The translations under genes and the position numbers were made by a program. Shown one piece after another: positions 1 to 64,000 of a DNA stretch of 64,000 nt. A model generated the notes under the pieces. That model searched no databases. It was given only the letters and a program-made list of their open reading frames with translations, and was not told the origin of the DNA. Origin of the DNA: Calcarisporiella thermophila CBS 279.70 (Eukaryota; Fungi; Calcarisporiellomycota); assembly GCF_041956535.1 (NCBI RefSeq), contig NW_027192204.1, positions 375,140 through 439,139 of the forward strand, read 5' to 3'. Every line of letters starts with the position of its first letter. Position 1 is the first letter of the stretch.

Positions 1-1680
1 AGGAAAAACGACGTCACGATGAGGAGCGATTACAGAAGCTCCGTGAGAAGGAGGCGGCTGAGAGACAGGCGAAGGAAGAGAAGCAGTTAATGGAGAAAAG
101 AGAGAGCGAACGAAAAGAAAAGAAGGCTAAGGAGTTGAAACAGAAAGCGGCACAGCAGCAAGACCGTGCAAAGAGTGAAGTGGATGTGAAGCCAATTGCA
201 CCTGAAAAGGAGGAAGTCGGCCAAGAGGAAATTGAAAACCCATTGGAGGCGATGACTATATTGGAAGGAGCGAATGGACAACGTGCACAAGAGCAGGATG
301 GAAAACAGAGCCTGGAAGCGGTGAAGCCACTTGATCAAAATGAGCCCAATGCCATACCACAGGCTGGCTCTAGAGTAGGCCGAGTGATTTCCCCGATCCG
401 ATCAATTTCAACTATATCGCCACCGCTAGATAGAATGACGGCGTCACCTTCCTCCTCGGCGATTTCTCCCCAGGCTCGCACTTCGACTCTGACCCTGGCT
501 CCTGTCACCACAGCTGCCTTTGAACCGCTGCGATCGCCTGTGATGCAAATATTTTCCACGTCGATCGAGCCGCAGTCATTGGTGTCTGGTTCTGGAGTGG
601 CCTCCACCGCGGCCTATCATCCCACTCCGTCCCCTCGTCCCCAAGTCAACTCAAATTTGGGCACTGGCCCAGGCACCCCCGCGCAGCTTATCGGAGGCGA
701 TTACCCCAGCCTGAAGAGTAAGGTGACCCCCCTTAGCCTGCATCCCCCCTCCACCGTGGCACCTCAGTCCCTGCCCAATCAATTTTTCAACCCAGTCAAT
801 CAAGGAATGCCGCTCTCTCTTGGCGTTTCTCCCTACGCTCCTACGCCCACCAGAACTGACTATCCGTCCACCTTGGCGCCACAGCCCCCTTACGATCTTA
901 AACCGCACCCGCATTCTAGATCCAATTCGTTTGCTTCTTCCACAAGCACCGCCGTCCACCTCGCGGGGTCAGACGCCTCTGCTTTCCACTCTATCCTCGG
1001 AAATTTGCCCAACCGCCCAGCTCCCTCCATGTACGGAACCTCCTACGCCTCCAGCTCTCCGTTTTTAAACCAGCCCCTTCCTGCTGCAGCGAGCGGTCCC
1101 GTTCCCATCGGCCACGAACGTCGGTATTCCCAACCGCCAGATGAGTCCGGGAAAAGCCCCTTCGGCACTATAGGAAATGCCAACCCGAAGCCGGCTCCCA
1201 TCCAGCGTCCACGTAGTGGCTCGAGCACGCCTCTTACCAACCCAGGGTATCCGCCCCTCAACATCTTTGGCTCGGCATTTGCTGGGGTTGCGATGCAGGA
1301 GGGCAATAAGTTGCCCGGTCCCTCTCAGCACCAGCGGCCCTCTGGACGAGATGTGATGCCGGGCCCCAGCGAAAGAAGGTCTCTATTTTCTGCGGGATTA
1401 TTTGAAAGCACAGCAGAGGGTAGAGGTACTAGAGGCAACTTGAAGTTTTCCCGTGACGCTACGTCCAGTATTTGATTAACCCCCTCCCCCCTCTTCCCTT
1501 TTCCATCTTTTTTTGAAACTCGTAGGCAAGTTCTATTCTCATCCAACCCCCTCTATGACAACCGGCGTCGACCTTCGGTACTCGCCAGCCTCCGCCTCCA
1601 CCAATCGAAACCGACCGCCTTTCCCTTCTGTCAATAATCAGTCGGGGGCAGACGTTTGGATCAATGGAACTTTAGCATAA
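1..1680 (+). CDS. 3' part of a long coiled-coil plus Pro/Ser-rich low-complexity protein (possibly Nst1-like stress response protein); 5' end outside window
   Basis: Open frame from the window start with an E/K/R-rich coiled coil, then a P/S-rich tail containing PAPIQRP. Intron 1420-1525 (GTAGAG..CGTAG) leads to a last exon ending TAA at 1680. Family assignment is tentative. Confidence 0.55.
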
Positions 1681-2047
1681 CGACCATCCCCCCGTTTCCC
1701 GAATGTTAATAGTTGAACATCTCTAATCTAAAGCTTTGTATTTTTTTTTTCTCCTTTTCTGCTCATGGACAATTAGTATAGCTTTACCCTATAATGTCTT
1801 TTTTGTTGCTCTTTTTTTTTTCCTTCATTGTATAGCAAATCTACTTTATTTTGTTTGTTAGCCATGTGAAGCGTGAAATAAATCTCCCAGCGCTGTGTTC
1901 CAAGGAATTCGAGGCCGTTCCTTAGTGAGATGAGATCGATCCATGCCTATGGAGAGAAATTGAGCCACCGTATTTTATGAAGGGATTCCAACCTCAACGA
2001 GCGCACCCTTGGCTCGATAGTTTCGATCCTCGCCAACTCGACCAGCC

Positions 2048-2643
2048 ATGGATAACACAGCGACGAGTTTCAAGTTTTGCTCAGAATGGTAGTCCTTTAT
2101 TTTTGGCTTGTTTTTTCCATGTTTTTTGTTCATCAAAGGTTCCCCGATCGGAGAGATTTCCACCGCAGATCAATTGACTGCTTCCTCTATTTTTATTTGG
2201 TTGTCTAGCAACAACATGCTGTATCCAAAGGCCGACAAGATCAACAAGATCTTACTCTTTGCCTGCCGTAACTGCGATCATCAGGAGGAGGCAACGGGCA
2301 ACTGCGTATACAGACATGACATCCAGCACGGGCCTTCGTAAATACAAACCTGGTGATGTTTTGGTTCCCGTACTGAGCCCCTGTTCCTCCTTTATAGTGA
2401 GCAGACCATGGTCTTGACCGACTTGAGTGCCGATCCCACCCTGGTAAGCTGAGTCTTCATTGTGTGAGTTTGTTGAAATGGGATCCTCACTGGGCTGATT
2501 AGCCGCGAGCCAAGGTCCCCTGCCCTCGATGCGGTCATGAAGAAGCTGTGTTTTTCCAGAGCTCAGCGCGGCGGGCCGACACAAAAATGACCCTCTTCTA
2601 CGTGTGTTGCAATAGAGTTTGCGGGCATCGGTGGACAGAATGA
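2048..2643 (+). CDS. RPB9: RNA polymerase II subunit RPB9
   Basis: Spliced (3 introns): [68 protein letters not shown]; two zinc ribbons typical of Rpb9. Confidence 0.95.
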
Positions 2644-2969
2644 GCCCATTTTCCTCTTCATCCTTGTAATTAGTTTCGTATTGTACCAATGCAATATTAA
2701 TACACCCCGTATGAGATCTCCATATTCAAGTGTCCCTTCTCCATTCTACGTCTATCCACCCCCCCTTATCCCCTCTTGGGGGGATAGCACATCGATCCCA
2801 TTCCAAGTCAACGTCACACGAGCTCCAATCCCTTTCCAATTTTAAACATTTCCGGGCCTCTTGCTGCTCAAACCCTCCTCACCAGCCCAATTTAACACTC
2901 TTCTCTCTCTGTCTCAAAACAAGGTGTTTTTGTCGCTTATTTTTCCCACTTTCCTTCAAACAAAAAGCC

Positions 2970-3459
2970 ATGAAAAAGCTACTGTTGGTGCTCCTTTGCT
3001 CCATGCTGGCGGCGAACTCCATCGTCACTGCAGCGAATAGCAATGGTATGCTCCCCCCCCATCATAAATAGGCTCTCAGTTCTGCGCCTACTCTACCTGC
3101 TGAGCTAATCAACCCCATGACTAGATCACTCTTTCATAGTGGTGTTCAAGGCTGCCACCCCTCAGTCCGAGATCAATCGAGCTGAGCAAGAAATCGTCTC
3201 CCAGGGAGGCGAGGTGCGCCACCACTACAATATGCCAGGCTTCAAAGGCTTTGCGGTGAAGTCGTCAGATAAAGAGGCCTTCACGCTGATGCAGGCCAAT
3301 CCCTACGCAAAGTTTGTGGAGGCCGATCAGGAGGGTAAGCAAAATGAGAGCCCAGATTGGGCTGCCCAGGTTAATTGCAACGGCCGATGACTAATGAGGG
3401 TCTATGTTTTTTTCTCTCTCCTCTGGCTGCCTGGTGGGATTCTAGTGCATGCCTACTAG
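2970..3459 (+). CDS. Secreted stand-alone peptidase inhibitor I9 (subtilisin-propeptide-like)
   Basis: Signal peptide MKKLLLVLLCSMLAA, two introns, then FIVVFK..GGEVRHHY..FKGFAV..FVEADQEVHAY*, matching the I9 pattern. Confidence 0.8.
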
Positions 3460-4369
3460 GGCCTGGCGGCATTCGCCTAGACTCTCCGTATTTTAATATT
3501 CGCCAAAACCTAACCCAAAAAAAAAGCATTAGTATTCCCCTCCCCCACCCGACTCCGCCCGCGGAGAACGGGCTATATAGCGATCAAGCCAAAAGAACTC
3601 AAAGACGCGCCAGTGATATGCTGGATGATCGCGTGTAATTAATCATGATCTTGTATTCAATTTTTCCCTAGTATAGCCATTTTCTATGGACAGACCCTGT
3701 TGAGATGCATTATTTATCAGGAAAAATAAAACAGCCATTTTCCTTCCCATGCTTAATCAGGCCATGTAGAGCGAGAGAGAGAGGGGGCCTCTCGGCAAGG
3801 CCCGCTTTGGCTAAGTTGCTTTCGATTTGAGACCGCGCGGGAGGCGGCGAAAGAGGGTGAGGGGGTCTTCTAGATCTGCAATCGGGCAATCGGGCGCTTG
3901 GTCGGAGGGTGAGGGGGACTGCGCGGAGGCTCAAAGCCAGTAAGACATGGCAAGATGAAATGCAAGTCGCTGCAGTCCTGTGTCTGCGTTTGGGTTTATT
4001 GATTAAGCTTCTGAGCGTTGGTGTGATCTTCTTCCCCTCTCTCCCGCTCGCCTTCTTTTTTCGTCCGCCTTGCTTCTACGCGCCAAACACAAAAGAGGGA
4101 GCAGCAAAACAATATATGTATAAATATATCTATATTCAAAACCGCTCTTGAGTGCCTGGCCTCCCCCATTCCACAGCTTTCCCCCTAGCGTTTTCCCTTG
4201 CCCATCGGCGCAATCCGCCCCTATTTTAATCCTGTTTCCGTTGCCACGCCCTCGCCATTTCTCCTTCCCCCCCCCCCCCTGCGTCGCCGTCCCCCCTTTT
4301 CCCTCTCCTCCCTCTTTCTCCCCTCCCTCCTCTGCTCCATCCCGCTATCTCTCCAAGACGCAGTAAACC

Positions 4370-5698
4370 ATGGTGAGCTGCCTCGCCAAGCCTCGTGTCC
4401 CCTCTACCCGCATCGGCAGCACCATCGACGAGAATAACATCCTCCTCACGAATCTGCTGGGGGTGGGTGCCTATGGGGTAGTATACCGCGCGCGACATTT
4501 GGGCACAGGCCGCTGGTATGCTATCAAATGCTTGCCTAAAGTGGGCGTTGATTCAAGACAGCGCGCATTTCACATCAGAGAGATCACCCTGCATACACAG
4601 GTGTCGTCGCATCAAAACATCGTCACCCTGGAGAAGGTAAAGAAAAAAAAGGAATCAATTAGAATTTAGAAGAGGCGTGGGGGTGGAACCCCACTCACTG
4701 AAAACGATCTTTCTCCTTATGCTCAGGTGGTGGAAACTTCAGAGGACCTTTACGTGGTGCTCGAGTACTGTGACGAGGGCGATCTCTTCTATAACATTGC
4801 CGAGCGCGGCCTCTTTATCGGCGATGACCAGGCTATCCGTGTCGCGTTCCTTCAGATCCTGGACGCGGTCGCATACTGCCACTCCCTGAGCGTATACCAT
4901 CGCGACCTAAAGCCTGAAAACATCATGGTCTTTAACAACGGCCGCACCCTCAAGTTGGCGGATTTTGGGCTCGCCACAACGGACAAGTTCAGCGGGGACT
5001 TTGGGTGTGGGAGCACCTTTTACCTCTCGCCCGAATGTCACACCAGTGGAAGCGGCCGAGTCGGCGCTTACTGTACGGCCAAGAACGACGTGTGGAGCCT
5101 GGGGGTGATCCTGGTGAATCTGACCACGGGCAGAAACCCGTGGCTCCAGGCCTGCCTGCAGGACGAGACGTTCGCAACCTATATGCGCTGCCCCGATATT
5201 CTTCGCGGAATGCTGCCGATCACGCAAGAGTTGGCAAGCATCCTGCAGAAGATATTCACCGTGCCGGAGGAGAGAATCTCCCTGGAGGAGCTACGCGGGC
5301 TCGTGATGGCTTGCGAGCGTTTCTACGATGCAGGGACGATCAGGATCCCTAGGAAACTTCCGGTGGAGGCACCCCTCTACATCACGGTGCCAACTCGTCA
5401 AACAGCCCCTCAACTTCCCCCGCCGCCCTCTGCTCTGCTTCCGCACCCATCTACACAACAACAACAACCTCAACATCAACATCAACAGCTACAGCATCAA
5501 TGGCAGCAAGAGCACCTCCGTCTACAACTACAGCCACAGCCACCTCAACAGCAACGCGAGCACCAGCAGCCTTCTCTTCTTCCGTCCACTCGGTCCTCCC
5601 TCCCCGGCGGACATCCCACCTCCCTCTCACATAAGCTTCATCACTTCCATCTTCCCCTCAGATTCGCAGTGGGAGAGCCCAGAGTTTCCGCACGATGA
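4370..5698 (+). CDS. Ran1/Pat1 (Sks1/Vhs1)-family Ser/Thr protein kinase with poly-Q tail
   Basis: GVGAYGVVY, YAIKCL, YHRDLKPENI, LADFGLAT, FGCGSTFYLSPEC, NDVWSLGVILVNLTTGRNPW; intron 4636-4726. Confidence 0.9.
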
Positions 5699-6097
5699 CA
5701 CATTAACCCCCTCTCCCTCCCCCCCCCCTTCTCGCCCCCGTTGATAGCTTCACCTGCTTAGCTTATTCCTTCTATAGTATACGAACATTATGGTGGGTTG
5801 TATCGTGACCTAGCATGGTCGTCTATTGTTCATCTCAAAACAAGGCTTACCCGAGCCCGTCCAACAATAGATATGCAATTGAGTAGTATCTATTTTTCAC
5901 ATTATTATCTAAATATCTAAATTCCTATCTATCGATATATCACCTCATACATTCTGGTGCCCTATCACTTTTGTGTATTTTGTTTTCCCTCCCCTCCTAC
6001 TTCATCTCTTCATGCCTTTTTTTTTTTATATCTTGTACAGTGCTCTGCTTTTTTTTTTCTCGTCTTTTTGAAATTCCATTATCTATTATATATACTG

Positions 6098-6100
6098 TAT

Positions 6101-6135
<35 letters not shown>
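6098..6135. repeat. (TA)n microsatellite
   Basis: Imperfect TA run between two convergent 3' ends. Confidence 0.85.
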
Positions 6136-6400
6136 GCGTGTGCGCATGTGCTGGCAAACTATTTTGGTGAATAAACTATAAATATTTCTTGATTTCAAGG
6201 AGAAGGGATGAATTGAGGAAATAAAGTGGTAGATTACAATACAGTAAAAGAATATAGTATAGAACTGAACATGAATAAATGGAGATTCAACAGGGATATC
6301 TTACAAAAATTTGTAAGGCAAGCTGTAGGAGAGGAGAGGAGAGCCAAACTTTCTCCTGGTAAGCACCCGAGGGTAGAAATGAAACTAAAAGAGGCCTCCG

Positions 6401-8237
6401 CTACTTTTCCTCGGCCTCCTCACGCATAGCCGGACAACTCATCAGGTCGTGGCCCCGTTCTTCGCACACCTCGCAGAAGCCTTCTGCCTCGGGCTCCTCC
6501 GGCTCCGGCTCCCGGTTCGCACCGGGGGAAGCCCCTAGCCCTCTCGCCTTGGCCAGTTCTTCCTCCAGCTCCGCCTCGCGCAGGAGCTTTGCCTCAACCA
6601 AAGTCTCGAGCTCGGCCACATCCTTATGCAGTGCCGTCACCTCTCGGGAGTGAGTGCGCTCGAGTTCGGCGATGCGGGCACGAAGCTCTCTCACCTCCTT
6701 GGCATGCTGTCTCCGCAGCTGGTCTACATCGGCGCGCATGCTGGGCGAATTGCAGTTGCGATCCTCAGGGGTGGGAGACGCTGCCGGAGGGTGCGAATGA
6801 GGGCAGCCGGTCTGAGGATGCATCCGCTCGACCTCGTCGATCAGGGCCAGGAACTCGGTCTCCATTTCCTCGTGTGCCTCGCGGAGGGAGGCGTTTTCCC
6901 GCGTAAGAAGGGAGATTTCCTGCTGGAGCTGGTGGATCAGACAACGAAGGCTCTCCATCTCGGGGGGGTCGCCTTGGAGCGCCTCCTCCCTCCCGCTGCC
7001 CCTCTCCTCCTCGTACTTCTGCTGTAGCGAATAGAGCTCATTTTCGGCCCGCTCCTTTTCCTTGCGCATGGCCTCAATGGCCTCGGCAGTCTCTCCGGCC
7101 AAATTTCGGAGCTCCTCGCACTCCTCCTGCAGTTTCTGATATTTGGCCTCCTGCTCTTTTACCTCCTCGCGCCCTTTACGCTCGAGAGCCTCGATTCGGA
7201 TCTCGTACGTGGCTATGGCCTCGCGTCCAGCCTCACGCAGTGAGGAGAGTTCACGAGCAAGTGTGGAACAGTGGGCGCAGTTCTGTAGAGGGACGGAGGA
7301 AGCGAGGTGCAAAGCCTGGGACTTTTCGATAGAGTGGCCAGAGGGTCTAGAGGGGGGGGGCAAGCGGTTTAGGGGAGGATGCACGAGACGAGGGCGGGAT
7401 CGGTTGGGATGAAGCCAGTGAGGTAAGCCTTGGGGGCAATGCCACTACGGCTGGCTTTTGCTTCATCGCTTCTTGTGATGTCTTGCGCGGCGCCGGCTCC
7501 ATGGGCGAGATTTTCGGCGAACCTGGCCTGGTCGGCAAGATGGAATGGAAGGAGAGCTTTGAAATTTTATTTGGCTTGACAAAGATGCCGGTGTTTTTCT
7601 TGCATTTGAAATACCTCACGCTGTCGTTGAAAATCAGTCGGGGTTAGCAAGGGGGTTCCAAGCGCTCAGAGAAGCAGAGCTCAACTTACCCGTCCACACT
7701 TCCGTCGTTTTTCCCCTCACCACGTCGATCCAGCTCCACTCCAGCCCACACGCCCGGTTTGAATTGGGTTGGGCCGAGGAACCGGAGAATGCCTGTCCCA
7801 AAGGCGCCCACCACCACCCTATCTCCAACGGCAAGCTCCGGCGATGGAGCCGGGGGATGCGCTTCTTCTCCCCTTTCCATACCTCCACCAACCCCACCTC
7901 CATAACCATGAACTGCCTTTGAATCCGGAAGAGGAGAATACTTGGCCTCTGGCCCGTGAGGCGACGGGGGATACTGGGAAAACGGAGGGAAGCGAGGTGT
8001 AGATACGGTGGGAGAGGTTTCCGGAGTAGACACGGCCGACGGAGACAGAGAGGGAAGCGGGGGAGAGTACAGAGGGAGGTCTTCGCAGCTGCTCGAGTTC
8101 TTGAGACGGTTGGCCCAGTATGCACGGTTTGACGCTTGGATAGGGCTGGTGTCGCTGCAAATGGAGGCAGAGCGGGTTATGAGTAGAGAGTTGCGATGGT
8201 CACGGAGGCTGGATCGTTTTGCGGAGCGCACCATCAT
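6401..8237 (-). CDS. CLIP-170/Bik1/Tip1-like CAP-Gly microtubule plus-end protein (one apparent frameshift)
   Basis: CAP-Gly GVWAGVELD..GKNDGSVDGVRYF (intron 7621-7689), long coiled coil, C-terminal zinc knuckle FCEVCEERGHDLMSCP. The frame breaks at the G9 run 7352-7360. Confidence 0.85.
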
Positions 8238-8731
8238 CAGCTGTGCATGTTATACGGAGGGAACCACGTTGAAAGAGCGACCCAGTTATCAGCCCAAGGA
8301 CAATACGCAAGGAGTGCAGGGAATGAGCGGAAAGAATGCCGTCAATGAATGCAAGGTACGAGGTGTTTTCGCCTTGCGGGTAATGGAGCGTACGGTGTAT
8401 GTGTAAGAACAGAGCCCAATGTTCTGTTTTATTTTTCTTTTCTCCCGCTGGTGATATCAAGGGAGAGATGGCTCAGGTGTTCGAAAGAATTTGGTTCTTC
8501 GGAGTTACGATCACTCATATTGGCACCAAATTAGCTGCGGATAGCCAATAGAGATCGCAGGCAAAATTAAGATAATGTATCCTAGATTACATGGATGGGC
8601 ATACAAATAGCCTGAAATAAAAAGTAATTTATTCAAGGAACACGAGTAGGACCGTTATGGGCGAGAGGGCAACTGCCAATCTACCGGGTAGACAAACCCT
8701 CTCAGGGGCTCTCCATGAAGGCCCTTCCCCC

Positions 8732-9505
8732 CTAATTCATTAATAGGCTGAGCTCTGGCTGCTCCAGCACTTGCTCCCAGGAAAATACTCGCTTTACTCG
8801 GGGCGGTAGCTCCTCCCCTTCGGGCAAGCGACTCCAGGCATAAGATGCATTGAGATCAAACAGGAGAACGTTTATTCCGGCATTGGCAACATCGAATGCA
8901 TTATGAAGGGTGTCATCTACCAGTAGCTCTGCTTTAAGTTGATGGCAGATTTCGGATTTCATACGGGGAATAGCAAGACCTTGTTCGCTCGTGGCGAGGT
9001 AATGATTTGTTAGGATCTATGGGGAAAACGATTGGGGAAAAACATCGTGGGAGATGAGAGAGGGTGCCAAAGGAGAATGCATTAGAGAGACTTACAATGT
9101 CTTCAAAAATATTCGGGAAATGGCGATCAATGAATTCCTCAGTTTGCTTTCTCACGAATTCCTGGCGGGATGTCACAACATAGAGCTTGAATCCTCGCTC
9201 TTTCAGAGTCTACATGACAATGCATCAATAATCTAGTTCAAAACTCAGGGTAGAACCCTTCATACCTTCATCGCCTCCAATGCACCGGGCACCGGCTGCA
9301 TCTCCCTAAATTCCTCGCTGACATAAAACTCTCGGACCTTGACTATACTCTCGTCTCGGCTTCCGCCCCACACTTCCCAGTAGTTGTAGGAGAAAAAGTC
9401 GGATTCTTTCAGCTGCGTTCCGTAATGAGTGTTGTGCCACTTGACAAGGGCGGCCATGGTGAGAGAGAGGCATTCGTCTAAATCAATGGCAAGTGTGCGG
9501 GCCAT
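8732..9505 (-). CDS. 5'(3')-deoxyribonucleotidase (NT5C)-like HAD phosphatase
   Basis: IDLDECL (motif I), VVTSRQ (II), KSEIC (III), LVDD (IV); two introns give a continuous frame. Confidence 0.85.
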
Positions 9506-10149
9506 CTTGTAGGTCGATCTATTATTTTGGGTTAATCTATGATTGTTATGATTTAAGTATTCGTCCTACGATACGGCCGTCATAGGGGGAGCAAAGCCTA
9601 CCCAAATTGGATCAGTCCAATGAATTTGTATCAGATCACTTAGGCAAAACCTCCAAGGCGGAATTCGATGACCAAGCCACGCCTGGGCAAAAATCAAGAA
9701 AACCGGTTGTGAAGAGATGCGATCTTACCTAAACATCCAGGAAACAACACCTATTGTGAGCGACGAGGGAAAAAACAAAAAAAAAAATAGGCCACCGTGC
9801 TTCATATAGACTCACACATATCAAGTTTCCATGGGAAGTGTCAAATTGGCCACCGCCTTCTGATTAAAGTATATGGATTTTAATTTAAGGAGGGGGGACG
9901 GCTATAATAACGATGCAGGGGAATTTGACTGTATTTGTATTATGCCGCTCATCAATTAAATAGAAACAAGTTGTTTCTCCAAAATAGCGAAGCTGCGACC
10001 AAAAAACCTTTTGCTACAGCAGGGGGCCAATCCTTCTCCAATAGCCCCTCTTTCCCTATCGGACAGCTCAGGTTGAAAGCAGCTCTCCCACTTTTTTTTT
10101 CTTCTCTCTCCTCCTTTCATTCCTTCACACAACCCAAGGTACAGGAGAA

Positions 10150-11350
10150 ATGGTGGTTGCCACGCTGACTCTTCCGAACACGCTGGAGCCGCAGGATCAA
10201 ACCCAGCGACGTCTCCAGGTAAAAAAGCAACGCGCCGAACGCCTGCTGCGGCAGAGAGAATGTCAGACTGAAAACAAGGCATGGTCGCCCATGGCCAAAG
10301 AGGAGAAGCAGAGTCCTTGTAGGGAATGGCTGGGAGGAAAAGAGAATGGTAATTCATAGAATAAATGGCTCAACATTATTTCGCTATTGCCAATGATGCT
10401 AATCCTCTGTTTCTCTCCTAGAAGCGCTTCCTATCTCGTCGTCCAACACGTCCCCCTTCTTCCGGCGATCGCAGGCTGGTGGTGCCAATCCCGCCCATTT
10501 TCTCACCCCTCCTTCCACGCCCTCTTCTACTCCAGGCAGCAACCCGGCCTCAGTCGCACACCTGCGTGACCAGATCTCACACCGCGCCAACTATCTCGAA
10601 ATTCGGAACACGTTTCTAGAGCAACAAAATTCCCAGCTAACGAAGGAACTGACGCACGCAAGAACCACAGTGCAAGCGCTGAGACAGGTGGTCGCAAACA
10701 AAGAAGAACTACTTGAAAGCGTGATTGAAGAGCTTGCCGAGACAAGGGTCAGGCTGGAGGCGCTGGAGGATGCGCTCATCGAGGAAATGGGGCAAGAAAA
10801 TGGGGCCGTGGGGGAGGAGAGCGGGGTGGAGAGCGGGGTGGAAACACAAAAGAAGAAAATATCGAAAGAGCTAGGCAAGGGGAGGGAGGAAAGCGGAGAG
10901 TGCAGTCCTGATGAGGCGGATACCGCCGTAGAGAATTATTTCCTAAGTAACTCCAGGACGTTTGAGGATATCTCAGAAGTAGAAGAGGAGGATGAGGGAG
11001 AGGAGGGAGAAGGAGAAGGAGAAGAAGAAGATGCAGGAGCAAGTTTTGAGGACTTCGAGGACTTCGAGGACTTCGACATCAGCGATAGTGGGACCTATGA
11101 ATCATCTGAAGAGGAGTCCTCCAAGGCTGACATGGATATGTTTTTTGATATCTTCGATCTCTTTCCCACCCCAATCAACAACCAACCCACTCCTACGCCC
11201 AAACCCGCTCCCAAGGGGGAAGCTGAACAGACTACAAAGGCAGATATTTTTGCGCGCAGTCGAACTCGGTTCAAACTACGCTTCATCAAGTCCCGAACCC
11301 AGCACCGGAAGATGCTCTCTGTAAATAGTGAGGCACTAGAAGTGCAATAG
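10150..11350 (+). CDS. Hypothetical coiled-coil protein with acidic region
   Basis: Exon 10150-10348 joins via intron 10349-10421 into the frame of ORF 10670-11350; heptad-rich segment then D/E-rich tract; no recognised domain. Confidence 0.65.
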
Positions 11351-11951
11351 TGGCTGACGTTTGTGTTGTATTTTTATTTTTTTACTTACGAGAGATATTT
11401 GCATAGTTTTAATCTAATGGATTCCTTTACCATTGTAAATACGACATTTTTTTTATTGTCTGATAGATTTAGGAGTAAGCACTCTACAGACAACCCGAAT
11501 TGGTTTATTTCTTTTTATGTTCCATGCTTGTTAGGGCAATGCGTTTGCTTAATTTAATGAGATTGAAGAGTTTTATACACCCTTTGAAGAGTGAAGTGCT
11601 GGCTCACCTTGGCTCTGCCATTCGAAAGAAAACATCAATTCGGCGGATTGTTGAGAGAGAATCTTCAAAACGAAGCAGTGTATTTGACGACTTTTGGCCT
11701 ATAATGCTAAGAAAATCGCAAGGGAGCCTTGTCTAGAGGCTGACGATTGTGATATTATACATTGTGTTTACCCACATCTTAGAAAAGTGGGCACATGCAT
11801 AATCGTACTAGTGAAGGAAAAAATATACCAACGCGATAAGAAAGTTTTAGAAGATAAGAATAGAGTTCAAGTTTTATTTTCCCAAATATGGTCAAATTAA
11901 TAATGCAAATTAGAAGCTTAAATGTTTTTTCCAAAAAACGCGGTCGCAGAA

Positions 11952-12024
11952 GGTCGTATGGCCAAATGGATAAGGCGCCTGACTACGAATCAGGAGATTC
12001 CAGGTTCGACCCCTGGTACGATCG
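11952..12024 (+). tRNA. tRNA-Arg(ACG)
   Basis: 73-nt cloverleaf: GGTCGTA/TACGATC acceptor stem, CCTGA-CTACGAA-TCAGG anticodon arm, GGTTCGACCC T loop; T-run downstream. Confidence 0.95.
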
Positions 12025-12705
12025 GGCATTTATTTTTCATTTTGTCATTTGTAATACAAACAGACGTGCAAGATCGATTTTCGTGCATTGCATAAATTGG
12101 TGTTCTTGATGCATGCTTTTTGATAAGCTCGGGTTCAGGCTTAGGCCGCCCATTCTTATGGATGAAGGGCTGCTTAGGTAAGGCTCAAGGGCGATATGGC
12201 CAGCTAGGAAAATAATTTTGGAACCACAAACGATATAAGTGGGTTTACTATTTCAAGCCATTGGTAATATACGTGGCCGCTCATGTTGAGTAATTGACAA
12301 ATGCATCGTACATACTGCAGTTTGCAAAATGGCTAGTCTATTGTTTGTGGTTTAGCTGTGCAAACGATGTACCCCAGACGAAACTTCACGCTGTCAAGAG
12401 AAATGTTTTGGTTATCTAAACCCAAAATTATCTAACCACAAAATTCGTGGAGAATAGGCCGGGCTTCCGTTCAATCGAATTGGGACTGCCGGAGAATTCG
12501 CCTGAATCCAATAGGGGCTTTTAAAGGATATTTTAAAATCCCCTAATGATTTATAAGAACCTAACCTTAGATTGCATGCTCTAATCCAGTCTACACTTGT
12601 TTATTCATTTCATACCAGAGGGTTGCTGAAATAACCTTGCAACAGAAGGAAAACGTTGTGTATATGTATATGTGTATATGTATGCATGAGTAGAATATCA
12701 TCGCC

Positions 12706-14635
12706 ATGAATCCTATCAGAACTATGCTTTGGAAGGAAGGAAGCTCTTCATTTGTCATAACAGGCCTGAGCATTATCTTGGCTCTACTCGTCGTTCGCTA
12801 CGTCGTCGCCACTATCCGCGCCACCTACTTCTCCCCGCTGAGAAAAGTCCCCGGCCCACTTTTCTCTCGCGTTTCGACGTTTCGCTATTTTTATCACAGA
12901 TTCCGGGGTTCGTTCCACCAGTATGTTAACAACCTACATCGTCAGTATGGGCCGGTGGTGATTCTGAGCCCCGAAGAGGTGTCTTTCTCCCAAGTGGAGG
13001 CTGTGAAACAAATACTAGTAACGGATGATTTCCCGAAGGGAAAGGAATATGAGCGTTTTGCGGGTGAAGATGGAGGAAAAGAAATATTGACCATGACGCA
13101 TGTATTCCACACCACAGCGTCCTTGTTTTTTCCAGTGGCGGATGCTAACTTCATCTCACCTTTGCTTTACTTCTTCTCGCTTATTAGTGATAAGAACCAA
13201 CATAGAATTCTACGCCGGATGCTCTCGCCTGCCTTCTCAGTGAGCTATCTCCAGGAGTTGGAGCCATTTCTCCAGAGTTGCGTTCAAGAGTTGATGGTGT
13301 GGATCAGAGACGAGTGCGAAAGGACGGGTGGGGAGACCGTCTTCGACGTCTACACCAAGATAGGACAGCTTACCCTGGTCGGATACAAATTTAATCACTC
13401 TATCCTATGTGTGCCATTTCCTAATGGACGGATTGCTTATAGGATGTGATAGGAAACACTTCGTTTGGAGGCTCATTTCACTTGGTGACCAAAGGCTCCC
13501 ATCCACTTACCGAGAACATCAAATCCTTCCTCAAGAAAAAATTCATGGTACCTGGTGCCAGTTTTTTCAGAACGGGGGGAATGCTTTACTGACGAACCTT
13601 CACCATGTCAATAGCTAGCAATGTGCCGTTTGATCGGATTCATTATACCAGGTCTGGTAGACAAAGAATACCAATACCTACATAGCGTGAGTTCCGTTCA
13701 TCAGCCAAGAATGGAGGTCCAATTAACTTATTTATCTTTCCTCTCGCTTTTTGGTGTATTAAAGTTTTTAAGTTCCAAAATAATGGAGCGTCGCCAATCA
13801 ACCGGTAAGCATCGCTCCGATATTTTGCAGATATTGATTGACGCACAGGATAAGGAGCGCCACGGACTCAGTGACGATGAGGTGTTATCGCAGGCTCTTC
13901 TCTTCCTGTAAACACACATTTCCATCCTTTTTATTAGAGAGGTGGTAGCATCTGACATAGAAGTATTATGTTCTAGCATTGCCGGTAGTGAAACAACTGC
14001 AGGCACGTTGTTTTTCACCCTCCTTAATCTCCTTCGCCATCCTTCATCCCTTGCTAAACTTCGCGAGGAATTGGAAGAGGCGTTCCCGCCAACTGCTCGC
14101 TCGCTTTGCGTCACACGTCATAGTGTGCTCAAGCAGCTCCCATACCTTAACGCCGTTGTCAATGAGGGGCTTCGCGTTCGTTCGATCACAGGGAATGGTG
14201 TTGCACGGTTTGTGAACCAGGAGGTCGAAATTGGCGGCTACTTAATTCCTCCAGGAACAACCGTTTTCGCAAACTACCCGATGATGCATTTGGATCCAGC
14301 CATATGGGGGGATGATGCTGAAGAGTTTCGACCAGAACGGTTTCTGAGTGAATACCCGCCCAATGCGTACACGCCATTTAGTGCAGGCACACGAAACTGT
14401 ATAGGGAAAAGGTAAGTACTACATATTCTGGCCAAAAGCATGAAATTTAATAACCCTTCTATCTTATAGTTTTGCACTGATGGAGGTGCGCATTGCCCTA
14501 GCCTCCCTTCTCTTGAACTTTGAATTCGAGGAAATAGAAGGTCAATCCGACCAGCAAGTCAGTTTTGTTACCATGCGATTGAAATCGGGCCGATTCTTCG
14601 TGCGAGTACGGCCACGCAAACATTTATCCCTTTAG
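12706..14635 (+). CDS. Cytochrome P450 monooxygenase
   Basis: N-terminal TM anchor plus PGP, I-helix AGSETTA, ExxR (EGLR), PERF, heme motif FSAGTRNCIG; several short introns. Confidence 0.95.
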
Positions 14636-15824
14636 TATTCCGCTAGATTGCTGTGTAGGTGTTGTACACTATTTTCACATCACATTAAGTAATAAGAATA
14701 TTTGGATATTTGAACGAGCTAATGAGGTACTGGCTATCAGTCCGAAATGGACTCGCTCAATATGAGATCTTCACCGGGATTGGGACGAAGAAAACTTTTA
14801 TCGAAAAGAAGGCGAATCTTTTTCGACGAAATGCATACCCGAATTTTTTCTCTGTATCTAATATATTGGTTGGAAAATTGAAAAATTCCGAGTGCACAGC
14901 ATTTCAAACATTGAAAAACTTTTAAAAGCTGTTTATTAAGTTTAGAAGATAAGATATTTCCCAATTAGATGGTCGTAATAAGTGGGCAAGGAAAGCTCTA
15001 TCAGGAATGGAATAAGGTCGCTATTCGTCGTGTTTCCAATCATTGCTATTTCAGATAATGACTGAGGTACGAAGTAATGGAAAAAAAGAACAAGAATATA
15101 AAAGGATCCTCAACTAGCCACCAAACAAGTACCTGGGTGAAAGAACAGGTGAACCAACTTAGAGTACAGTGGAGGATTTAGAAAGGGAAGGGTGGGATTG
15201 GTATATTTTCTATTCCTATCGGAACCAGATATCGGAGCCCCTTTGTTTATTTAAGATATATTATTCATGTAAAGCGAACCTCTTTGAAACAAAATTATTA
15301 AAAACAAAAACAATATGTTCAATGTAAAGGATTCTCGGCCCAAATGTTTCGTACTTTCTCAGTTGTTGATCATCTCTCGGCTTCACTGATCCGGATAGAA
15401 GGGGCTCTTCCACTCTGGTAGAGCTCCATTCCTTTACATCCTCCCTTTATTCTACCCTCCGTCATTATAAACTCTCAAATTATATCAGAGGGGATCATCC
15501 ATAACTGGTCGTGAAAGATAAATGAAATTGTATTGATACTGTAAATTGGTTAAATGAGTCTTCATTTTCAAATGTTTTTCTTTTCTCCCTTGGGAAGAAT
15601 TTTTTTACATCCACTTGGTGTTTTTTATCTGAAGGGAATGGAGGGGTACACTTCTACGTTAATATCACCCAGGTACTGCCCCTAGCCACCCATTTTGTGT
15701 GGTTAGATTTCTTCTAAGGATTTTTGCTACCTATTATTGTAGCCGCTTGATATTACTTGCTTGTTGCTATGCTGTTGATAGCGGTTGAGCCTTGAGAAAA
15801 ACCCGACAAACTCTCATGGACGGG

Positions 15825-15902
15825 TGTCGCCTACGGGAATCGAACCCGCAACCTGGTGATTCGGCTCCGGGGTCCCAAAACACTACTCCAACTAAGGTCG
15901 AC
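15825..15902 (-). ncRNA. tRNA-like element A (non-canonical; Pol III ncRNA or tRNA pseudogene)
   Basis: Minus strand: GTCG(A)CCT/AGGCGAC terminal stem, T arm GCGGG-TTCGATT-CCCGT (B box), no canonical anticodon arm, T5 run about 25 nt downstream (15797-15801). Confidence 0.5.
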
Positions 15903-16168
15903 ATTCATTTTCAATTATTTTTTGATCAATCAATGGAAACTTTTATTTCCATATATTACATGAAGTTAATGTCAATGGACTTAACATAACGAGATATAGG
16001 TCCTTGATCGATAGACTTTCAATCGATATGCGTGTATCGTAGTTGTCGTGAATAGCATGTACGTGAAACCGATGTAATCTTTTGTACTTATCGTAAGGGC
16101 GATCTTTTCAATAATCAAGACTCAGCTTCTGATCAAGTGGATAGCAGTCACAAACCAAGAGTAAGTGC

Positions 16169-16246
16169 TGGTGGGGGAGGTGGGATTCGAACCCATGCCG
16201 TTCTCATCGGCATCCCAGGGATAGTCCACTACACTAACCCTCCCCC
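16169..16246 (-). ncRNA. tRNA-like element B (8/4-type fold, encoded CCA)
   Basis: Minus strand: GGGGGAGG/CCTCCCCC-A-CCA, D-like TAGT-GTAGTGG-ACTA (A box), mini hairpin TCC-CTG-GGA, hairpin TGCCG-ATGAGAA-CGGCA, T arm TGGG-TTCGAAT-CCCA. Confidence 0.6.
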
Positions 16247-16332
16247 CGACATTCATTTTCAAATGGAGTAGATCTAAGCCACATTATTCCATATATGGAG
16301 GTATATTTATCATCCGAAAATCGGATGTAATC

Positions 16333-16405
16333 GGTCGTATGGCCAAATGGATAAGGCGCCTGACTACGAATCAGGAGATTCCAGGTTCGACCCCTGGTAC
16401 GATCG
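16333..16405 (+). tRNA. tRNA-Arg(ACG), identical second copy
   Basis: Identical to 11952-12024; followed by a T7 terminator. Confidence 0.95.
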
Positions 16406-16841
16406 TTTCCTTTTTTTCTACCACCATTTTCATTTGCATTTTTGTTATTGTTTTATTTTGATACAACACACTTGAAAGATACCTCTGATGTGGACTAGAA
16501 ACATAGTAAGAATGGGAAACCTTTGTCACGCCAAATGTCGGGTGAGTGTAGCCAAACTTTAATTTTGCGTTTCCATCTCAAAGTTTATGTGAGTTCATCG
16601 AGAACACTTATTGAACCTGATATTCAGCGGGGGACATGGAGCCCCTACTCTTTTAGACAAAGATGGTTTTCATTTATTATTGATCGCATTGTAAAACAAC
16701 TGAATGTAACGAGAATGCTAAAAATAAAATGGATCCCCAGGCAAGGGTATAGACATTGGTATAGATATTGTTTTCGCCCAAAGCATAAATATAATATAGG
16801 GCAACGAATTCAGCTTGGGACAGACATGTAACGAGGAGGCT

Positions 16842-17027
16842 TCAGTGAAGGGGCGTGGCACAGACGAAATGGCAGAATTGGTAGTGAGCGTGGAGTTGAG
16901 TTTGAGTGGGATAGGTTTGGCCACACTAGAATACCAAAGAGAGTAAGCACGGGGACGTGAGAAGGAGGAAAACGCAGTGGCCACTTATATTGAATACCTT
17001 GCGACAATAAAAAGCTTTGACACCCAT
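16842..17027 (-). CDS. 37-aa single C2H2 zinc-finger microprotein
   Basis: Exon 17027-16998 (MGVKAFYCRK), intron 16997-16926 (GTATTC..TTCTAG), exon 16925-16842 (CGQTYPTQTQLHAHYQFCHFVCATPLH*). TATAAA lies about 155 nt upstream with no intervening ATG. Confidence 0.75.
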
Positions 17028-20000
17028 TTTCGCGTTGTCTGATGTTAGGAGAGTGTGGATTAAATTACTGTCAATTATGAGTGCGCTTCTGAAGGAATAT
17101 TTGATATGAGCAAGCAGCCGATTGACTAGAGGAACAAACAGGAGGAGAATGAAGGAGAACTCTGGGAGGGGTGCGCCGAATTTATATGAAATAAAAGAAC
17201 CCTCACGATGAAGCTTAACGTAGGCAATGGAAGTGCCAGTCCTTTGTTGCAATAATTAGGTAGCGAAGTTCTGTACATTCTTTGTTATTTTCGTGAATTT
17301 GGCCATACAGAACTCTATTTAGGACAACGCTCGACCACCTCCACTTACCCGCCAGCTTACCTTTGTAAACGGAGAGTTTAAGCTAGTGTTAAATGCAATC
17401 AAGGAGAATGAAAGCCATTCTTAAGAGGGTCCGCAACGGGACTGTGAACGATGAGCAAGTGAGCGGCGAGATGCTCAACCCATAAAATAAATTCAGCCTA
17501 ATCTAAACCTAAGAACACTTCACCGTGGTTTCCGGCCGGTGAAAGACCGGAGTAGGCTCAGTATAGGACCCACAATAGCGGTTCTCAAAAAGATAATGAG
17601 CCTTAGCGCGTTTCAATTTTGCAGGCCGTGCCACGGCTTTCTCCTACGCTGCTCGTGGTCAGGGGAGGAGCTCAGCGACACCTGGGTCTGATAATTCCAA
17701 AAGAAATCCCTGATAGGGCAGGTCGAGCAAGCTAGGGCAGAGACCTTAATTCCAACGCTCTCATTCCCCTCCCCTACTTTTCGCTCCTCTATCTAAATTG
17801 GCTGAGTAATTGAGAATAGCTCCAGGTCCTTACAGTGGATCCCGGCCATTTCTAAAAGTGGAATTTAAACTTGCCATTTGGCGAGTTTTCGGGCTCAGCA
17901 GAACCGGGTTGATCGGCCATCTCTCGGATGCGGCCTAATCCGTATTGTAGTTTGTTCGTGGAAGCTCGAAAATTTTGATGGGCAACGGAGAACTGCCAGA
18001 GGAGGTTTTTCGTACTCTCTGTTTCGGCGCCTGGGGGCTAAAGCCGAGGTTTCTCCCGCGCTTCCATTTGCGAGCGTTTGAGAAGATTGAATTTGTTCTT
18101 GCTGCGGTGTCATTTTGTTCAAGCTTGCTAATATGAATCTTTAATCAAAGGGAGCCGGGTGCAACTGAAACTCGCTAATTACATTAGGTGAGATAATATA
18201 TTATTAACACCGATCTCGACGGATTTTCCCAGAGAAGCGTCCACAACTCAAACGTGGAACGATAGGGTTTAATTTTTCGTTATCTCATCGATGCAACCAA
18301 GTCCACTTTGGATGAATGGAAGCCGCAACCCGAGGATCCAGCAGCGTACCAGCCGCTGATAGGCAAGCGGGCATCCATGCCCCTTGTAGTGGTTGTTACG
18401 CAGGGACTGGGGAGGGAGCGTGGAGATTGAATAGTCGAGGTTATTGCAAAGATTGCGTGAGAGTGGGATTAGGGGGAAGCACAGATAAGGAAAACCCGAT
18501 TTTTGCCGCCAAGAAGGAGCGCAACAAGGTTCCGCTAGGGATGGTCGCAAACGGAATGGGAGGGGGGTCAATTTGCAGAGTAAGCTTTTAGAGTTTGACA
18601 GTTGACTCTGACACAGAGCAATCGGCCTTCCCCACGTTACAGGGAGAACAAGCGCTCTTCTAAAACCTAGTCTCGCTCATACTGTGTGCTGCGAGCGCTC
18701 CAATTAACCGGCCCATCGGTGAGGTGACCCGACGGATCTTCACCAAGCAAGGCCCTCGACACCGCGGCTTTATTTTTTGGGGGAGTGGGGAGGGCGGAGG
18801 GGAGGCGGGGCAACACAGAGGCCCTCAAAAGCATCCAAGCAAGAACGCTCGAGGGCCGGCGATACGTCATTGGGCCGGAGGGGCCCAATGCTCAGAGTAT
18901 GGTTTAATATAACAAATTGGACAAAGTTTTGGTGCTCAATTTCCGCGCTAAGTTTGGCGAAACAGCAGAGCTGAGATTAGGGAGCTTGCCTCTCATTAAA
19001 CACAGACCACGGCAGGGGAGGAGATGATTGCCTGCGAGCAGCGCAAGGGATCAAACAAACACCGCAAAATAGCCGATTAGCCTGGTTGGAAGCATTGTGA
19101 GTGTGGAGACGCGAGAGCGAGGGCCCCTCGTTGAGGAGGCGGGCGGCGAGGGGAGGGGCGCGTGGCCCGAGCAGGGAGTTGCCAAGTTCTGCCTGGCGGA
19201 GATGCCGCGCCTCGGGGAAAGAGGGGGGAAGGGTGGTGCAGGACAGGCGCCAGCGGGAATCCCAGGAAACAAGAGTGTGAGAACGTCTTTATTTGATAAC
19301 CATGTCACAAGGTGTGGGCGGAGTGTTGGGCAGACAGCTCAACACTTTCTATTTTCTGTTCTGAAGCACCCATTTCCTGGGTTCACAGTCCGCATTTAAT
19401 TTCAGAGCGAGTACATGAACAATTTTGTTTTATTAATGATTGTCTAAGCAAAACCTTCTTTTAGCTCCGTGCTCAATGGCTGGCCGGCCAAAGGAAAGTG
19501 GTGGGCGTCTGGTTACACCCATACAGCACCAACGAGCGGCCAGACAGGGAGTCGCGAGTGTGTTTGGGCAAAGCCAAGGCACCAGTGTTTGGATGGGATG
19601 CCCCTAGTCTCGGTTTTGACTTTGGACAGATTATCTTGCCAATCTGGTCGGGCTGGCTGGGGGGGCAGCGTGGTGGGGCGGGAGGACGAAGGAGCACGAA
19701 GAGCGGGGGGCAGACGGGGCGGCGGGCGCGCCAGGGCGGGCGCGCGATGGCCAGTGGCGCGCAAGGCTGAGGCGGACAGGGGGCCAGCAGGCTGCACCTC
19801 TGCCGGCGGTTTCTGTTTCTAAACCGGTTGCGAAAAGAGGGGAGAGAGGGGAGGAGATGCTAGAGAGCGGCTGCCAGGCATGTGACCTTTCCTTAGCAAT
19901 TTCTTAGCCGCCTTTTTGTTATGTTTCGGCTCTCCCCTTATTCGTCTTACTGGCAATTTTTTTTTCTCAGTTGTGAAATTCTGTCAGAGAAACTTGTTTG

Positions 20001-20227
20001 TGTTCGAGACCGTTTTTCTTCTCATGTCTTATTCGTCGAAACTTGTGACTGGTTTGCGCACACTAGCCATTATCTTTAATACCCCCCGCTCGCACAACAC
20101 CTTATCTTTTTTCCCCCAATTTTTTCCCCCCCCCCCTCTCCACCCCTCTTCCCGCTATAAAGAAGACCATTCCGCGCTCTTTGCAAAATTTCCTTGTCAA
20201 TCCTCTCAAGCTCACAAGCACTGGACT

Positions 20228-22214
20228 ATGCCTCTATCCGGCGAGAGCAATAGTAGAAGACTCGGGGGCGCCAAGTCTGCGCCGCAGTTTGTACGAAAGC
20301 TTCTTCGGTAGGTGTTAGTTTGCTTGTTTTTGACGTGCTTGAGTAAGCTCATTCCACAACCTGAAGCTAATTTAAGCTGTTCATACCTCTCTCTTACCCT
20401 CCTCCCCCACCTTCCCCTTCGCCGAAAGGCTGCTCGAGGACCGAAACTTTGAACACATTGTCAGCTGGGGTCCCAATGGAGACACATTCATTGTCAAGGA
20501 CACCACGGAATTTCAGAATAAAATCTTGCCGCAGTTTTTCAAGCATAGCAATTTCGCCAGTTTCGTGCGCCAGCTGAATAAATACGATTTTCGCAAAATT
20601 AAAAATCCTGAAGACCGGCGAAGTTCGGCCGGATTTGGAGTGTGGGAGTTCAAACATCCAAATTTCACGTATGAAAAGCGGGATAGACTAGATATGATCA
20701 AGGTAGGGCACCCCCCATCTCCGAGTGCCGTGGCTCTTCCCGCCCCCATTTAACCCCCCTCCTAATCTCCCGACTTGTAGCGCAAATGCTCGGGCATCAA
20801 GAAACCCATACCCCCCGAGCTCCAGAGCCCGGACGATGACACCTCATCCAACCTCCACAAGGAGGTCGACGAACTCCGCTGCACCAACGAGGAGATCCTC
20901 AAGTATCTTCGCGAGCTCTCCCGCAACTACCAGCTGCTCCTCGACCGATTCGAAACCATCGACCGCAGATGCTCGCATCAAGACAAGCTAATTCAGCAAT
21001 TGATGCGCGCGCAGGAGCCTTTGCTCTCCGCGCGGAGACATTTTGACCCCGAACCGTCTCCTAGCGGCCCGAGAGAATTCCAAGTGCAGCCCCAGCTGGG
21101 GAAGATGTCAGATGCGCAGCCCACCGATGATCGCCTGGAACGGGCAATGAGAAGCCCCTTCCTCCGTCAACAGCGGAATCAGCTGATGCCACAGGGCCAG
21201 AAATGCGAAGCGTCTTTGCCTGCGCAGCACAGTGAAGCCATGGAAAAGAAATCTTGCGCCACTCTAGGAGAGAATGGTGATGCGGGGGCCGGTCATGCTG
21301 AATACCCAGGGGGATTCGAGGCGATTCTTTCAAGCGCCGCCCCTCTTCCCGCATCGCTGACATGCTTCTTCGACGAGTCGCCTCATCCCTCCTCGCCCTC
21401 GTGGTCCGTGGTGTCACCCGATCACCGCAAGTTTTCTGAAGATAACAAACATCCTCCCTCCTCTTCCTCCTCCTCCTCTTCTTCCTCCTCCTCTTCCTCG
21501 TCCTCCTCCTCAATCCCTCCCACCACCATCACATCGCTGGCGATGGACCGCAAGCGCTTCTCCGATCCTCTCCCCTCTCCTAAACCCTCTAAGCGCCTCA
21601 AAGAGGAAGATTCGCTCGCTAGTAGCCCGGCTGACGCGGATATCTGGATTGTCCCTCCCCGCGTCCTTGTGGTCGAAGACGATACCATCGCTCAGTCCAT
21701 CTGCTCTAAGATTCTTGCCGCTTGCGGCTGCAATAGCGAAATCGTCAGCAATGGCTTCGAGGCCGTCAGCCGCGTCAAACTTACCAAATATGATATAATA
21801 TTTATGAATGTTTCGCTCTCCACCCTCGACGGGGTCAGTGCGACCAGCCGGATACGACAATTTGATACTCTCACCCCCATTATCGCCATGACTTCCAACG
21901 TGAGCGATAACGACATCATCACCTATGTGGCCAACGGGATCACGGATATTTTGCCGAAACCGGTGGGGCATGAGGCGATAGACGGAATCCTGGAACGCCA
22001 TTGCTATCTCCTGCGCAAATCCGCCTCGTCTCCCGTGGCTCCCGTGGCGACCACTAAGATGCTCCCTCCTCCCATGGCTAGAAAATCCCCTGCGCCGCCC
22101 CTCTTTGTCGACCTCTCTTTCCAAAACTTTGGGGGGAGTGAATACTCGCGCGAGAAAGAGGTCGCCATGCAAATTCAGCGAACCAGCTCCGGAATGATCA
22201 GCCTGTTGCCATAA
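20228..22214 (+). CDS. SKN7: Skn7/Prr1/SrrA-type transcription factor (HSF DNA-binding domain, coiled coil, receiver domain)
   Basis: [39 protein letters not shown]; receiver [27 protein letters not shown]; two introns. Confidence 0.88.
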
Positions 22215-22477
22215 TGCCCGTCGCCATGCTCTAGTGGGGAGTGCATGATTTTCCATGTTGGTCCGAGACGGTGTCGCAGCACATGGCTTAGCTGGAAGAG
22301 GGATGAACAAATTCTTGAGGCAGTGGTTGTTGTTGTTTATTTTAAAAAGCTGTCGTCATGATTGGCGTGTTGTTTTAGTAGCTGTGGAAGCAGTCGTAGT
22401 ATTAGTAGTTGTAGTTGTAGGACTTGGGCTGTATTTTGCATTGGTCGCGGTTGCCCGTTGCTAATCTGTTTCGCCAT

Positions 22478-22500
22478 CACCACCACCACCACCACCACCA
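22478..22500. repeat. (CAC)n microsatellite
   Basis: About 7-8 perfect CAC units downstream of the SKN7-like stop. Confidence 0.8.
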
Positions 22501-23343
22501 TTGTTTCCTTATTATGCCCTCGACTACCCCTCCTCCTCCCCCCTACTACCTTTTTTATATTATTTATATATATTAATTGTGTATTATTCAATTTGTGTTC
22601 TCTTCTGTGAGTTTCTTTTTTCCCCCTCCCACCCCCTAAAGCTGTATATATCAAAATACTATTTATTTAAAGTGCCCTCTTCTTTTTTTCCGTTCTATTA
22701 TCCCATTTTTTATTGTCCCCTCCTCCGTTAACAATGAATTGTACAAAAATGATTAACTGAGCCTGGATGGATCTTGGATACGATCGAATAAGTGGTACTC
22801 GTGTGCTCCTTAAACAACATAATCCACCGAGCTACGTATTTCCACTAGATCACTTTGTCAAACCACCTCAAACTCCCGCGTTATCTTAGTAAATCACAAG
22901 GTAAACCGGCTCCTCGTTTAGCTTTGGTTTAGGTTAGCTCCCCTTACGAGGATCAAGACACTCAAAGCCCTTCAGCCACAATTTTCCTGTGCTATTGAAT
23001 CTTGGTGGAAAAAAGAGGGTCTTGGAAAAAATAGAAAATAAGAGCCATTTTCTCTCTTTGATTGCTTCTCATTCTACAGCCCTGATACGATTCTCTCCTT
23101 CCGCATCCTCCCCCTCCTTATCCCCCTATCTCCATTTGAGAGAATCGCTTATTCGATATACCCTATCTTGTCATCCAACGACATTCACTCATAAACGTTA
23201 CTTTCAATCCAATTCTCTGACGCGTCGCGAAACTCAGTTGGCTTTTAATTTTTAACAAAAAGGATACATATTCATTTTCGCGTGAATAGAGGAGCATCGG
23301 AACGCGATACTAGCCCATCCGCTCATTTTTCATTGTCACGCTC

Positions 23344-25376
23344 ATGGTATGGCTTTGTTTTGGAATATTTTGTCGTCCGGCCTAGTTCTAATTATTGGAG
23401 GATGATCGCATTAGTCCAGAAATTCAGATCCGGAGGAATTCTACGTGAGACAGGATAGAATTGGAAAGGGATCGTTTGGTGAGGTGTATAAAGGGTGAGC
23501 ACACGAATGGGCGATCCCCGTGTTCCTGTCTTATCTATTGACTTGGCATCAAATCCATTTTTTTCAGATTTGACAAGCGGACACGCAAACCTGTCGCCAT
23601 CAAAATCATAGATTTAGAGAGTGCTGAAGATGAGATTGAGGATATCCAGCAGGAGATAGCTATTCTCGCTCAGTTAGACTCGCAATATATCACCAGGTGA
23701 ATGTTATCTGGAGGAGTTTCGTGTTTGCTTGGCCTCTTCATCTCATACTTGACAATATAGATACTATGGCGCATACCTGAAAGGATCCCACCTCTGGATT
23801 ATCATGGAGTACTGTTCTGGAGGATCGTGTTCGGATTTGGTATGTTGATTGGGGGTCGGAGGTTTTGCTTGGCCCTCTCTTTCTCTTTTTCAATGGAAGC
23901 ATCTTTTATCTAACCGCTTTCACGCTTCGTTGTCGGATCCTAGATGAAAGCTGGAACTTTCCGTGAGGAGTATATTGCCATCATTCTACGCGAGCTGCTT
24001 CGTGGGCTGCATTATCTGCACTCTGAGGGAAAACTGCATCGAGACATCAAGGCGGCCAACGTTCTGCTCAATTCAATGGGGGATGTCAAGCTGGCCGACT
24101 TTGGGGTGTCGGGCCAGATCACCGCCACTCTGACGAAAAAGAACACGTTCGTCGGGACGCCATTCTGGATGGCCCCTGAGGTGATCAAGCAGTCGGGCTA
24201 CGACCACAAGGCAGACATCTGGTCGCTAGGCATCACGGCCATCGAGATGGCACAAGGCGAACCCCCCTATGCCGATATGCATCCGATGAAGGTCCTGTTC
24301 TTGATCCCGAAAAATGCCCCCCCGCAACTCGAGGGGAACTTTTCGAAAAACTTCAAGGAGTTTGTCTCCCTGTGTCTACAACGGGATCCGGTGCTGCGGC
24401 CCTCCGCCAAAGAACTGCTGAAGCATCGTTTTATCAAGGGTGCCAAGAAGGTGTCCTATCTGACGGAGCTGATCGAACGGTATGACCGTTGGCGGGCCGA
24501 GGGCGGGCGACAGGACCACGACTCGGATGATGCTGAAGACGAGCGCGTGGAAGAGAATGGAGAGGGCGGCTGGGATTTCGGAACCATGCGTCCCGCGAAG
24601 CCTACGAGCCCTCTACCCCCGGTGCCAAAAGCAAACCACCCGCCCCCAACTCCGTATCGGGCAGAGGTGATGGTGGCGGGGGAGAAGCTTCGGCACGTGG
24701 GAGGCGAGCTGGCGAAAGCGGCCGAAGAGGATACAGGCTACGACGATGGCGAAGACGACGCGTATGGTACCACCAAAAGAGTACCCCTGCCTGCGGAAGC
24801 AGCTAGCAAGCCATCCTCTGTAAGGGTCATTGCCTTAAATTTTATTAACCTTTGGAAACGCTAACGCTTATCCCTGTGGATGTGTTCGTGTATTTCTCCA
24901 CCTACATGCATTAGAATTCACGTACGACCGATTCGGGGTATAATTCCAACACCAATAGCGGGAAAACTTTTCCTCGGCCGCCCTTATCGCAAGTGAAATC
25001 CTCAGCATGGGCGCAGTCTCCTTCGCAACTCTCCTCCCCTTCTCCTCAATTATACTCGCAAGCACCGGCGTCCCCTATCCCGCCCCAGCAGCAACTCGGT
25101 GCGGCATTTGCGGGCACGGGCTCGCCCGCCCACCATTCTTCCTCTTCGCAACAGAACACGGCGCGACGAACGAGCGTGCCCCCCGTCCCTGCCATGACCA
25201 CCCTGAAAACCTATCTGGAGCCTCCGCTTCAAGAGTTGCGCAGCAGCGCACCCACCGCGCAAGCCCAGCGTGCTCTTGACAGTCTGCGTGCAGCCTTTGA
25301 GGAGGCCGAGAGGGAGTACCCTGGTGTGTCGCGGCTATTTCTACGAAAGGTGAAGGAGAGGATGGAGAGCAACTGA
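23344..25376 (+). CDS. STE20-family GCKIII kinase (STK24/25, MST3-like)
   Basis: First coding exon is ATG only; [44 protein letters not shown]; C-terminal [14 protein letters not shown] resembling the GCKIII/PDCD10 dimerisation helix. Confidence 0.9.
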
Positions 25377-26309
25377 AAAGCGAGGAGGTGAAGCCGAAGC
25401 AAGCTATATCATGTTGTCCTGATTCCATTTGGTATGAGTCCCTCCCATGTTCATTATTTTTGATAGGTTTTTTTCCCTTCCATGTTCTATATTGACTCTT
25501 CATTTATTTTTTTCTTCCAACTCTCTCTCTACCTCTCTTTTCTTTTCTTGCTTTCCTCTCTCTCTCCCTCCCCCCCCCCAGAAATGCTACCCCGAGTCAA
25601 GTGTCATCTCTGTGAGCTTTTCCCTATTCCTATCTTTATGACCCTTTATTTGATAACACCTGAGAAGATTCACTCTTCCCTTCCAATGCATTATATAAAT
25701 TTCATTATTCCTTATTCCTTCGCATTGGACGAAGAGGAGGATGGAGGGTGACCCTGGATAACATACGCTCTTGGTCTTGGCAGCTGAAGGTTTGCCTCTT
25801 CCCACGATTGATAGGAAAAAGACAGGCCTTCCAAGAGAGTTTCATCAGCTTAAAGTTTCAGATTTCACTTGTATCCCAATCTTTCTGAATCCGGGGGGAG
25901 GGAACACAATAAAAGAAATTGGGTTTTCTTTATCCTTCCTCATTTTTATTTTCGAGATACCCATCCTGGTTTGGTTCGAGAAGAGACAAAGGGGGCAAAA
26001 GATTTCGCGATTAAAAAGAAAGCAAGGGAAAACGGCTTCTTTGTTCGCCAATCTTTGTATCCATTGATGTACGCGTTGATTGCTTGGATTCCATCTACTT
26101 TTTAATCTATTAAAATATAGATGGCCCATCTTTTCCCGCCTCTTTTACATCTGTGCATCTTTTAATCCCGTCGATGCTTTTCATCCTAACTTAATTTAAT
26201 CCAGCTCTATAAATATCGTGTACTATTTTTTTCTATATATCTTTGACACACATATATACTCTTATATTTAAATTCCTAGCGTGGATTAGATTCCCACCCA
26301 CAAGTGTCC

Positions 26310-27841
26310 ATGGTCGGCCCAAGCTCTACTCTCGCGCGCATTTTCACTAATACCTCCTCGTCGTCTGGCGCCTGCCCTCCCAGTGTCCAAGTGCGCCCCC
26401 ATGCAAACACGCTCCTTGTACAAAAGCTTAATCTCGCGAACCCTAAACCTTACTACCTCCCAGGACAATCGCTGACTGGCACTCTGTCACTCGAAGTGTT
26501 CAATGAGGAGGGCCTCGAGGTGTCATGGTGTAGAATTGGATTCAAGGGGCGTGCAAGCGTGGAATGTCCGCTCAAGGGTACTATTGCGTGCATCGGAGAT
26601 GATGTTAAATTAACCAAGGTTGTGCTGGAGGTCACGAGAACGTTAAGACGTGTCAGTCGGGAGGGTGCTGCTGGTGAAGGGCCGGGAGCGGCCAGCCGAC
26701 CCGGGGAGGCCCGAGGAAATGAGGGCGAAGGGACGCAGCCGCGGGAGAGTCAGAGCCGACAAGACAGACGGACAAGGAGTGCCCATCGTCGCCAATGGAT
26801 CCGGCTGAATCCCGGCCGGGTCTATACCGTCCCCTTCAGTCTCTACATCCCCGGCCGATTCACAATGCCGGGAAGCATGAACCTCTCCTGCCTAGACATC
26901 CGGTATGTGTGCGAGGCGTTGACCATCTATCGCCCCGCCTCGCGTCCTGCCGACGACCCTGCCGAGCAGGGGCCCGATGAGATCGCGGACACCTGGGAGG
27001 AGGAGGTGAAGAAGGTGGGGCGATGCATCGCCATGGTCGAGTTGCCTATTCGTATAGTCCCGCTCCTGTTTGTCAACGAAGAGTCGCTGTGCTGCCCTGT
27101 CATCTCTCCGCCGCAGTACGCGGTGTTGAGGCGGGGGTGGCTGCTGCACCAGCGAGGCACCAAGATCGAGGCTGCTGCGTTCCTCCCGCGGCGTGGGTTC
27201 ACCCCGGGCGAGATGCTCCGCGTATTAGTTCGCTTTCGGATCTGCGAGCAGAATGCGTCGGGGCCGTGCGGGTGGAACAACGTCACCGTCACCAGCATCC
27301 TGCGGCGCCATGTCATTGTGATGGAGGGCCTGAATGAGATCCTGGAGCGCGACAAAATTGCCATCGGGCAAGGCACGGGCAGCTTCTCGCTGTCTCAGGG
27401 GCAGCCGATCGAGGAGATCATCGTCTCGTGCCCGGTCAAACTCCCCGAAGACATCCCCCTGTCGGTTCTCTCGAGCATGACCCGTGGCCGAATCTCGGTG
27501 CAATACACCCTCTCCATTCTGGCGGTGGTGACCCCACGGGAGAGTGCCAAGGCCGGCGGGGTGAAGCTGAAGCTGGGTTTGCCCGTAGTGGTTGCCGGGG
27601 CCCGAATTTCAGGAGGAGAAGGAGCTATGAGGCTGATGCTGGAGAGCGAGAGGGGAGGGGGCGAGGAGGAGGGGGAGGAGGGGGAGAGCGATGCGGAGGA
27701 TTCAGAGGTGCGCCGGCTGCTCCCTCCCCCTCCGCGGCCGTCCCCATGGCCCAGGCCGCCGCTCCTCCCGACCTCCACTCGCGGCCTCCGCCGTATTTTG
27801 ATCTGGGGTCGGATTCCTTAGAGCCTCCACCATACATGTAA
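26310..27841 (+). CDS. Alpha-arrestin-like adaptor with C-terminal PPxY motifs
   Basis: YYLPGQSLTGTLSL, IGFKGRA, YTVPFSLYIP..MPGS, IRYVCEA, GFTPGEML, ISVQYTLSI, LPVVV (arrestin N and C folds). PPPY x2 lie in an alternative frame ending at 27841. Confidence 0.75.
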
Positions 27842-28317
27842 AACCGCATTAACTGTTTTAATATAATTCTCGCTTGATCCCATTTGGCAGCCAGAGGAGA
27901 GAGCTTTTTCATTAGCCTAACCCCCTTCCACAACCACTAACCCCCTTTGAACCGATTTTGTCATGGGTCCCACCGATATGGAAGAAAGGGGAAAAAAATT
28001 GCTGCGAATAGGCGGCGACAGATCATGGCTGATAAGCCTGTTCGGGAGGAAACCTCACCTATCACATGCAATTAAGATACCGCTGTATATGACGTTACCA
28101 TCGAACCCTTCCCACTTTGCGCACTGCGCGCTTTTTATTACCATCTAAACTATAGATAACCCAAATGTGGAAAAACAACTAATTTTGCAGCGTCTTCCTA
28201 TCCCGCTCCTCCTCATTTCAAACCTCTTGTCCTGCTTTTCTGCTCCATCCCCCATCCCCTCTCCTCCGCTCTCCCTCCCCCTGCCCCCTATTCTCCCTCC
28301 TGCCCAAAACCACAGCC

Positions 28318-30060
28318 ATGTCCATCAATTCAAGACTCTCATCCCACATTTGCAAATCTCAGCAATGGCACCGTCGCTCCACACACACCCTCCACAACCT
28401 CGACCGCAATCCACTAACTAAAGTAAGAGAAAATATTGACAAGCTAATGCTTTCATACGGGGGCGAAAAAAGAAGAGGAGAAGGAGAGGAGAGAGAAAGA
28501 AGAAGCAAAAGTGGAAGAAGGGAAAGCCCCCTAGGTAGAAGAGCATAGCTTCATGTATTTCTTCTTGCTTTTAGTACAATACTCAAGTGTGCGAGGATGG
28601 AACCCTGATAACCAGACTCCCCAATGGGGTGCGGGTAGCAACCGAGCCTTCCTCGGGCCATTTCTACTCACTGGGCATTTTTGCCGAGGCCGGCTCCCGC
28701 TACGAAACGGCGAGGACGCGGGGTGCGTCCCACATCCTGGATCGGCTTGCGTTCAAGGTGGGCTTCTCTTTATCTCTCCCCGTCTGCGGCTGCTTGGGCG
28801 CTTGTACTAATTTTTTCTCTCCGTCTCTGATAGAGTACAAAAACGAGGACACAGGCACAAATGCTGGAGGATTTGCGATGCATGGCCACCTGCACAAGCT
28901 CGCGGGAAGCCATTGTTTACCAATGCCGCATCTTCAAGCGAGACCTCCGCCGTATGCTTGGGCTGCTCTCGGAGGTGGTGCGGTATCCCCGTATCTCCCA
29001 CGAGGAGGTTATCGAGCAGCGCAAAACCGCCGCCTATGAGCTCCAGGCTCTGCACGCCCACCCAGACGCGGTGCTGCCCGACATGGTCCACGCGGCCGCG
29101 TTCAGGAACAACACCCTCGGAAACCCACTGCTGTGCTCGCCCGAGAAGCTGGCTGGGATGACGCGCGAGACCCTTCGGCACTATCGCGACACGTGGTTTA
29201 AGCCGGATCGGCTGGTGGTGGCTGCCGTCGGCCCTAGCCACGAAGACATGGTGCGCTTCACGGAGGAGTGCTTCGGAGACATGAAGGTCACCGCCTGGCC
29301 GGGCGACTCGCCCTCCGCCAAATCGCAGCCCTCCGCAAACTCGAATTTCCCATTTTTGAAGATGATGACCCGGGCCGCGTCGTCCTTCCTCCCCTCTCCC
29401 CCCTCGACCCCCCGGGAGATGGCGCGACAGCGCGCCAAGTACACGGGCGGACGCATCTTCACCGCGACCAACGACCCACTGACGCACATCCAGCTGGCCT
29501 TTGAGGGCGTGTCGGTGCGTCATGAGGACATCTACACCGCGGCCGTCCTGCAGGTCTTGCTGGGCGGCGGCGGGGCATTTTCGTCGGGGGGCCCCGGAAA
29601 GGGCGTGCACTCCCGCCTCTACAAACGGGTGCTGCAGCGGTATGGGTGGGTGCACACTTGCCACGCCTTCAACTACAGCTACTCTGACGCCGGGCTTTTT
29701 GGGATTGCGGCCAGCACCCAGCCCCGGAACGCCGCCTACCTCGTTGACGTCATCGCCCATGAGCTGAACCAGCTCTCCCAGCCGGGCGGGTTACCGCCGG
29801 ACGAAGTCGAGCGCGCCAAAACTCGCGTAGCCTCCGGGCTTGCAATGGGGCTGGAGTGCAGCTCGACGGGGGTGGAGGATCTGGGGCGGCAGGTGCAGAT
29901 CCTGGGACGCCGAGTTGGAGTCCAGCAGATGTTGGAGAAGATTGCGAGGGTGACGAGCGAGGATGTGATGCGTCTGGCTGGCCGACTCCTAAATGGTCCC
30001 GTCACCCTGGTTGGGATGGGCGCCCCGGAAGGCATCGAGCGACTGCAGCTTCTTACATAG
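28318..30060 (+). CDS. MAS2: Mitochondrial processing peptidase alpha subunit
   Basis: Basic N-terminal presequence; ITRLPNGVRVATE, AGSRYE, SHILDRLAF (degenerate HxxEH), glycine-rich loop LGGGGAFSSGGPGKGVHSRLY; two introns. Confidence 0.93.
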
Positions 30061-30617
30061 CCTGCGAGCAATCCCGGGATTCATGTTTCTTCAAGGCAAA
30101 CAAAACAAAAATATTTGACAGCAAACAGGCATATTTGTTATTTTTTTTTATTTTTTCTTTTACCTATTTCCTCATTTCACCCGCGGGTCGACCCAAAAGG
30201 ATACACTAGTAATTGTATTTTGTTTGCACTCTTGTATTTGTTCCTAACCTGTCATCAAAGCATCCATTTCCTTTTTTATTCTTACTATATTATATATATA
30301 TATATTCTGCTTCTCCCTATTATTCCTTTCTTTTTTCCAATGCCGGGCCTTCTCCTTATTTCTAACGAGAAGAGTAAATTTGTCTCTGCTTATTTTATCA
30401 TTAAAAAAGAACAAAGCAATTAATATATAACTAAAAGATGGGAATGAAAGAACACTAAGAAAAAAGAGAAGGTTCAAGGGAGAAATATATATATAAAAAA
30501 AAACAATGTTATCGAGATGTGGTAAAGAAAGAGCTAGGAAAAGCTTCGTGAATCAGATAAATCTGAAGTGGGAAGAATGAGTGAGGGTCGCTAACACCCG
30601 ATCTATGGTTTGCGAAT

Positions 30618-32079
30618 CTAAGCGAAAATGGAGAAGGCGGCCGCCACTGCCAGCGCCAACATGGCCTTGCCACTGACGGTGGAAGAGGCACCCGACACCT
30701 TGAAGGTGGAGCCACCGGGCGCAGAGCTAGGGTTGCCCGACTTCTGGCCGCCTGGAAGGGTGGTGTTGCCCTGGCCAAGCAGTTCGAGATATGGCGAGCC
30801 GTCGCCAATGCACTGAGGAACGGGCATCATCTGCAGTTTGTTCTGGATGGCGGCGGGCAAAATGTTTTGGATGGCGATTTGGACGGTCTGTGGGTAGAGG
30901 TCGTGCTCCAAGACGATGAAGCCGGTCTGCATCGACTGGATCTTGGGCAACCAGTTCGAGAAGTTGCCGATCACTTGCTGGGTCGTTACTTGCCCCGCGG
31001 GAATTTGCCAGTCTTGCGTGTCGAACCCGTCCGTCCAGATCACCGTCTTATAGCCGAGCTGTTTCATGATCGCACGCACGCGGTCGTCATAGTCGCCATA
31101 CGGCGGGCGCATGTAAACGGGCGTCACGCCAATGGTGTCTTTGATGGCCTTCTCCGTCCACTTGACCTCAGCGACGATCTGCTCGTTGGTGAGCGAGGTG
31201 AGAGGACTATGGGACCAGGTGTGGACGGCGATGTGATGGCCCTCCGCGTACTCTCTCCTCAGCACGTCCGGGTTTTGAATGACGCGCGAGCCAACGACAA
31301 ACATGGTGGATTTGATGTTGTTCTGCTTCAGATAGTCAAGCAGCTGCGGGGTATGAACGCTGGTTGGGGGGGGGGGGGAGAAAAGAGAAATTAAGGGATC
31401 TACATCTGACAGAAAAAAAAGCGGCTGCCACTTACGTTGGTCCGTCATCGTAACTATTCAACATGCACGTAAATGGATGCAATCAAACAAAGCACTCGTC
31501 AGCAATGCGCTTGACAATGGATTCAAAGAGAGGACACGAAAAAAGACACTTACGTTAAGCCCCATTGGGAGGTCTTTGGACAATATACAATGTCCTCGGG
31601 ACGAGTACACTTTTGGCACGTCCACCAGCATGCGTTGGGGTCTACCACCGAGTTCGCACATTCACCTAAGATGCAGAGCCAAAGAAAAGATGCATATTAA
31701 TCTAGGCCCGCAACCATACGTCGTATGCAGCTTGGATCGAATAATTACCATTTTTAGAGAGAGGGAGGGTGGGCACCTTGCTGAAATCAACCAATTTCAA
31801 CCACGCTTGCACCTCAGGACTATCTGTAGGCGGGACCTTATCCGGCGGCGGATAGCCCGCTACAGAGCCGGGCGGAAGGGCACCACCGGCGGGCGCGGAC
31901 GAGGCAGCAGGAGGAGCAGCGGAGGCAGCAGAGGAAGCAGCGGGCGCCGCAGCAGAAGAGGCGGGGCCCGATGGGGGCGCGGAAGCAGTCGCGGGGGCAA
32001 CTGCTTTGGCATCTTTCTTAGCGGCCAAGGTGCCGCTCACCAAGAGGAAGCAGGCAGCGAAGAAGGAAAGGTTCTTCAT
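30618..32079 (-). CDS. Chitin deacetylase (CE4/NodB), secreted, probably GPI-anchored
   Basis: Signal peptide, Ala/Pro/Ser linker, WGLTYDDGP, HTWSH, MRPPYGD, DTQDW, IVLEHD; hydrophobic C-terminal tail. Confidence 0.93.
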
Positions 32080-32568
32080 GTTCTGGGTTCTCTATGTTTA
32101 TGTCTATTTTATAGCTTTCGGAATGAGGGATATGGAATAAATACCGAGATGGGCGGAACAGATTGGAAAAGAATGGCAATTAGAACAATGAGATGAAGGG
32201 GAGGAAAAGCGAGGTCGGCCAAATGTATCTTTTCGTGGGTCCATCACGAAACAACCGGATTTATATTGCAATATACCTGCAGGCCTAAAAATACCCGCGA
32301 ACGGTATTGTGCAACAGGCTTCTTGGCGTGTTTAATTACAAATGGGAAAAACTTTTTCTCGTGCACTCATTTCGCACTATTTGTGATGATAGTGGAACGG
32401 GTCCACTGGAAATCCAGCATGGTTGGTGAGGGGATCATGGTTCAGAGCAGATTTCAGAATAGGGATCCCTTTTTATCGATTTACAAACACAAGCGTAAAC
32501 ACACACATAAAGTTGCTATTCATTATTCTATACTCGCCTCCTCCTCCTCACCGGCTCCGCCCCCCTCT

Positions 32569-34544
32569 TTAGTACTCGTCCCATCCGACCTTATCTAACC
32601 GCGACACCTTGGCCATGACCTCCTCCTCCATTCGGGCCGTGTACTCGATCATCTTCTGCTGATACTCGGGCACAAAAGAGCCTAGTAACCTAATGGCAAG
32701 CAGGGCCGCATTGGTGCTATTGTTGATTGCGACCGTCGCGACGGGTACCCCACGCTAAGCAATAAAAATACAAAAAGGTTAGGAAAAAGTGGGATCGCTT
32801 GGAAACAACAACAAATTAAATTCCATGGCACACTGGCCCAAAATAAGAATAGTCTCCGCCAAAGAAAAAGAGAACTACAGAAACAGGGGAGAGATAAAAA
32901 AAGAAATAAACACACAAGGAGCAAAAATAAATAAGATTGCAATCACAAACACAGCTAAAAGTCAAGTTAATACCAAAAAATTGGACCTACCGGCATCTGC
33001 ACTATACTATATAGAGAATCGATGCCATCTAAGCTGCTTAATTTGACCGGAACCCCTATGACAGGCAGAGGTGTCATGGCAGCCACCATTCCCGGGAGAT
33101 GAGCGGCGCCTCCCGCGCCCGCAATGATTGCCTTCAGCCCCCTCTGGTGGGCGGTGCGTGCGTAGTCCGCCATCCTCTGGGGTGTTCGATGCGCACTAAC
33201 GAGCGTCAGCTCAAAAGGCACACCAAAATCGCGGAGGATCTTCGCCCCGACTTTCATTACAGGTAGATCCGAATCCGATCCCATGATGATCCCCACCAGC
33301 GGATTCACTTTCATCTCGCGGTCGCCCTCTCCCATGGTGGAGAGGATGGGGCGCAAGCGCGAGTGGACCTCGGACATCGTTTGACCCACCACCGTGATAT
33401 GACCCATTTTACGGCCTGGTCGGCACTCACTTTTGCCATAGAGGTGGATGGTAGCACCATCGCAGAGCAGAGCCTCACTGCATGGGCGCAACGTCTCTTC
33501 CATGGTGGACTGCCCAAGGATATTGATCATGGCTGCCGCTGGGACCTTGAGCTCGGTGGAGCCGAGCGGGAGATCCAGGATGGCACGGAGATGATTTTCA
33601 TACTGCGAGGTATTGCATGCTTCTATGGTATAGTGGCCTGAGTTGTGGGGACGTGGGGCAATCTCATTCAAGAGGATAGAGCCTGTGGCGAAGAGGTGAT
33701 GGGGACAGATGGAATACACAATTATTCAAGTGCTATTTTACATCGGCATATTTGTATTGATCTTACCATCTTCCATAGCAAACATTTCCACCCCAAAAAC
33801 ACCGGCTCCAGTGAGCGTTTTCACGGCCTCCTCCGCGATCTCCTGTGCTTTTCTCCGCATCACGCCGTCGATTTGAGCAGGTGCAAACACCAAATGGCAA
33901 ATGTTGTTCTTGTGCACTGTCTCCACCACAGGATACGACTTGACTTCACCGTTTGCACGCCGTACCACCATGACCGCCAACTCACACTGGAACTTGGCCC
34001 ATTTTTCCGCGTACAGAGGGGTTTTCGATAGCGCCTGCAGAGCACGCTCGATGTCCTTCTCAGTCTGCACGGCAAAATTGCCGCGGCCATCGTATGCAAG
34101 TGTTTTGCTCTTTAGCATGAAAGGATACCCTAGTTTCTGACCGGCTAGTCTAATAGCTTCGACCGAACTTTCACACTCGACAAAGTCGGCTACAGGGATG
34201 CCGTGGCGTGTGAGGTGTTGCTTCTGCAAATACTTGTCTTGTATTAGCCGCACCGTCTCCGGACTCGGATGCACGACGCAGCCGATACCACTTAGCTCTG
34301 CAAGCACTTGCGCATTGACATGCTCAATCTCGATAGTCAGTACTTGTACTTGGGCAGCAAGCTCGCGGATTTTCTCCGGGTCCGTGAAATTCCCTACGAC
34401 ATGGTTCTGAGTAGATTCAATTTGCATGGCCGGGCTACCTTTGCTGTCGAGTACGGAAACACCGATGTTCAACCGAGATGCAGCCTCGATGAGCATGCGG
34501 CCCAGTTGTCCTCCTCCGAGGATGCCGACTTTTTTCTTGTCCAT
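32569..34544 (-). CDS. ADE2: Phosphoribosylaminoimidazole carboxylase (PurK-PurE fusion)
   Basis: [82 protein letters not shown]; two introns. Confidence 0.97.
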
Positions 34545-34720
34545 GATTAAAATGTCTAGAAAAACTAGGATATATTGAATGAAGATCAACAATAAATAAA
34601 TTTCAACGTCACATTTCGAGAATTGATGGGGTCGTATAGGTCGGAGTGCAAGGAAATACAAAAGTATAGAGGAAATATCGCGACTTGTTCCTTTAACATA
34701 CTTGTATATCTTTAATTAAC

Positions 34721-37700
34721 ATGGGGAACAAGCTGAGTATACAGCAGCTAAAGGACCTCATCAGTGAAGAGCTTTTAATTGATGTCGCGTATCCATGTTT
34801 TGATTTCGGTGAATCAATGGGAAGGGTGGTGTGTTGTGTGGTGAGTGTCTGTTAAATGCTTAACTCCAATGTTCCCAATCATTTGTGGAATAATTAAATG
34901 GTGACAAAAAAAATTCATCACTGTTTGACTGGTCACCTATTTTCTTCTCTCCTGGCCTGTGATGGATGTCACCACCTCATCCTGATTATTTAATTCTATT
35001 CCGTATTTCGTATTAGGTGAGTCGACAATGGTACTCAGAGCTGAAATGCATCCGAGATTCAGTTCCACCTACGCTTACGCTTCACCGAACGATTTATGGT
35101 GAATCTGAGGGCATGCCAGATGAAGGCACGGCGCCTACACAGACTGCTGTTATTTATGTCCATGTAGTGTTAAAAAAACCAGGCAATGACTGGTAAGCTA
35201 TCTTTGGCTAAGTTTAAGAGAGGAGTATGTTTATTGTTCTGAGCATAGGTCCCAGTTATATGCACCCTTTACTAAGGGGCAACCTGATTCCCAACAAGCT
35301 ACCTCATATTCCGCCGATGAACACACTGATTTTGATGAATTTGCGCCCTTATTTACTGTGCCGAAATCGGAAAACGTAGACGATCAATATGCACTGAAAC
35401 GACAGGAGGTTTGCATGACCTTTCCAATATGCTGGCGAAGTTTCCCTTACATGTTCTGTTAAATATTAGGCATTCATTCAGCATTTCATGAAGGTTCTTT
35501 ATCCTCAGACCCCTCGCTATCGAGTTACCACCCCCTCCCCAACATCTCTCTCGCTTCATCATGTCCCCTTTTCATATCCTTCTATCTCGCCAGATAACTC
35601 TCCCTATTCGGATAGCAATTTATTACCAATATGTGCAGTATTGGAATCACCGCGTGCTTATTATTTTATTTCCACCGACAATGGTGGTACTTCCCTACAT
35701 GACGTTGTAACATATAATCCAAGCATATTGAAATCGCCACCTCGGAGATCCTTTATCGTGTATCAGCTTTTGATGTGTTTGAAAGAGATGCATAGAAGGG
35801 GTGTAATACACGGTGGTTTATCGCCGGGAACTGTGGCGATCGATGAGAATATGTGGGTGAAAGTTTCGGGATTTGAATGCTCTATACCGCATAATGCTCC
35901 AGGTAAATTCCTTTTATTAATCTTACTCTGCGCTCAAGGTAAAACAACTATTTGGGTTTGACAGAAAGGAGGAGGATATGTGTTAAGGGAGATGTCAATG
36001 AAAAATCGGTTGTAGATACACTGTTATTTAAAGGTAGTTTCCACAATGGATTTTTGTTTTCAAATTACTGAACCATTTTATTTTAACAGAAGTCAAAGAG
36101 ACGCCATTAGTGTGGAGGTGGGTTAGTGGGGAAATATCCAACTTTTCTTATTTGATGGTCTTGAATCATCTAGCAGGTATATTTTATACTACTTACAAAA
36201 GTTTCTCATCCATTCTTATCGGTTTGAATATCTCTCATCCTTAGGTCGCCGGCTTGGTGACCCCAACTTTCACCCAATTCTTCCGTGGGTAACCGACTTC
36301 ACCGGGGCAACTATCTCAGAAAACTGGCGTGACTTCAGCAAAACCAAGTTCCGTATGAACAAGGGTTAGTGATCTGATATTAGTCTGAGGCATCGGCCCG
36401 TAAAACCATCATTGACGTGTTCCCATCTCTTTATACAAAAGGGGACGAGCAGCTTGATTTTACTTTCGAAGGCCCTGTACCACACCATATCACAGATATC
36501 TTATCGGACATCACTTATTATGTATACCTAGCACGAAAGACCCCTATTCCTGTACTCATCGTTTATACATTGCAATCCCTGAAGCTCACTAAATTTCCCT
36601 CTTATTTCTAGGTACTTTGCCAATTTGTGCGCTCAAAATACGAGCCTAACGAGTACCCGTCGTCAGTACAGAGGTTATTTGAATGGACACCCGACGAGAG
36701 CATCCCTGAATTTTTCACAGGTAAAGTGGAGAGTAACATAGGACAAAGTGGTTCCTATTGTTTTGACTGGAGTAATTTAAATAGAGCCGAGTATTTTTAA
36801 GTCAATTCATCCCGATATGCCGGATTTACAATTGCCTCAGTAATTGCACCTTTTACTATGTGCATGTGTATCCACACCTAAAGCTTTGGCTTGTTCTTTT
36901 AGATGGGCGGACACGCCTGAAGAATTCGTTCGCAAGCATATGGAAGCACTGGAGAGCGACTATGTCTCCTCACAACTTCACCTTTGGATTGATTTAACCT
37001 TTGGGTGCAAGTTGAGCGGTAGGTTATGCACCGCATCTATACCCACCCGTGAACTATGCTCTTGGATGCTGAAACTTTATCTTGGAATAGGTGATCGAGC
37101 CATTGAGGCAAAAAATGTTGCGCTGCCTTTACTAGAGGGTCAGAGCGGATTCATGAAGCATGGCATTGTCCAGCTATTTAAGGACCCCCATCCCGAGCGA
37201 GAATGCAATTGGCGTCTAGCAAAAATGTATTTTGTTTACTATTGTTCTAATCAGCGATGTGCCACTCATTATGAAATTTTTGCAGAGGCACGTGCAGTAT
37301 TCCAAACGAAACGGTACCATCCTACGCCGGAGATCAGGCTACTTTCCTTGAGACTTCGTCTGCAAGTAGGAATGTCATTTTACCCTCTCAGGACACTCCG
37401 GGATTCTCCAACCCACGACCTACTATATCCGTCAAATCTGACCGTCACCTTACTCCCTTTCGTGCGCGCAGCGAATCAGGTCACTTGCCAGGAAGTAGCG
37501 ATCGCGAAAATTCATCTGGTAGTATGAACGGAGAACTACCAAAAACTAACGAAGCTTCTGTCACAACCACCCCTATCACATTCCCGCCTGATATATCCGA
37601 AGCTCTCTTCATTGATGAGCTATTGCATCTCGAAAATTCTTATACATTTGGATTCAAATATAATCTGACGTCATCTCTCTCGCCCATAACCACCTTAGCC

Positions 37701-40700
37701 GCAGACCCGACGAGCATAGCAGGAGGAGAGAAAATTCACCAGGTTGATGTGGCTGATTCATTTGCAGCAGCAAGGGCATACGACATGTATTGCCTCGGAA
37801 GGATAATCCAAGACATATATACTGCGGGAGAATTGGGAGAGCACAGCGCTAGGAATCTGCCCTCCATTGATCCACCTTTTGCAAAAGAGCATGTTGAGAC
37901 AGCCTTGGCTAGAAAAATGCCCGGAATTCAACATGTTAGTGACAAAAATTTCCCTAGGAGAGTCTATAGCTATCACTCATCCTTCATTTCTCAATCTATT
38001 TAGAAATCGGAGGGAGTATGGAGTGTGATTGAGATGCTACTGACAGACGATTGGACGAAGCGTCCTTCGGCAGAGGACATTTTGAACGCTTCTTTCAAGG
38101 ATGTCCCAACTGTCAATTGGTTGTCACTAACGTTTCCAGATTTTGTCCCACCAGTGTTCGAGTATTTGTCTCGGTTTTTCCAGATGTAAATACGTTTTAT
38201 ATTCAAGTTTGTGGGAGGTTATATGGATCATCTAATACCAATTTTTTAGAGAGTTAAAATCGAAGCTCTCCTTGGCTGAGGCATGGATTGAACGTTTATG
38301 TAGTTTGGAGGATGAGGTGGGTGGAGGTTAATCAGAAGGCATTTATCATGTTCAAAATGCTTATTAATGTATCTCTTATCTAGTCTTTTGATTTGGTATT
38401 ACCCACCTTCGTGCAATTACTCATGGCCCCGGAAACCCGCTTCGATGCGCTTCGACTCTTCCCACGGCTTGCTTATAGGCTTGGCCAAGAGCGCACTAAG
38501 AGTCAGCTACTCAAACCGATAGTCTCTATGTTTGAAGTAAATATTAGAATGTCGACAATTTCTCCTATTGTTTAATAATATCACCCTTCATCCTTTCTCT
38601 GATATATCTAGTCAACACGACCGTTCAATCCTCCGTCACTTTTTGATCCAGAATTGGTTACGCAGCTATTGAAGCGGTTTGGCGTTACGTGCTTTCTTCA
38701 AAATATTTTATCCTGCTTCATAGAGGCCCTTTCCGTAAGCACAGAGGCTTCAGCCGCCCCAGTCGCAAAAATTATGGCAAATAAAGCAAAAGTGACTGAG
38801 GAAAAATCTGGCGACGAAACGCAGGATAGTCAATTGAGAATGGTTACGGAAATGGCTGGAGATTCAATTGTGCTCATTTGGTAAATTAGTTCATGTTCCT
38901 CTTTTTTCTTTTTTTTCATTCCTCTAATGTGATTATGTAGCTCTCTGATCGGGCCAATTCTTACCTCAAAGCATGTTATGAGACATCTTTACAAGCTTGT
39001 GGCAAAAGAACATTTTTCGCTCTCGATTCTTAAACATACATTGGTCACCATTGCTGGGAATTTTGGCGAAACGTTTGCATCCATTCAATACAGCCAAATG
39101 CTTTCTGCTGTCGAAAACTATGCCAATCAGACCCTTGGCCAACGAACGTGTAATATACTGTGCAATTTGCTCACACTATTAGAAGCAGTAAGTAGTATAA
39201 AATGGGTAGTCACTTCGAGCTAAATGGATACCAGCTCTTCTAACCATGCGCCTGTTTAAACTAGCTTCTTGTGCAAATATCTAGCGCCAAACTCCTCACC
39301 GAACTACAGTCTGGATTCCTGTCCACACTCTATCGTCTATTAGATCCCTTTGTGCCGTTCGAAACTCTTCCCCCTTTAACTGCAATTACTTCTCTGTCCA
39401 CTGCCACGACTAATTTGCCCATTGAACCATCACTCAATGTGATGGGCAGAGAGGAATTTCGACAAAGACTTTCTCTTAGTATGCGTACAATTGACTACCT
39501 GTTGAACGTGAGCTATAACTTGTCCAAAGTGGATTGGGAGAAAAATGTAGGCTTTTTTTTATAAAAAAGATATATCGGTTCCAAAATAATTATGTAATTT
39601 TTTTTTTCACTAGATTGCACCCATATTACAAAAATACTTTTCGGGGTTCAGTGGGATCAACGCGGTCGCAGAAGAAGACGAGGAAAATGACCAATTTCCA
39701 AACTTCTTGGAGGCACAAAGGAGCTATCAGGTAATAATCGCTCAGGCTATATACCGCTACTTTGCTCTTGCTCAACTATTCAACACTTGAATATGTTCGC
39801 AGATGATATATGCATACTCGCAGTTTTGCATGTTTGTTGGCCAAGAAACAATGCGTCGAACTATACCTACAAGGTGACGATTCAATTACATTCACCCGGA
39901 TTAATCCTGCTAACAGTGCTTGCGGTTTTAGCGATGCAATCGAGTCCATGATGTATGACCATTTTGCAGCCAATGAGGAAACACCACTACCAATAACGCC
40001 TTTTTCTCCGGATGGGCGCGTTCGTCCTCAAAATACTCGCCAGACCTCGGGCTCCTCTCCTTCATCGCCTCCACCCGGACGAGTTTCAGCTCAGGCAACA
40101 GGGTCTACGGAAAACAAGCAGGCTGCAGGGCAGACGCGCCATATTTTTAACTTGGACCAGGCCAAGCTCTTCACCTATTCCACAAAAAATTTGCTTTCGG
40201 CTGCGGTATCGGGGCTTGGGGTGGGGCGTACGTGGTCTATTTTTGATACTAATGCCCCAGGTGTGACCCATACTTCTCCCCCAGCAATTACCACAACGGC
40301 AATCTCTCAGCCATCCATTGCAGTTTCAACTCCCACCACCGTTATTACGACGTCGACGCCACCTGTTACCTTATCAACGAATCCTGTGGCCCCTTCGTCG
40401 TCTGGGATGCCAATTGCTGGAAAAACTTCTTCTGAGGAGCTTGGCCAGCTAAAGGCACGCAGCTGGTCAACTCCTGCTACGTTTGGTCAGGCCAAAACAG
40501 GTGAAAAGTATGTTCGAATTTTGGGGGTTTGCCTTGGAAACTTTCAAATGTAATAACATTACTGCTTGTTTAGAGAGACGAAAGCGGGTCTGTCATTGCC
40601 TTGGCGGACAAAGTGGAAGCCTTCACCTGAGGATTTGAGGTATCCTTATATTTTTAGTTCGAGATTTTTGTAGTAAGTCGATTGACCTTTTGGGATAACA

Positions 40701-42000
40701 GGAACTGGAACCGCTTCTTATCCACCAATTCAGAGGAAATGTCGAAGTCGTTGCAATTCTCTTTTAACGACCTCAAATTACGAAGCTACATTGGTCATAC
40801 CTCTGGAGTCCGTGCTATTGGCGTCAACGAATCGGCACGGATTTTCGCCTCTGGATCTCGCGACAGGACCGTTAAGCTGTGGTCACTAGATCTCCACTAT
40901 GGAATCGAAAACTATCTTACCGAACCATTTGAGGAGTGTCTTCTCACATATACGGGACATCGTAGGTCTGCTGTCACCGATGTGCATTGGATCGGTGGAG
41001 GTGGCTCGATGGGTATTGGTGACCGCGTGGCAAGCTGTGATGGACAAGTGCATGTTTGGGAGCCGGAGACTGGCCAGACATTGCATCAGTTTGTGGCTCC
41101 CAAAGGTCAATATCTGTCGATGCATCCAATGTTAAATCGGCGGTGTCTGGTAGCTGCAGCAAATGATTCCTCTCTTAGGTAGTTCTTTTTGCTTTGTACT
41201 CTACACGATCCCGTCTTTCTGACCCCTCCTCATCTCCTTCCCCGCCTCTTTTTTTTTTTTAGCTTTTTGGACACAGCTAACAATATCCAGCTACATTCAT
41301 GGAAGACCAGTACAGCGAACTTCAGTAATATTAAATCGACTACTACTAGTCCTGCTGAATCCGTCATTGCCGTTGGATTTGCGTCGGGCTTAGTGTCTCT
41401 CTTAGACTCACGTACCGGAACTCTGATATCCAACTGGAAAGCTGGAGATTCCGAAATCACTCATGTATAGTTTATATCCTAATACTACTGTACTTTTTGC
41501 CTCTTTGATAGCCTAATCAACTATCTGTTTCTATTCTAGATGAAGTTCTATACTAACGAACTTTTGATCACCTGCGCTCCCTTGGATCATCATATCCATA
41601 TTTGGAATGTGTCCACGCTCTCACTTATTAAAAGTATCCTAAGTAAGCGAATTTTCTTTATCTATAAGTAATTTTCAATATGGATAATTGTATCTCCCCT
41701 TAGTAACCTCGGACTTGGTCGCTCTCGACAAATATAAGGATGAAATTATCACACTCAACAACAACAACTCTATCTCATTTATACCCCTCAACGATGACGT
41801 GAGCATTATTTCTAATATACTCTCCCTTCAAATGCACATCACTCTGACACACTCCCCTCTTTAACTATTAGCTTCAACCATATTCTTCCAAGTTTCGCAC
41901 TTCTACTATCAAATCCTCTCTCACATGCTTTGGTATTCTGCCTGTCAATCAATTGCTGGTTCTCGGATGCCAGGAAGGAGAGCTATTTGTGTACGCCTAA
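34721..42000 (+). CDS. WDR81: WDR81-like BEACH, kinase-like and WD40 protein (many introns)
   Basis: Kinase-like FIVYQLL..HGGLSP; [71 protein letters not shown]; WD40 [20 protein letters not shown]; stop TAA at 42000. Confidence 0.85.
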
Positions 42001-42868
42001 GAGAAGAATTCAATTTTGTAGTATTTCATATATTACTGTACTTTTTCTTTTGATCTTATTAGCCACCTTTTTTATTTCCTCCTTGCCTTCGTTAATAGCT
42101 TGTTATCTCTATTCGTTTTCAATAGAACCTTTTTTATCATTTTCGTAGTATTGACAGGCTTTAATTACCAATTAATGGTATTCCAAGTTCAAGGGCGAGA
42201 TCTACTATCTGCTGCATTTTCAACGATAGGTTATGCTATTGTAATGATTCTGAAACAAACTCTCGACAAACAGCTGAAGAGAGGAGAGCACCAATCATTT
42301 ATAATGGGTGACTAAATATAAGCTCTCAATATTTTATAATAGGAGAATCTGAATGGGAATGAAAGCAAATTGTAGGATTAAAGGACTATCTCGTTTTTCC
42401 AAGTATACCCCCTAAAAATTTTAAGGTTTATTTTAAGTATGCACGAGTTGCAAAAATGGCATACTAATATGTCAAAGCAATCCTCATTGCACCTGAAAGC
42501 TATCTTGAAACTTATTTTGGTCGCACTCTGCCCAACGTTCTCGCATTCCGTTAGTCAACTTTGAATCGAAAACCTACGCTGAAATAAAATAAGATGAGAG
42601 TAAGTGATGTCTTCAAAGATTTATTTAAAAATAGTTTAATTATAACATTGCCAAAATCTATGAACCGAAAAATTGTCTCTTAAAAGAAGGCATTAATGAG
42701 TCATTAAGAAATGTGAATAGCTTCGATGCACAGCGAATTCAAGATCATGACCTTCTGGAACCATAATGGTGGCAAAGAAAGCCGCACTTAATGCACCTTG
42801 GCTGCTACAATGCTTACATCTGCTGGAATGGCCCCTTCAACCTACCAAGTTATACGAGTAAGAAAACG

Positions 42869-42875
42869 TATAAAA
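42869..42875 (+). promoter_or_regulatory. TATA box of the DDDCC peptide gene (also at 44483-44489)
   Basis: TATAAAA about 110 nt upstream of the ATG, followed by a CT-rich leader. Confidence 0.6.
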
Positions 42876-42983
42876 GCTGGCCATCTCTCGACTCAACCCC
42901 GCTTTCTCCATCAACTGACTCAACTCTTCTCTACTCTTCTCCAATCAAGCAATCCCTTCTAAACCAATTCCCTTGTAGTAACA

Positions 42984-43403
42984 ATGAAGTTCATCACCAT
43001 CCTCTCTGCTTTCGTTCTCTTTGCCGCTATTTCTGCTGCACCCCTCGATGCGACTGGGGAGTTGCAGCGTCAACAAAATGCAATCGAGCTCAAGGTATTT
43101 TGCCATCTCACAAGCACACTGATTGGTGGATGACCATTTTGATTTTTTCACTATTTTCCATAGAAATCGGTTGAGCTGTCGAAGCGATGGCACGATGACT
43201 GCTGCGATGACGACTGCTGCAACGATGATTGCTGCGATGACGACTGCTGCGATGATGACTGCTGCGATGATGACTGCTGCGATGATGACTGCTGCGATGA
43301 TGACTGCTGCGATGATGACTGCTGCGATGATGGCTGCTGTGATGACGACTGCTGCGATGATGACTGCTGTGATGATGACTGCTGCGATGATGTCTGCTTT
43401 TAA
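42984..43403 (+). CDS. Secreted Asp/Cys-rich (DDDCC)n repeat peptide precursor, 116 aa
   Basis: Exon 1 42984-43094 (MKFITILSAFVLFAAISAAPLDATGELQRQQNAIELK), intron 43095-43163 (GTATTT..CCATAG), exon 2 KSVELSKR-W-(xDxCC)13-DDVCF*. Confidence 0.85.
43191..43400 (+). repeat. 15-bp coding minisatellite (GATGATGACTGCTGC) x14
   Basis: Fourteen 15-nt units; much of the variation is synonymous in the Asp/Cys frame (GAT/GAC, TGC/TGT). Confidence 0.95.
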
Positions 43404-44597
43404 GATGCTCAGAAGCCATGTTTCCGTTGTTACCAAGTGCATCGACCTCCTATGTACGTTTTCCCCCCTAATTTTTGCACCCGTTTAGCTCATGCAACCC
43501 AACACTAATCTTCACTGGATCATCCGCTCCTTCTCTTACCAAAATATAAATTCATGCTTTTGATGTATATTCATCATCGAACTTAAAAATAAAAGCCATC
43601 TTAATATTCTAAGCCCTACTCTAAGTTTGAACTGATCTCCAGCTTTTACTAAAGGCTAGGACAATGGCTTGCACAGCATTATTACTTAGAATTTCTTTGC
43701 CTGCCTTTTTTCAACTTTTGATACATCAAGAGAGACCAATGTATTGTTTCTGCCTCCATAAAAAATTTCCATGTTCATATTTCCAGATAACAGCTTCACC
43801 GTAAGACTGCTGAAGCAATTTTATAAACTCAAACACTGTTTTTTGGCAGCCATCAGATCGCAAACACGAGCTAATTGACAACCCCCCTCTTTTTTTTCCC
43901 TCGAATTGCTGTGATACTATTTCCTCCAGATCTCTTTGGATATTAACCCTTAATAGATCTGTATCAATTGCTAAAACCCTAAATTAGATTATTCAGAATA
44001 TGTGTCAAAAATTCTATGCAACCATTCGTTTCATATACATGCGTGGATTAACTTGGCCGAAATGACGTATTGATATGCCAGCGCATCCTTTGCTGCATCT
44101 CAACCCCAACTTGTAACTTAATTTGCTCATCCTCTACCCGACAATTCTCCCAATCCATCAACCCACCACAGACTGAGAATATATATCGGAGTAATTACGG
44201 GGTGAGGAAGACTACTGGTATTTCCTTCCGAAAAGACCTATTGAAGTGAATTATTACCTCTTGTTTAAACTTTCGATCCAAAATAATGGTCTCTTAAAAG
44301 AAGGCATTAATGGGTCATTAAGAAATGTGAATAGCTTCGATGCACAGCGAATTCAAGATCATGACCTTCTGGAACCATAATGGTGGCAAAGAAAGCCGCA
44401 CTTAATGCACCTTGGCTGCTACAATGCTTACATCTGCTGGAATGGCCCCTTCAACCTACCAAGTTATACGAGTAAGAAAACGTATAAAAGCTGGCCATCT
44501 CTCGACTCAACCCCGCTTTCTCCATCAACTGACTCAACTCTTCTCTACTCTTCTCCAATCAAGCAATCCCTTCTAAACCAATTCCCTTGTAGTAACA

Positions 44598-44857
44598 ATG
44601 AAGTTCATCACCATCCTATCTGCTTTCGTTCTTTTTGCCGCTATTTCTGCTGCACCCCTCGATGCGACTGGGGAGTTGCAACATCATCAAAATGCAATCG
44701 AGCTCAAGATTTCTGTCATCCCACAAGCACATTAGTTGATGATTGATCATTTTGATTATTTTACTCTTTTGCATAGAAATCGGTTGAACTATCGAAGCGG
44801 CACGATGACTGTTGCGATGACTGCTGTCATGACGACTGCTGTGACGACTGATGCTAA
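44598..44857 (+). pseudogene. Second, shorter copy of the Asp/Cys peptide gene; splice donor lost and TGA at a Cys position
   Basis: Exon 1 nearly identical to copy 1, but AAG|GTATTT has become AAG|ATTT; exon 2 reads KSVELSKR-HDDCCDDCCHDDCCDD-TGA-TGC-TAA. Confidence 0.65.
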
Positions 44858-45237
44858 AATGTTCAGAAAGACCACATTACCTTGCTCTCAAGTGCGTAAG
44901 TATAGTTTATACATTTCCTCGCCCAATTTTTGCACCTCTCAACTCAACCAATTTGCTGCAAAAGCTCCCCCAATGAATCCTCCACTTCATCACCAAAATC
45001 TAACATCATGCTTTTGATGTATATTCATATTAGATTTCAAAAATAAAAGCTACGCTAATGCAATAAAATAAATCATTATTAGTCCCATTCCAACATAACC
45101 ACAACATAACCACAACATAGCCAATAAATCCACCAAAATGATATTAATACTAAAATAAATTTGGATTTTTTATTTCGTTTTTTTTTTTTAATGGTCATGT
45201 CGAATGCATCGTTAAATCATTATTTCAAGATTGTCGA

Positions 45238-45281
45238 ATATCTGTCATTGCAAATCCTAACGGATTTGCAATGACAGATAT
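45238..45281. repeat. Perfect 20-bp inverted repeat with 4-nt loop
   Basis: ATATCTGTCATTGCAAATCC-TAAC-GGATTTGCAATGACAGATAT. Confidence 0.95.
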
Positions 45282-45453
45282 CTCCATAGTTACGGAATTG
45301 AGATGTCGTTTATTCCTGCATGTTTACTTCGAGATACCCTAAGTTGGATTTATATTCTATTGCTACATTTTCGGGATAGATCAATCAAGATATGAGACAG
45401 AAAGCATAAAAACAACGAAACAAAAATATAAAATCAAATGCAATTTTAATTTT

Positions 45454-48171
45454 TTATTCCAATGGGGCCATTGCTACCGCTTGGAAAACTGTGTTTAATG
45501 GTAGATATACGCAGCATAAAAACGGTAGCAACCATGTTCCCAAATCTTCATAATCGCCCAAAAGTTCTTGCATTATTTCATCCGGGGCTCTTCCAGTCAA
45601 CCAGGCTCCACTAGCTAGTAATCCCATTGGTGAAATTGCAAACAAAACTGCCAACTGTGCAAGCCGAAGTACGATATTACTTGAGGGACGTATAAAAGTA
45701 TAGGGTAAAGTGACAAGGATTCCCATGCAGACAGCTAGGCTAAAGTTGATAGCCGAAAGGGTTGAAACCACCATCCCCGTGATAGCAAGAGCAATAGATT
45801 TAAGTATAAGCCAAGGGGGGTGTAGCATCCCAGGCCTATTGGTAAGCAGTTTCACTGAGGCGAGAAGAGAGATCAATTGAATTGAAATAACGGCAATGAG
45901 TTTTGCAAGGAATAACTTAACAATAATCTCTGTGAGATAAGATGTTCATTAACGAATAAATTAAACAAAAGCACATACCTTAAATTGGTTGTCTAAACCT
46001 AGCGCGTTGAACCAGGCAAAATTGGGTCGAATTACGCTAAATATCAACAGCCCTGCGATGTGAGTTGTAAAGAGAACTCCAAAAGTGGGCTTTAGATTCC
46101 GTGGGCGAACTGAGAAAGGGGGAGGCATTTGTAAATCGGATGCAGCTTCATCCTTGTGCGAATCATCTGCCATCGGGCCCTGCCCGGTCCTTCCCCAGAG
46201 GAGCAAGGAGTGAAATATCATACTACAAGCAAACATTATAGCCGGAGGAAGATAATTTGCAATGGAGATGAAACGCTCGGTATTAAGGAGGATATAAAAG
46301 AAAAATGATTGATGGAATCGCTCCAGCAAATTATTCAAGCTGCGGAACGTGGACTCGACGATACTGAATAAAAAAGATGTCATCAATAAGTTTGAAAGGA
46401 TCTTAGTTGAACTCTACTAGCTTGTAAATAAAAAAAAACTCACGTTCCAATGGTATAGAATGAGTATCCAGGATGATGAGGTGATTGCTTAGCAATGCCG
46501 TACAACGTGATGGCGTCAATGCGGTAGCTTCAAATTCAATCAAAATATATCCATTCAATAACTGTGCCGAGTACAGGTGAAAATTGAAAACAATAACTAC
46601 CGTAAAAATGGACCGTGCCCACCAGTGGGTCTTCCTAGTGCCTGGTAACGCATCATGTAGAGGAGATTCTTGAACGATGCCATGTAATCACCAAGGGGAT
46701 CATTATAATAACTATTAGCGTGAATATCGTGAATCATCACAGGCATGCCATATGCGATATTCCCGCACACCCTTGTTACTGTGTTGATAAGGTCGAGGTT
46801 AGGCTGTTGACCATTCACACCCTCTTCGTTCAAAAATAAGAATAGGTTAGTTTTTTTAAATAAAAAAACACCGCTTTTTCGCTTTATGAAACTAACCAAA
46901 AAATATTCCAAGAGCACCAAAATCGTCAGACTCCGGGAAATCAAGGTTGACTGCAGCTTGTATAGCTCCAGAACGCAGCAACGAAGGAGATTCTACGGAT
47001 ATAAGAATAATGTAAAAATTGGATTGGAGTGAAAGAAGTGCAGACAGCAAATTACCATCAGAGCTTAATCCATGATACTGCTCCAACCAATGTTGTACAC
47101 CCGAGTTTTCCCCGTCATATACCAATAAAATAATATCCTTTGCCCAGAAGGTATATTCTATTAGTAAAAAGCTGGGGTAAGATAAAATAAATTATCTCTA
47201 GAAGACGAATAAAGCTTGTATACGTCTAAATAGCCAGGATATTGAAAGAAGAGCGGCTACACCATTGATGTTATCTGAGGAGAGAAAATATGTTATTTTA
47301 CAAATTTAACAACGAAAATATATTGAAAATACAACTTCGTCCATCGCGGGATTTCCACGGTGCACTTAACACAATTGCCTCAGTTCCATCTCCTCTTGGT
47401 GCCCTAAGTATCCCATATGCATTCATCTGAAAAGTAGTCTGAGGGGAGTATTGTCCAAGGAAATAGGTTGATAGGTTGGAATATTAGAATTGTTTAAATA
47501 TTTCAATATCCAACGCAAAAACATACCTTTGCGTTTAAATCTCCATATTTGGAGGATACGGTAAAATTCTGAACTACTGTTTTCAACCCAGCACGTCTTA
47601 ATTCATCCTCAACGAAGGAAGCGCGTCTTTAATAAAACAAAAAATATATCCTATTTTCAATTTTCATTTCCCTATTAGGAATTCAAGTACTTACGAATAA
47701 CTATCCTTCTGAATAATCTCGGTTAATTGACGTTTATATTCAGAGGCTCTAACGGATTCAGAAGGTCCATAATATACATTGACCTATAAGTAGATGAAAA
47801 GTTAGCCAGTAAGTCTAACCAAAAAATTATATATTTTTAGAATACCTGGCCTGGTAAGAGCGCATTTTCTGATACATAGGTTCCACGGCTATAACGATGA
47901 TAAGGAAACAATAAGATCCAGAACAGCGCGATTATAAATAGGATGAAGCTAGGATGAATAAGATGGTTAACATTTAAAGTAACAAGCAACGCGAATAAAA
48001 AATCCGTTGAATTAGCCTAGTGACAGATTAGAGTGATTAATTAGGATGTTAAGTAATTTGAAAATACCTTAGTTTTGGGATCCATTGCTTCAGAAACAGA
48101 AGAATGGCACGGCGCCGCTCTAAGCGCTGTTTAAGTGTTAGCCTTGATTTTAATAAGCGAGCTAAGAGCAT
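45454..48171 (-). CDS. GAA1: GPI transamidase subunit Gaa1/GPAA1
   Basis: TYVSENALLPGQV, ILRAPRGDGTEAIVLSAPW, WAKDIIL, EGVNGQQPNLDLIN, ESTFRSLNNLLERFHQSFFFY, multi-TM C-terminus; many introns. Confidence 0.95.
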
Positions 48172-48365
48172 CGCGAAAAAATTATAGCAGCGATTATTTG
48201 AGTTGGATGTCGCGTAGTTACTATTTTTTGGCCGCCGAAGATATTCGCTAGTTAGAGGAGCCAATAGATAATTTGTGGCTTTTATTCACGATAAACAAGA
48301 TACGTATAAAGTCGGCAATAATACAAACTGCCTCTTAATACAACATTCTTTTCATTATTTAAAAG

Positions 48366-49439
48366 ATGTCTCGTGGAAGAGGTGGCGGCAGAGGCGGTGG
48401 AAGAGGCAGAGGCAGAGGAGGAGGTGGTGGTGGCGGCGGGGGTCCCCAAATACCCACAGAGATGTTTGGCGACATCTCATCCATGTTTCAAACTAAGGAA
48501 CCTCCCGCGCTCTTTCCCGTAATTACTCTCTTTCCATTCGTGAAAATTAAAATTCATTAATATACCCTTTCAATAATTGTGAATAGGAATATGACACACC
48601 CATTCCAAGAAAACTAACATTTGTAGAGAATGAGCAAATACAGTTGATTAGAGCATTTCGTCAGTCTATGAAGACTTCTCAATTTTATCTCGAATCACGA
48701 GCAGTGAAAAAAGGTAGATATATTGCTCAAGCAACTAAATAATATGAAGGAAAAAAAAAATACTCATTATCTTGCAGAATATTACCGATCCATTTTTATT
48801 GACTTATAATCTTTATTTACAGATATTCAGCGATATTCAGATAAATATCGAATATCAGAGCAGAAGAGACCTGCACTACGCACCATAAAAACAGGTAAAT
48901 TTATTTGCTTCTTACTACCATGTCTTTCGGTTGCAGAGGCCTAATGTTTTTTATACATAGATTTGAAATTCTTTCCTGAAGAACTTCATCAGGTAATAAA
49001 TCCAACAAAGGCTAGCAAAGGTAAAAGATGTGCGAATCAATATTTCTATCACACCTAACATTTGAATTGTCCACAGGTCGAAAGCAAGTTAAGGCACAAT
49101 TTGACATTAACGCGCTGGACAACTTGGAACAAGAGGAACAGAAGGGGGCAGAATCAGAAGAGGTAATTAAGATTTACTATTATTATAAAAAATGTCCATA
49201 TTAACATACCTATTTGGTAAATAGAAGGAAGAAGAAGAAGGTAAAGAAGGAGAAGAGGAGGAAGAAGAATATGACGAAGAGGAAATGGAGGAGGAAAACG
49301 ACTATATCGAGTCATACTTTGATAATGGTGAAGGTGATGACATCGATGACGACGATGGTATGGATACAGGTTTAATTAGATGGTAACTTCCATCCCACTC
49401 ATCTTTTTATACTTTATAGGCGAGATGGATTACTTCTAA
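48366..49439 (+). CDS. RPC31: RNA polymerase III subunit C31 (RPC7)
   Basis: RGG-rich N-terminus, PPALFP, DIQRYSDKYR, FFPEEL, acidic tail EEENDYIESYFDNGEGDD; multiple introns. Confidence 0.9.
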
Positions 49440-50916
49440 GATACTGTGAGAATTTGAGACCAAACGATTGTAATTGGCATGTTCAGACGAATGACGAGAG
49501 TTGGCAAACCATACTTGTTTTGTATAAAGGATTTTTTTTTGCATTTGCTATTGTATGAACGATAAAGTGAAAGTAATATAGTAAACCAGAATTAGAACAT
49601 AATGTTGCATAACTACGATAATATTTGTCATGGTGGATAATTTGCCGGGACGCTGATCCGTTTAGAATTAGAATATGAAATATTAATAGAAACGAGTTGA
49701 CTATAGTGATGGAGTGACTGAAAAGATAAACGTACACAATGCAAAAATAGATAAAGTATATTTTCTGCGAGGTTTTCTTTGATGATAGTCTGCGCTCCAG
49801 CTAAAGAGCCACAGAATGAATATATGAGTTTTTTTAGGAAAGATAAGTTAACCGTTTCTACGCATAAATACTTTTTCCATTTGGAAAGCAATTTCTTTGT
49901 TATATTTGCAAGAGATGGTGATATTAAAATAATTGATTGCATTATGAACAAGATTCATTGGTAATGTGGAGAAACGCTGGTTAGCTGTTACGTCTCTTGG
50001 TGGCAAAATACATTTACTTGTTTATAAGCTTGAGGCCACATCATCTCCACTTCAAACGGTAAGCCTCCGTCAGCCTCCGTGAATGATTCTACAAAGTTGC
50101 TGCGAATTAAAAGTAGCCCATGTTTGGCTTTAGCTTTTTTTTTATTTTCCACTAACACTTTCGCACATATTGTTATTGCAACTTGAAGATGGTATTCAAT
50201 TACGTGGTTATCACATTCACTATATGGGTTACTACTAGAGGGGTACCGAAAGGAGAGTCATAAACTGAATAATCATCCGATCGCTTCGTTGACAATCTCT
50301 CGGCAAATTTCCGAGTCACGTGGATTTAATAAGCAATTAATTTGGCATTAGGCATATGCATCATCAGCGCTCTAAGTCCACATGCACCTCTCTATTAGTC
50401 AATACACCCCTATCTCTTAACGACACAAACCAAAAGAATATCACCCTGCATTTCAAATAGTTCATCCAGGCGGACTTGATGGAAGCAATGCTACGAAGGT
50501 CCTGTATCTGGCTTATATTATCGGGTGACACCGCCAGTGATCAAATTAATTCTTGCAAAATGCAGCAAAGCGACTCAAGGGGGAAACGGTGGCTGATAGG
50601 GCTATCTCGGTAACGGATAAATTTCTGGATAACGTTTCAGATAGCTTCTCACATATTTCTTAGGTGGATCAGATTATTAACCGCTTGTGCTCTTTACGGG
50701 AGAATCTTGTCCATTCAAATAGAGTTTCTAGGTAGCGTTGACGTGTTCTCCTTCAATCCATTCTGGGCTGCCGAGCATTAAAATGTGTATATATAGTATT
50801 GTTGATGAGCTCTATTCCAGCTCTAATTCCGACATCATATTTTTTTTTCTCCAACTCGTACGATATTTCTTCTACATACCTTGTAGAGTGCGTGTTTCCT
50901 CACTTTGCCAATTTTC

Positions 50917-53900
50917 ATGTTTGGAAAAAAGAAAAAACGCGACATCCCTACCGACGTCGCCAGCGATGAGAAAGAGAAGCCTTCTGAGAATGCCTTTGAC
51001 CTTATCGACCCCAAAGAAGCACTTATTTTGAAGAAACAAATTGAATCCGAGACCTTTAATGCCTCGTATTTTGGCCTTTATCGTTATGCAAGCACAACTG
51101 ATCAAGTGCTCATGGCAATTGGATTAATTGCTTCCATTGTGCCTGGTGCAGCTCTCCCTTCTTTGAGGTATCAAATGAATATTCTCGCTCCTTATACTTT
51201 GTTTAATATTGATCCTTTGTGCACAATTTTTGAATAGTCTTCTGAATGGTAAAATCGTCGATAGCATGATCGCTTTCATGACCCACAGAATTACCGTTGA
51301 AGAGTTTAAAGCAAGCATGAACGAGATTACTCTCTATTTTGCAAGTATCCGTGTTTTTTTCACGATTTTTTCTGCACGTTGACGTGTACATATCCTAACT
51401 ATTTCCTTCGCATTATCTCATTATGCAGGTTTACATTGCCATTGGTGTGTTCGTATGCAGTTATATTTACATGGCCTTTTGGCTTTACGTTGGCGATCGT
51501 ATTACCCGCAAAGTGCGAGCGAAATATCTTACCAGTGTTCTCCATCAGAATATAGGCTGGTTTGATAAAACTGGAATAGGTGAAGTAACTACCCGCATTA
51601 CCAATGATACCAATCAATTGCAGGACGGAGTGAGCGAAAAACTGCCCATGGTCGTAGAAGGATTTGCTACCTTTATATCGGGCTGGATCTTCGGCTTCAT
51701 TGCAAATTGGAAAGTAACCCTCGTGCTATTATGTGTGTCTCCATTCATCACACTATCTATGGGCTTAATGAACAAGTACGTTTTTTATATGATCTTGTGC
51801 AGTATGGGTTGTATAATTGGTACTATTTCTTTATAGATTTATCATTAAATACGTAATGAGGAGCAACGATAAATTGTCTCAAGCTGGTACGATAGCCGAA
51901 GAAGCAATTTCAGCCTCCAGAACTACCGTTGCATTTGGAGCAGAAGATAAGCTTTCAAATAGATATGAAGCCCTTATCAAGGAATCTTGCAAAGTTGGGA
52001 TAAAGAAAGTATTATCGCTGGGATTTGGCCTTGGCGCAATGATGTTTTTCGTCTATGCTACATACGCAATTGCGTTCTTTTACGGTAATCAGTTATTTCT
52101 CTTCATTAAGCTCGTTTTCTCCAATGGTCAATTTCAATAATCATTTATTTTATTTTTCCACCAATTTTAGGTGGCCAACTTGTCTTCGAAGGAGATACCA
52201 CCCCTGGCAAGTTGACGAATGTTATCTTTGCGATTTTAATGTCAACTTTTTCGCTAAGTATGTCTCGATAAAAATTCTTCAGGTTGATTGTGGGAACGGC
52301 CTTATTGACCATCTCAACAACAACTATTATAGGCCATACTATGCCACAGTTTCGGTTCTTCTCTCTAGCCGTTGCGGCTGGTTCCAAGCTATTTGCAACT
52401 ATCGACCGTACACCTCCCATTAATAGTCTCTCCGAAGAGGGGCGCAAGCCCGACACGGTCGATGGATGCATCGAGTTTAAGAACGTCTCATTCCGCTACC
52501 CAAGTCGGCCGGAGGTACTTGTGCTTGATAACTTCTCGCTGGTCGTCCAACCGAATACTACTGTTGCTCTTGTTGGAGAATCTGGGAGTGGCAAATCAAC
52601 CATCGTGCAATTGGTCGAGCGTTTCTACGATCCAGTCCGTGGATTGGTACAGCTGGATGGGACAGACATTCGCGAGTTAAATGTGAAATGGCTGAGGCAT
52701 CAGATCGGCATAGTTAGTCAAGAGCCAATTCTCTTTAACGCGACTATCGCGGAAAACATCGCCTTTGGACTAGTCGGAGTGGACTGGGAGCGCGATTCAT
52801 ACGAGAAATACATGGACCAAATCATCGAGGCTGCAAAGATGGCGAATGCACACGATTTCATGTAAATATTTCAACGTTTCCAAGTTTAGAATATTAGCTA
52901 TGGTCTGGTTTACATATTTCAATTTAAATTCTCTAAACAGCATGAAACTACCTAAACAGTACAACACAATGGCTGGAGAGCGTGGTTTTCTGTTATCCGG
53001 CGGTCAAAAGCAACGTATTGCCATTGCGCGTGCCATTATCAAGCAGCCGAAAATACTTCTTCTTGATGAGGCTACATCTGCTCTAGATTCTAAAAACGAA
53101 ATCGTCGTCCAACAAGCGCTTGAACGAGCAAGCCAAGGCCGTACCACGATCGTTATTGCCCACCGTCTTTCGACCATTCGCAACGCTGATAAAATCGTGG
53201 TGCTAAGCAAGGGAAAGATCGTTGAGTCTGGGAGCCATGATGAACTGCTAAGTTTCCCAGAAGGTGCCTACACCAAACTAATCAAGGCTCAAGCCATTTC
53301 GGCAAATGACTCGAAGGATGAATTCGATGATGACACTCTCCTAGATCAGTCGGCCACAGCCGATGGTGCTGCTGCAAATCTCCCTCTGTCTAAACAAGCC
53401 TCCGGGGAGGGTGACATTCGACTCCGTCGTTTGGCATCAGCAGGAGCTGTATCGGTGGACTCGGTTAAAACTGGAGGAGATCTGGAGTCTGGAGGCAAGG
53501 ATGCAGAAACCCAACACAAGGTATGGTACCTCATATACCGCTTCCTTGAACTCTCGCGACGGGATACTGTATTCCTTACGGTGGGCTTCCTCATGGCTGT
53601 CCTTAATGGTTGCACGATGCCAGCCTTCTCTATTATCATGGGGAATGTGCTACAAGCCTTCACTGGGGGCCAGACTGAGGGGGTGCGACAGACTGCCTTC
53701 TTTTACGCTGGTATGTTCCTCGTGGCTGCTGTTGCCGTTGCGTTGATCATGTTTTCACAGACTGTGATGCTTGGAATTGTATCTGAGCGCTTGGTGGAGA
53801 CGATTCGAGTCAAAAGTTTACGCAACATCTTGCGCCAGGAGATTGGCTGGTTTGACCACCCTGCGAACAGCACCGGTGCACTAACGGCAAAACTCGCCTC

Positions 53901-55440
53901 GGATGCCACCCATATTGAAGGACTTGCTGGCTCTACCATTGGAACGTAAGTCCTCTCTCTCTACCTAAGTTACATCTCTACTAATGTAGACGTATCAATT
54001 TCAAATTAATCCCTCTGCTTTGTGATCCTTAGCATTATACATTCCCTAGTCACCCTGATTGCTGGATTCATCCTCGGTCTCGTCTTGGGCTGGAAACTTG
54101 CACTGGTTGCCTTTTCCACCGTCCCTCTAATGATTCTCTCTGGCTATGCTCGCACTGCTCTGCTTTACCGGGGACAGGAGAAGATTCGCGATGCATATAC
54201 CTATTCCGCAGAGATTGCGTGCGAAGCTGTGGGTGCCATTCGCACTGTGGCTGGCCTTACCCGTGAAAACGGTGTGATGGGGGTTTTTTACAGTGAATTA
54301 CGCGGGGGATCGAAGATCACGAAATACAATGCTTTTGTTGCGACGCTTCTGTTCGCCGCGTCACAGTGCGTAGTGTTTCTGGCCACAGGCCTAGCCTTTT
54401 GGTATGGAACGAGGCTGGTACGTGTAATCTTTTTCAAGCCCCAGCCCCTGGTCTGGCCTACATTGCTGACATGTTTTATATAGATGGCAGAAGGAGAATA
54501 TGAGCTTCGTACGGTAATGATTGTGTTCATGGCCATTGTGATGGGCGCACAAGGCGCTGGGCGCATGTTTTCGTTTGCTCCTGATGTCGTCAAGGCGCGT
54601 GGTGCCTCCAACACGGTCATCAACCTGCTTGAACGCAAGTCTCTGATCGACGCCCTATCCCCTCTTGGCCACAAATTCACGGAAAAGTCCAAGGGTCATG
54701 TCCGCCTACAAAACGTCACATTCCGTTATCCAACTCGGCCAAACATTACCGTGCTTGATCGCCTGAGCATCGAGGTACAGCCTGGCCAATACGCTGCCCT
54801 CGTCGGCGAATCTGGCTGCGGCAAATCCACCGTCATTAGCTTGCTTGAGCGGTTTTACGATGTCCAGTCTGGTTCCGTGGAGTTGGATGGTCATAACGTG
54901 AAGGACTTGAACCTGGTGTCCCTTCGCAGTCAGATCTCGCTTGTGTCTCAGGAGCCCGCCCTTTATGACATGACGATTCGTGAAAACATCCTTCTCGGGG
55001 CCACCAGCAATTGCACTCAGGAGGAAGTGGAGGAAGCTTGCCGGCAGGCCAATATCCATGACTTTATCACCAGCCTTCCGGATGGCTACAACACGCGCGT
55101 GGGTGGCAAGGGAACACAGCTGTCTGGTGGACAGAAGCAGAGAATTGCGATTGCGCGTGCATTAGTCCGACAGCCGAGTGTACTCTTGCTTGACGAGGCT
55201 ACAAGTGCTCTAGATTCCGAGAGTGAAAAGGTGGTCCAGGCTGCACTTGACGTGGCTGCGCGCGGAAGAACTACCATAGCGGTCGCGCATCGACTCTCCA
55301 CCATCCAACACGCCGATGTCATCTTTGTCATAAAGAATGGGCGGGTGATAGAGCAAGGCACCCATCAGCAGTTGGTTGCCAAGGGAGGTGTCTATAGCAC
55401 CATGGTGAGGGACCAGGTCCTAGGCGGCAACGGTCATTGA
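50917..55440 (+). CDS. MDR1: Full-length ABCB/MDR1 (P-glycoprotein-type) transporter
   Basis: TMD-NBD-TMD-NBD; Walker [10 protein letters not shown] and GESGCGKST, signature [14 protein letters not shown] x2, [11 protein letters not shown] x2. Confidence 0.95.
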
Positions 55441-55934
55441 TGGATTCAATAGGACTCTGTAATCATTTCTCATTTAACCTTTGATATACTCTTTCGCTAG
55501 TTTCATTTGGCAATTTCTAATACTCTTTAATGAAATGTTTATTTAACTATTTATCCCCCAATATGCTTTTGCTTATATTAAACATTCATATCGATAGATA
55601 AACTGGTAGCTTGGCGTAGTATGCATTATAATAAAGAGTTGCGAGCAACTTTCTAGAGGCCCATGGAATTCTTCTATCTAGTTAACTTTGACTTCACTCT
55701 TATGTCTTCCTCCATTATAAACTCAACCTCAAGACCTGATCGCTTACCTCGATTTGCCTGATTAGAATCTTCCGAATACAATTTCCATTTATGCGCACTA
55801 GAGGATCATTCCGGTAATTAAAACTTTTTACGGAACAAAAAGTAGGTTACGTGTTTTTTTTCTTATTTCTTGCTCCATTTTCTCTTCTCGACGCCCAGAG
55901 TCGTTCAGGAAAAACCGATCGTACTACGTTCATC

Positions 55935-56871
55935 ATGGTTGATACACGCCGTAAACGTACATCTAAAGCCTCTACCTCTAGCCCGCCTTCCAATAAGCGC
56001 CCACGCCGGGGCCAGACTGACAAAGCAGAAGACATGGAGGTGGATGGTCCCACCCCCCAAGTTGAGGCTCCGTCTATCGAGCCCACAGTTGTCAGAGTAG
56101 GAAAGCCGCATGGCCCTATGATCGATCTCCCCGCGCCCGCGTTTGAATGTAAAGCATTACTCCCTAGTGGTGAATTTGGAGACATCAAGCTAAAAGATCT
56201 GGAAGGAAAATGGGTGGCCCTGCTGTTTTACGGGCAGGATTTGTATGTATATGCGGTTTTCTCTTGCTTGTCGCTCTCCACACTCCCCTAACGTTGGAGT
56301 CATGTTCCATTGAATTTAGCACGGAAAGTGCAAAGGAAGAGATGGCTGAGTTCTCCTCAAGGGCGGCTGAATTCGAGAAGGCAGGCTGTACGGTGGTTGG
56401 CTGCTCAGCCGATTCCCACTACACGCATTTGGCATGGTATCAGCGCGAGTTGGATGGAAAGCTGAAGTTTCCCCTGCGTAAGTTGGATTTTGGTCAGAAT
56501 CCAAGCTGCAGGCCAAATGACTAACCTCGTCCCCTAACTGGCACTGCTAACCTAGTGGCCGATATAAAACAAGAGGTCAGCCAGAACTACGGCATGGTGG
56601 ATGTTGAGGAGTTCCGAATGACACGGTAAGATTGCGCTTCAGTTAGCGGTGATAGGCAGAGGATACAACTGGAATAATCTGTACGTTGTGTAGAGGCGTG
56701 TTTCTGATCGGACCCGAGCAAAACGTGCGAGGCATCCTACTCCACAATTCTGCCAAAAGAAATGCGGAGGAAGTGTTGCGATTGGTAAGCCAAGTATTTG
56801 TTTTGCAACGGCCTTCATTTTTCTGTTGGTTTTCATTAACGGCCCTTCTCTCTGGATAGATGAAGTCCTAG
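55935..56871 (+). CDS. AhpC/Prx1-fold protein lacking the peroxidatic Cys, with basic N-terminal extension
   Basis: PAPAFEC..IKLKDLEGKWVALLFYGQDFTESAKEEM..GCSADSHYTHLAW..KFPL..RGVFLI..RNAEEVLRL; four introns. Confidence 0.85.
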
Positions 56872-57138
56872 GCCTGATTATTTATTGAAGTTCGAGAAAT
56901 GAGTGGGATAATAAATTGATTTGTTGGTGTGCAGCGTCTTCTGCATAAACCGGTTGGCAAATAACTTGTTATGGATGCACGAAAAAAAAAAAAATAAGAG
57001 GAGTAGGAATAAGAATAAAAGAGTCTCCCCCACTCACCTCAAACTCTATCACTTAGCAACGCTTTCATTCATTCCTTAACGTGAGAATAAGCAGTAGAGG
57101 AAGTTGAATTAGAAGAATAAAAACACCCTCCCCGAATA

Positions 57139-57954
57139 ATGTCCTTCGACCAACGCACCAAACGTCGCAGCTTTCTTCCATCCTCGCGCCATGACATACA
57201 GGACCGCCCCACATGGAAGCGCCATAGCTTTGGCTGCTTCATGCCAACCGATTTCCCGCACCCCGGTCACGTGCATCCCCACCCCTCTCACGCGCACCAG
57301 CAACCTTTCTTCTGGGTGGAGGAGATACCCTCTCGCGCCTCGAAACGTGTATCCACTCCCAAGCTGCCCTCCTACTATTTTGAGGAGAGCGAGGTAAATG
57401 CATGGGAGAAGGATGACGAGCAAAATGAGAAAGTGGAAGAAAGTTGTGAGTTTTGCATGGGCGCTAGACGCGTGTTCGTATGGCTAATCAGGTTCCAACC
57501 TCCTTTCTTTTCACTATAGATGGACAAAATCCCACCACAGTGCTTGAAATCTATGACTTTCCGGCGACATATAAGACACACCATTTGCATAACATCTTTC
57601 GCGAGTATGAGGGGGTCCGTGGTGGCTACCGAATCAAGTGGCTGGAAGACACGCGTGCCTTGATATTGTTTGAGCACCCCGCAACTGGTAATGAAAAGAA
57701 AAGCATACCCTCTCGTTATCTTACCTTCTCTTCTTACGCTTTATGTTGTTTAGCCAAGAAAGCCTACTTGGAAAATGTGAATAACCCTCTTGCCAAAGTC
57801 AAGCCCTACACCGGTACCTTCAAATGTAACCATATCCACCTGTATTTACGTGCTAATTGAGAATTTGGTTAACTCATTTGATTTTTTTTTGCTTCTAGTC
57901 CGAAATAACACTCACCAGGATAGAAATGGTGTTCGTAAAGGGGTTGCGCACTAA
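57139..57954 (+). CDS. R3HCC1-like RRM domain protein
   Basis: VLEIYDFPATYKTHHL..GYRIKWLEDTRALILFEHPATAKKA resembles the C-terminal RRM of R3HCC1/R3HCC1L; three introns. Confidence 0.65.
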
Positions 57955-58188
57955 GCAACTGATATGAACTTTGCCCTCCATTCCTTCCTCTATAGACATC
58001 TTCCTTCATTATAAATACGCAGTTCATTTTTTTTTATTATTATTTTGGCATCACTTTGCAATCGCACCTTTATATTCCGCTTTTTTTTTCTTTGTTGCTA
58101 CAGTCAGTAATAGCTGGAAAAAAAAAAGAATCATTTATTTTTGTAAACATTCATCAATAAATAACATCACAAGAGGTCCAATTGCCTC

Positions 58189-59181
58189 CTATTTCTCATT
58201 CGACTTGATCCAGGGAAGACGATCCAAGTCAACGTTCCCTCCGCTCAATACCAATCCAACGCGGTGGATGCCTTGTAGGGCCAAAAATTCCTTGTTATAG
58301 AGCGCGACCGCAGCAACGGTTGCCGATCCGGGCTCGACGATAATCTTCATTCGTTCCCACAGAAACTTCATGGCCTGAATGATTTGCTCGTCACTCACGG
58401 TGAACACCGCATCGACATTCTCCAAGATCAGGGGGAAAGTTATCTTCCCGGTGCTGGGCAAAAGGCTGTCGGCGACCGTGTTAGGGTTGACAGAAGGGTG
58501 CCAGGTCTTGGAATCGAAAGAACGCTTACAGTCATCAGCCCCCTCGGGCTCAGCAGCGAAGACTTTAATCCCAGGAACAAGACCTTTGGCAGCAATGGCG
58601 CACCCCGAGAGAAGTCCTCCTCCGCCCACGGGAGCAATGATTGCATCCACTTGGTACTGCATTTGTTCGATCAGCTCGAGCGCGGTAGTGCCTTGACCAG
58701 CTATGATGTGTGGGTGATCGAATGGAGGCAAAATCACGCCGCCGAGCTCTGCAGCTAGGCGATTGCATGTCTCCTCTCGTGCTTTTATATTGGGCTCGCA
58801 TTCGACTACGCGTGCTCCGTACCCTCTGATAGCCTCTCTTTTCACGAGGGGAGCATTCTTTGGGACCACGACACAGGAATTGATCCCTCTCTCACGCGCT
58901 GCCAGAGCAAGCGCTTGTCCATGGTTTCCGCTGCTGTGGGTCAATACAAACTTCACTTCCTCGGGCAGTTGCATGACAGCATTGGTCGCGCCTCTAAATT
59001 TGAATGCACCGATCTTTTGGAAATTTTCACATTTGAAAGTGAATTGGCGCGGATTGGGGGCGTGAGTGGAGGCAAAGGAGTCGAAGGTGGAGGAGGTGAG
59101 CGCGGGAGTCTGATGGATGTAAGGTTTGATTCTGTCGTGAGCCGCTTTGATATCGGAAAGGGTAACGGGGGGATTGGCCAT
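58189..59181 (-). CDS. SRY1: Serine racemase / Ser-Thr dehydratase (PLP fold type II), Sry1-like
   Basis: FKCENFQKIGAFKFRGA (PLP Lys), HSSGNH, IAGQGT, GGGGLLSG, SGGNVD; intronless, 330 aa. Confidence 0.88.
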   Translation of the reverse strand: MANPPVTLSDIKAAHDRIKPYIHQTPALTSSTFDSFASTHAPNPRQFTFKCENFQKIGAFKFRGATNAVMQLPEEVKFVLTHSSGNHGQALALAARERGINSCVVVPKNAPLVKREAIRGYGARVVECEPNIKAREETCNRLAAELGGVILPPFDHPHIIAGQGTTALELIEQMQYQVDAIIAPVGGGGLLSGCAIAAKGLVPGIKVFAAEPEGADDCKRSFDSKTWHPSVNPNTVADSLLPSTGKITFPLILENVDAVFTVSDEQIIQAMKFLWERMKIIVEPGSATVAAVALYNKEFLALQGIHRVGLVLSGGNVDLDRLPWIKSNEK

Positions 59182-61433
59182 CTTCTAGATTTATCGGAAA
59201 CTTGCGCAGCAAATTTCGATGCATTTTATAGGAATGGCAATCGATTTAGGATTATGAGTCAGGGGGAGCCTGAGTCAGAATTAAAGAGCTAGGCTCTGAT
59301 GCCTGGTGCGACTATTAGCAGACAGCGTCAATAGATCTTTGCCCGCAAGTCGTGCCATAGGGGGTTTTATTAATGAGTTAATACGGCAAAATCTCTGAAA
59401 AAGGAGGTTTCAGAATTGGACAGTTTATGTTAGCTCAAGTGACGACGCATTGATACTCTTCATATGCGCTATCATCCAATACCTCTACTTAACTGTACAC
59501 TTCAGAGCTCCTGGTCGGCAAGTAGTCGCGATCCCTTTCTCACTCCACACACCCCTCGCTGAAAATACCTATGTAATAATGATTGATGACAATTTTAGGG
59601 TCATACGGTCTTGCACCACTACTATTATCCACATAGTGATTACTTCGTGAGAAGTTAGTGTGACACACCTGCTCCAATCCTTTCACCAGGAACAACTCTA
59701 TAGTTTGGAGCCAACAGGCAGATTGAGGCAATTTTCCAAATGAATATCAAGAGCAAGCCAAGATTTCTTATAGAAAAATGACAAGTAAAATCCATTGCTA
59801 TGACCGAACCTAGGGTTTAAGTCTGAAAACAGCTCCGAGGAAAGAGTGGGAAGCCACACCACCTTTTTGACGATATCACATTGGGTAGATGCTATGGAAG
59901 CCTAAAGAAGTCTCTCGCCTCTCCGTTAAGTTTCAATTGTGGCGTGTATTCCGCGACTAATTTTGGCACTGGTGCTATTCAGTGTGAGTTGATTCATTAT
60001 TTGAAAGAAATCGACTGATAAATGATGAAAGCAGTTTGCTCACGTACTCAGAATGACAATAAGAATACCTCATATAACAACCAAACTGAATAGATTATAT
60101 ATATATACCAGATACTCACTTGATCATTCTTGCCTGAAAACATTTATACTATTTCTAGTATCACCTAAATCAATGGTAAGAACAAGGTCGCCTAATTAAT
60201 CAAGGCTAATTCTATATGCATCCAGGCATAGTTATTAATTATCTCAGAGTTGCTTAATTACTCTGTTTTATTTAACTGAGTTAAACTTGTACATTTATAT
60301 CTCTCGCGTTAAGTTATTATTTTATTACATTTTATATTCTTGTTTATCATCGTTCGTGCCCTTGTTTTTAAAACTTGTTTTTTTCGGAGCCTGAGAAACG
60401 TATAGAAAGAATGTTTAAAATACAAAAATTTGGATAATTGATGACATAGTTGTAGTATCAAATATTACAGGAACTGCTAAGGTATTGATTCCTTAGTGTT
60501 ATGTATAATTTGTATACTTGGTAAACTCGGTCAATTCTACCATATAAATCCGAACCATCAAGATCTGCATTTTATGGAAATTAAAGTATTTTACGCGCAT
60601 ATTTCCACTAAGTTTAATAAAAATTTAGTCGACAATCGAGGGATGATATATATGTACAATAACAATAACAATACTAATAATAGCACAGGCCAAGTATGTG
60701 AAACAATCCCAAGAGATGAACCACCTCCTTGCCATATACACGATGTTAGAAAATTTAAGAGCACTTGTACCGATGAAGGGAGTGCGGGTGATTGAATTCT
60801 GAAAAAACAACAAGACCAGACCATGAGAACAAGAAATATGGACATCGCACAGAACATATCAAAATCGACATGGTTTCGCCCATACCATGATAACGATCAT
60901 CCTGAGCACAGCATCATCGATATCTATGCTATGAGCGGGGCAAGCATAGCAGCGTGGAGAGCTATCATTATTGTGAATCCGAAGCATAAGAATATCCTGC
61001 GCCGACAACTCGAACCTCGAGGGCATCCTTCCGAGGGAAGCCCAAGAGTTCTTAGTACTCGGATCGAACCAAAGTCGACCATCACAAGCCTCGATAAGCG
61101 CCCACGCTGCTGAAGCGTGCACGTGATGCCACTCTCGCGCTCAAGCTGTACCGGCTCGATTTTGCCTTTTTCTCTCCTGATATCACCACGATGGCCGGGT
61201 GCCGGGAATGAAACTTGCCCTCTGCTCCTGTACAACGGAAAAATCTGGGTTTGAAAATTAACTTTTTATTGCCTTATTGCCTCTCCTTTCCCAGAGAACT
61301 CTTACTTTGTGAGATCTCGCGCGCGATCTTCTTCTCATCATTTTTCGTTATTCGATTTTCCCCCTTGGGTCTTGAGGAGGAGGGCGATCTGCGCGAGCTT
61401 CTGTTCCGGCGTAATCTAGTCTCCGGCTTCATC

Positions 61434-63082
61434 ATGATCAGCGCCCTCTTCATTTTCAACCAGAAGGGCGAGGTGCTTATTTCGCGGCTATACCGGCAAG
61501 ACCTCAAGTAGAGCTCATTCTCACACTGCCTGTGATGGCTCTCTCTCCATCTTGGACCTCACCTTGATTCTTGTAATGCTAGGCGCTCCATAGCAGACAT
61601 CTTCCGCATTAATGTCATTTCGAATCCTACAGTAAGGTCGCCCATTATCACGCTCGGAAGCACGTCGTTTCTCCATATTCGGCATGAAAATATCTACATC
61701 GTCGTGGTGACCAAATCTAATGCCTCGGCCGCATTGCTATTTGAATTCTGTTATCGAATGGTCCATTTGGGGAGGAGCTATTTTGGGAAATTCAACGAGG
61801 ACGCGGTGAAGAATAACTTTGTGTTAGTTTACGAATTGCTGGACGGTAAGCGAGATATCCATGAATCTCTGGGGCTGTTCTCCCAACTGACGTTGGAGGA
61901 TGTAGAGATCCTTGACCACGGCTATCCCCAGAATTGCGATGCGGACACGCTTAAGCTGTACATTACGACTGAGGGGGTCGTGTCGGAGCGAGCGGTGGTA
62001 AGTTTCATCCAGCGATGATTCTATTGAACGGCCGGTACTGATGCTTTACAAACAGAGGGACGACTCGAAGCGCATCACCATGCAGGTCACTGGGTCCACG
62101 ACTTGGCGCCGTGCCGGCATCAAATATCGCCGTAATGAAGCCTTCATCGATGTGATTGAAAAAATCAATCTTCTAATGAGCGCGAAGGGTATTCTACTGC
62201 GATCGGACGTGTCGGGCCAGATTATGATGCGCGCATATCTTTCTGGAATTCCGGACTGTAAACTAGGATTGAACGACAGGATGTTGGTGGACTCGAGGAC
62301 ACGCGAAAGACATGCGGGGCGGATGAGAGGAGAGGTGGTTGAGATTGATGATTTCCAGTTCCATCAATGCGTGAAACTGGGGAGGGCAGAAGACGATAGA
62401 ACCATTGTATTTATCCCGCCGGACGGGGAATTCGAACTGATGAGGTAAATTGTGCAAGCTCGCGCCGACGCTAAAGAAAGAGGCTATGGACCAAACGATT
62501 GTTTTTTCTTCTTTTTTATGCTTTAGGTACCGCACGACAGAGAACATTAATCTTCCTTTCCGTGTGGATCCTGTGGTGACAGAGATCGGAAAGACACGGG
62601 TCGAGTACAAGATCCGGGTCAAGGCCAACTTCCCTTCCAAGCTCCATGCATCCAATGTTGTGATTAAAATCCCTACCCCTCTCAATGCAGCCAAGGTGGA
62701 TGCAAAGGTTACGATGGGGAAAGCAAAGTACACGCCCGCCGAAAACGCGATAATATGGAAGTGCGTGGAGTATAAGGCTGTTACTCGAGCTTCTTCGAAA
62801 AGGTTTGCTTAACTCTCGACCTTGGATTGTATCTGCCTATCTAGGATATCTCGGTTTGCCGGCCAGTCCGAATGCACTCTTTCCGGAGAGGCCGAACTGA
62901 CCACCATGACGAACAAGAAGGCTTGGTCGCGCCCACCCCTCTCGATGGAATTTCAGGTGCTTATGTTCACCTCCTCAGGGTTGCTGATACGGTATCTGAA
63001 AATTTTCGAGAAGAGCGGCTACCGCAGCGTCAAGTGGGTGCGATACGTAACTATGAACGGAAGCTATCTTATCCGGTTCTGA
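61434..63082 (+). CDS. APM4: AP-2 adaptor complex mu subunit
   Basis: [98 protein letters not shown]. Confidence 0.95.
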
Positions 63083-63426
63083 TGCGAAGGCCTCTCGTAG
63101 TAACACTGCTAGATGCATTGCTTTGTACAAATATATTAATTTCCACCCATCTCTCCACCCTGAATATCCATGTTCAAACGAAGCGAGAAACGTATTATCA
63201 CTCTATTATGGCTCCAAAAGGTTGAATCATAAAAGCAAAAAGGTGACGCGAACGCATGCCCCTTATCCCCCCTTAATCTCAATTAATCCTTTTTCGGCCT
63301 TTAGTCTGGAGTATTATTAAAAATTGAATAGAGATTTGTAAAGCCGATTAGCTCTCTTCGCATTCATTAATCGTCTGGCTTGGAAAAGAAAAAAAAATAA
63401 AATCCGCACACTTAAAGACTCGGTTT

Positions 63427-64000
63427 ATGGCGCATGCAAAGCAGAATTACTCCACGCAGGTGGAGGACACCGTCAACGATCAAATTCACGTGGAGCAGAC
63501 AGCCTCTCACACCTATCGCTTTGATGCCGCCTGGTGCGACAGAGATAATGTAGCATTGCCGGTATGGCGCTTCGCCTGATTTGCCTCCCTCCTCGGAAGA
63601 TGGTTCTGTTTTCATTATCTAATTCTGCAACCATCGTAGGGTCTGGAGAGTTATTTTAGACACAAGACAGAGGAAGAGAGTGAGCGCGCTCAGAAGCTCA
63701 TCTCCTACCAGAATATGCGCGGTGGCCGCGCCATTCTCAAGCAAGTGCCTGCACCAGCCACTGAGCTCCGCTCTCCCAAGAAAGTTGTCGAGGGGAGCTT
63801 GCAGCTCGAGAAAGACGTTAACAAAGCCCTGCTCTCCTTCAGCCTTCAAGCCCAGGAAGCAAAAGATGCTCAACTGGATAACTATGTGAAGCAGAAGTTC
63901 CTTGCCGAACAGGCTGAGTCGATTGAAGAGCTCGCGCGAATGACCACCCAGTTAGAAAGAGTGGGCGCTGATGGGTTGGGGCTTTACATCTGGGACCGGG
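63427..64000 (+). CDS. Eukaryotic-type ferritin (3' end runs off window)
   Basis: AKQNYS..VNDQIHVEQTASHTY..DRDNVALP|GLESYF..EEESERAQKLISYQNMRGGR..LQLEKDVN..FLAEQ..LERVG..GLGLYIWDR; one intron. Confidence 0.92.

Follow-up and report, generated by a model that had tools for sequence, protein, structure and literature searches.

A gene for a predicted secreted Asp- and Cys-rich peptide

Within the 64,000-nt stretch of Calcarisporiella thermophila DNA analysed here (the window), there is strong sequence support that positions 42984-43403 form a functional, uncharacterised fungal gene for a small peptide that is predicted to be secreted. Our best reading of its product, held with slightly less than even confidence, is a kexin-released, high-capacity chelator of metals such as zinc. 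Strong evidence for the reading frame and the exon/intron plan of this gene, hereafter copy 1, comes from its paralogues, from homologues, and from statistics on codon positions. Its features are as follows.

42675..42983, + strand: promoter and 5′UTR of copy 1, with a TATA box and a match to the copy-2 promoter
42869-42875, + strand: TATAAAA box, 116 nt 5′ of the ATG
42984..43094, + strand: exon 1, 37 codons (translation)
42984-43037, + strand: signal-peptide segment, 18 aa, with Lys at position 2, a hydrophobic core, and a cleavage-type end, I-S-A / A-P
43095..43163, + strand: predicted intron, 69 nt, phase 0, GT..AG, reading GTATTT...ATAG
43164-43403, + strand: exon 2, KSVELSKR followed by the 71-aa peptide
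43164..43187, + strand: end of the pro-region, K-S-V-E-L-S-K-R
43182-43187, + strand: kexin-type dibasic Lys-Arg with Leu at P4
43188..43403, + strand: predicted mature peptide and stop codon, 71 aa, W-H-(xDDCC)13-DDVCF, with the stop at 43401-43403
43470..43480, + strand: conserved 3′UTR motif AATTTTTGCAC, at +67 to +73 past the stop in copy 1, copy 2, and the C16 paralogue
43585..43595, + strand: poly(A)-signal-like AAAAATAAAAG, with AATAAA at 43588-43593

The original prediction had described a TATA box, a signal peptide, a short pro-region, one intron, a single KR site, and a 71-aa product with 38 Asp, 27 Cys, and 13 CC pairs. The TATAAAA sequence was found in place, and translation reproduced both the pre-pro plan and the composition. 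Signal peptides were called by eye from the translations, and the remainder of exon 1 after the signal peptide forms the first piece of the pro-region. Exon 2, which has no start codon, is indeed absent from the bacterial-style ORF list, as had been claimed; the list instead shows 4 other open frames across the repeat.

The predicted mature peptide has a mass of about 7.9 kDa and a net charge of about -38. All but one of its cysteines belong to 13 vicinal CC pairs that recur strictly every five residues. The array is 54% Asp and 38% Cys (92% together) and contains no Pro, Gln, Ser, or Thr. Neither Lys nor Arg occurs past the cleavage site, which leaves trypsin nothing to cut. Tandem Repeats Finder reported a repeat at 43194-43398 with a period of 15, 13.7 copies, and a score of 340, and a back-translated two-unit pattern had 13 matches in the window, where 100 shuffles gave an expectation of 0. 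AlphaFold2 gave no fold for exon 2 (pLDDT 47), as would be expected of an apo-thionein-like peptide.

Paralogues and selection on the reading frame

The 28.2-Mb genome carries five dispersed loci with the same pentad, all of them absent from the protein databases searched. For the two arrays on C19, N-blocks at C19:467476-468407 and C19:493341-494464 hide the 5′ halves and the full lengths. Exon 1 is 65-95% identical among the paralogues. The C16 paralogue has only 73% nucleotide identity to copy 1, yet it keeps the signal peptide, the intron position, 13 pentads, and K-S-V-x-x-x-K-R-W. Its 70-nt phase-0 intron lies at the same codon boundary and likewise starts with GTATTT; other intron donors in the window read GTATGT, GTAGTT, and GTGAGT. 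The tandem paralogue, copy 2, lies 1614 nt downstream of copy 1.

44289..44857, + strand: copy 2, with a promoter near-identical to that of copy 1
44598-44708, + strand: copy-2 exon 1, near-identical to that of copy 1
44709-44776, + strand: copy-2 intron-like stretch, with the donor GT changed to AT
44777-44851, + strand: copy-2 exon 2, KSVELSKR, then H-DDCC-DDCC-H-DDCC-DD, then TGA

Copies 1 and 2 differ by one base from about 42675 to about 43048, a span that runs on past the ATG into the opening codons of exon 1. The upstream words GTATAAAA (at -116 in copy 1 and -113 in the C16 paralogue) and CGCTTTCT (at -84 and -81, respectively) are shared with the C16 paralogue, and AAAATAAAA occurs 170-187 nt past the stop codon in 4 of 5 paralogues. 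The TATA box, the 3′UTR motif, and AATAAA stand at matching positions among diverged paralogues. Copy 2 has lost the Trp codon, and its TGA stands at a Cys position; either it is decaying, or it yields a short isoform by splicing from a weak GTCATC donor that lies in frame 6 nt further on.

Substitution patterns point to purifying selection on the pre-pro part, for which the sequence support is strong. The pre-pro dN/dS is 0.09 between copies 1 and 2 and 0.23 between copy 1 and the C16 paralogue, and all three substitutions between copies 1 and 2 in 43164-43187 are synonymous. Across 53 repeat units, the minor-base fraction at third codon positions is 15-45%, all of it C/T and synonymous, while at first and second positions it is at most 6% apart from the variable x residue. 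Changes in the array are therefore almost all third-position C/T, in keeping with the earlier proposal that synonymous variation backs this frame.

These data bear on whether copy 1 could be non-functional, being either a 15-bp minisatellite that is open by chance or a dead member of the family. Five of the six frames are open across the array, the adjoining copy 2 lacks its GT donor and Trp codon and terminates within the repeat, and the six central units of copy 1 are identical, which indicates very recent slippage. Against this, it is only the D/C frame that has a signal peptide, an intron, and a KR-W junction, all conserved, ahead of it, and at every complete locus, as well as in the four Mortierellaceae genes described below, that frame stops directly past the array. 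Together with the third-position-only variation, the low dN/dS, and the intact splice signals and promoter of copy 1, this makes a non-functional copy very improbable. On the sequence comparisons, the family is a small, fast-evolving one in which repeat number differs quickly through independent expansions at each locus.

The genomic neighbourhoods include a WD-repeat/BEACH-like gene, GAA1, ABC transporters, an M13 peptidase, a lipase, and a TRAPP subunit, and no metal-related gene adjoins any of the five loci, a point against the chelator reading. Three apparent neighbourhood links were rejected. The ABC transporters 8-9 kb downstream of the C14 and C16 loci show no mutual similarity at E 1e-4 and were judged coincidental. 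The M13 peptidases near the C19 locus and near the Linnemannia gamsii gene likewise gave no supporting similarity. Synteny around GAA1 failed as well, since its best matches reach no more than 48% identity and are followed downstream by unrelated genes.

Candidate relatives in Mortierellaceae

Database searches were run exon by exon. A word-indexed protein search with exon 2 gave no match, and the ESM Atlas gave no usable match. An exhaustive phmmer search and a profile search recovered three Mortierellaceae hypothetical proteins and one protein from a Logan contig; most of the 45 phmmer matches were unrelated acidic repeats of pentad periodicity and were set aside. The three named proteins are listed below.

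KAK3843584.1, Linnemannia gamsii, 155 aa: hypothetical protein, gene J3R72DRAFT_420157
JOS17DRAFT_730642, L. elongata, 107 aa: hypothetical protein
BGW38_010641, Lunasporangiospora selenospora, 152 aa: UniRef label 'Secreted protein'

The original prediction had recognised no family for this peptide. No characterised relative was found, so that part stands; clear relatives do exist, however, among hypothetical proteins of three Mortierellaceae species. A literature search likewise returned nothing relevant on DDDCC, on Mortierella secreted, Kex2, or cysteine-rich peptides, on secreted metallothionein, or on Mortierella metallothionein.

The plan common to the family consists of a signal peptide, a non-repetitive pro-region, the junction L-x-(K/R)-R / W-(H/N/D), an array of (acidic-D-D-C-C)n, and a stop. 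In 6 of 7 members a single (K/R)-R, usually with Leu at P4 or P3, is followed by Trp and then by His, Asn, or Asp; copy 2 is the exception to the Trp. In the Mortierellaceae and Logan proteins the residue after Trp is His or Asn. The x-(D/N)-(D/N)-C-C pentads end 1-4 residues or less from the stop codon, and their number ranges from 3 to 14 in Mortierellaceae and from 3 to more than 17 across the family.

The two groups also differ in several respects. The Mortierellaceae genes are intronless, the intron being confined to the Calcarisporiella group. Their pro-regions are longer (50-110 aa), rich in Ser and Gly, and unalignable with that of copy 1, and x in their pentads is often Glu or Lys. 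The four Mortierellaceae genes occupy one syntenic site, one gene per genome, in the order PDI, hypothetical gene, peptide gene, ORMDL, uS8. In contrast, none of the five Calcarisporiella loci is at a PDI/ORMDL/uS8 site, and synteny was rejected since ORMDL and the ERp29-type PDI sit on other contigs in this genome. In tblastn, the Calcarisporiella loci gave no match to the Mortierellaceae loci. The profile E-values for the Mortierellaceae relatives, 7e-9 and 2e-8, are driven by low-complexity repeats. The kinship is thus suggested by a short junction motif and low-complexity repeats, with no shared synteny, and may reflect either common descent or convergence.

Comparison with known thiol-rich and Kex2-processed systems

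Metallothioneins and phytochelatins are small, Cys-rich, and unfolded without metal; they pair thiols with carboxylates, and their capacity grows with length, as it also does in the engineered, gene-encoded EC20 (Glu-Cys)n analogues. The copy-1 peptide shares the small size (below 10 kDa) and the high Cys content (27 of 71 residues). However, metallothioneins, including the fungal ones known so far, are cytosolic, use CxC/CxxC motifs, and contain few acidic residues, whereas the copy-1 peptide has CC pairs and is Asp-rich, and its precursor starts with a signal-type N-terminus, as does every complete family member. No metallothionein model was among the Pfam matches at E ≤1. Phytochelatins are made enzymatically through gamma-Glu bonds and are non-ribosomal. 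To our knowledge, signal peptides and kexin sites are absent from metallothioneins, phytochelatins, and EC20 analogues alike.

A likeness in composition is also offered by the C-terminus of the plant Zn/Cd pump HMA4, which also has 13 CC pairs within unstructured sequence rich in Asp, Glu, and His. That domain is a 470-aa cytosolic pump tail with irregular spacing and a His11 end and is not homologous to the copy-1 peptide, which by contrast is free, predicted to be exported, and strictly periodic. The HMA4 C-terminus binds about 10 Zn with its 13 di-Cys motifs, replacement of CC by AA abolishes sites with a KD below 10 nM, and the CCxxE motif, found at the HMA2 and HMA4 N-termini, has nanomolar Zn affinity (PMC10654040, PMC6255694).

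An identical DDDCCDDDCC motif occurs in bacterial and archaeal P1B-2-like (Zn/Cd/Pb-type) ATPase and HMA linkers, in proteins whose function is to bind divalent heavy metals. When prokaryotic contigs were examined for the two-unit DDDCC pattern, the matches were mostly His-rich linkers beside the HMA domains of P-type ATPases. The DDDCC-bearing ATPases contain CPC and N-x7-K, and the copper signatures that were checked are absent. Some of the contigs are labelled 'human gut metagenome'; these encode bacterial ATPases, and none was taken for human. The linkers hold 2-6 units only, set among His tracts in the cytoplasmic parts of large enzymes, and their likeness to the copy-1 peptide is convergent. 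The occurrence of DDDCC in Zn/Cd-type P1B ATPase linkers and the di-Cys binding of HMA4 nevertheless lend indirect support to a chelator role.

With regard to processing, the alpha-factor precursor, the Ustilago Rep1 repellents, and KEPs likewise combine a signal peptide, a pro-region, a dibasic site, and an aliphatic P4. KEPs carry KR or RR between their repeats, whereas copy 1 has one KR ahead of the array and would give one product; the contrast to Kex2-processed repeat proteins drawn previously is borne out, as KR is lacking inside the array. The copy-1 product also differs from other Kex2-processed peptides in being a low-complexity polyanion.

A further fungal precedent, the dikaritin-type precursors, pairs a signal peptide with Kex2 sites, and the copy-1 product could by analogy be a RiPP precursor whose Cys and Asp are modified further once kexin has cut. 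We regard this as the least probable of the readings considered. The array has no internal KR sites, tailoring genes of the DUF3328/UstYa, tyrosinase, methyltransferase, or other kinds adjoin none of the loci, Mortierellaceae included, and the five Calcarisporiella loci are scattered over the genome.

The order signal peptide, pro-region, L-x-K-R, W-H resembles that of alpha-factor, whose released peptide also starts with Trp-His. This raises an alternative in which the product is a bioactive secreted peptide, either an anionic antimicrobial or effector that strips Zn or Ca from competing or host organisms, or a pheromone-like ligand read through its Trp-His N-terminus. Exon 1 gave a weak, sub-threshold match to MF_alpha_N (15.4 bits, cut-off 22), the post-cleavage Trp is widely kept, and the fast turnover in copy number and length is effector-like. 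However, 3- to 17-fold differences in length would be incompatible with a ligand, the peptide body consists purely of low-complexity sequence, and no receptor or partner is indicated. We therefore consider a bioactive role unlikely.

The CC-x-x-x pentapeptide periodicity is also found in keratin-associated proteins (PF13885/PF01500), and both exon 2 (33.2 bits) and the C16 paralogue (30.8 bits) score above the gathering cut-off of 27 for PF13885 (Keratin_B2_2). Keratin-associated proteins are mammalian, intracellular proteins of the hair cortex with C-C-x-P-x pentads rich in Pro, Gln, Ser, and Thr, and they have no Asp runs, signal peptide, or pro-region. A keratin-associated identity was dropped, the Pfam match being compositional and resting on periodicity. 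The match still touches on a structural alternative, in which an acidic matrix peptide is joined by inter-chain CC disulfides like those of keratin-associated proteins while its Asp runs bind Ca2+, hydrate the hyphal or spore wall, or template mineral. An oxidising ER on the secretory route would promote disulfides, each of the four Mortierellaceae loci has a PDI gene 2-4 kb upstream, and Asp-rich proteins are well-established templates of Ca minerals. On the other hand, translation of copy 1 reveals neither a GPI signal nor a wall-anchoring domain nor a Ser/Thr-rich stalk, a member with as few as 3-5 pentads would be a poor cross-linker, the PDI linkage is missing in the Calcarisporiella genome, and the Pfam family, mammalian and cytosolic, is matched here without its Pro/Gln/Ser pentads. 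A structural role thus seems rather improbable, if somewhat less so than a bioactive one.

A proposed route from precursor to metal chelator

In the preferred chelator reading, the signal peptide would bring the copy-1 precursor into the ER, and a kexin-type convertase would cleave past Lys-Arg in the late Golgi to release a peptide of about 8 kDa with an N-terminal Trp-His. Six loci with a kexin-type P-domain (P_proprotein) are present in the genome. The released peptide would be an unstructured polyanion whose 13 di-Cys pairs, each beside two or three carboxylates, could bind many soft or borderline divalent ions. In the paralogues, His often flanks the CC pairs. Zn(II) or Cd(II) would be the most likely metals and Cu a possible one, at about one ion per one or two pentads. 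The peptide's place of action as a buffer, detoxifier, or scavenger would be the lumen of the secretory pathway or vacuole, or else the space outside the hyphae; its metal capacity would be set by repeat number and shift quickly through unit slippage. Because the secretory pathway is oxidising, however, disulfide bonds may tie up the 27 Cys and close them to metals.

A more specific proposal, which we regard as possible but less likely than chelation as such, is that the peptide represents the first natural, gene-encoded, exported fungal metallophore of the polythiol-polycarboxylate kind, which would amount to a metallothionein or phytochelatin analogue that is secreted. It would be released by kexin and carry one Cys2/Asp2-type site per DDCC pentad, with capacity set by a fast-changing repeat number, and in early-diverging soil fungi, the Mortierellaceae and the Calcarisporiella lineage, its task would be the buffering, scavenging, or detoxification of extracytosolic Zn, Cd, or Cu.

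Implications

The family is notable whatever its function, having been overlooked by gene callers, and its Asp plus Cys content places the product among the most extreme compositions for a conserved eukaryotic gene product. The separate repeat expansions at each locus offer a clean case in which to study selection on repeat number. If metals are bound, the peptides would give bioremediation a natural model of its engineered (Glu-Cys)n peptides. They would also represent a ribosomal, extracellular or lumenal counterpart to the cytosolic metallothioneins and enzyme-made phytochelatins in fungi, and would add a layer of metal homeostasis in fungi that are abundant in soil and the rhizosphere, the Mortierellaceae.

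Gene structure and predicted product

Copy 1 occupies two exons on the forward strand, both translated by reference.

42984-43094 (+), exon 1, 37 residues
43095-43163 (+), predicted intron, 69 nt, GT..AG, phase 0
43164-43403 (+), exon 2, K-S-V-E-L-S-K-R followed by 71 residues and the stop codon

The N-terminus encoded by exon 1 is a typical eukaryotic signal peptide, with Lys at position 2, a 14-residue hydrophobic core and an I-S-A / A-P end, and a TATAAAA box lies 116 nt upstream of the ATG. In the predicted 71-residue peptide, W-H-DDCC-(xDDCC)12-DDVCF, 38 residues are Asp and 27 are Cys; 13 vicinal CC pairs recur exactly every 5 residues. Tandem Repeats Finder reported the underlying array with a 15-nt period, 13.7 copies and a score of 340, and a two-unit back-translated pattern gave 13 matches in the window versus 0 expected in shuffles. 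Once released, the peptide would have a mass of ~7.9 kDa and a net charge of ~-38; AlphaFold2 predicted it to be unstructured (pLDDT 47). The original prediction of a signal peptide, an intron, a KR site, a 71-residue D/C peptide and a TATA box was accurate to the base, as judged by translation by reference and Tandem Repeats Finder.

Evidence for the D/C frame

Because five of the six frames are open across the array, an open frame is no proof of coding in itself. The D/C frame is favoured by four independent lines of evidence: paralogues, selection, array variation and transcription-unit landmarks. A pattern scan of the 28.2-Mb assembly located the x-D-D-C-C pentad at five loci (two in tandem in the window, one on contig C16 and two on contig C19), and the reversed-pattern control gave 0 matches in the same assembly. 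The gene on C16 (L053) is complete but strongly diverged, sharing 73% nucleotide identity with copy 1 in the pre-pro coding part. It nevertheless keeps the signal peptide, a 70-nt intron at the same codon boundary, starting with GTATTT in both genes, the K-S-V-x-x-x-K-R-W junction and 13 pentads, with the stop two residues past the last CC. Across 45 pre-pro codons, the Nei-Gojobori dN/dS was 0.09 between copies 1 and 2 and 0.23 between copy 1 and the C16 gene, and differences by codon position numbered 12/7/22.

Array variation was assessed in 53 pooled units chosen by the translated pattern x-(D/N/G)-(D/N/G/V)-C-C. At third codon positions the minor-base fraction was 15-45%, and since all changes were C/T they are synonymous; at first and second positions it was at most 6%, the variable x residue excepted. 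The third-position changes would alter the protein in every other frame, which bears out the earlier claim that synonymous variation supports this one. The flanks of copy 1 and the C16 gene could not be aligned, yet several elements lie at matching distances.

GTATAAAA, -116 in copy 1 and -113 in the C16 gene
ATTTTTGCA, +67 past the stop codon in copy 1 and the C16 gene, +73 in copy 2
AAAATAAAA, +182 in copy 1 and +185 in the C16 gene

We consider it very probable that the copy 1 gene model, with its predicted intron and transcript, is real. An (A)ATTTTTGCAC motif occurs 67-73 nt past the stop in three otherwise diverged paralogues (window 43470-43480 and 44925-44935; L053 about 1506-1515) and is a candidate 3'UTR regulatory element.

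Copy 2 and repeat dynamics

Copy 2 (window 44598-44851) lies 1614 nt downstream of copy 1. The two differ by one base over ~370 nt, from about 42675 to the first exon 1 codons, whereas their introns are 78% identical and their 3' flanks less alike still, which indicates a recent gene-conversion tract spanning the promoter. In copy 2 the donor GT is replaced by AT, the Trp codon is lost, and only three DDCC units remain, followed by D-D and then TGA where a Cys codon is expected. A GTCATC located 6 nt downstream of the lost donor would keep the frame; it is a poor donor beside those of the adjacent GAA1 gene (GTATGT, GTAGTT, GTGAGT). The chances are about even that copy 2 is a decaying copy or a weakly spliced short isoform, and its low dN/dS implies that any decay is recent. 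Just 3' of copy 2 lies an 11-nt tandem repeat (CAACATAACCA, 3 copies; 45091-45123). Between the 3' ends of copy 2 and the convergent GAA1, the stretch 45238-45281 is a perfect inverted repeat of 20 bp around a 4-nt loop, perhaps a terminator-like element acting in both directions or what is left of a transposon.

The C19 genes (L054 and L055) lie 27 kb apart in inverted orientation, and their upstream flanks are nearly identical.

G000:C19:467235-468407 (-), C19 family member
G000:C19:493341-494582 (+), C19 family member

In each gene an N block, 932 nt in one and 1124 nt in the other, covers the 5' half; both blocks begin at the same flanking base and may be scaffold gaps or withheld sequence. 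What is visible of one array alone amounts to 17 pentads. The spelling GAT-GAT-GAC-TGC-TGC is shared by six units of copy 1, GAC-GAC-GAC units come in runs in one C19 copy, and the C16 array is built of a ten-residue super-unit of alternating HDDCC and DDDCC. Each locus expanded independently in its own codon spelling, so that repeat number is labile and long arrays have arisen repeatedly. Around the five loci lie a WD-repeat/BEACH-like gene, GAA1, two unrelated ABC transporters, an M13 peptidase, a lipase and TRAPP subunits, a set that suggests no shared pathway.

Relatives in Mortierellaceae

The exons were searched separately by reference rather than as a joined spliced protein. A word-indexed protein search with exon 2 gave no match, and exhaustive phmmer of 1.84 billion representatives gave 45, almost all of them unrelated acidic repeats with the pentad period. 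A hypothetical protein of Linnemannia gamsii (KAK3843584.1) stood out, and a profile built from it and two exon-2 translations added proteins of 107 aa from L. elongata, 152 aa from Lunasporangiospora selenospora and 94 aa from a Logan assembly. In each of these four proteins a signal peptide and a pro-region precede L-L-x-(K/R)-R / W-(H/N), after which 3 to 14 acidic-D-D-C-C pentads extend nearly to the stop codon. L. elongata has L-S-K-R-W-H at the junction, exactly as copy 1 does. The four genes are intronless and all occupy the same conserved position, flanked by an ERp38-type PDI and ORMDL/uS8, and hence are orthologues of one another; this synteny is absent from the present genome. In 4/4 loci (L056-L059) the peptide gene has the ERp38/ERp29-type PDI gene 2-4 kb upstream of it, which may simply reflect synteny.

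The five-locus family is likely homologous to this group, with convergence as the less likely alternative, since the non-repeat signal in common spans only about six residues. The closest match of the neighbouring GAA1 exon has 48% identity, so the organism looks like a poorly sampled fungal lineage. The statement that copy 1 belongs to no recognised family is only partly right: its true family is probably the unnamed Mortierellaceae group. The members are annotated only as hypothetical or "secreted" protein, and a literature search found no paper on the group.

Predicted precursor processing

The sequences show the architecture and its conservation; from these, the signal peptide would take the precursor into the ER, and a kexin would cut after L-S-K-R. 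Kex2 prefers an aliphatic P4 and Lys-Arg at P2-P1, which the site fits, and no other non-repeat feature of the family is as conserved as the residues just past it. The genome also holds six kexin-type P-domain loci, two pairs of them head to head, which is an expanded set of proprotein convertases for a fungal genome of 28 Mb. They lie at the following positions.

G000:C5:1110032-1112179
G000:C7:757755-759762
G000:C17:258385
G000:C19:558104

Given the site, the convertases and the conserved residues, release of a Trp-His-initiated peptide by kexin is moderately probable. Copy 1 follows the same precursor logic as Kex2-processed fungal peptides; as originally proposed, it differs from those with KR between repeats in having a single cleavage site.

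Possible function

Among known systems the peptide would come closest in action to a metallothionein or a gene-encoded analogue of phytochelatin. It matches no Pfam metallothionein model and, unlike metallothioneins, has a signal peptide and CC rather than CxC motifs. The Pfam Keratin_B2_2 match (33 bits, cut-off 27) reflects CC-x3 periodicity only and was rejected as an identity.

The exact DDDCCDDDCC coding pattern was found at 35 loci in a scan of prokaryotic genomes and metagenomes. The recurrent, clearly coding cases are linkers adjoining HMA domains of 840-915-aa P-type ATPases, interleaved with His tracts. These ATPases carry CPC, N-x7-K and the HMA motif D-C-x-x-C, the copper signatures searched for in them were absent, and by motif they match the pattern of Zn/Cd/Pb-type P1B-2 pumps. 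Other loci encode small membrane-anchored or DUF4342 proteins with Cys/Asp tails. The C-terminal tail of plant HMA4 contains 13 di-Cys motifs and binds ~10 Zn, CC-to-AA substitution abolishes the sites with KD <10 nM, and the CCxxE motif has nanomolar Zn affinity (PMC10654040; PMC6255694).

Three metagenome contigs encode bacterial P1B-2-like ATPases (L013:5584-8112, L003:179-2773, L017:2953-5697) in which DDDCCDDDCC(C) units and His tracts alternate, either in the stretch separating two HMA domains or in a long array at the N-terminus; the arrangement resembles a high-capacity metal-binding linker that has been little described. Two further CC-pentad arrays occur in prokaryote-like proteins (P0142, P0149, P0120, P0117; P0154, L006): (CCGDP)n behind lipoprotein-type signal peptides and a (CCDDE)n tail on DUF4342 membrane proteins.

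By this analogy, a metal-chelating role for the copy 1 peptide is tentative, at somewhat below even chances. The main objection is redox: passage through the ER may leave the peptide disulfide-bonded, which would favour a role as a cross-linked acidic matrix peptide. In favour of chelation, two thiolates and two carboxylates are available in each DDCC pentad, and x is often His in the paralogues. The family is real, lineage-restricted, uncharacterised and extreme in composition, and with these ligands high-capacity binding of Zn(II), Cd(II) or similar ions would be the chemically most natural activity of its array.
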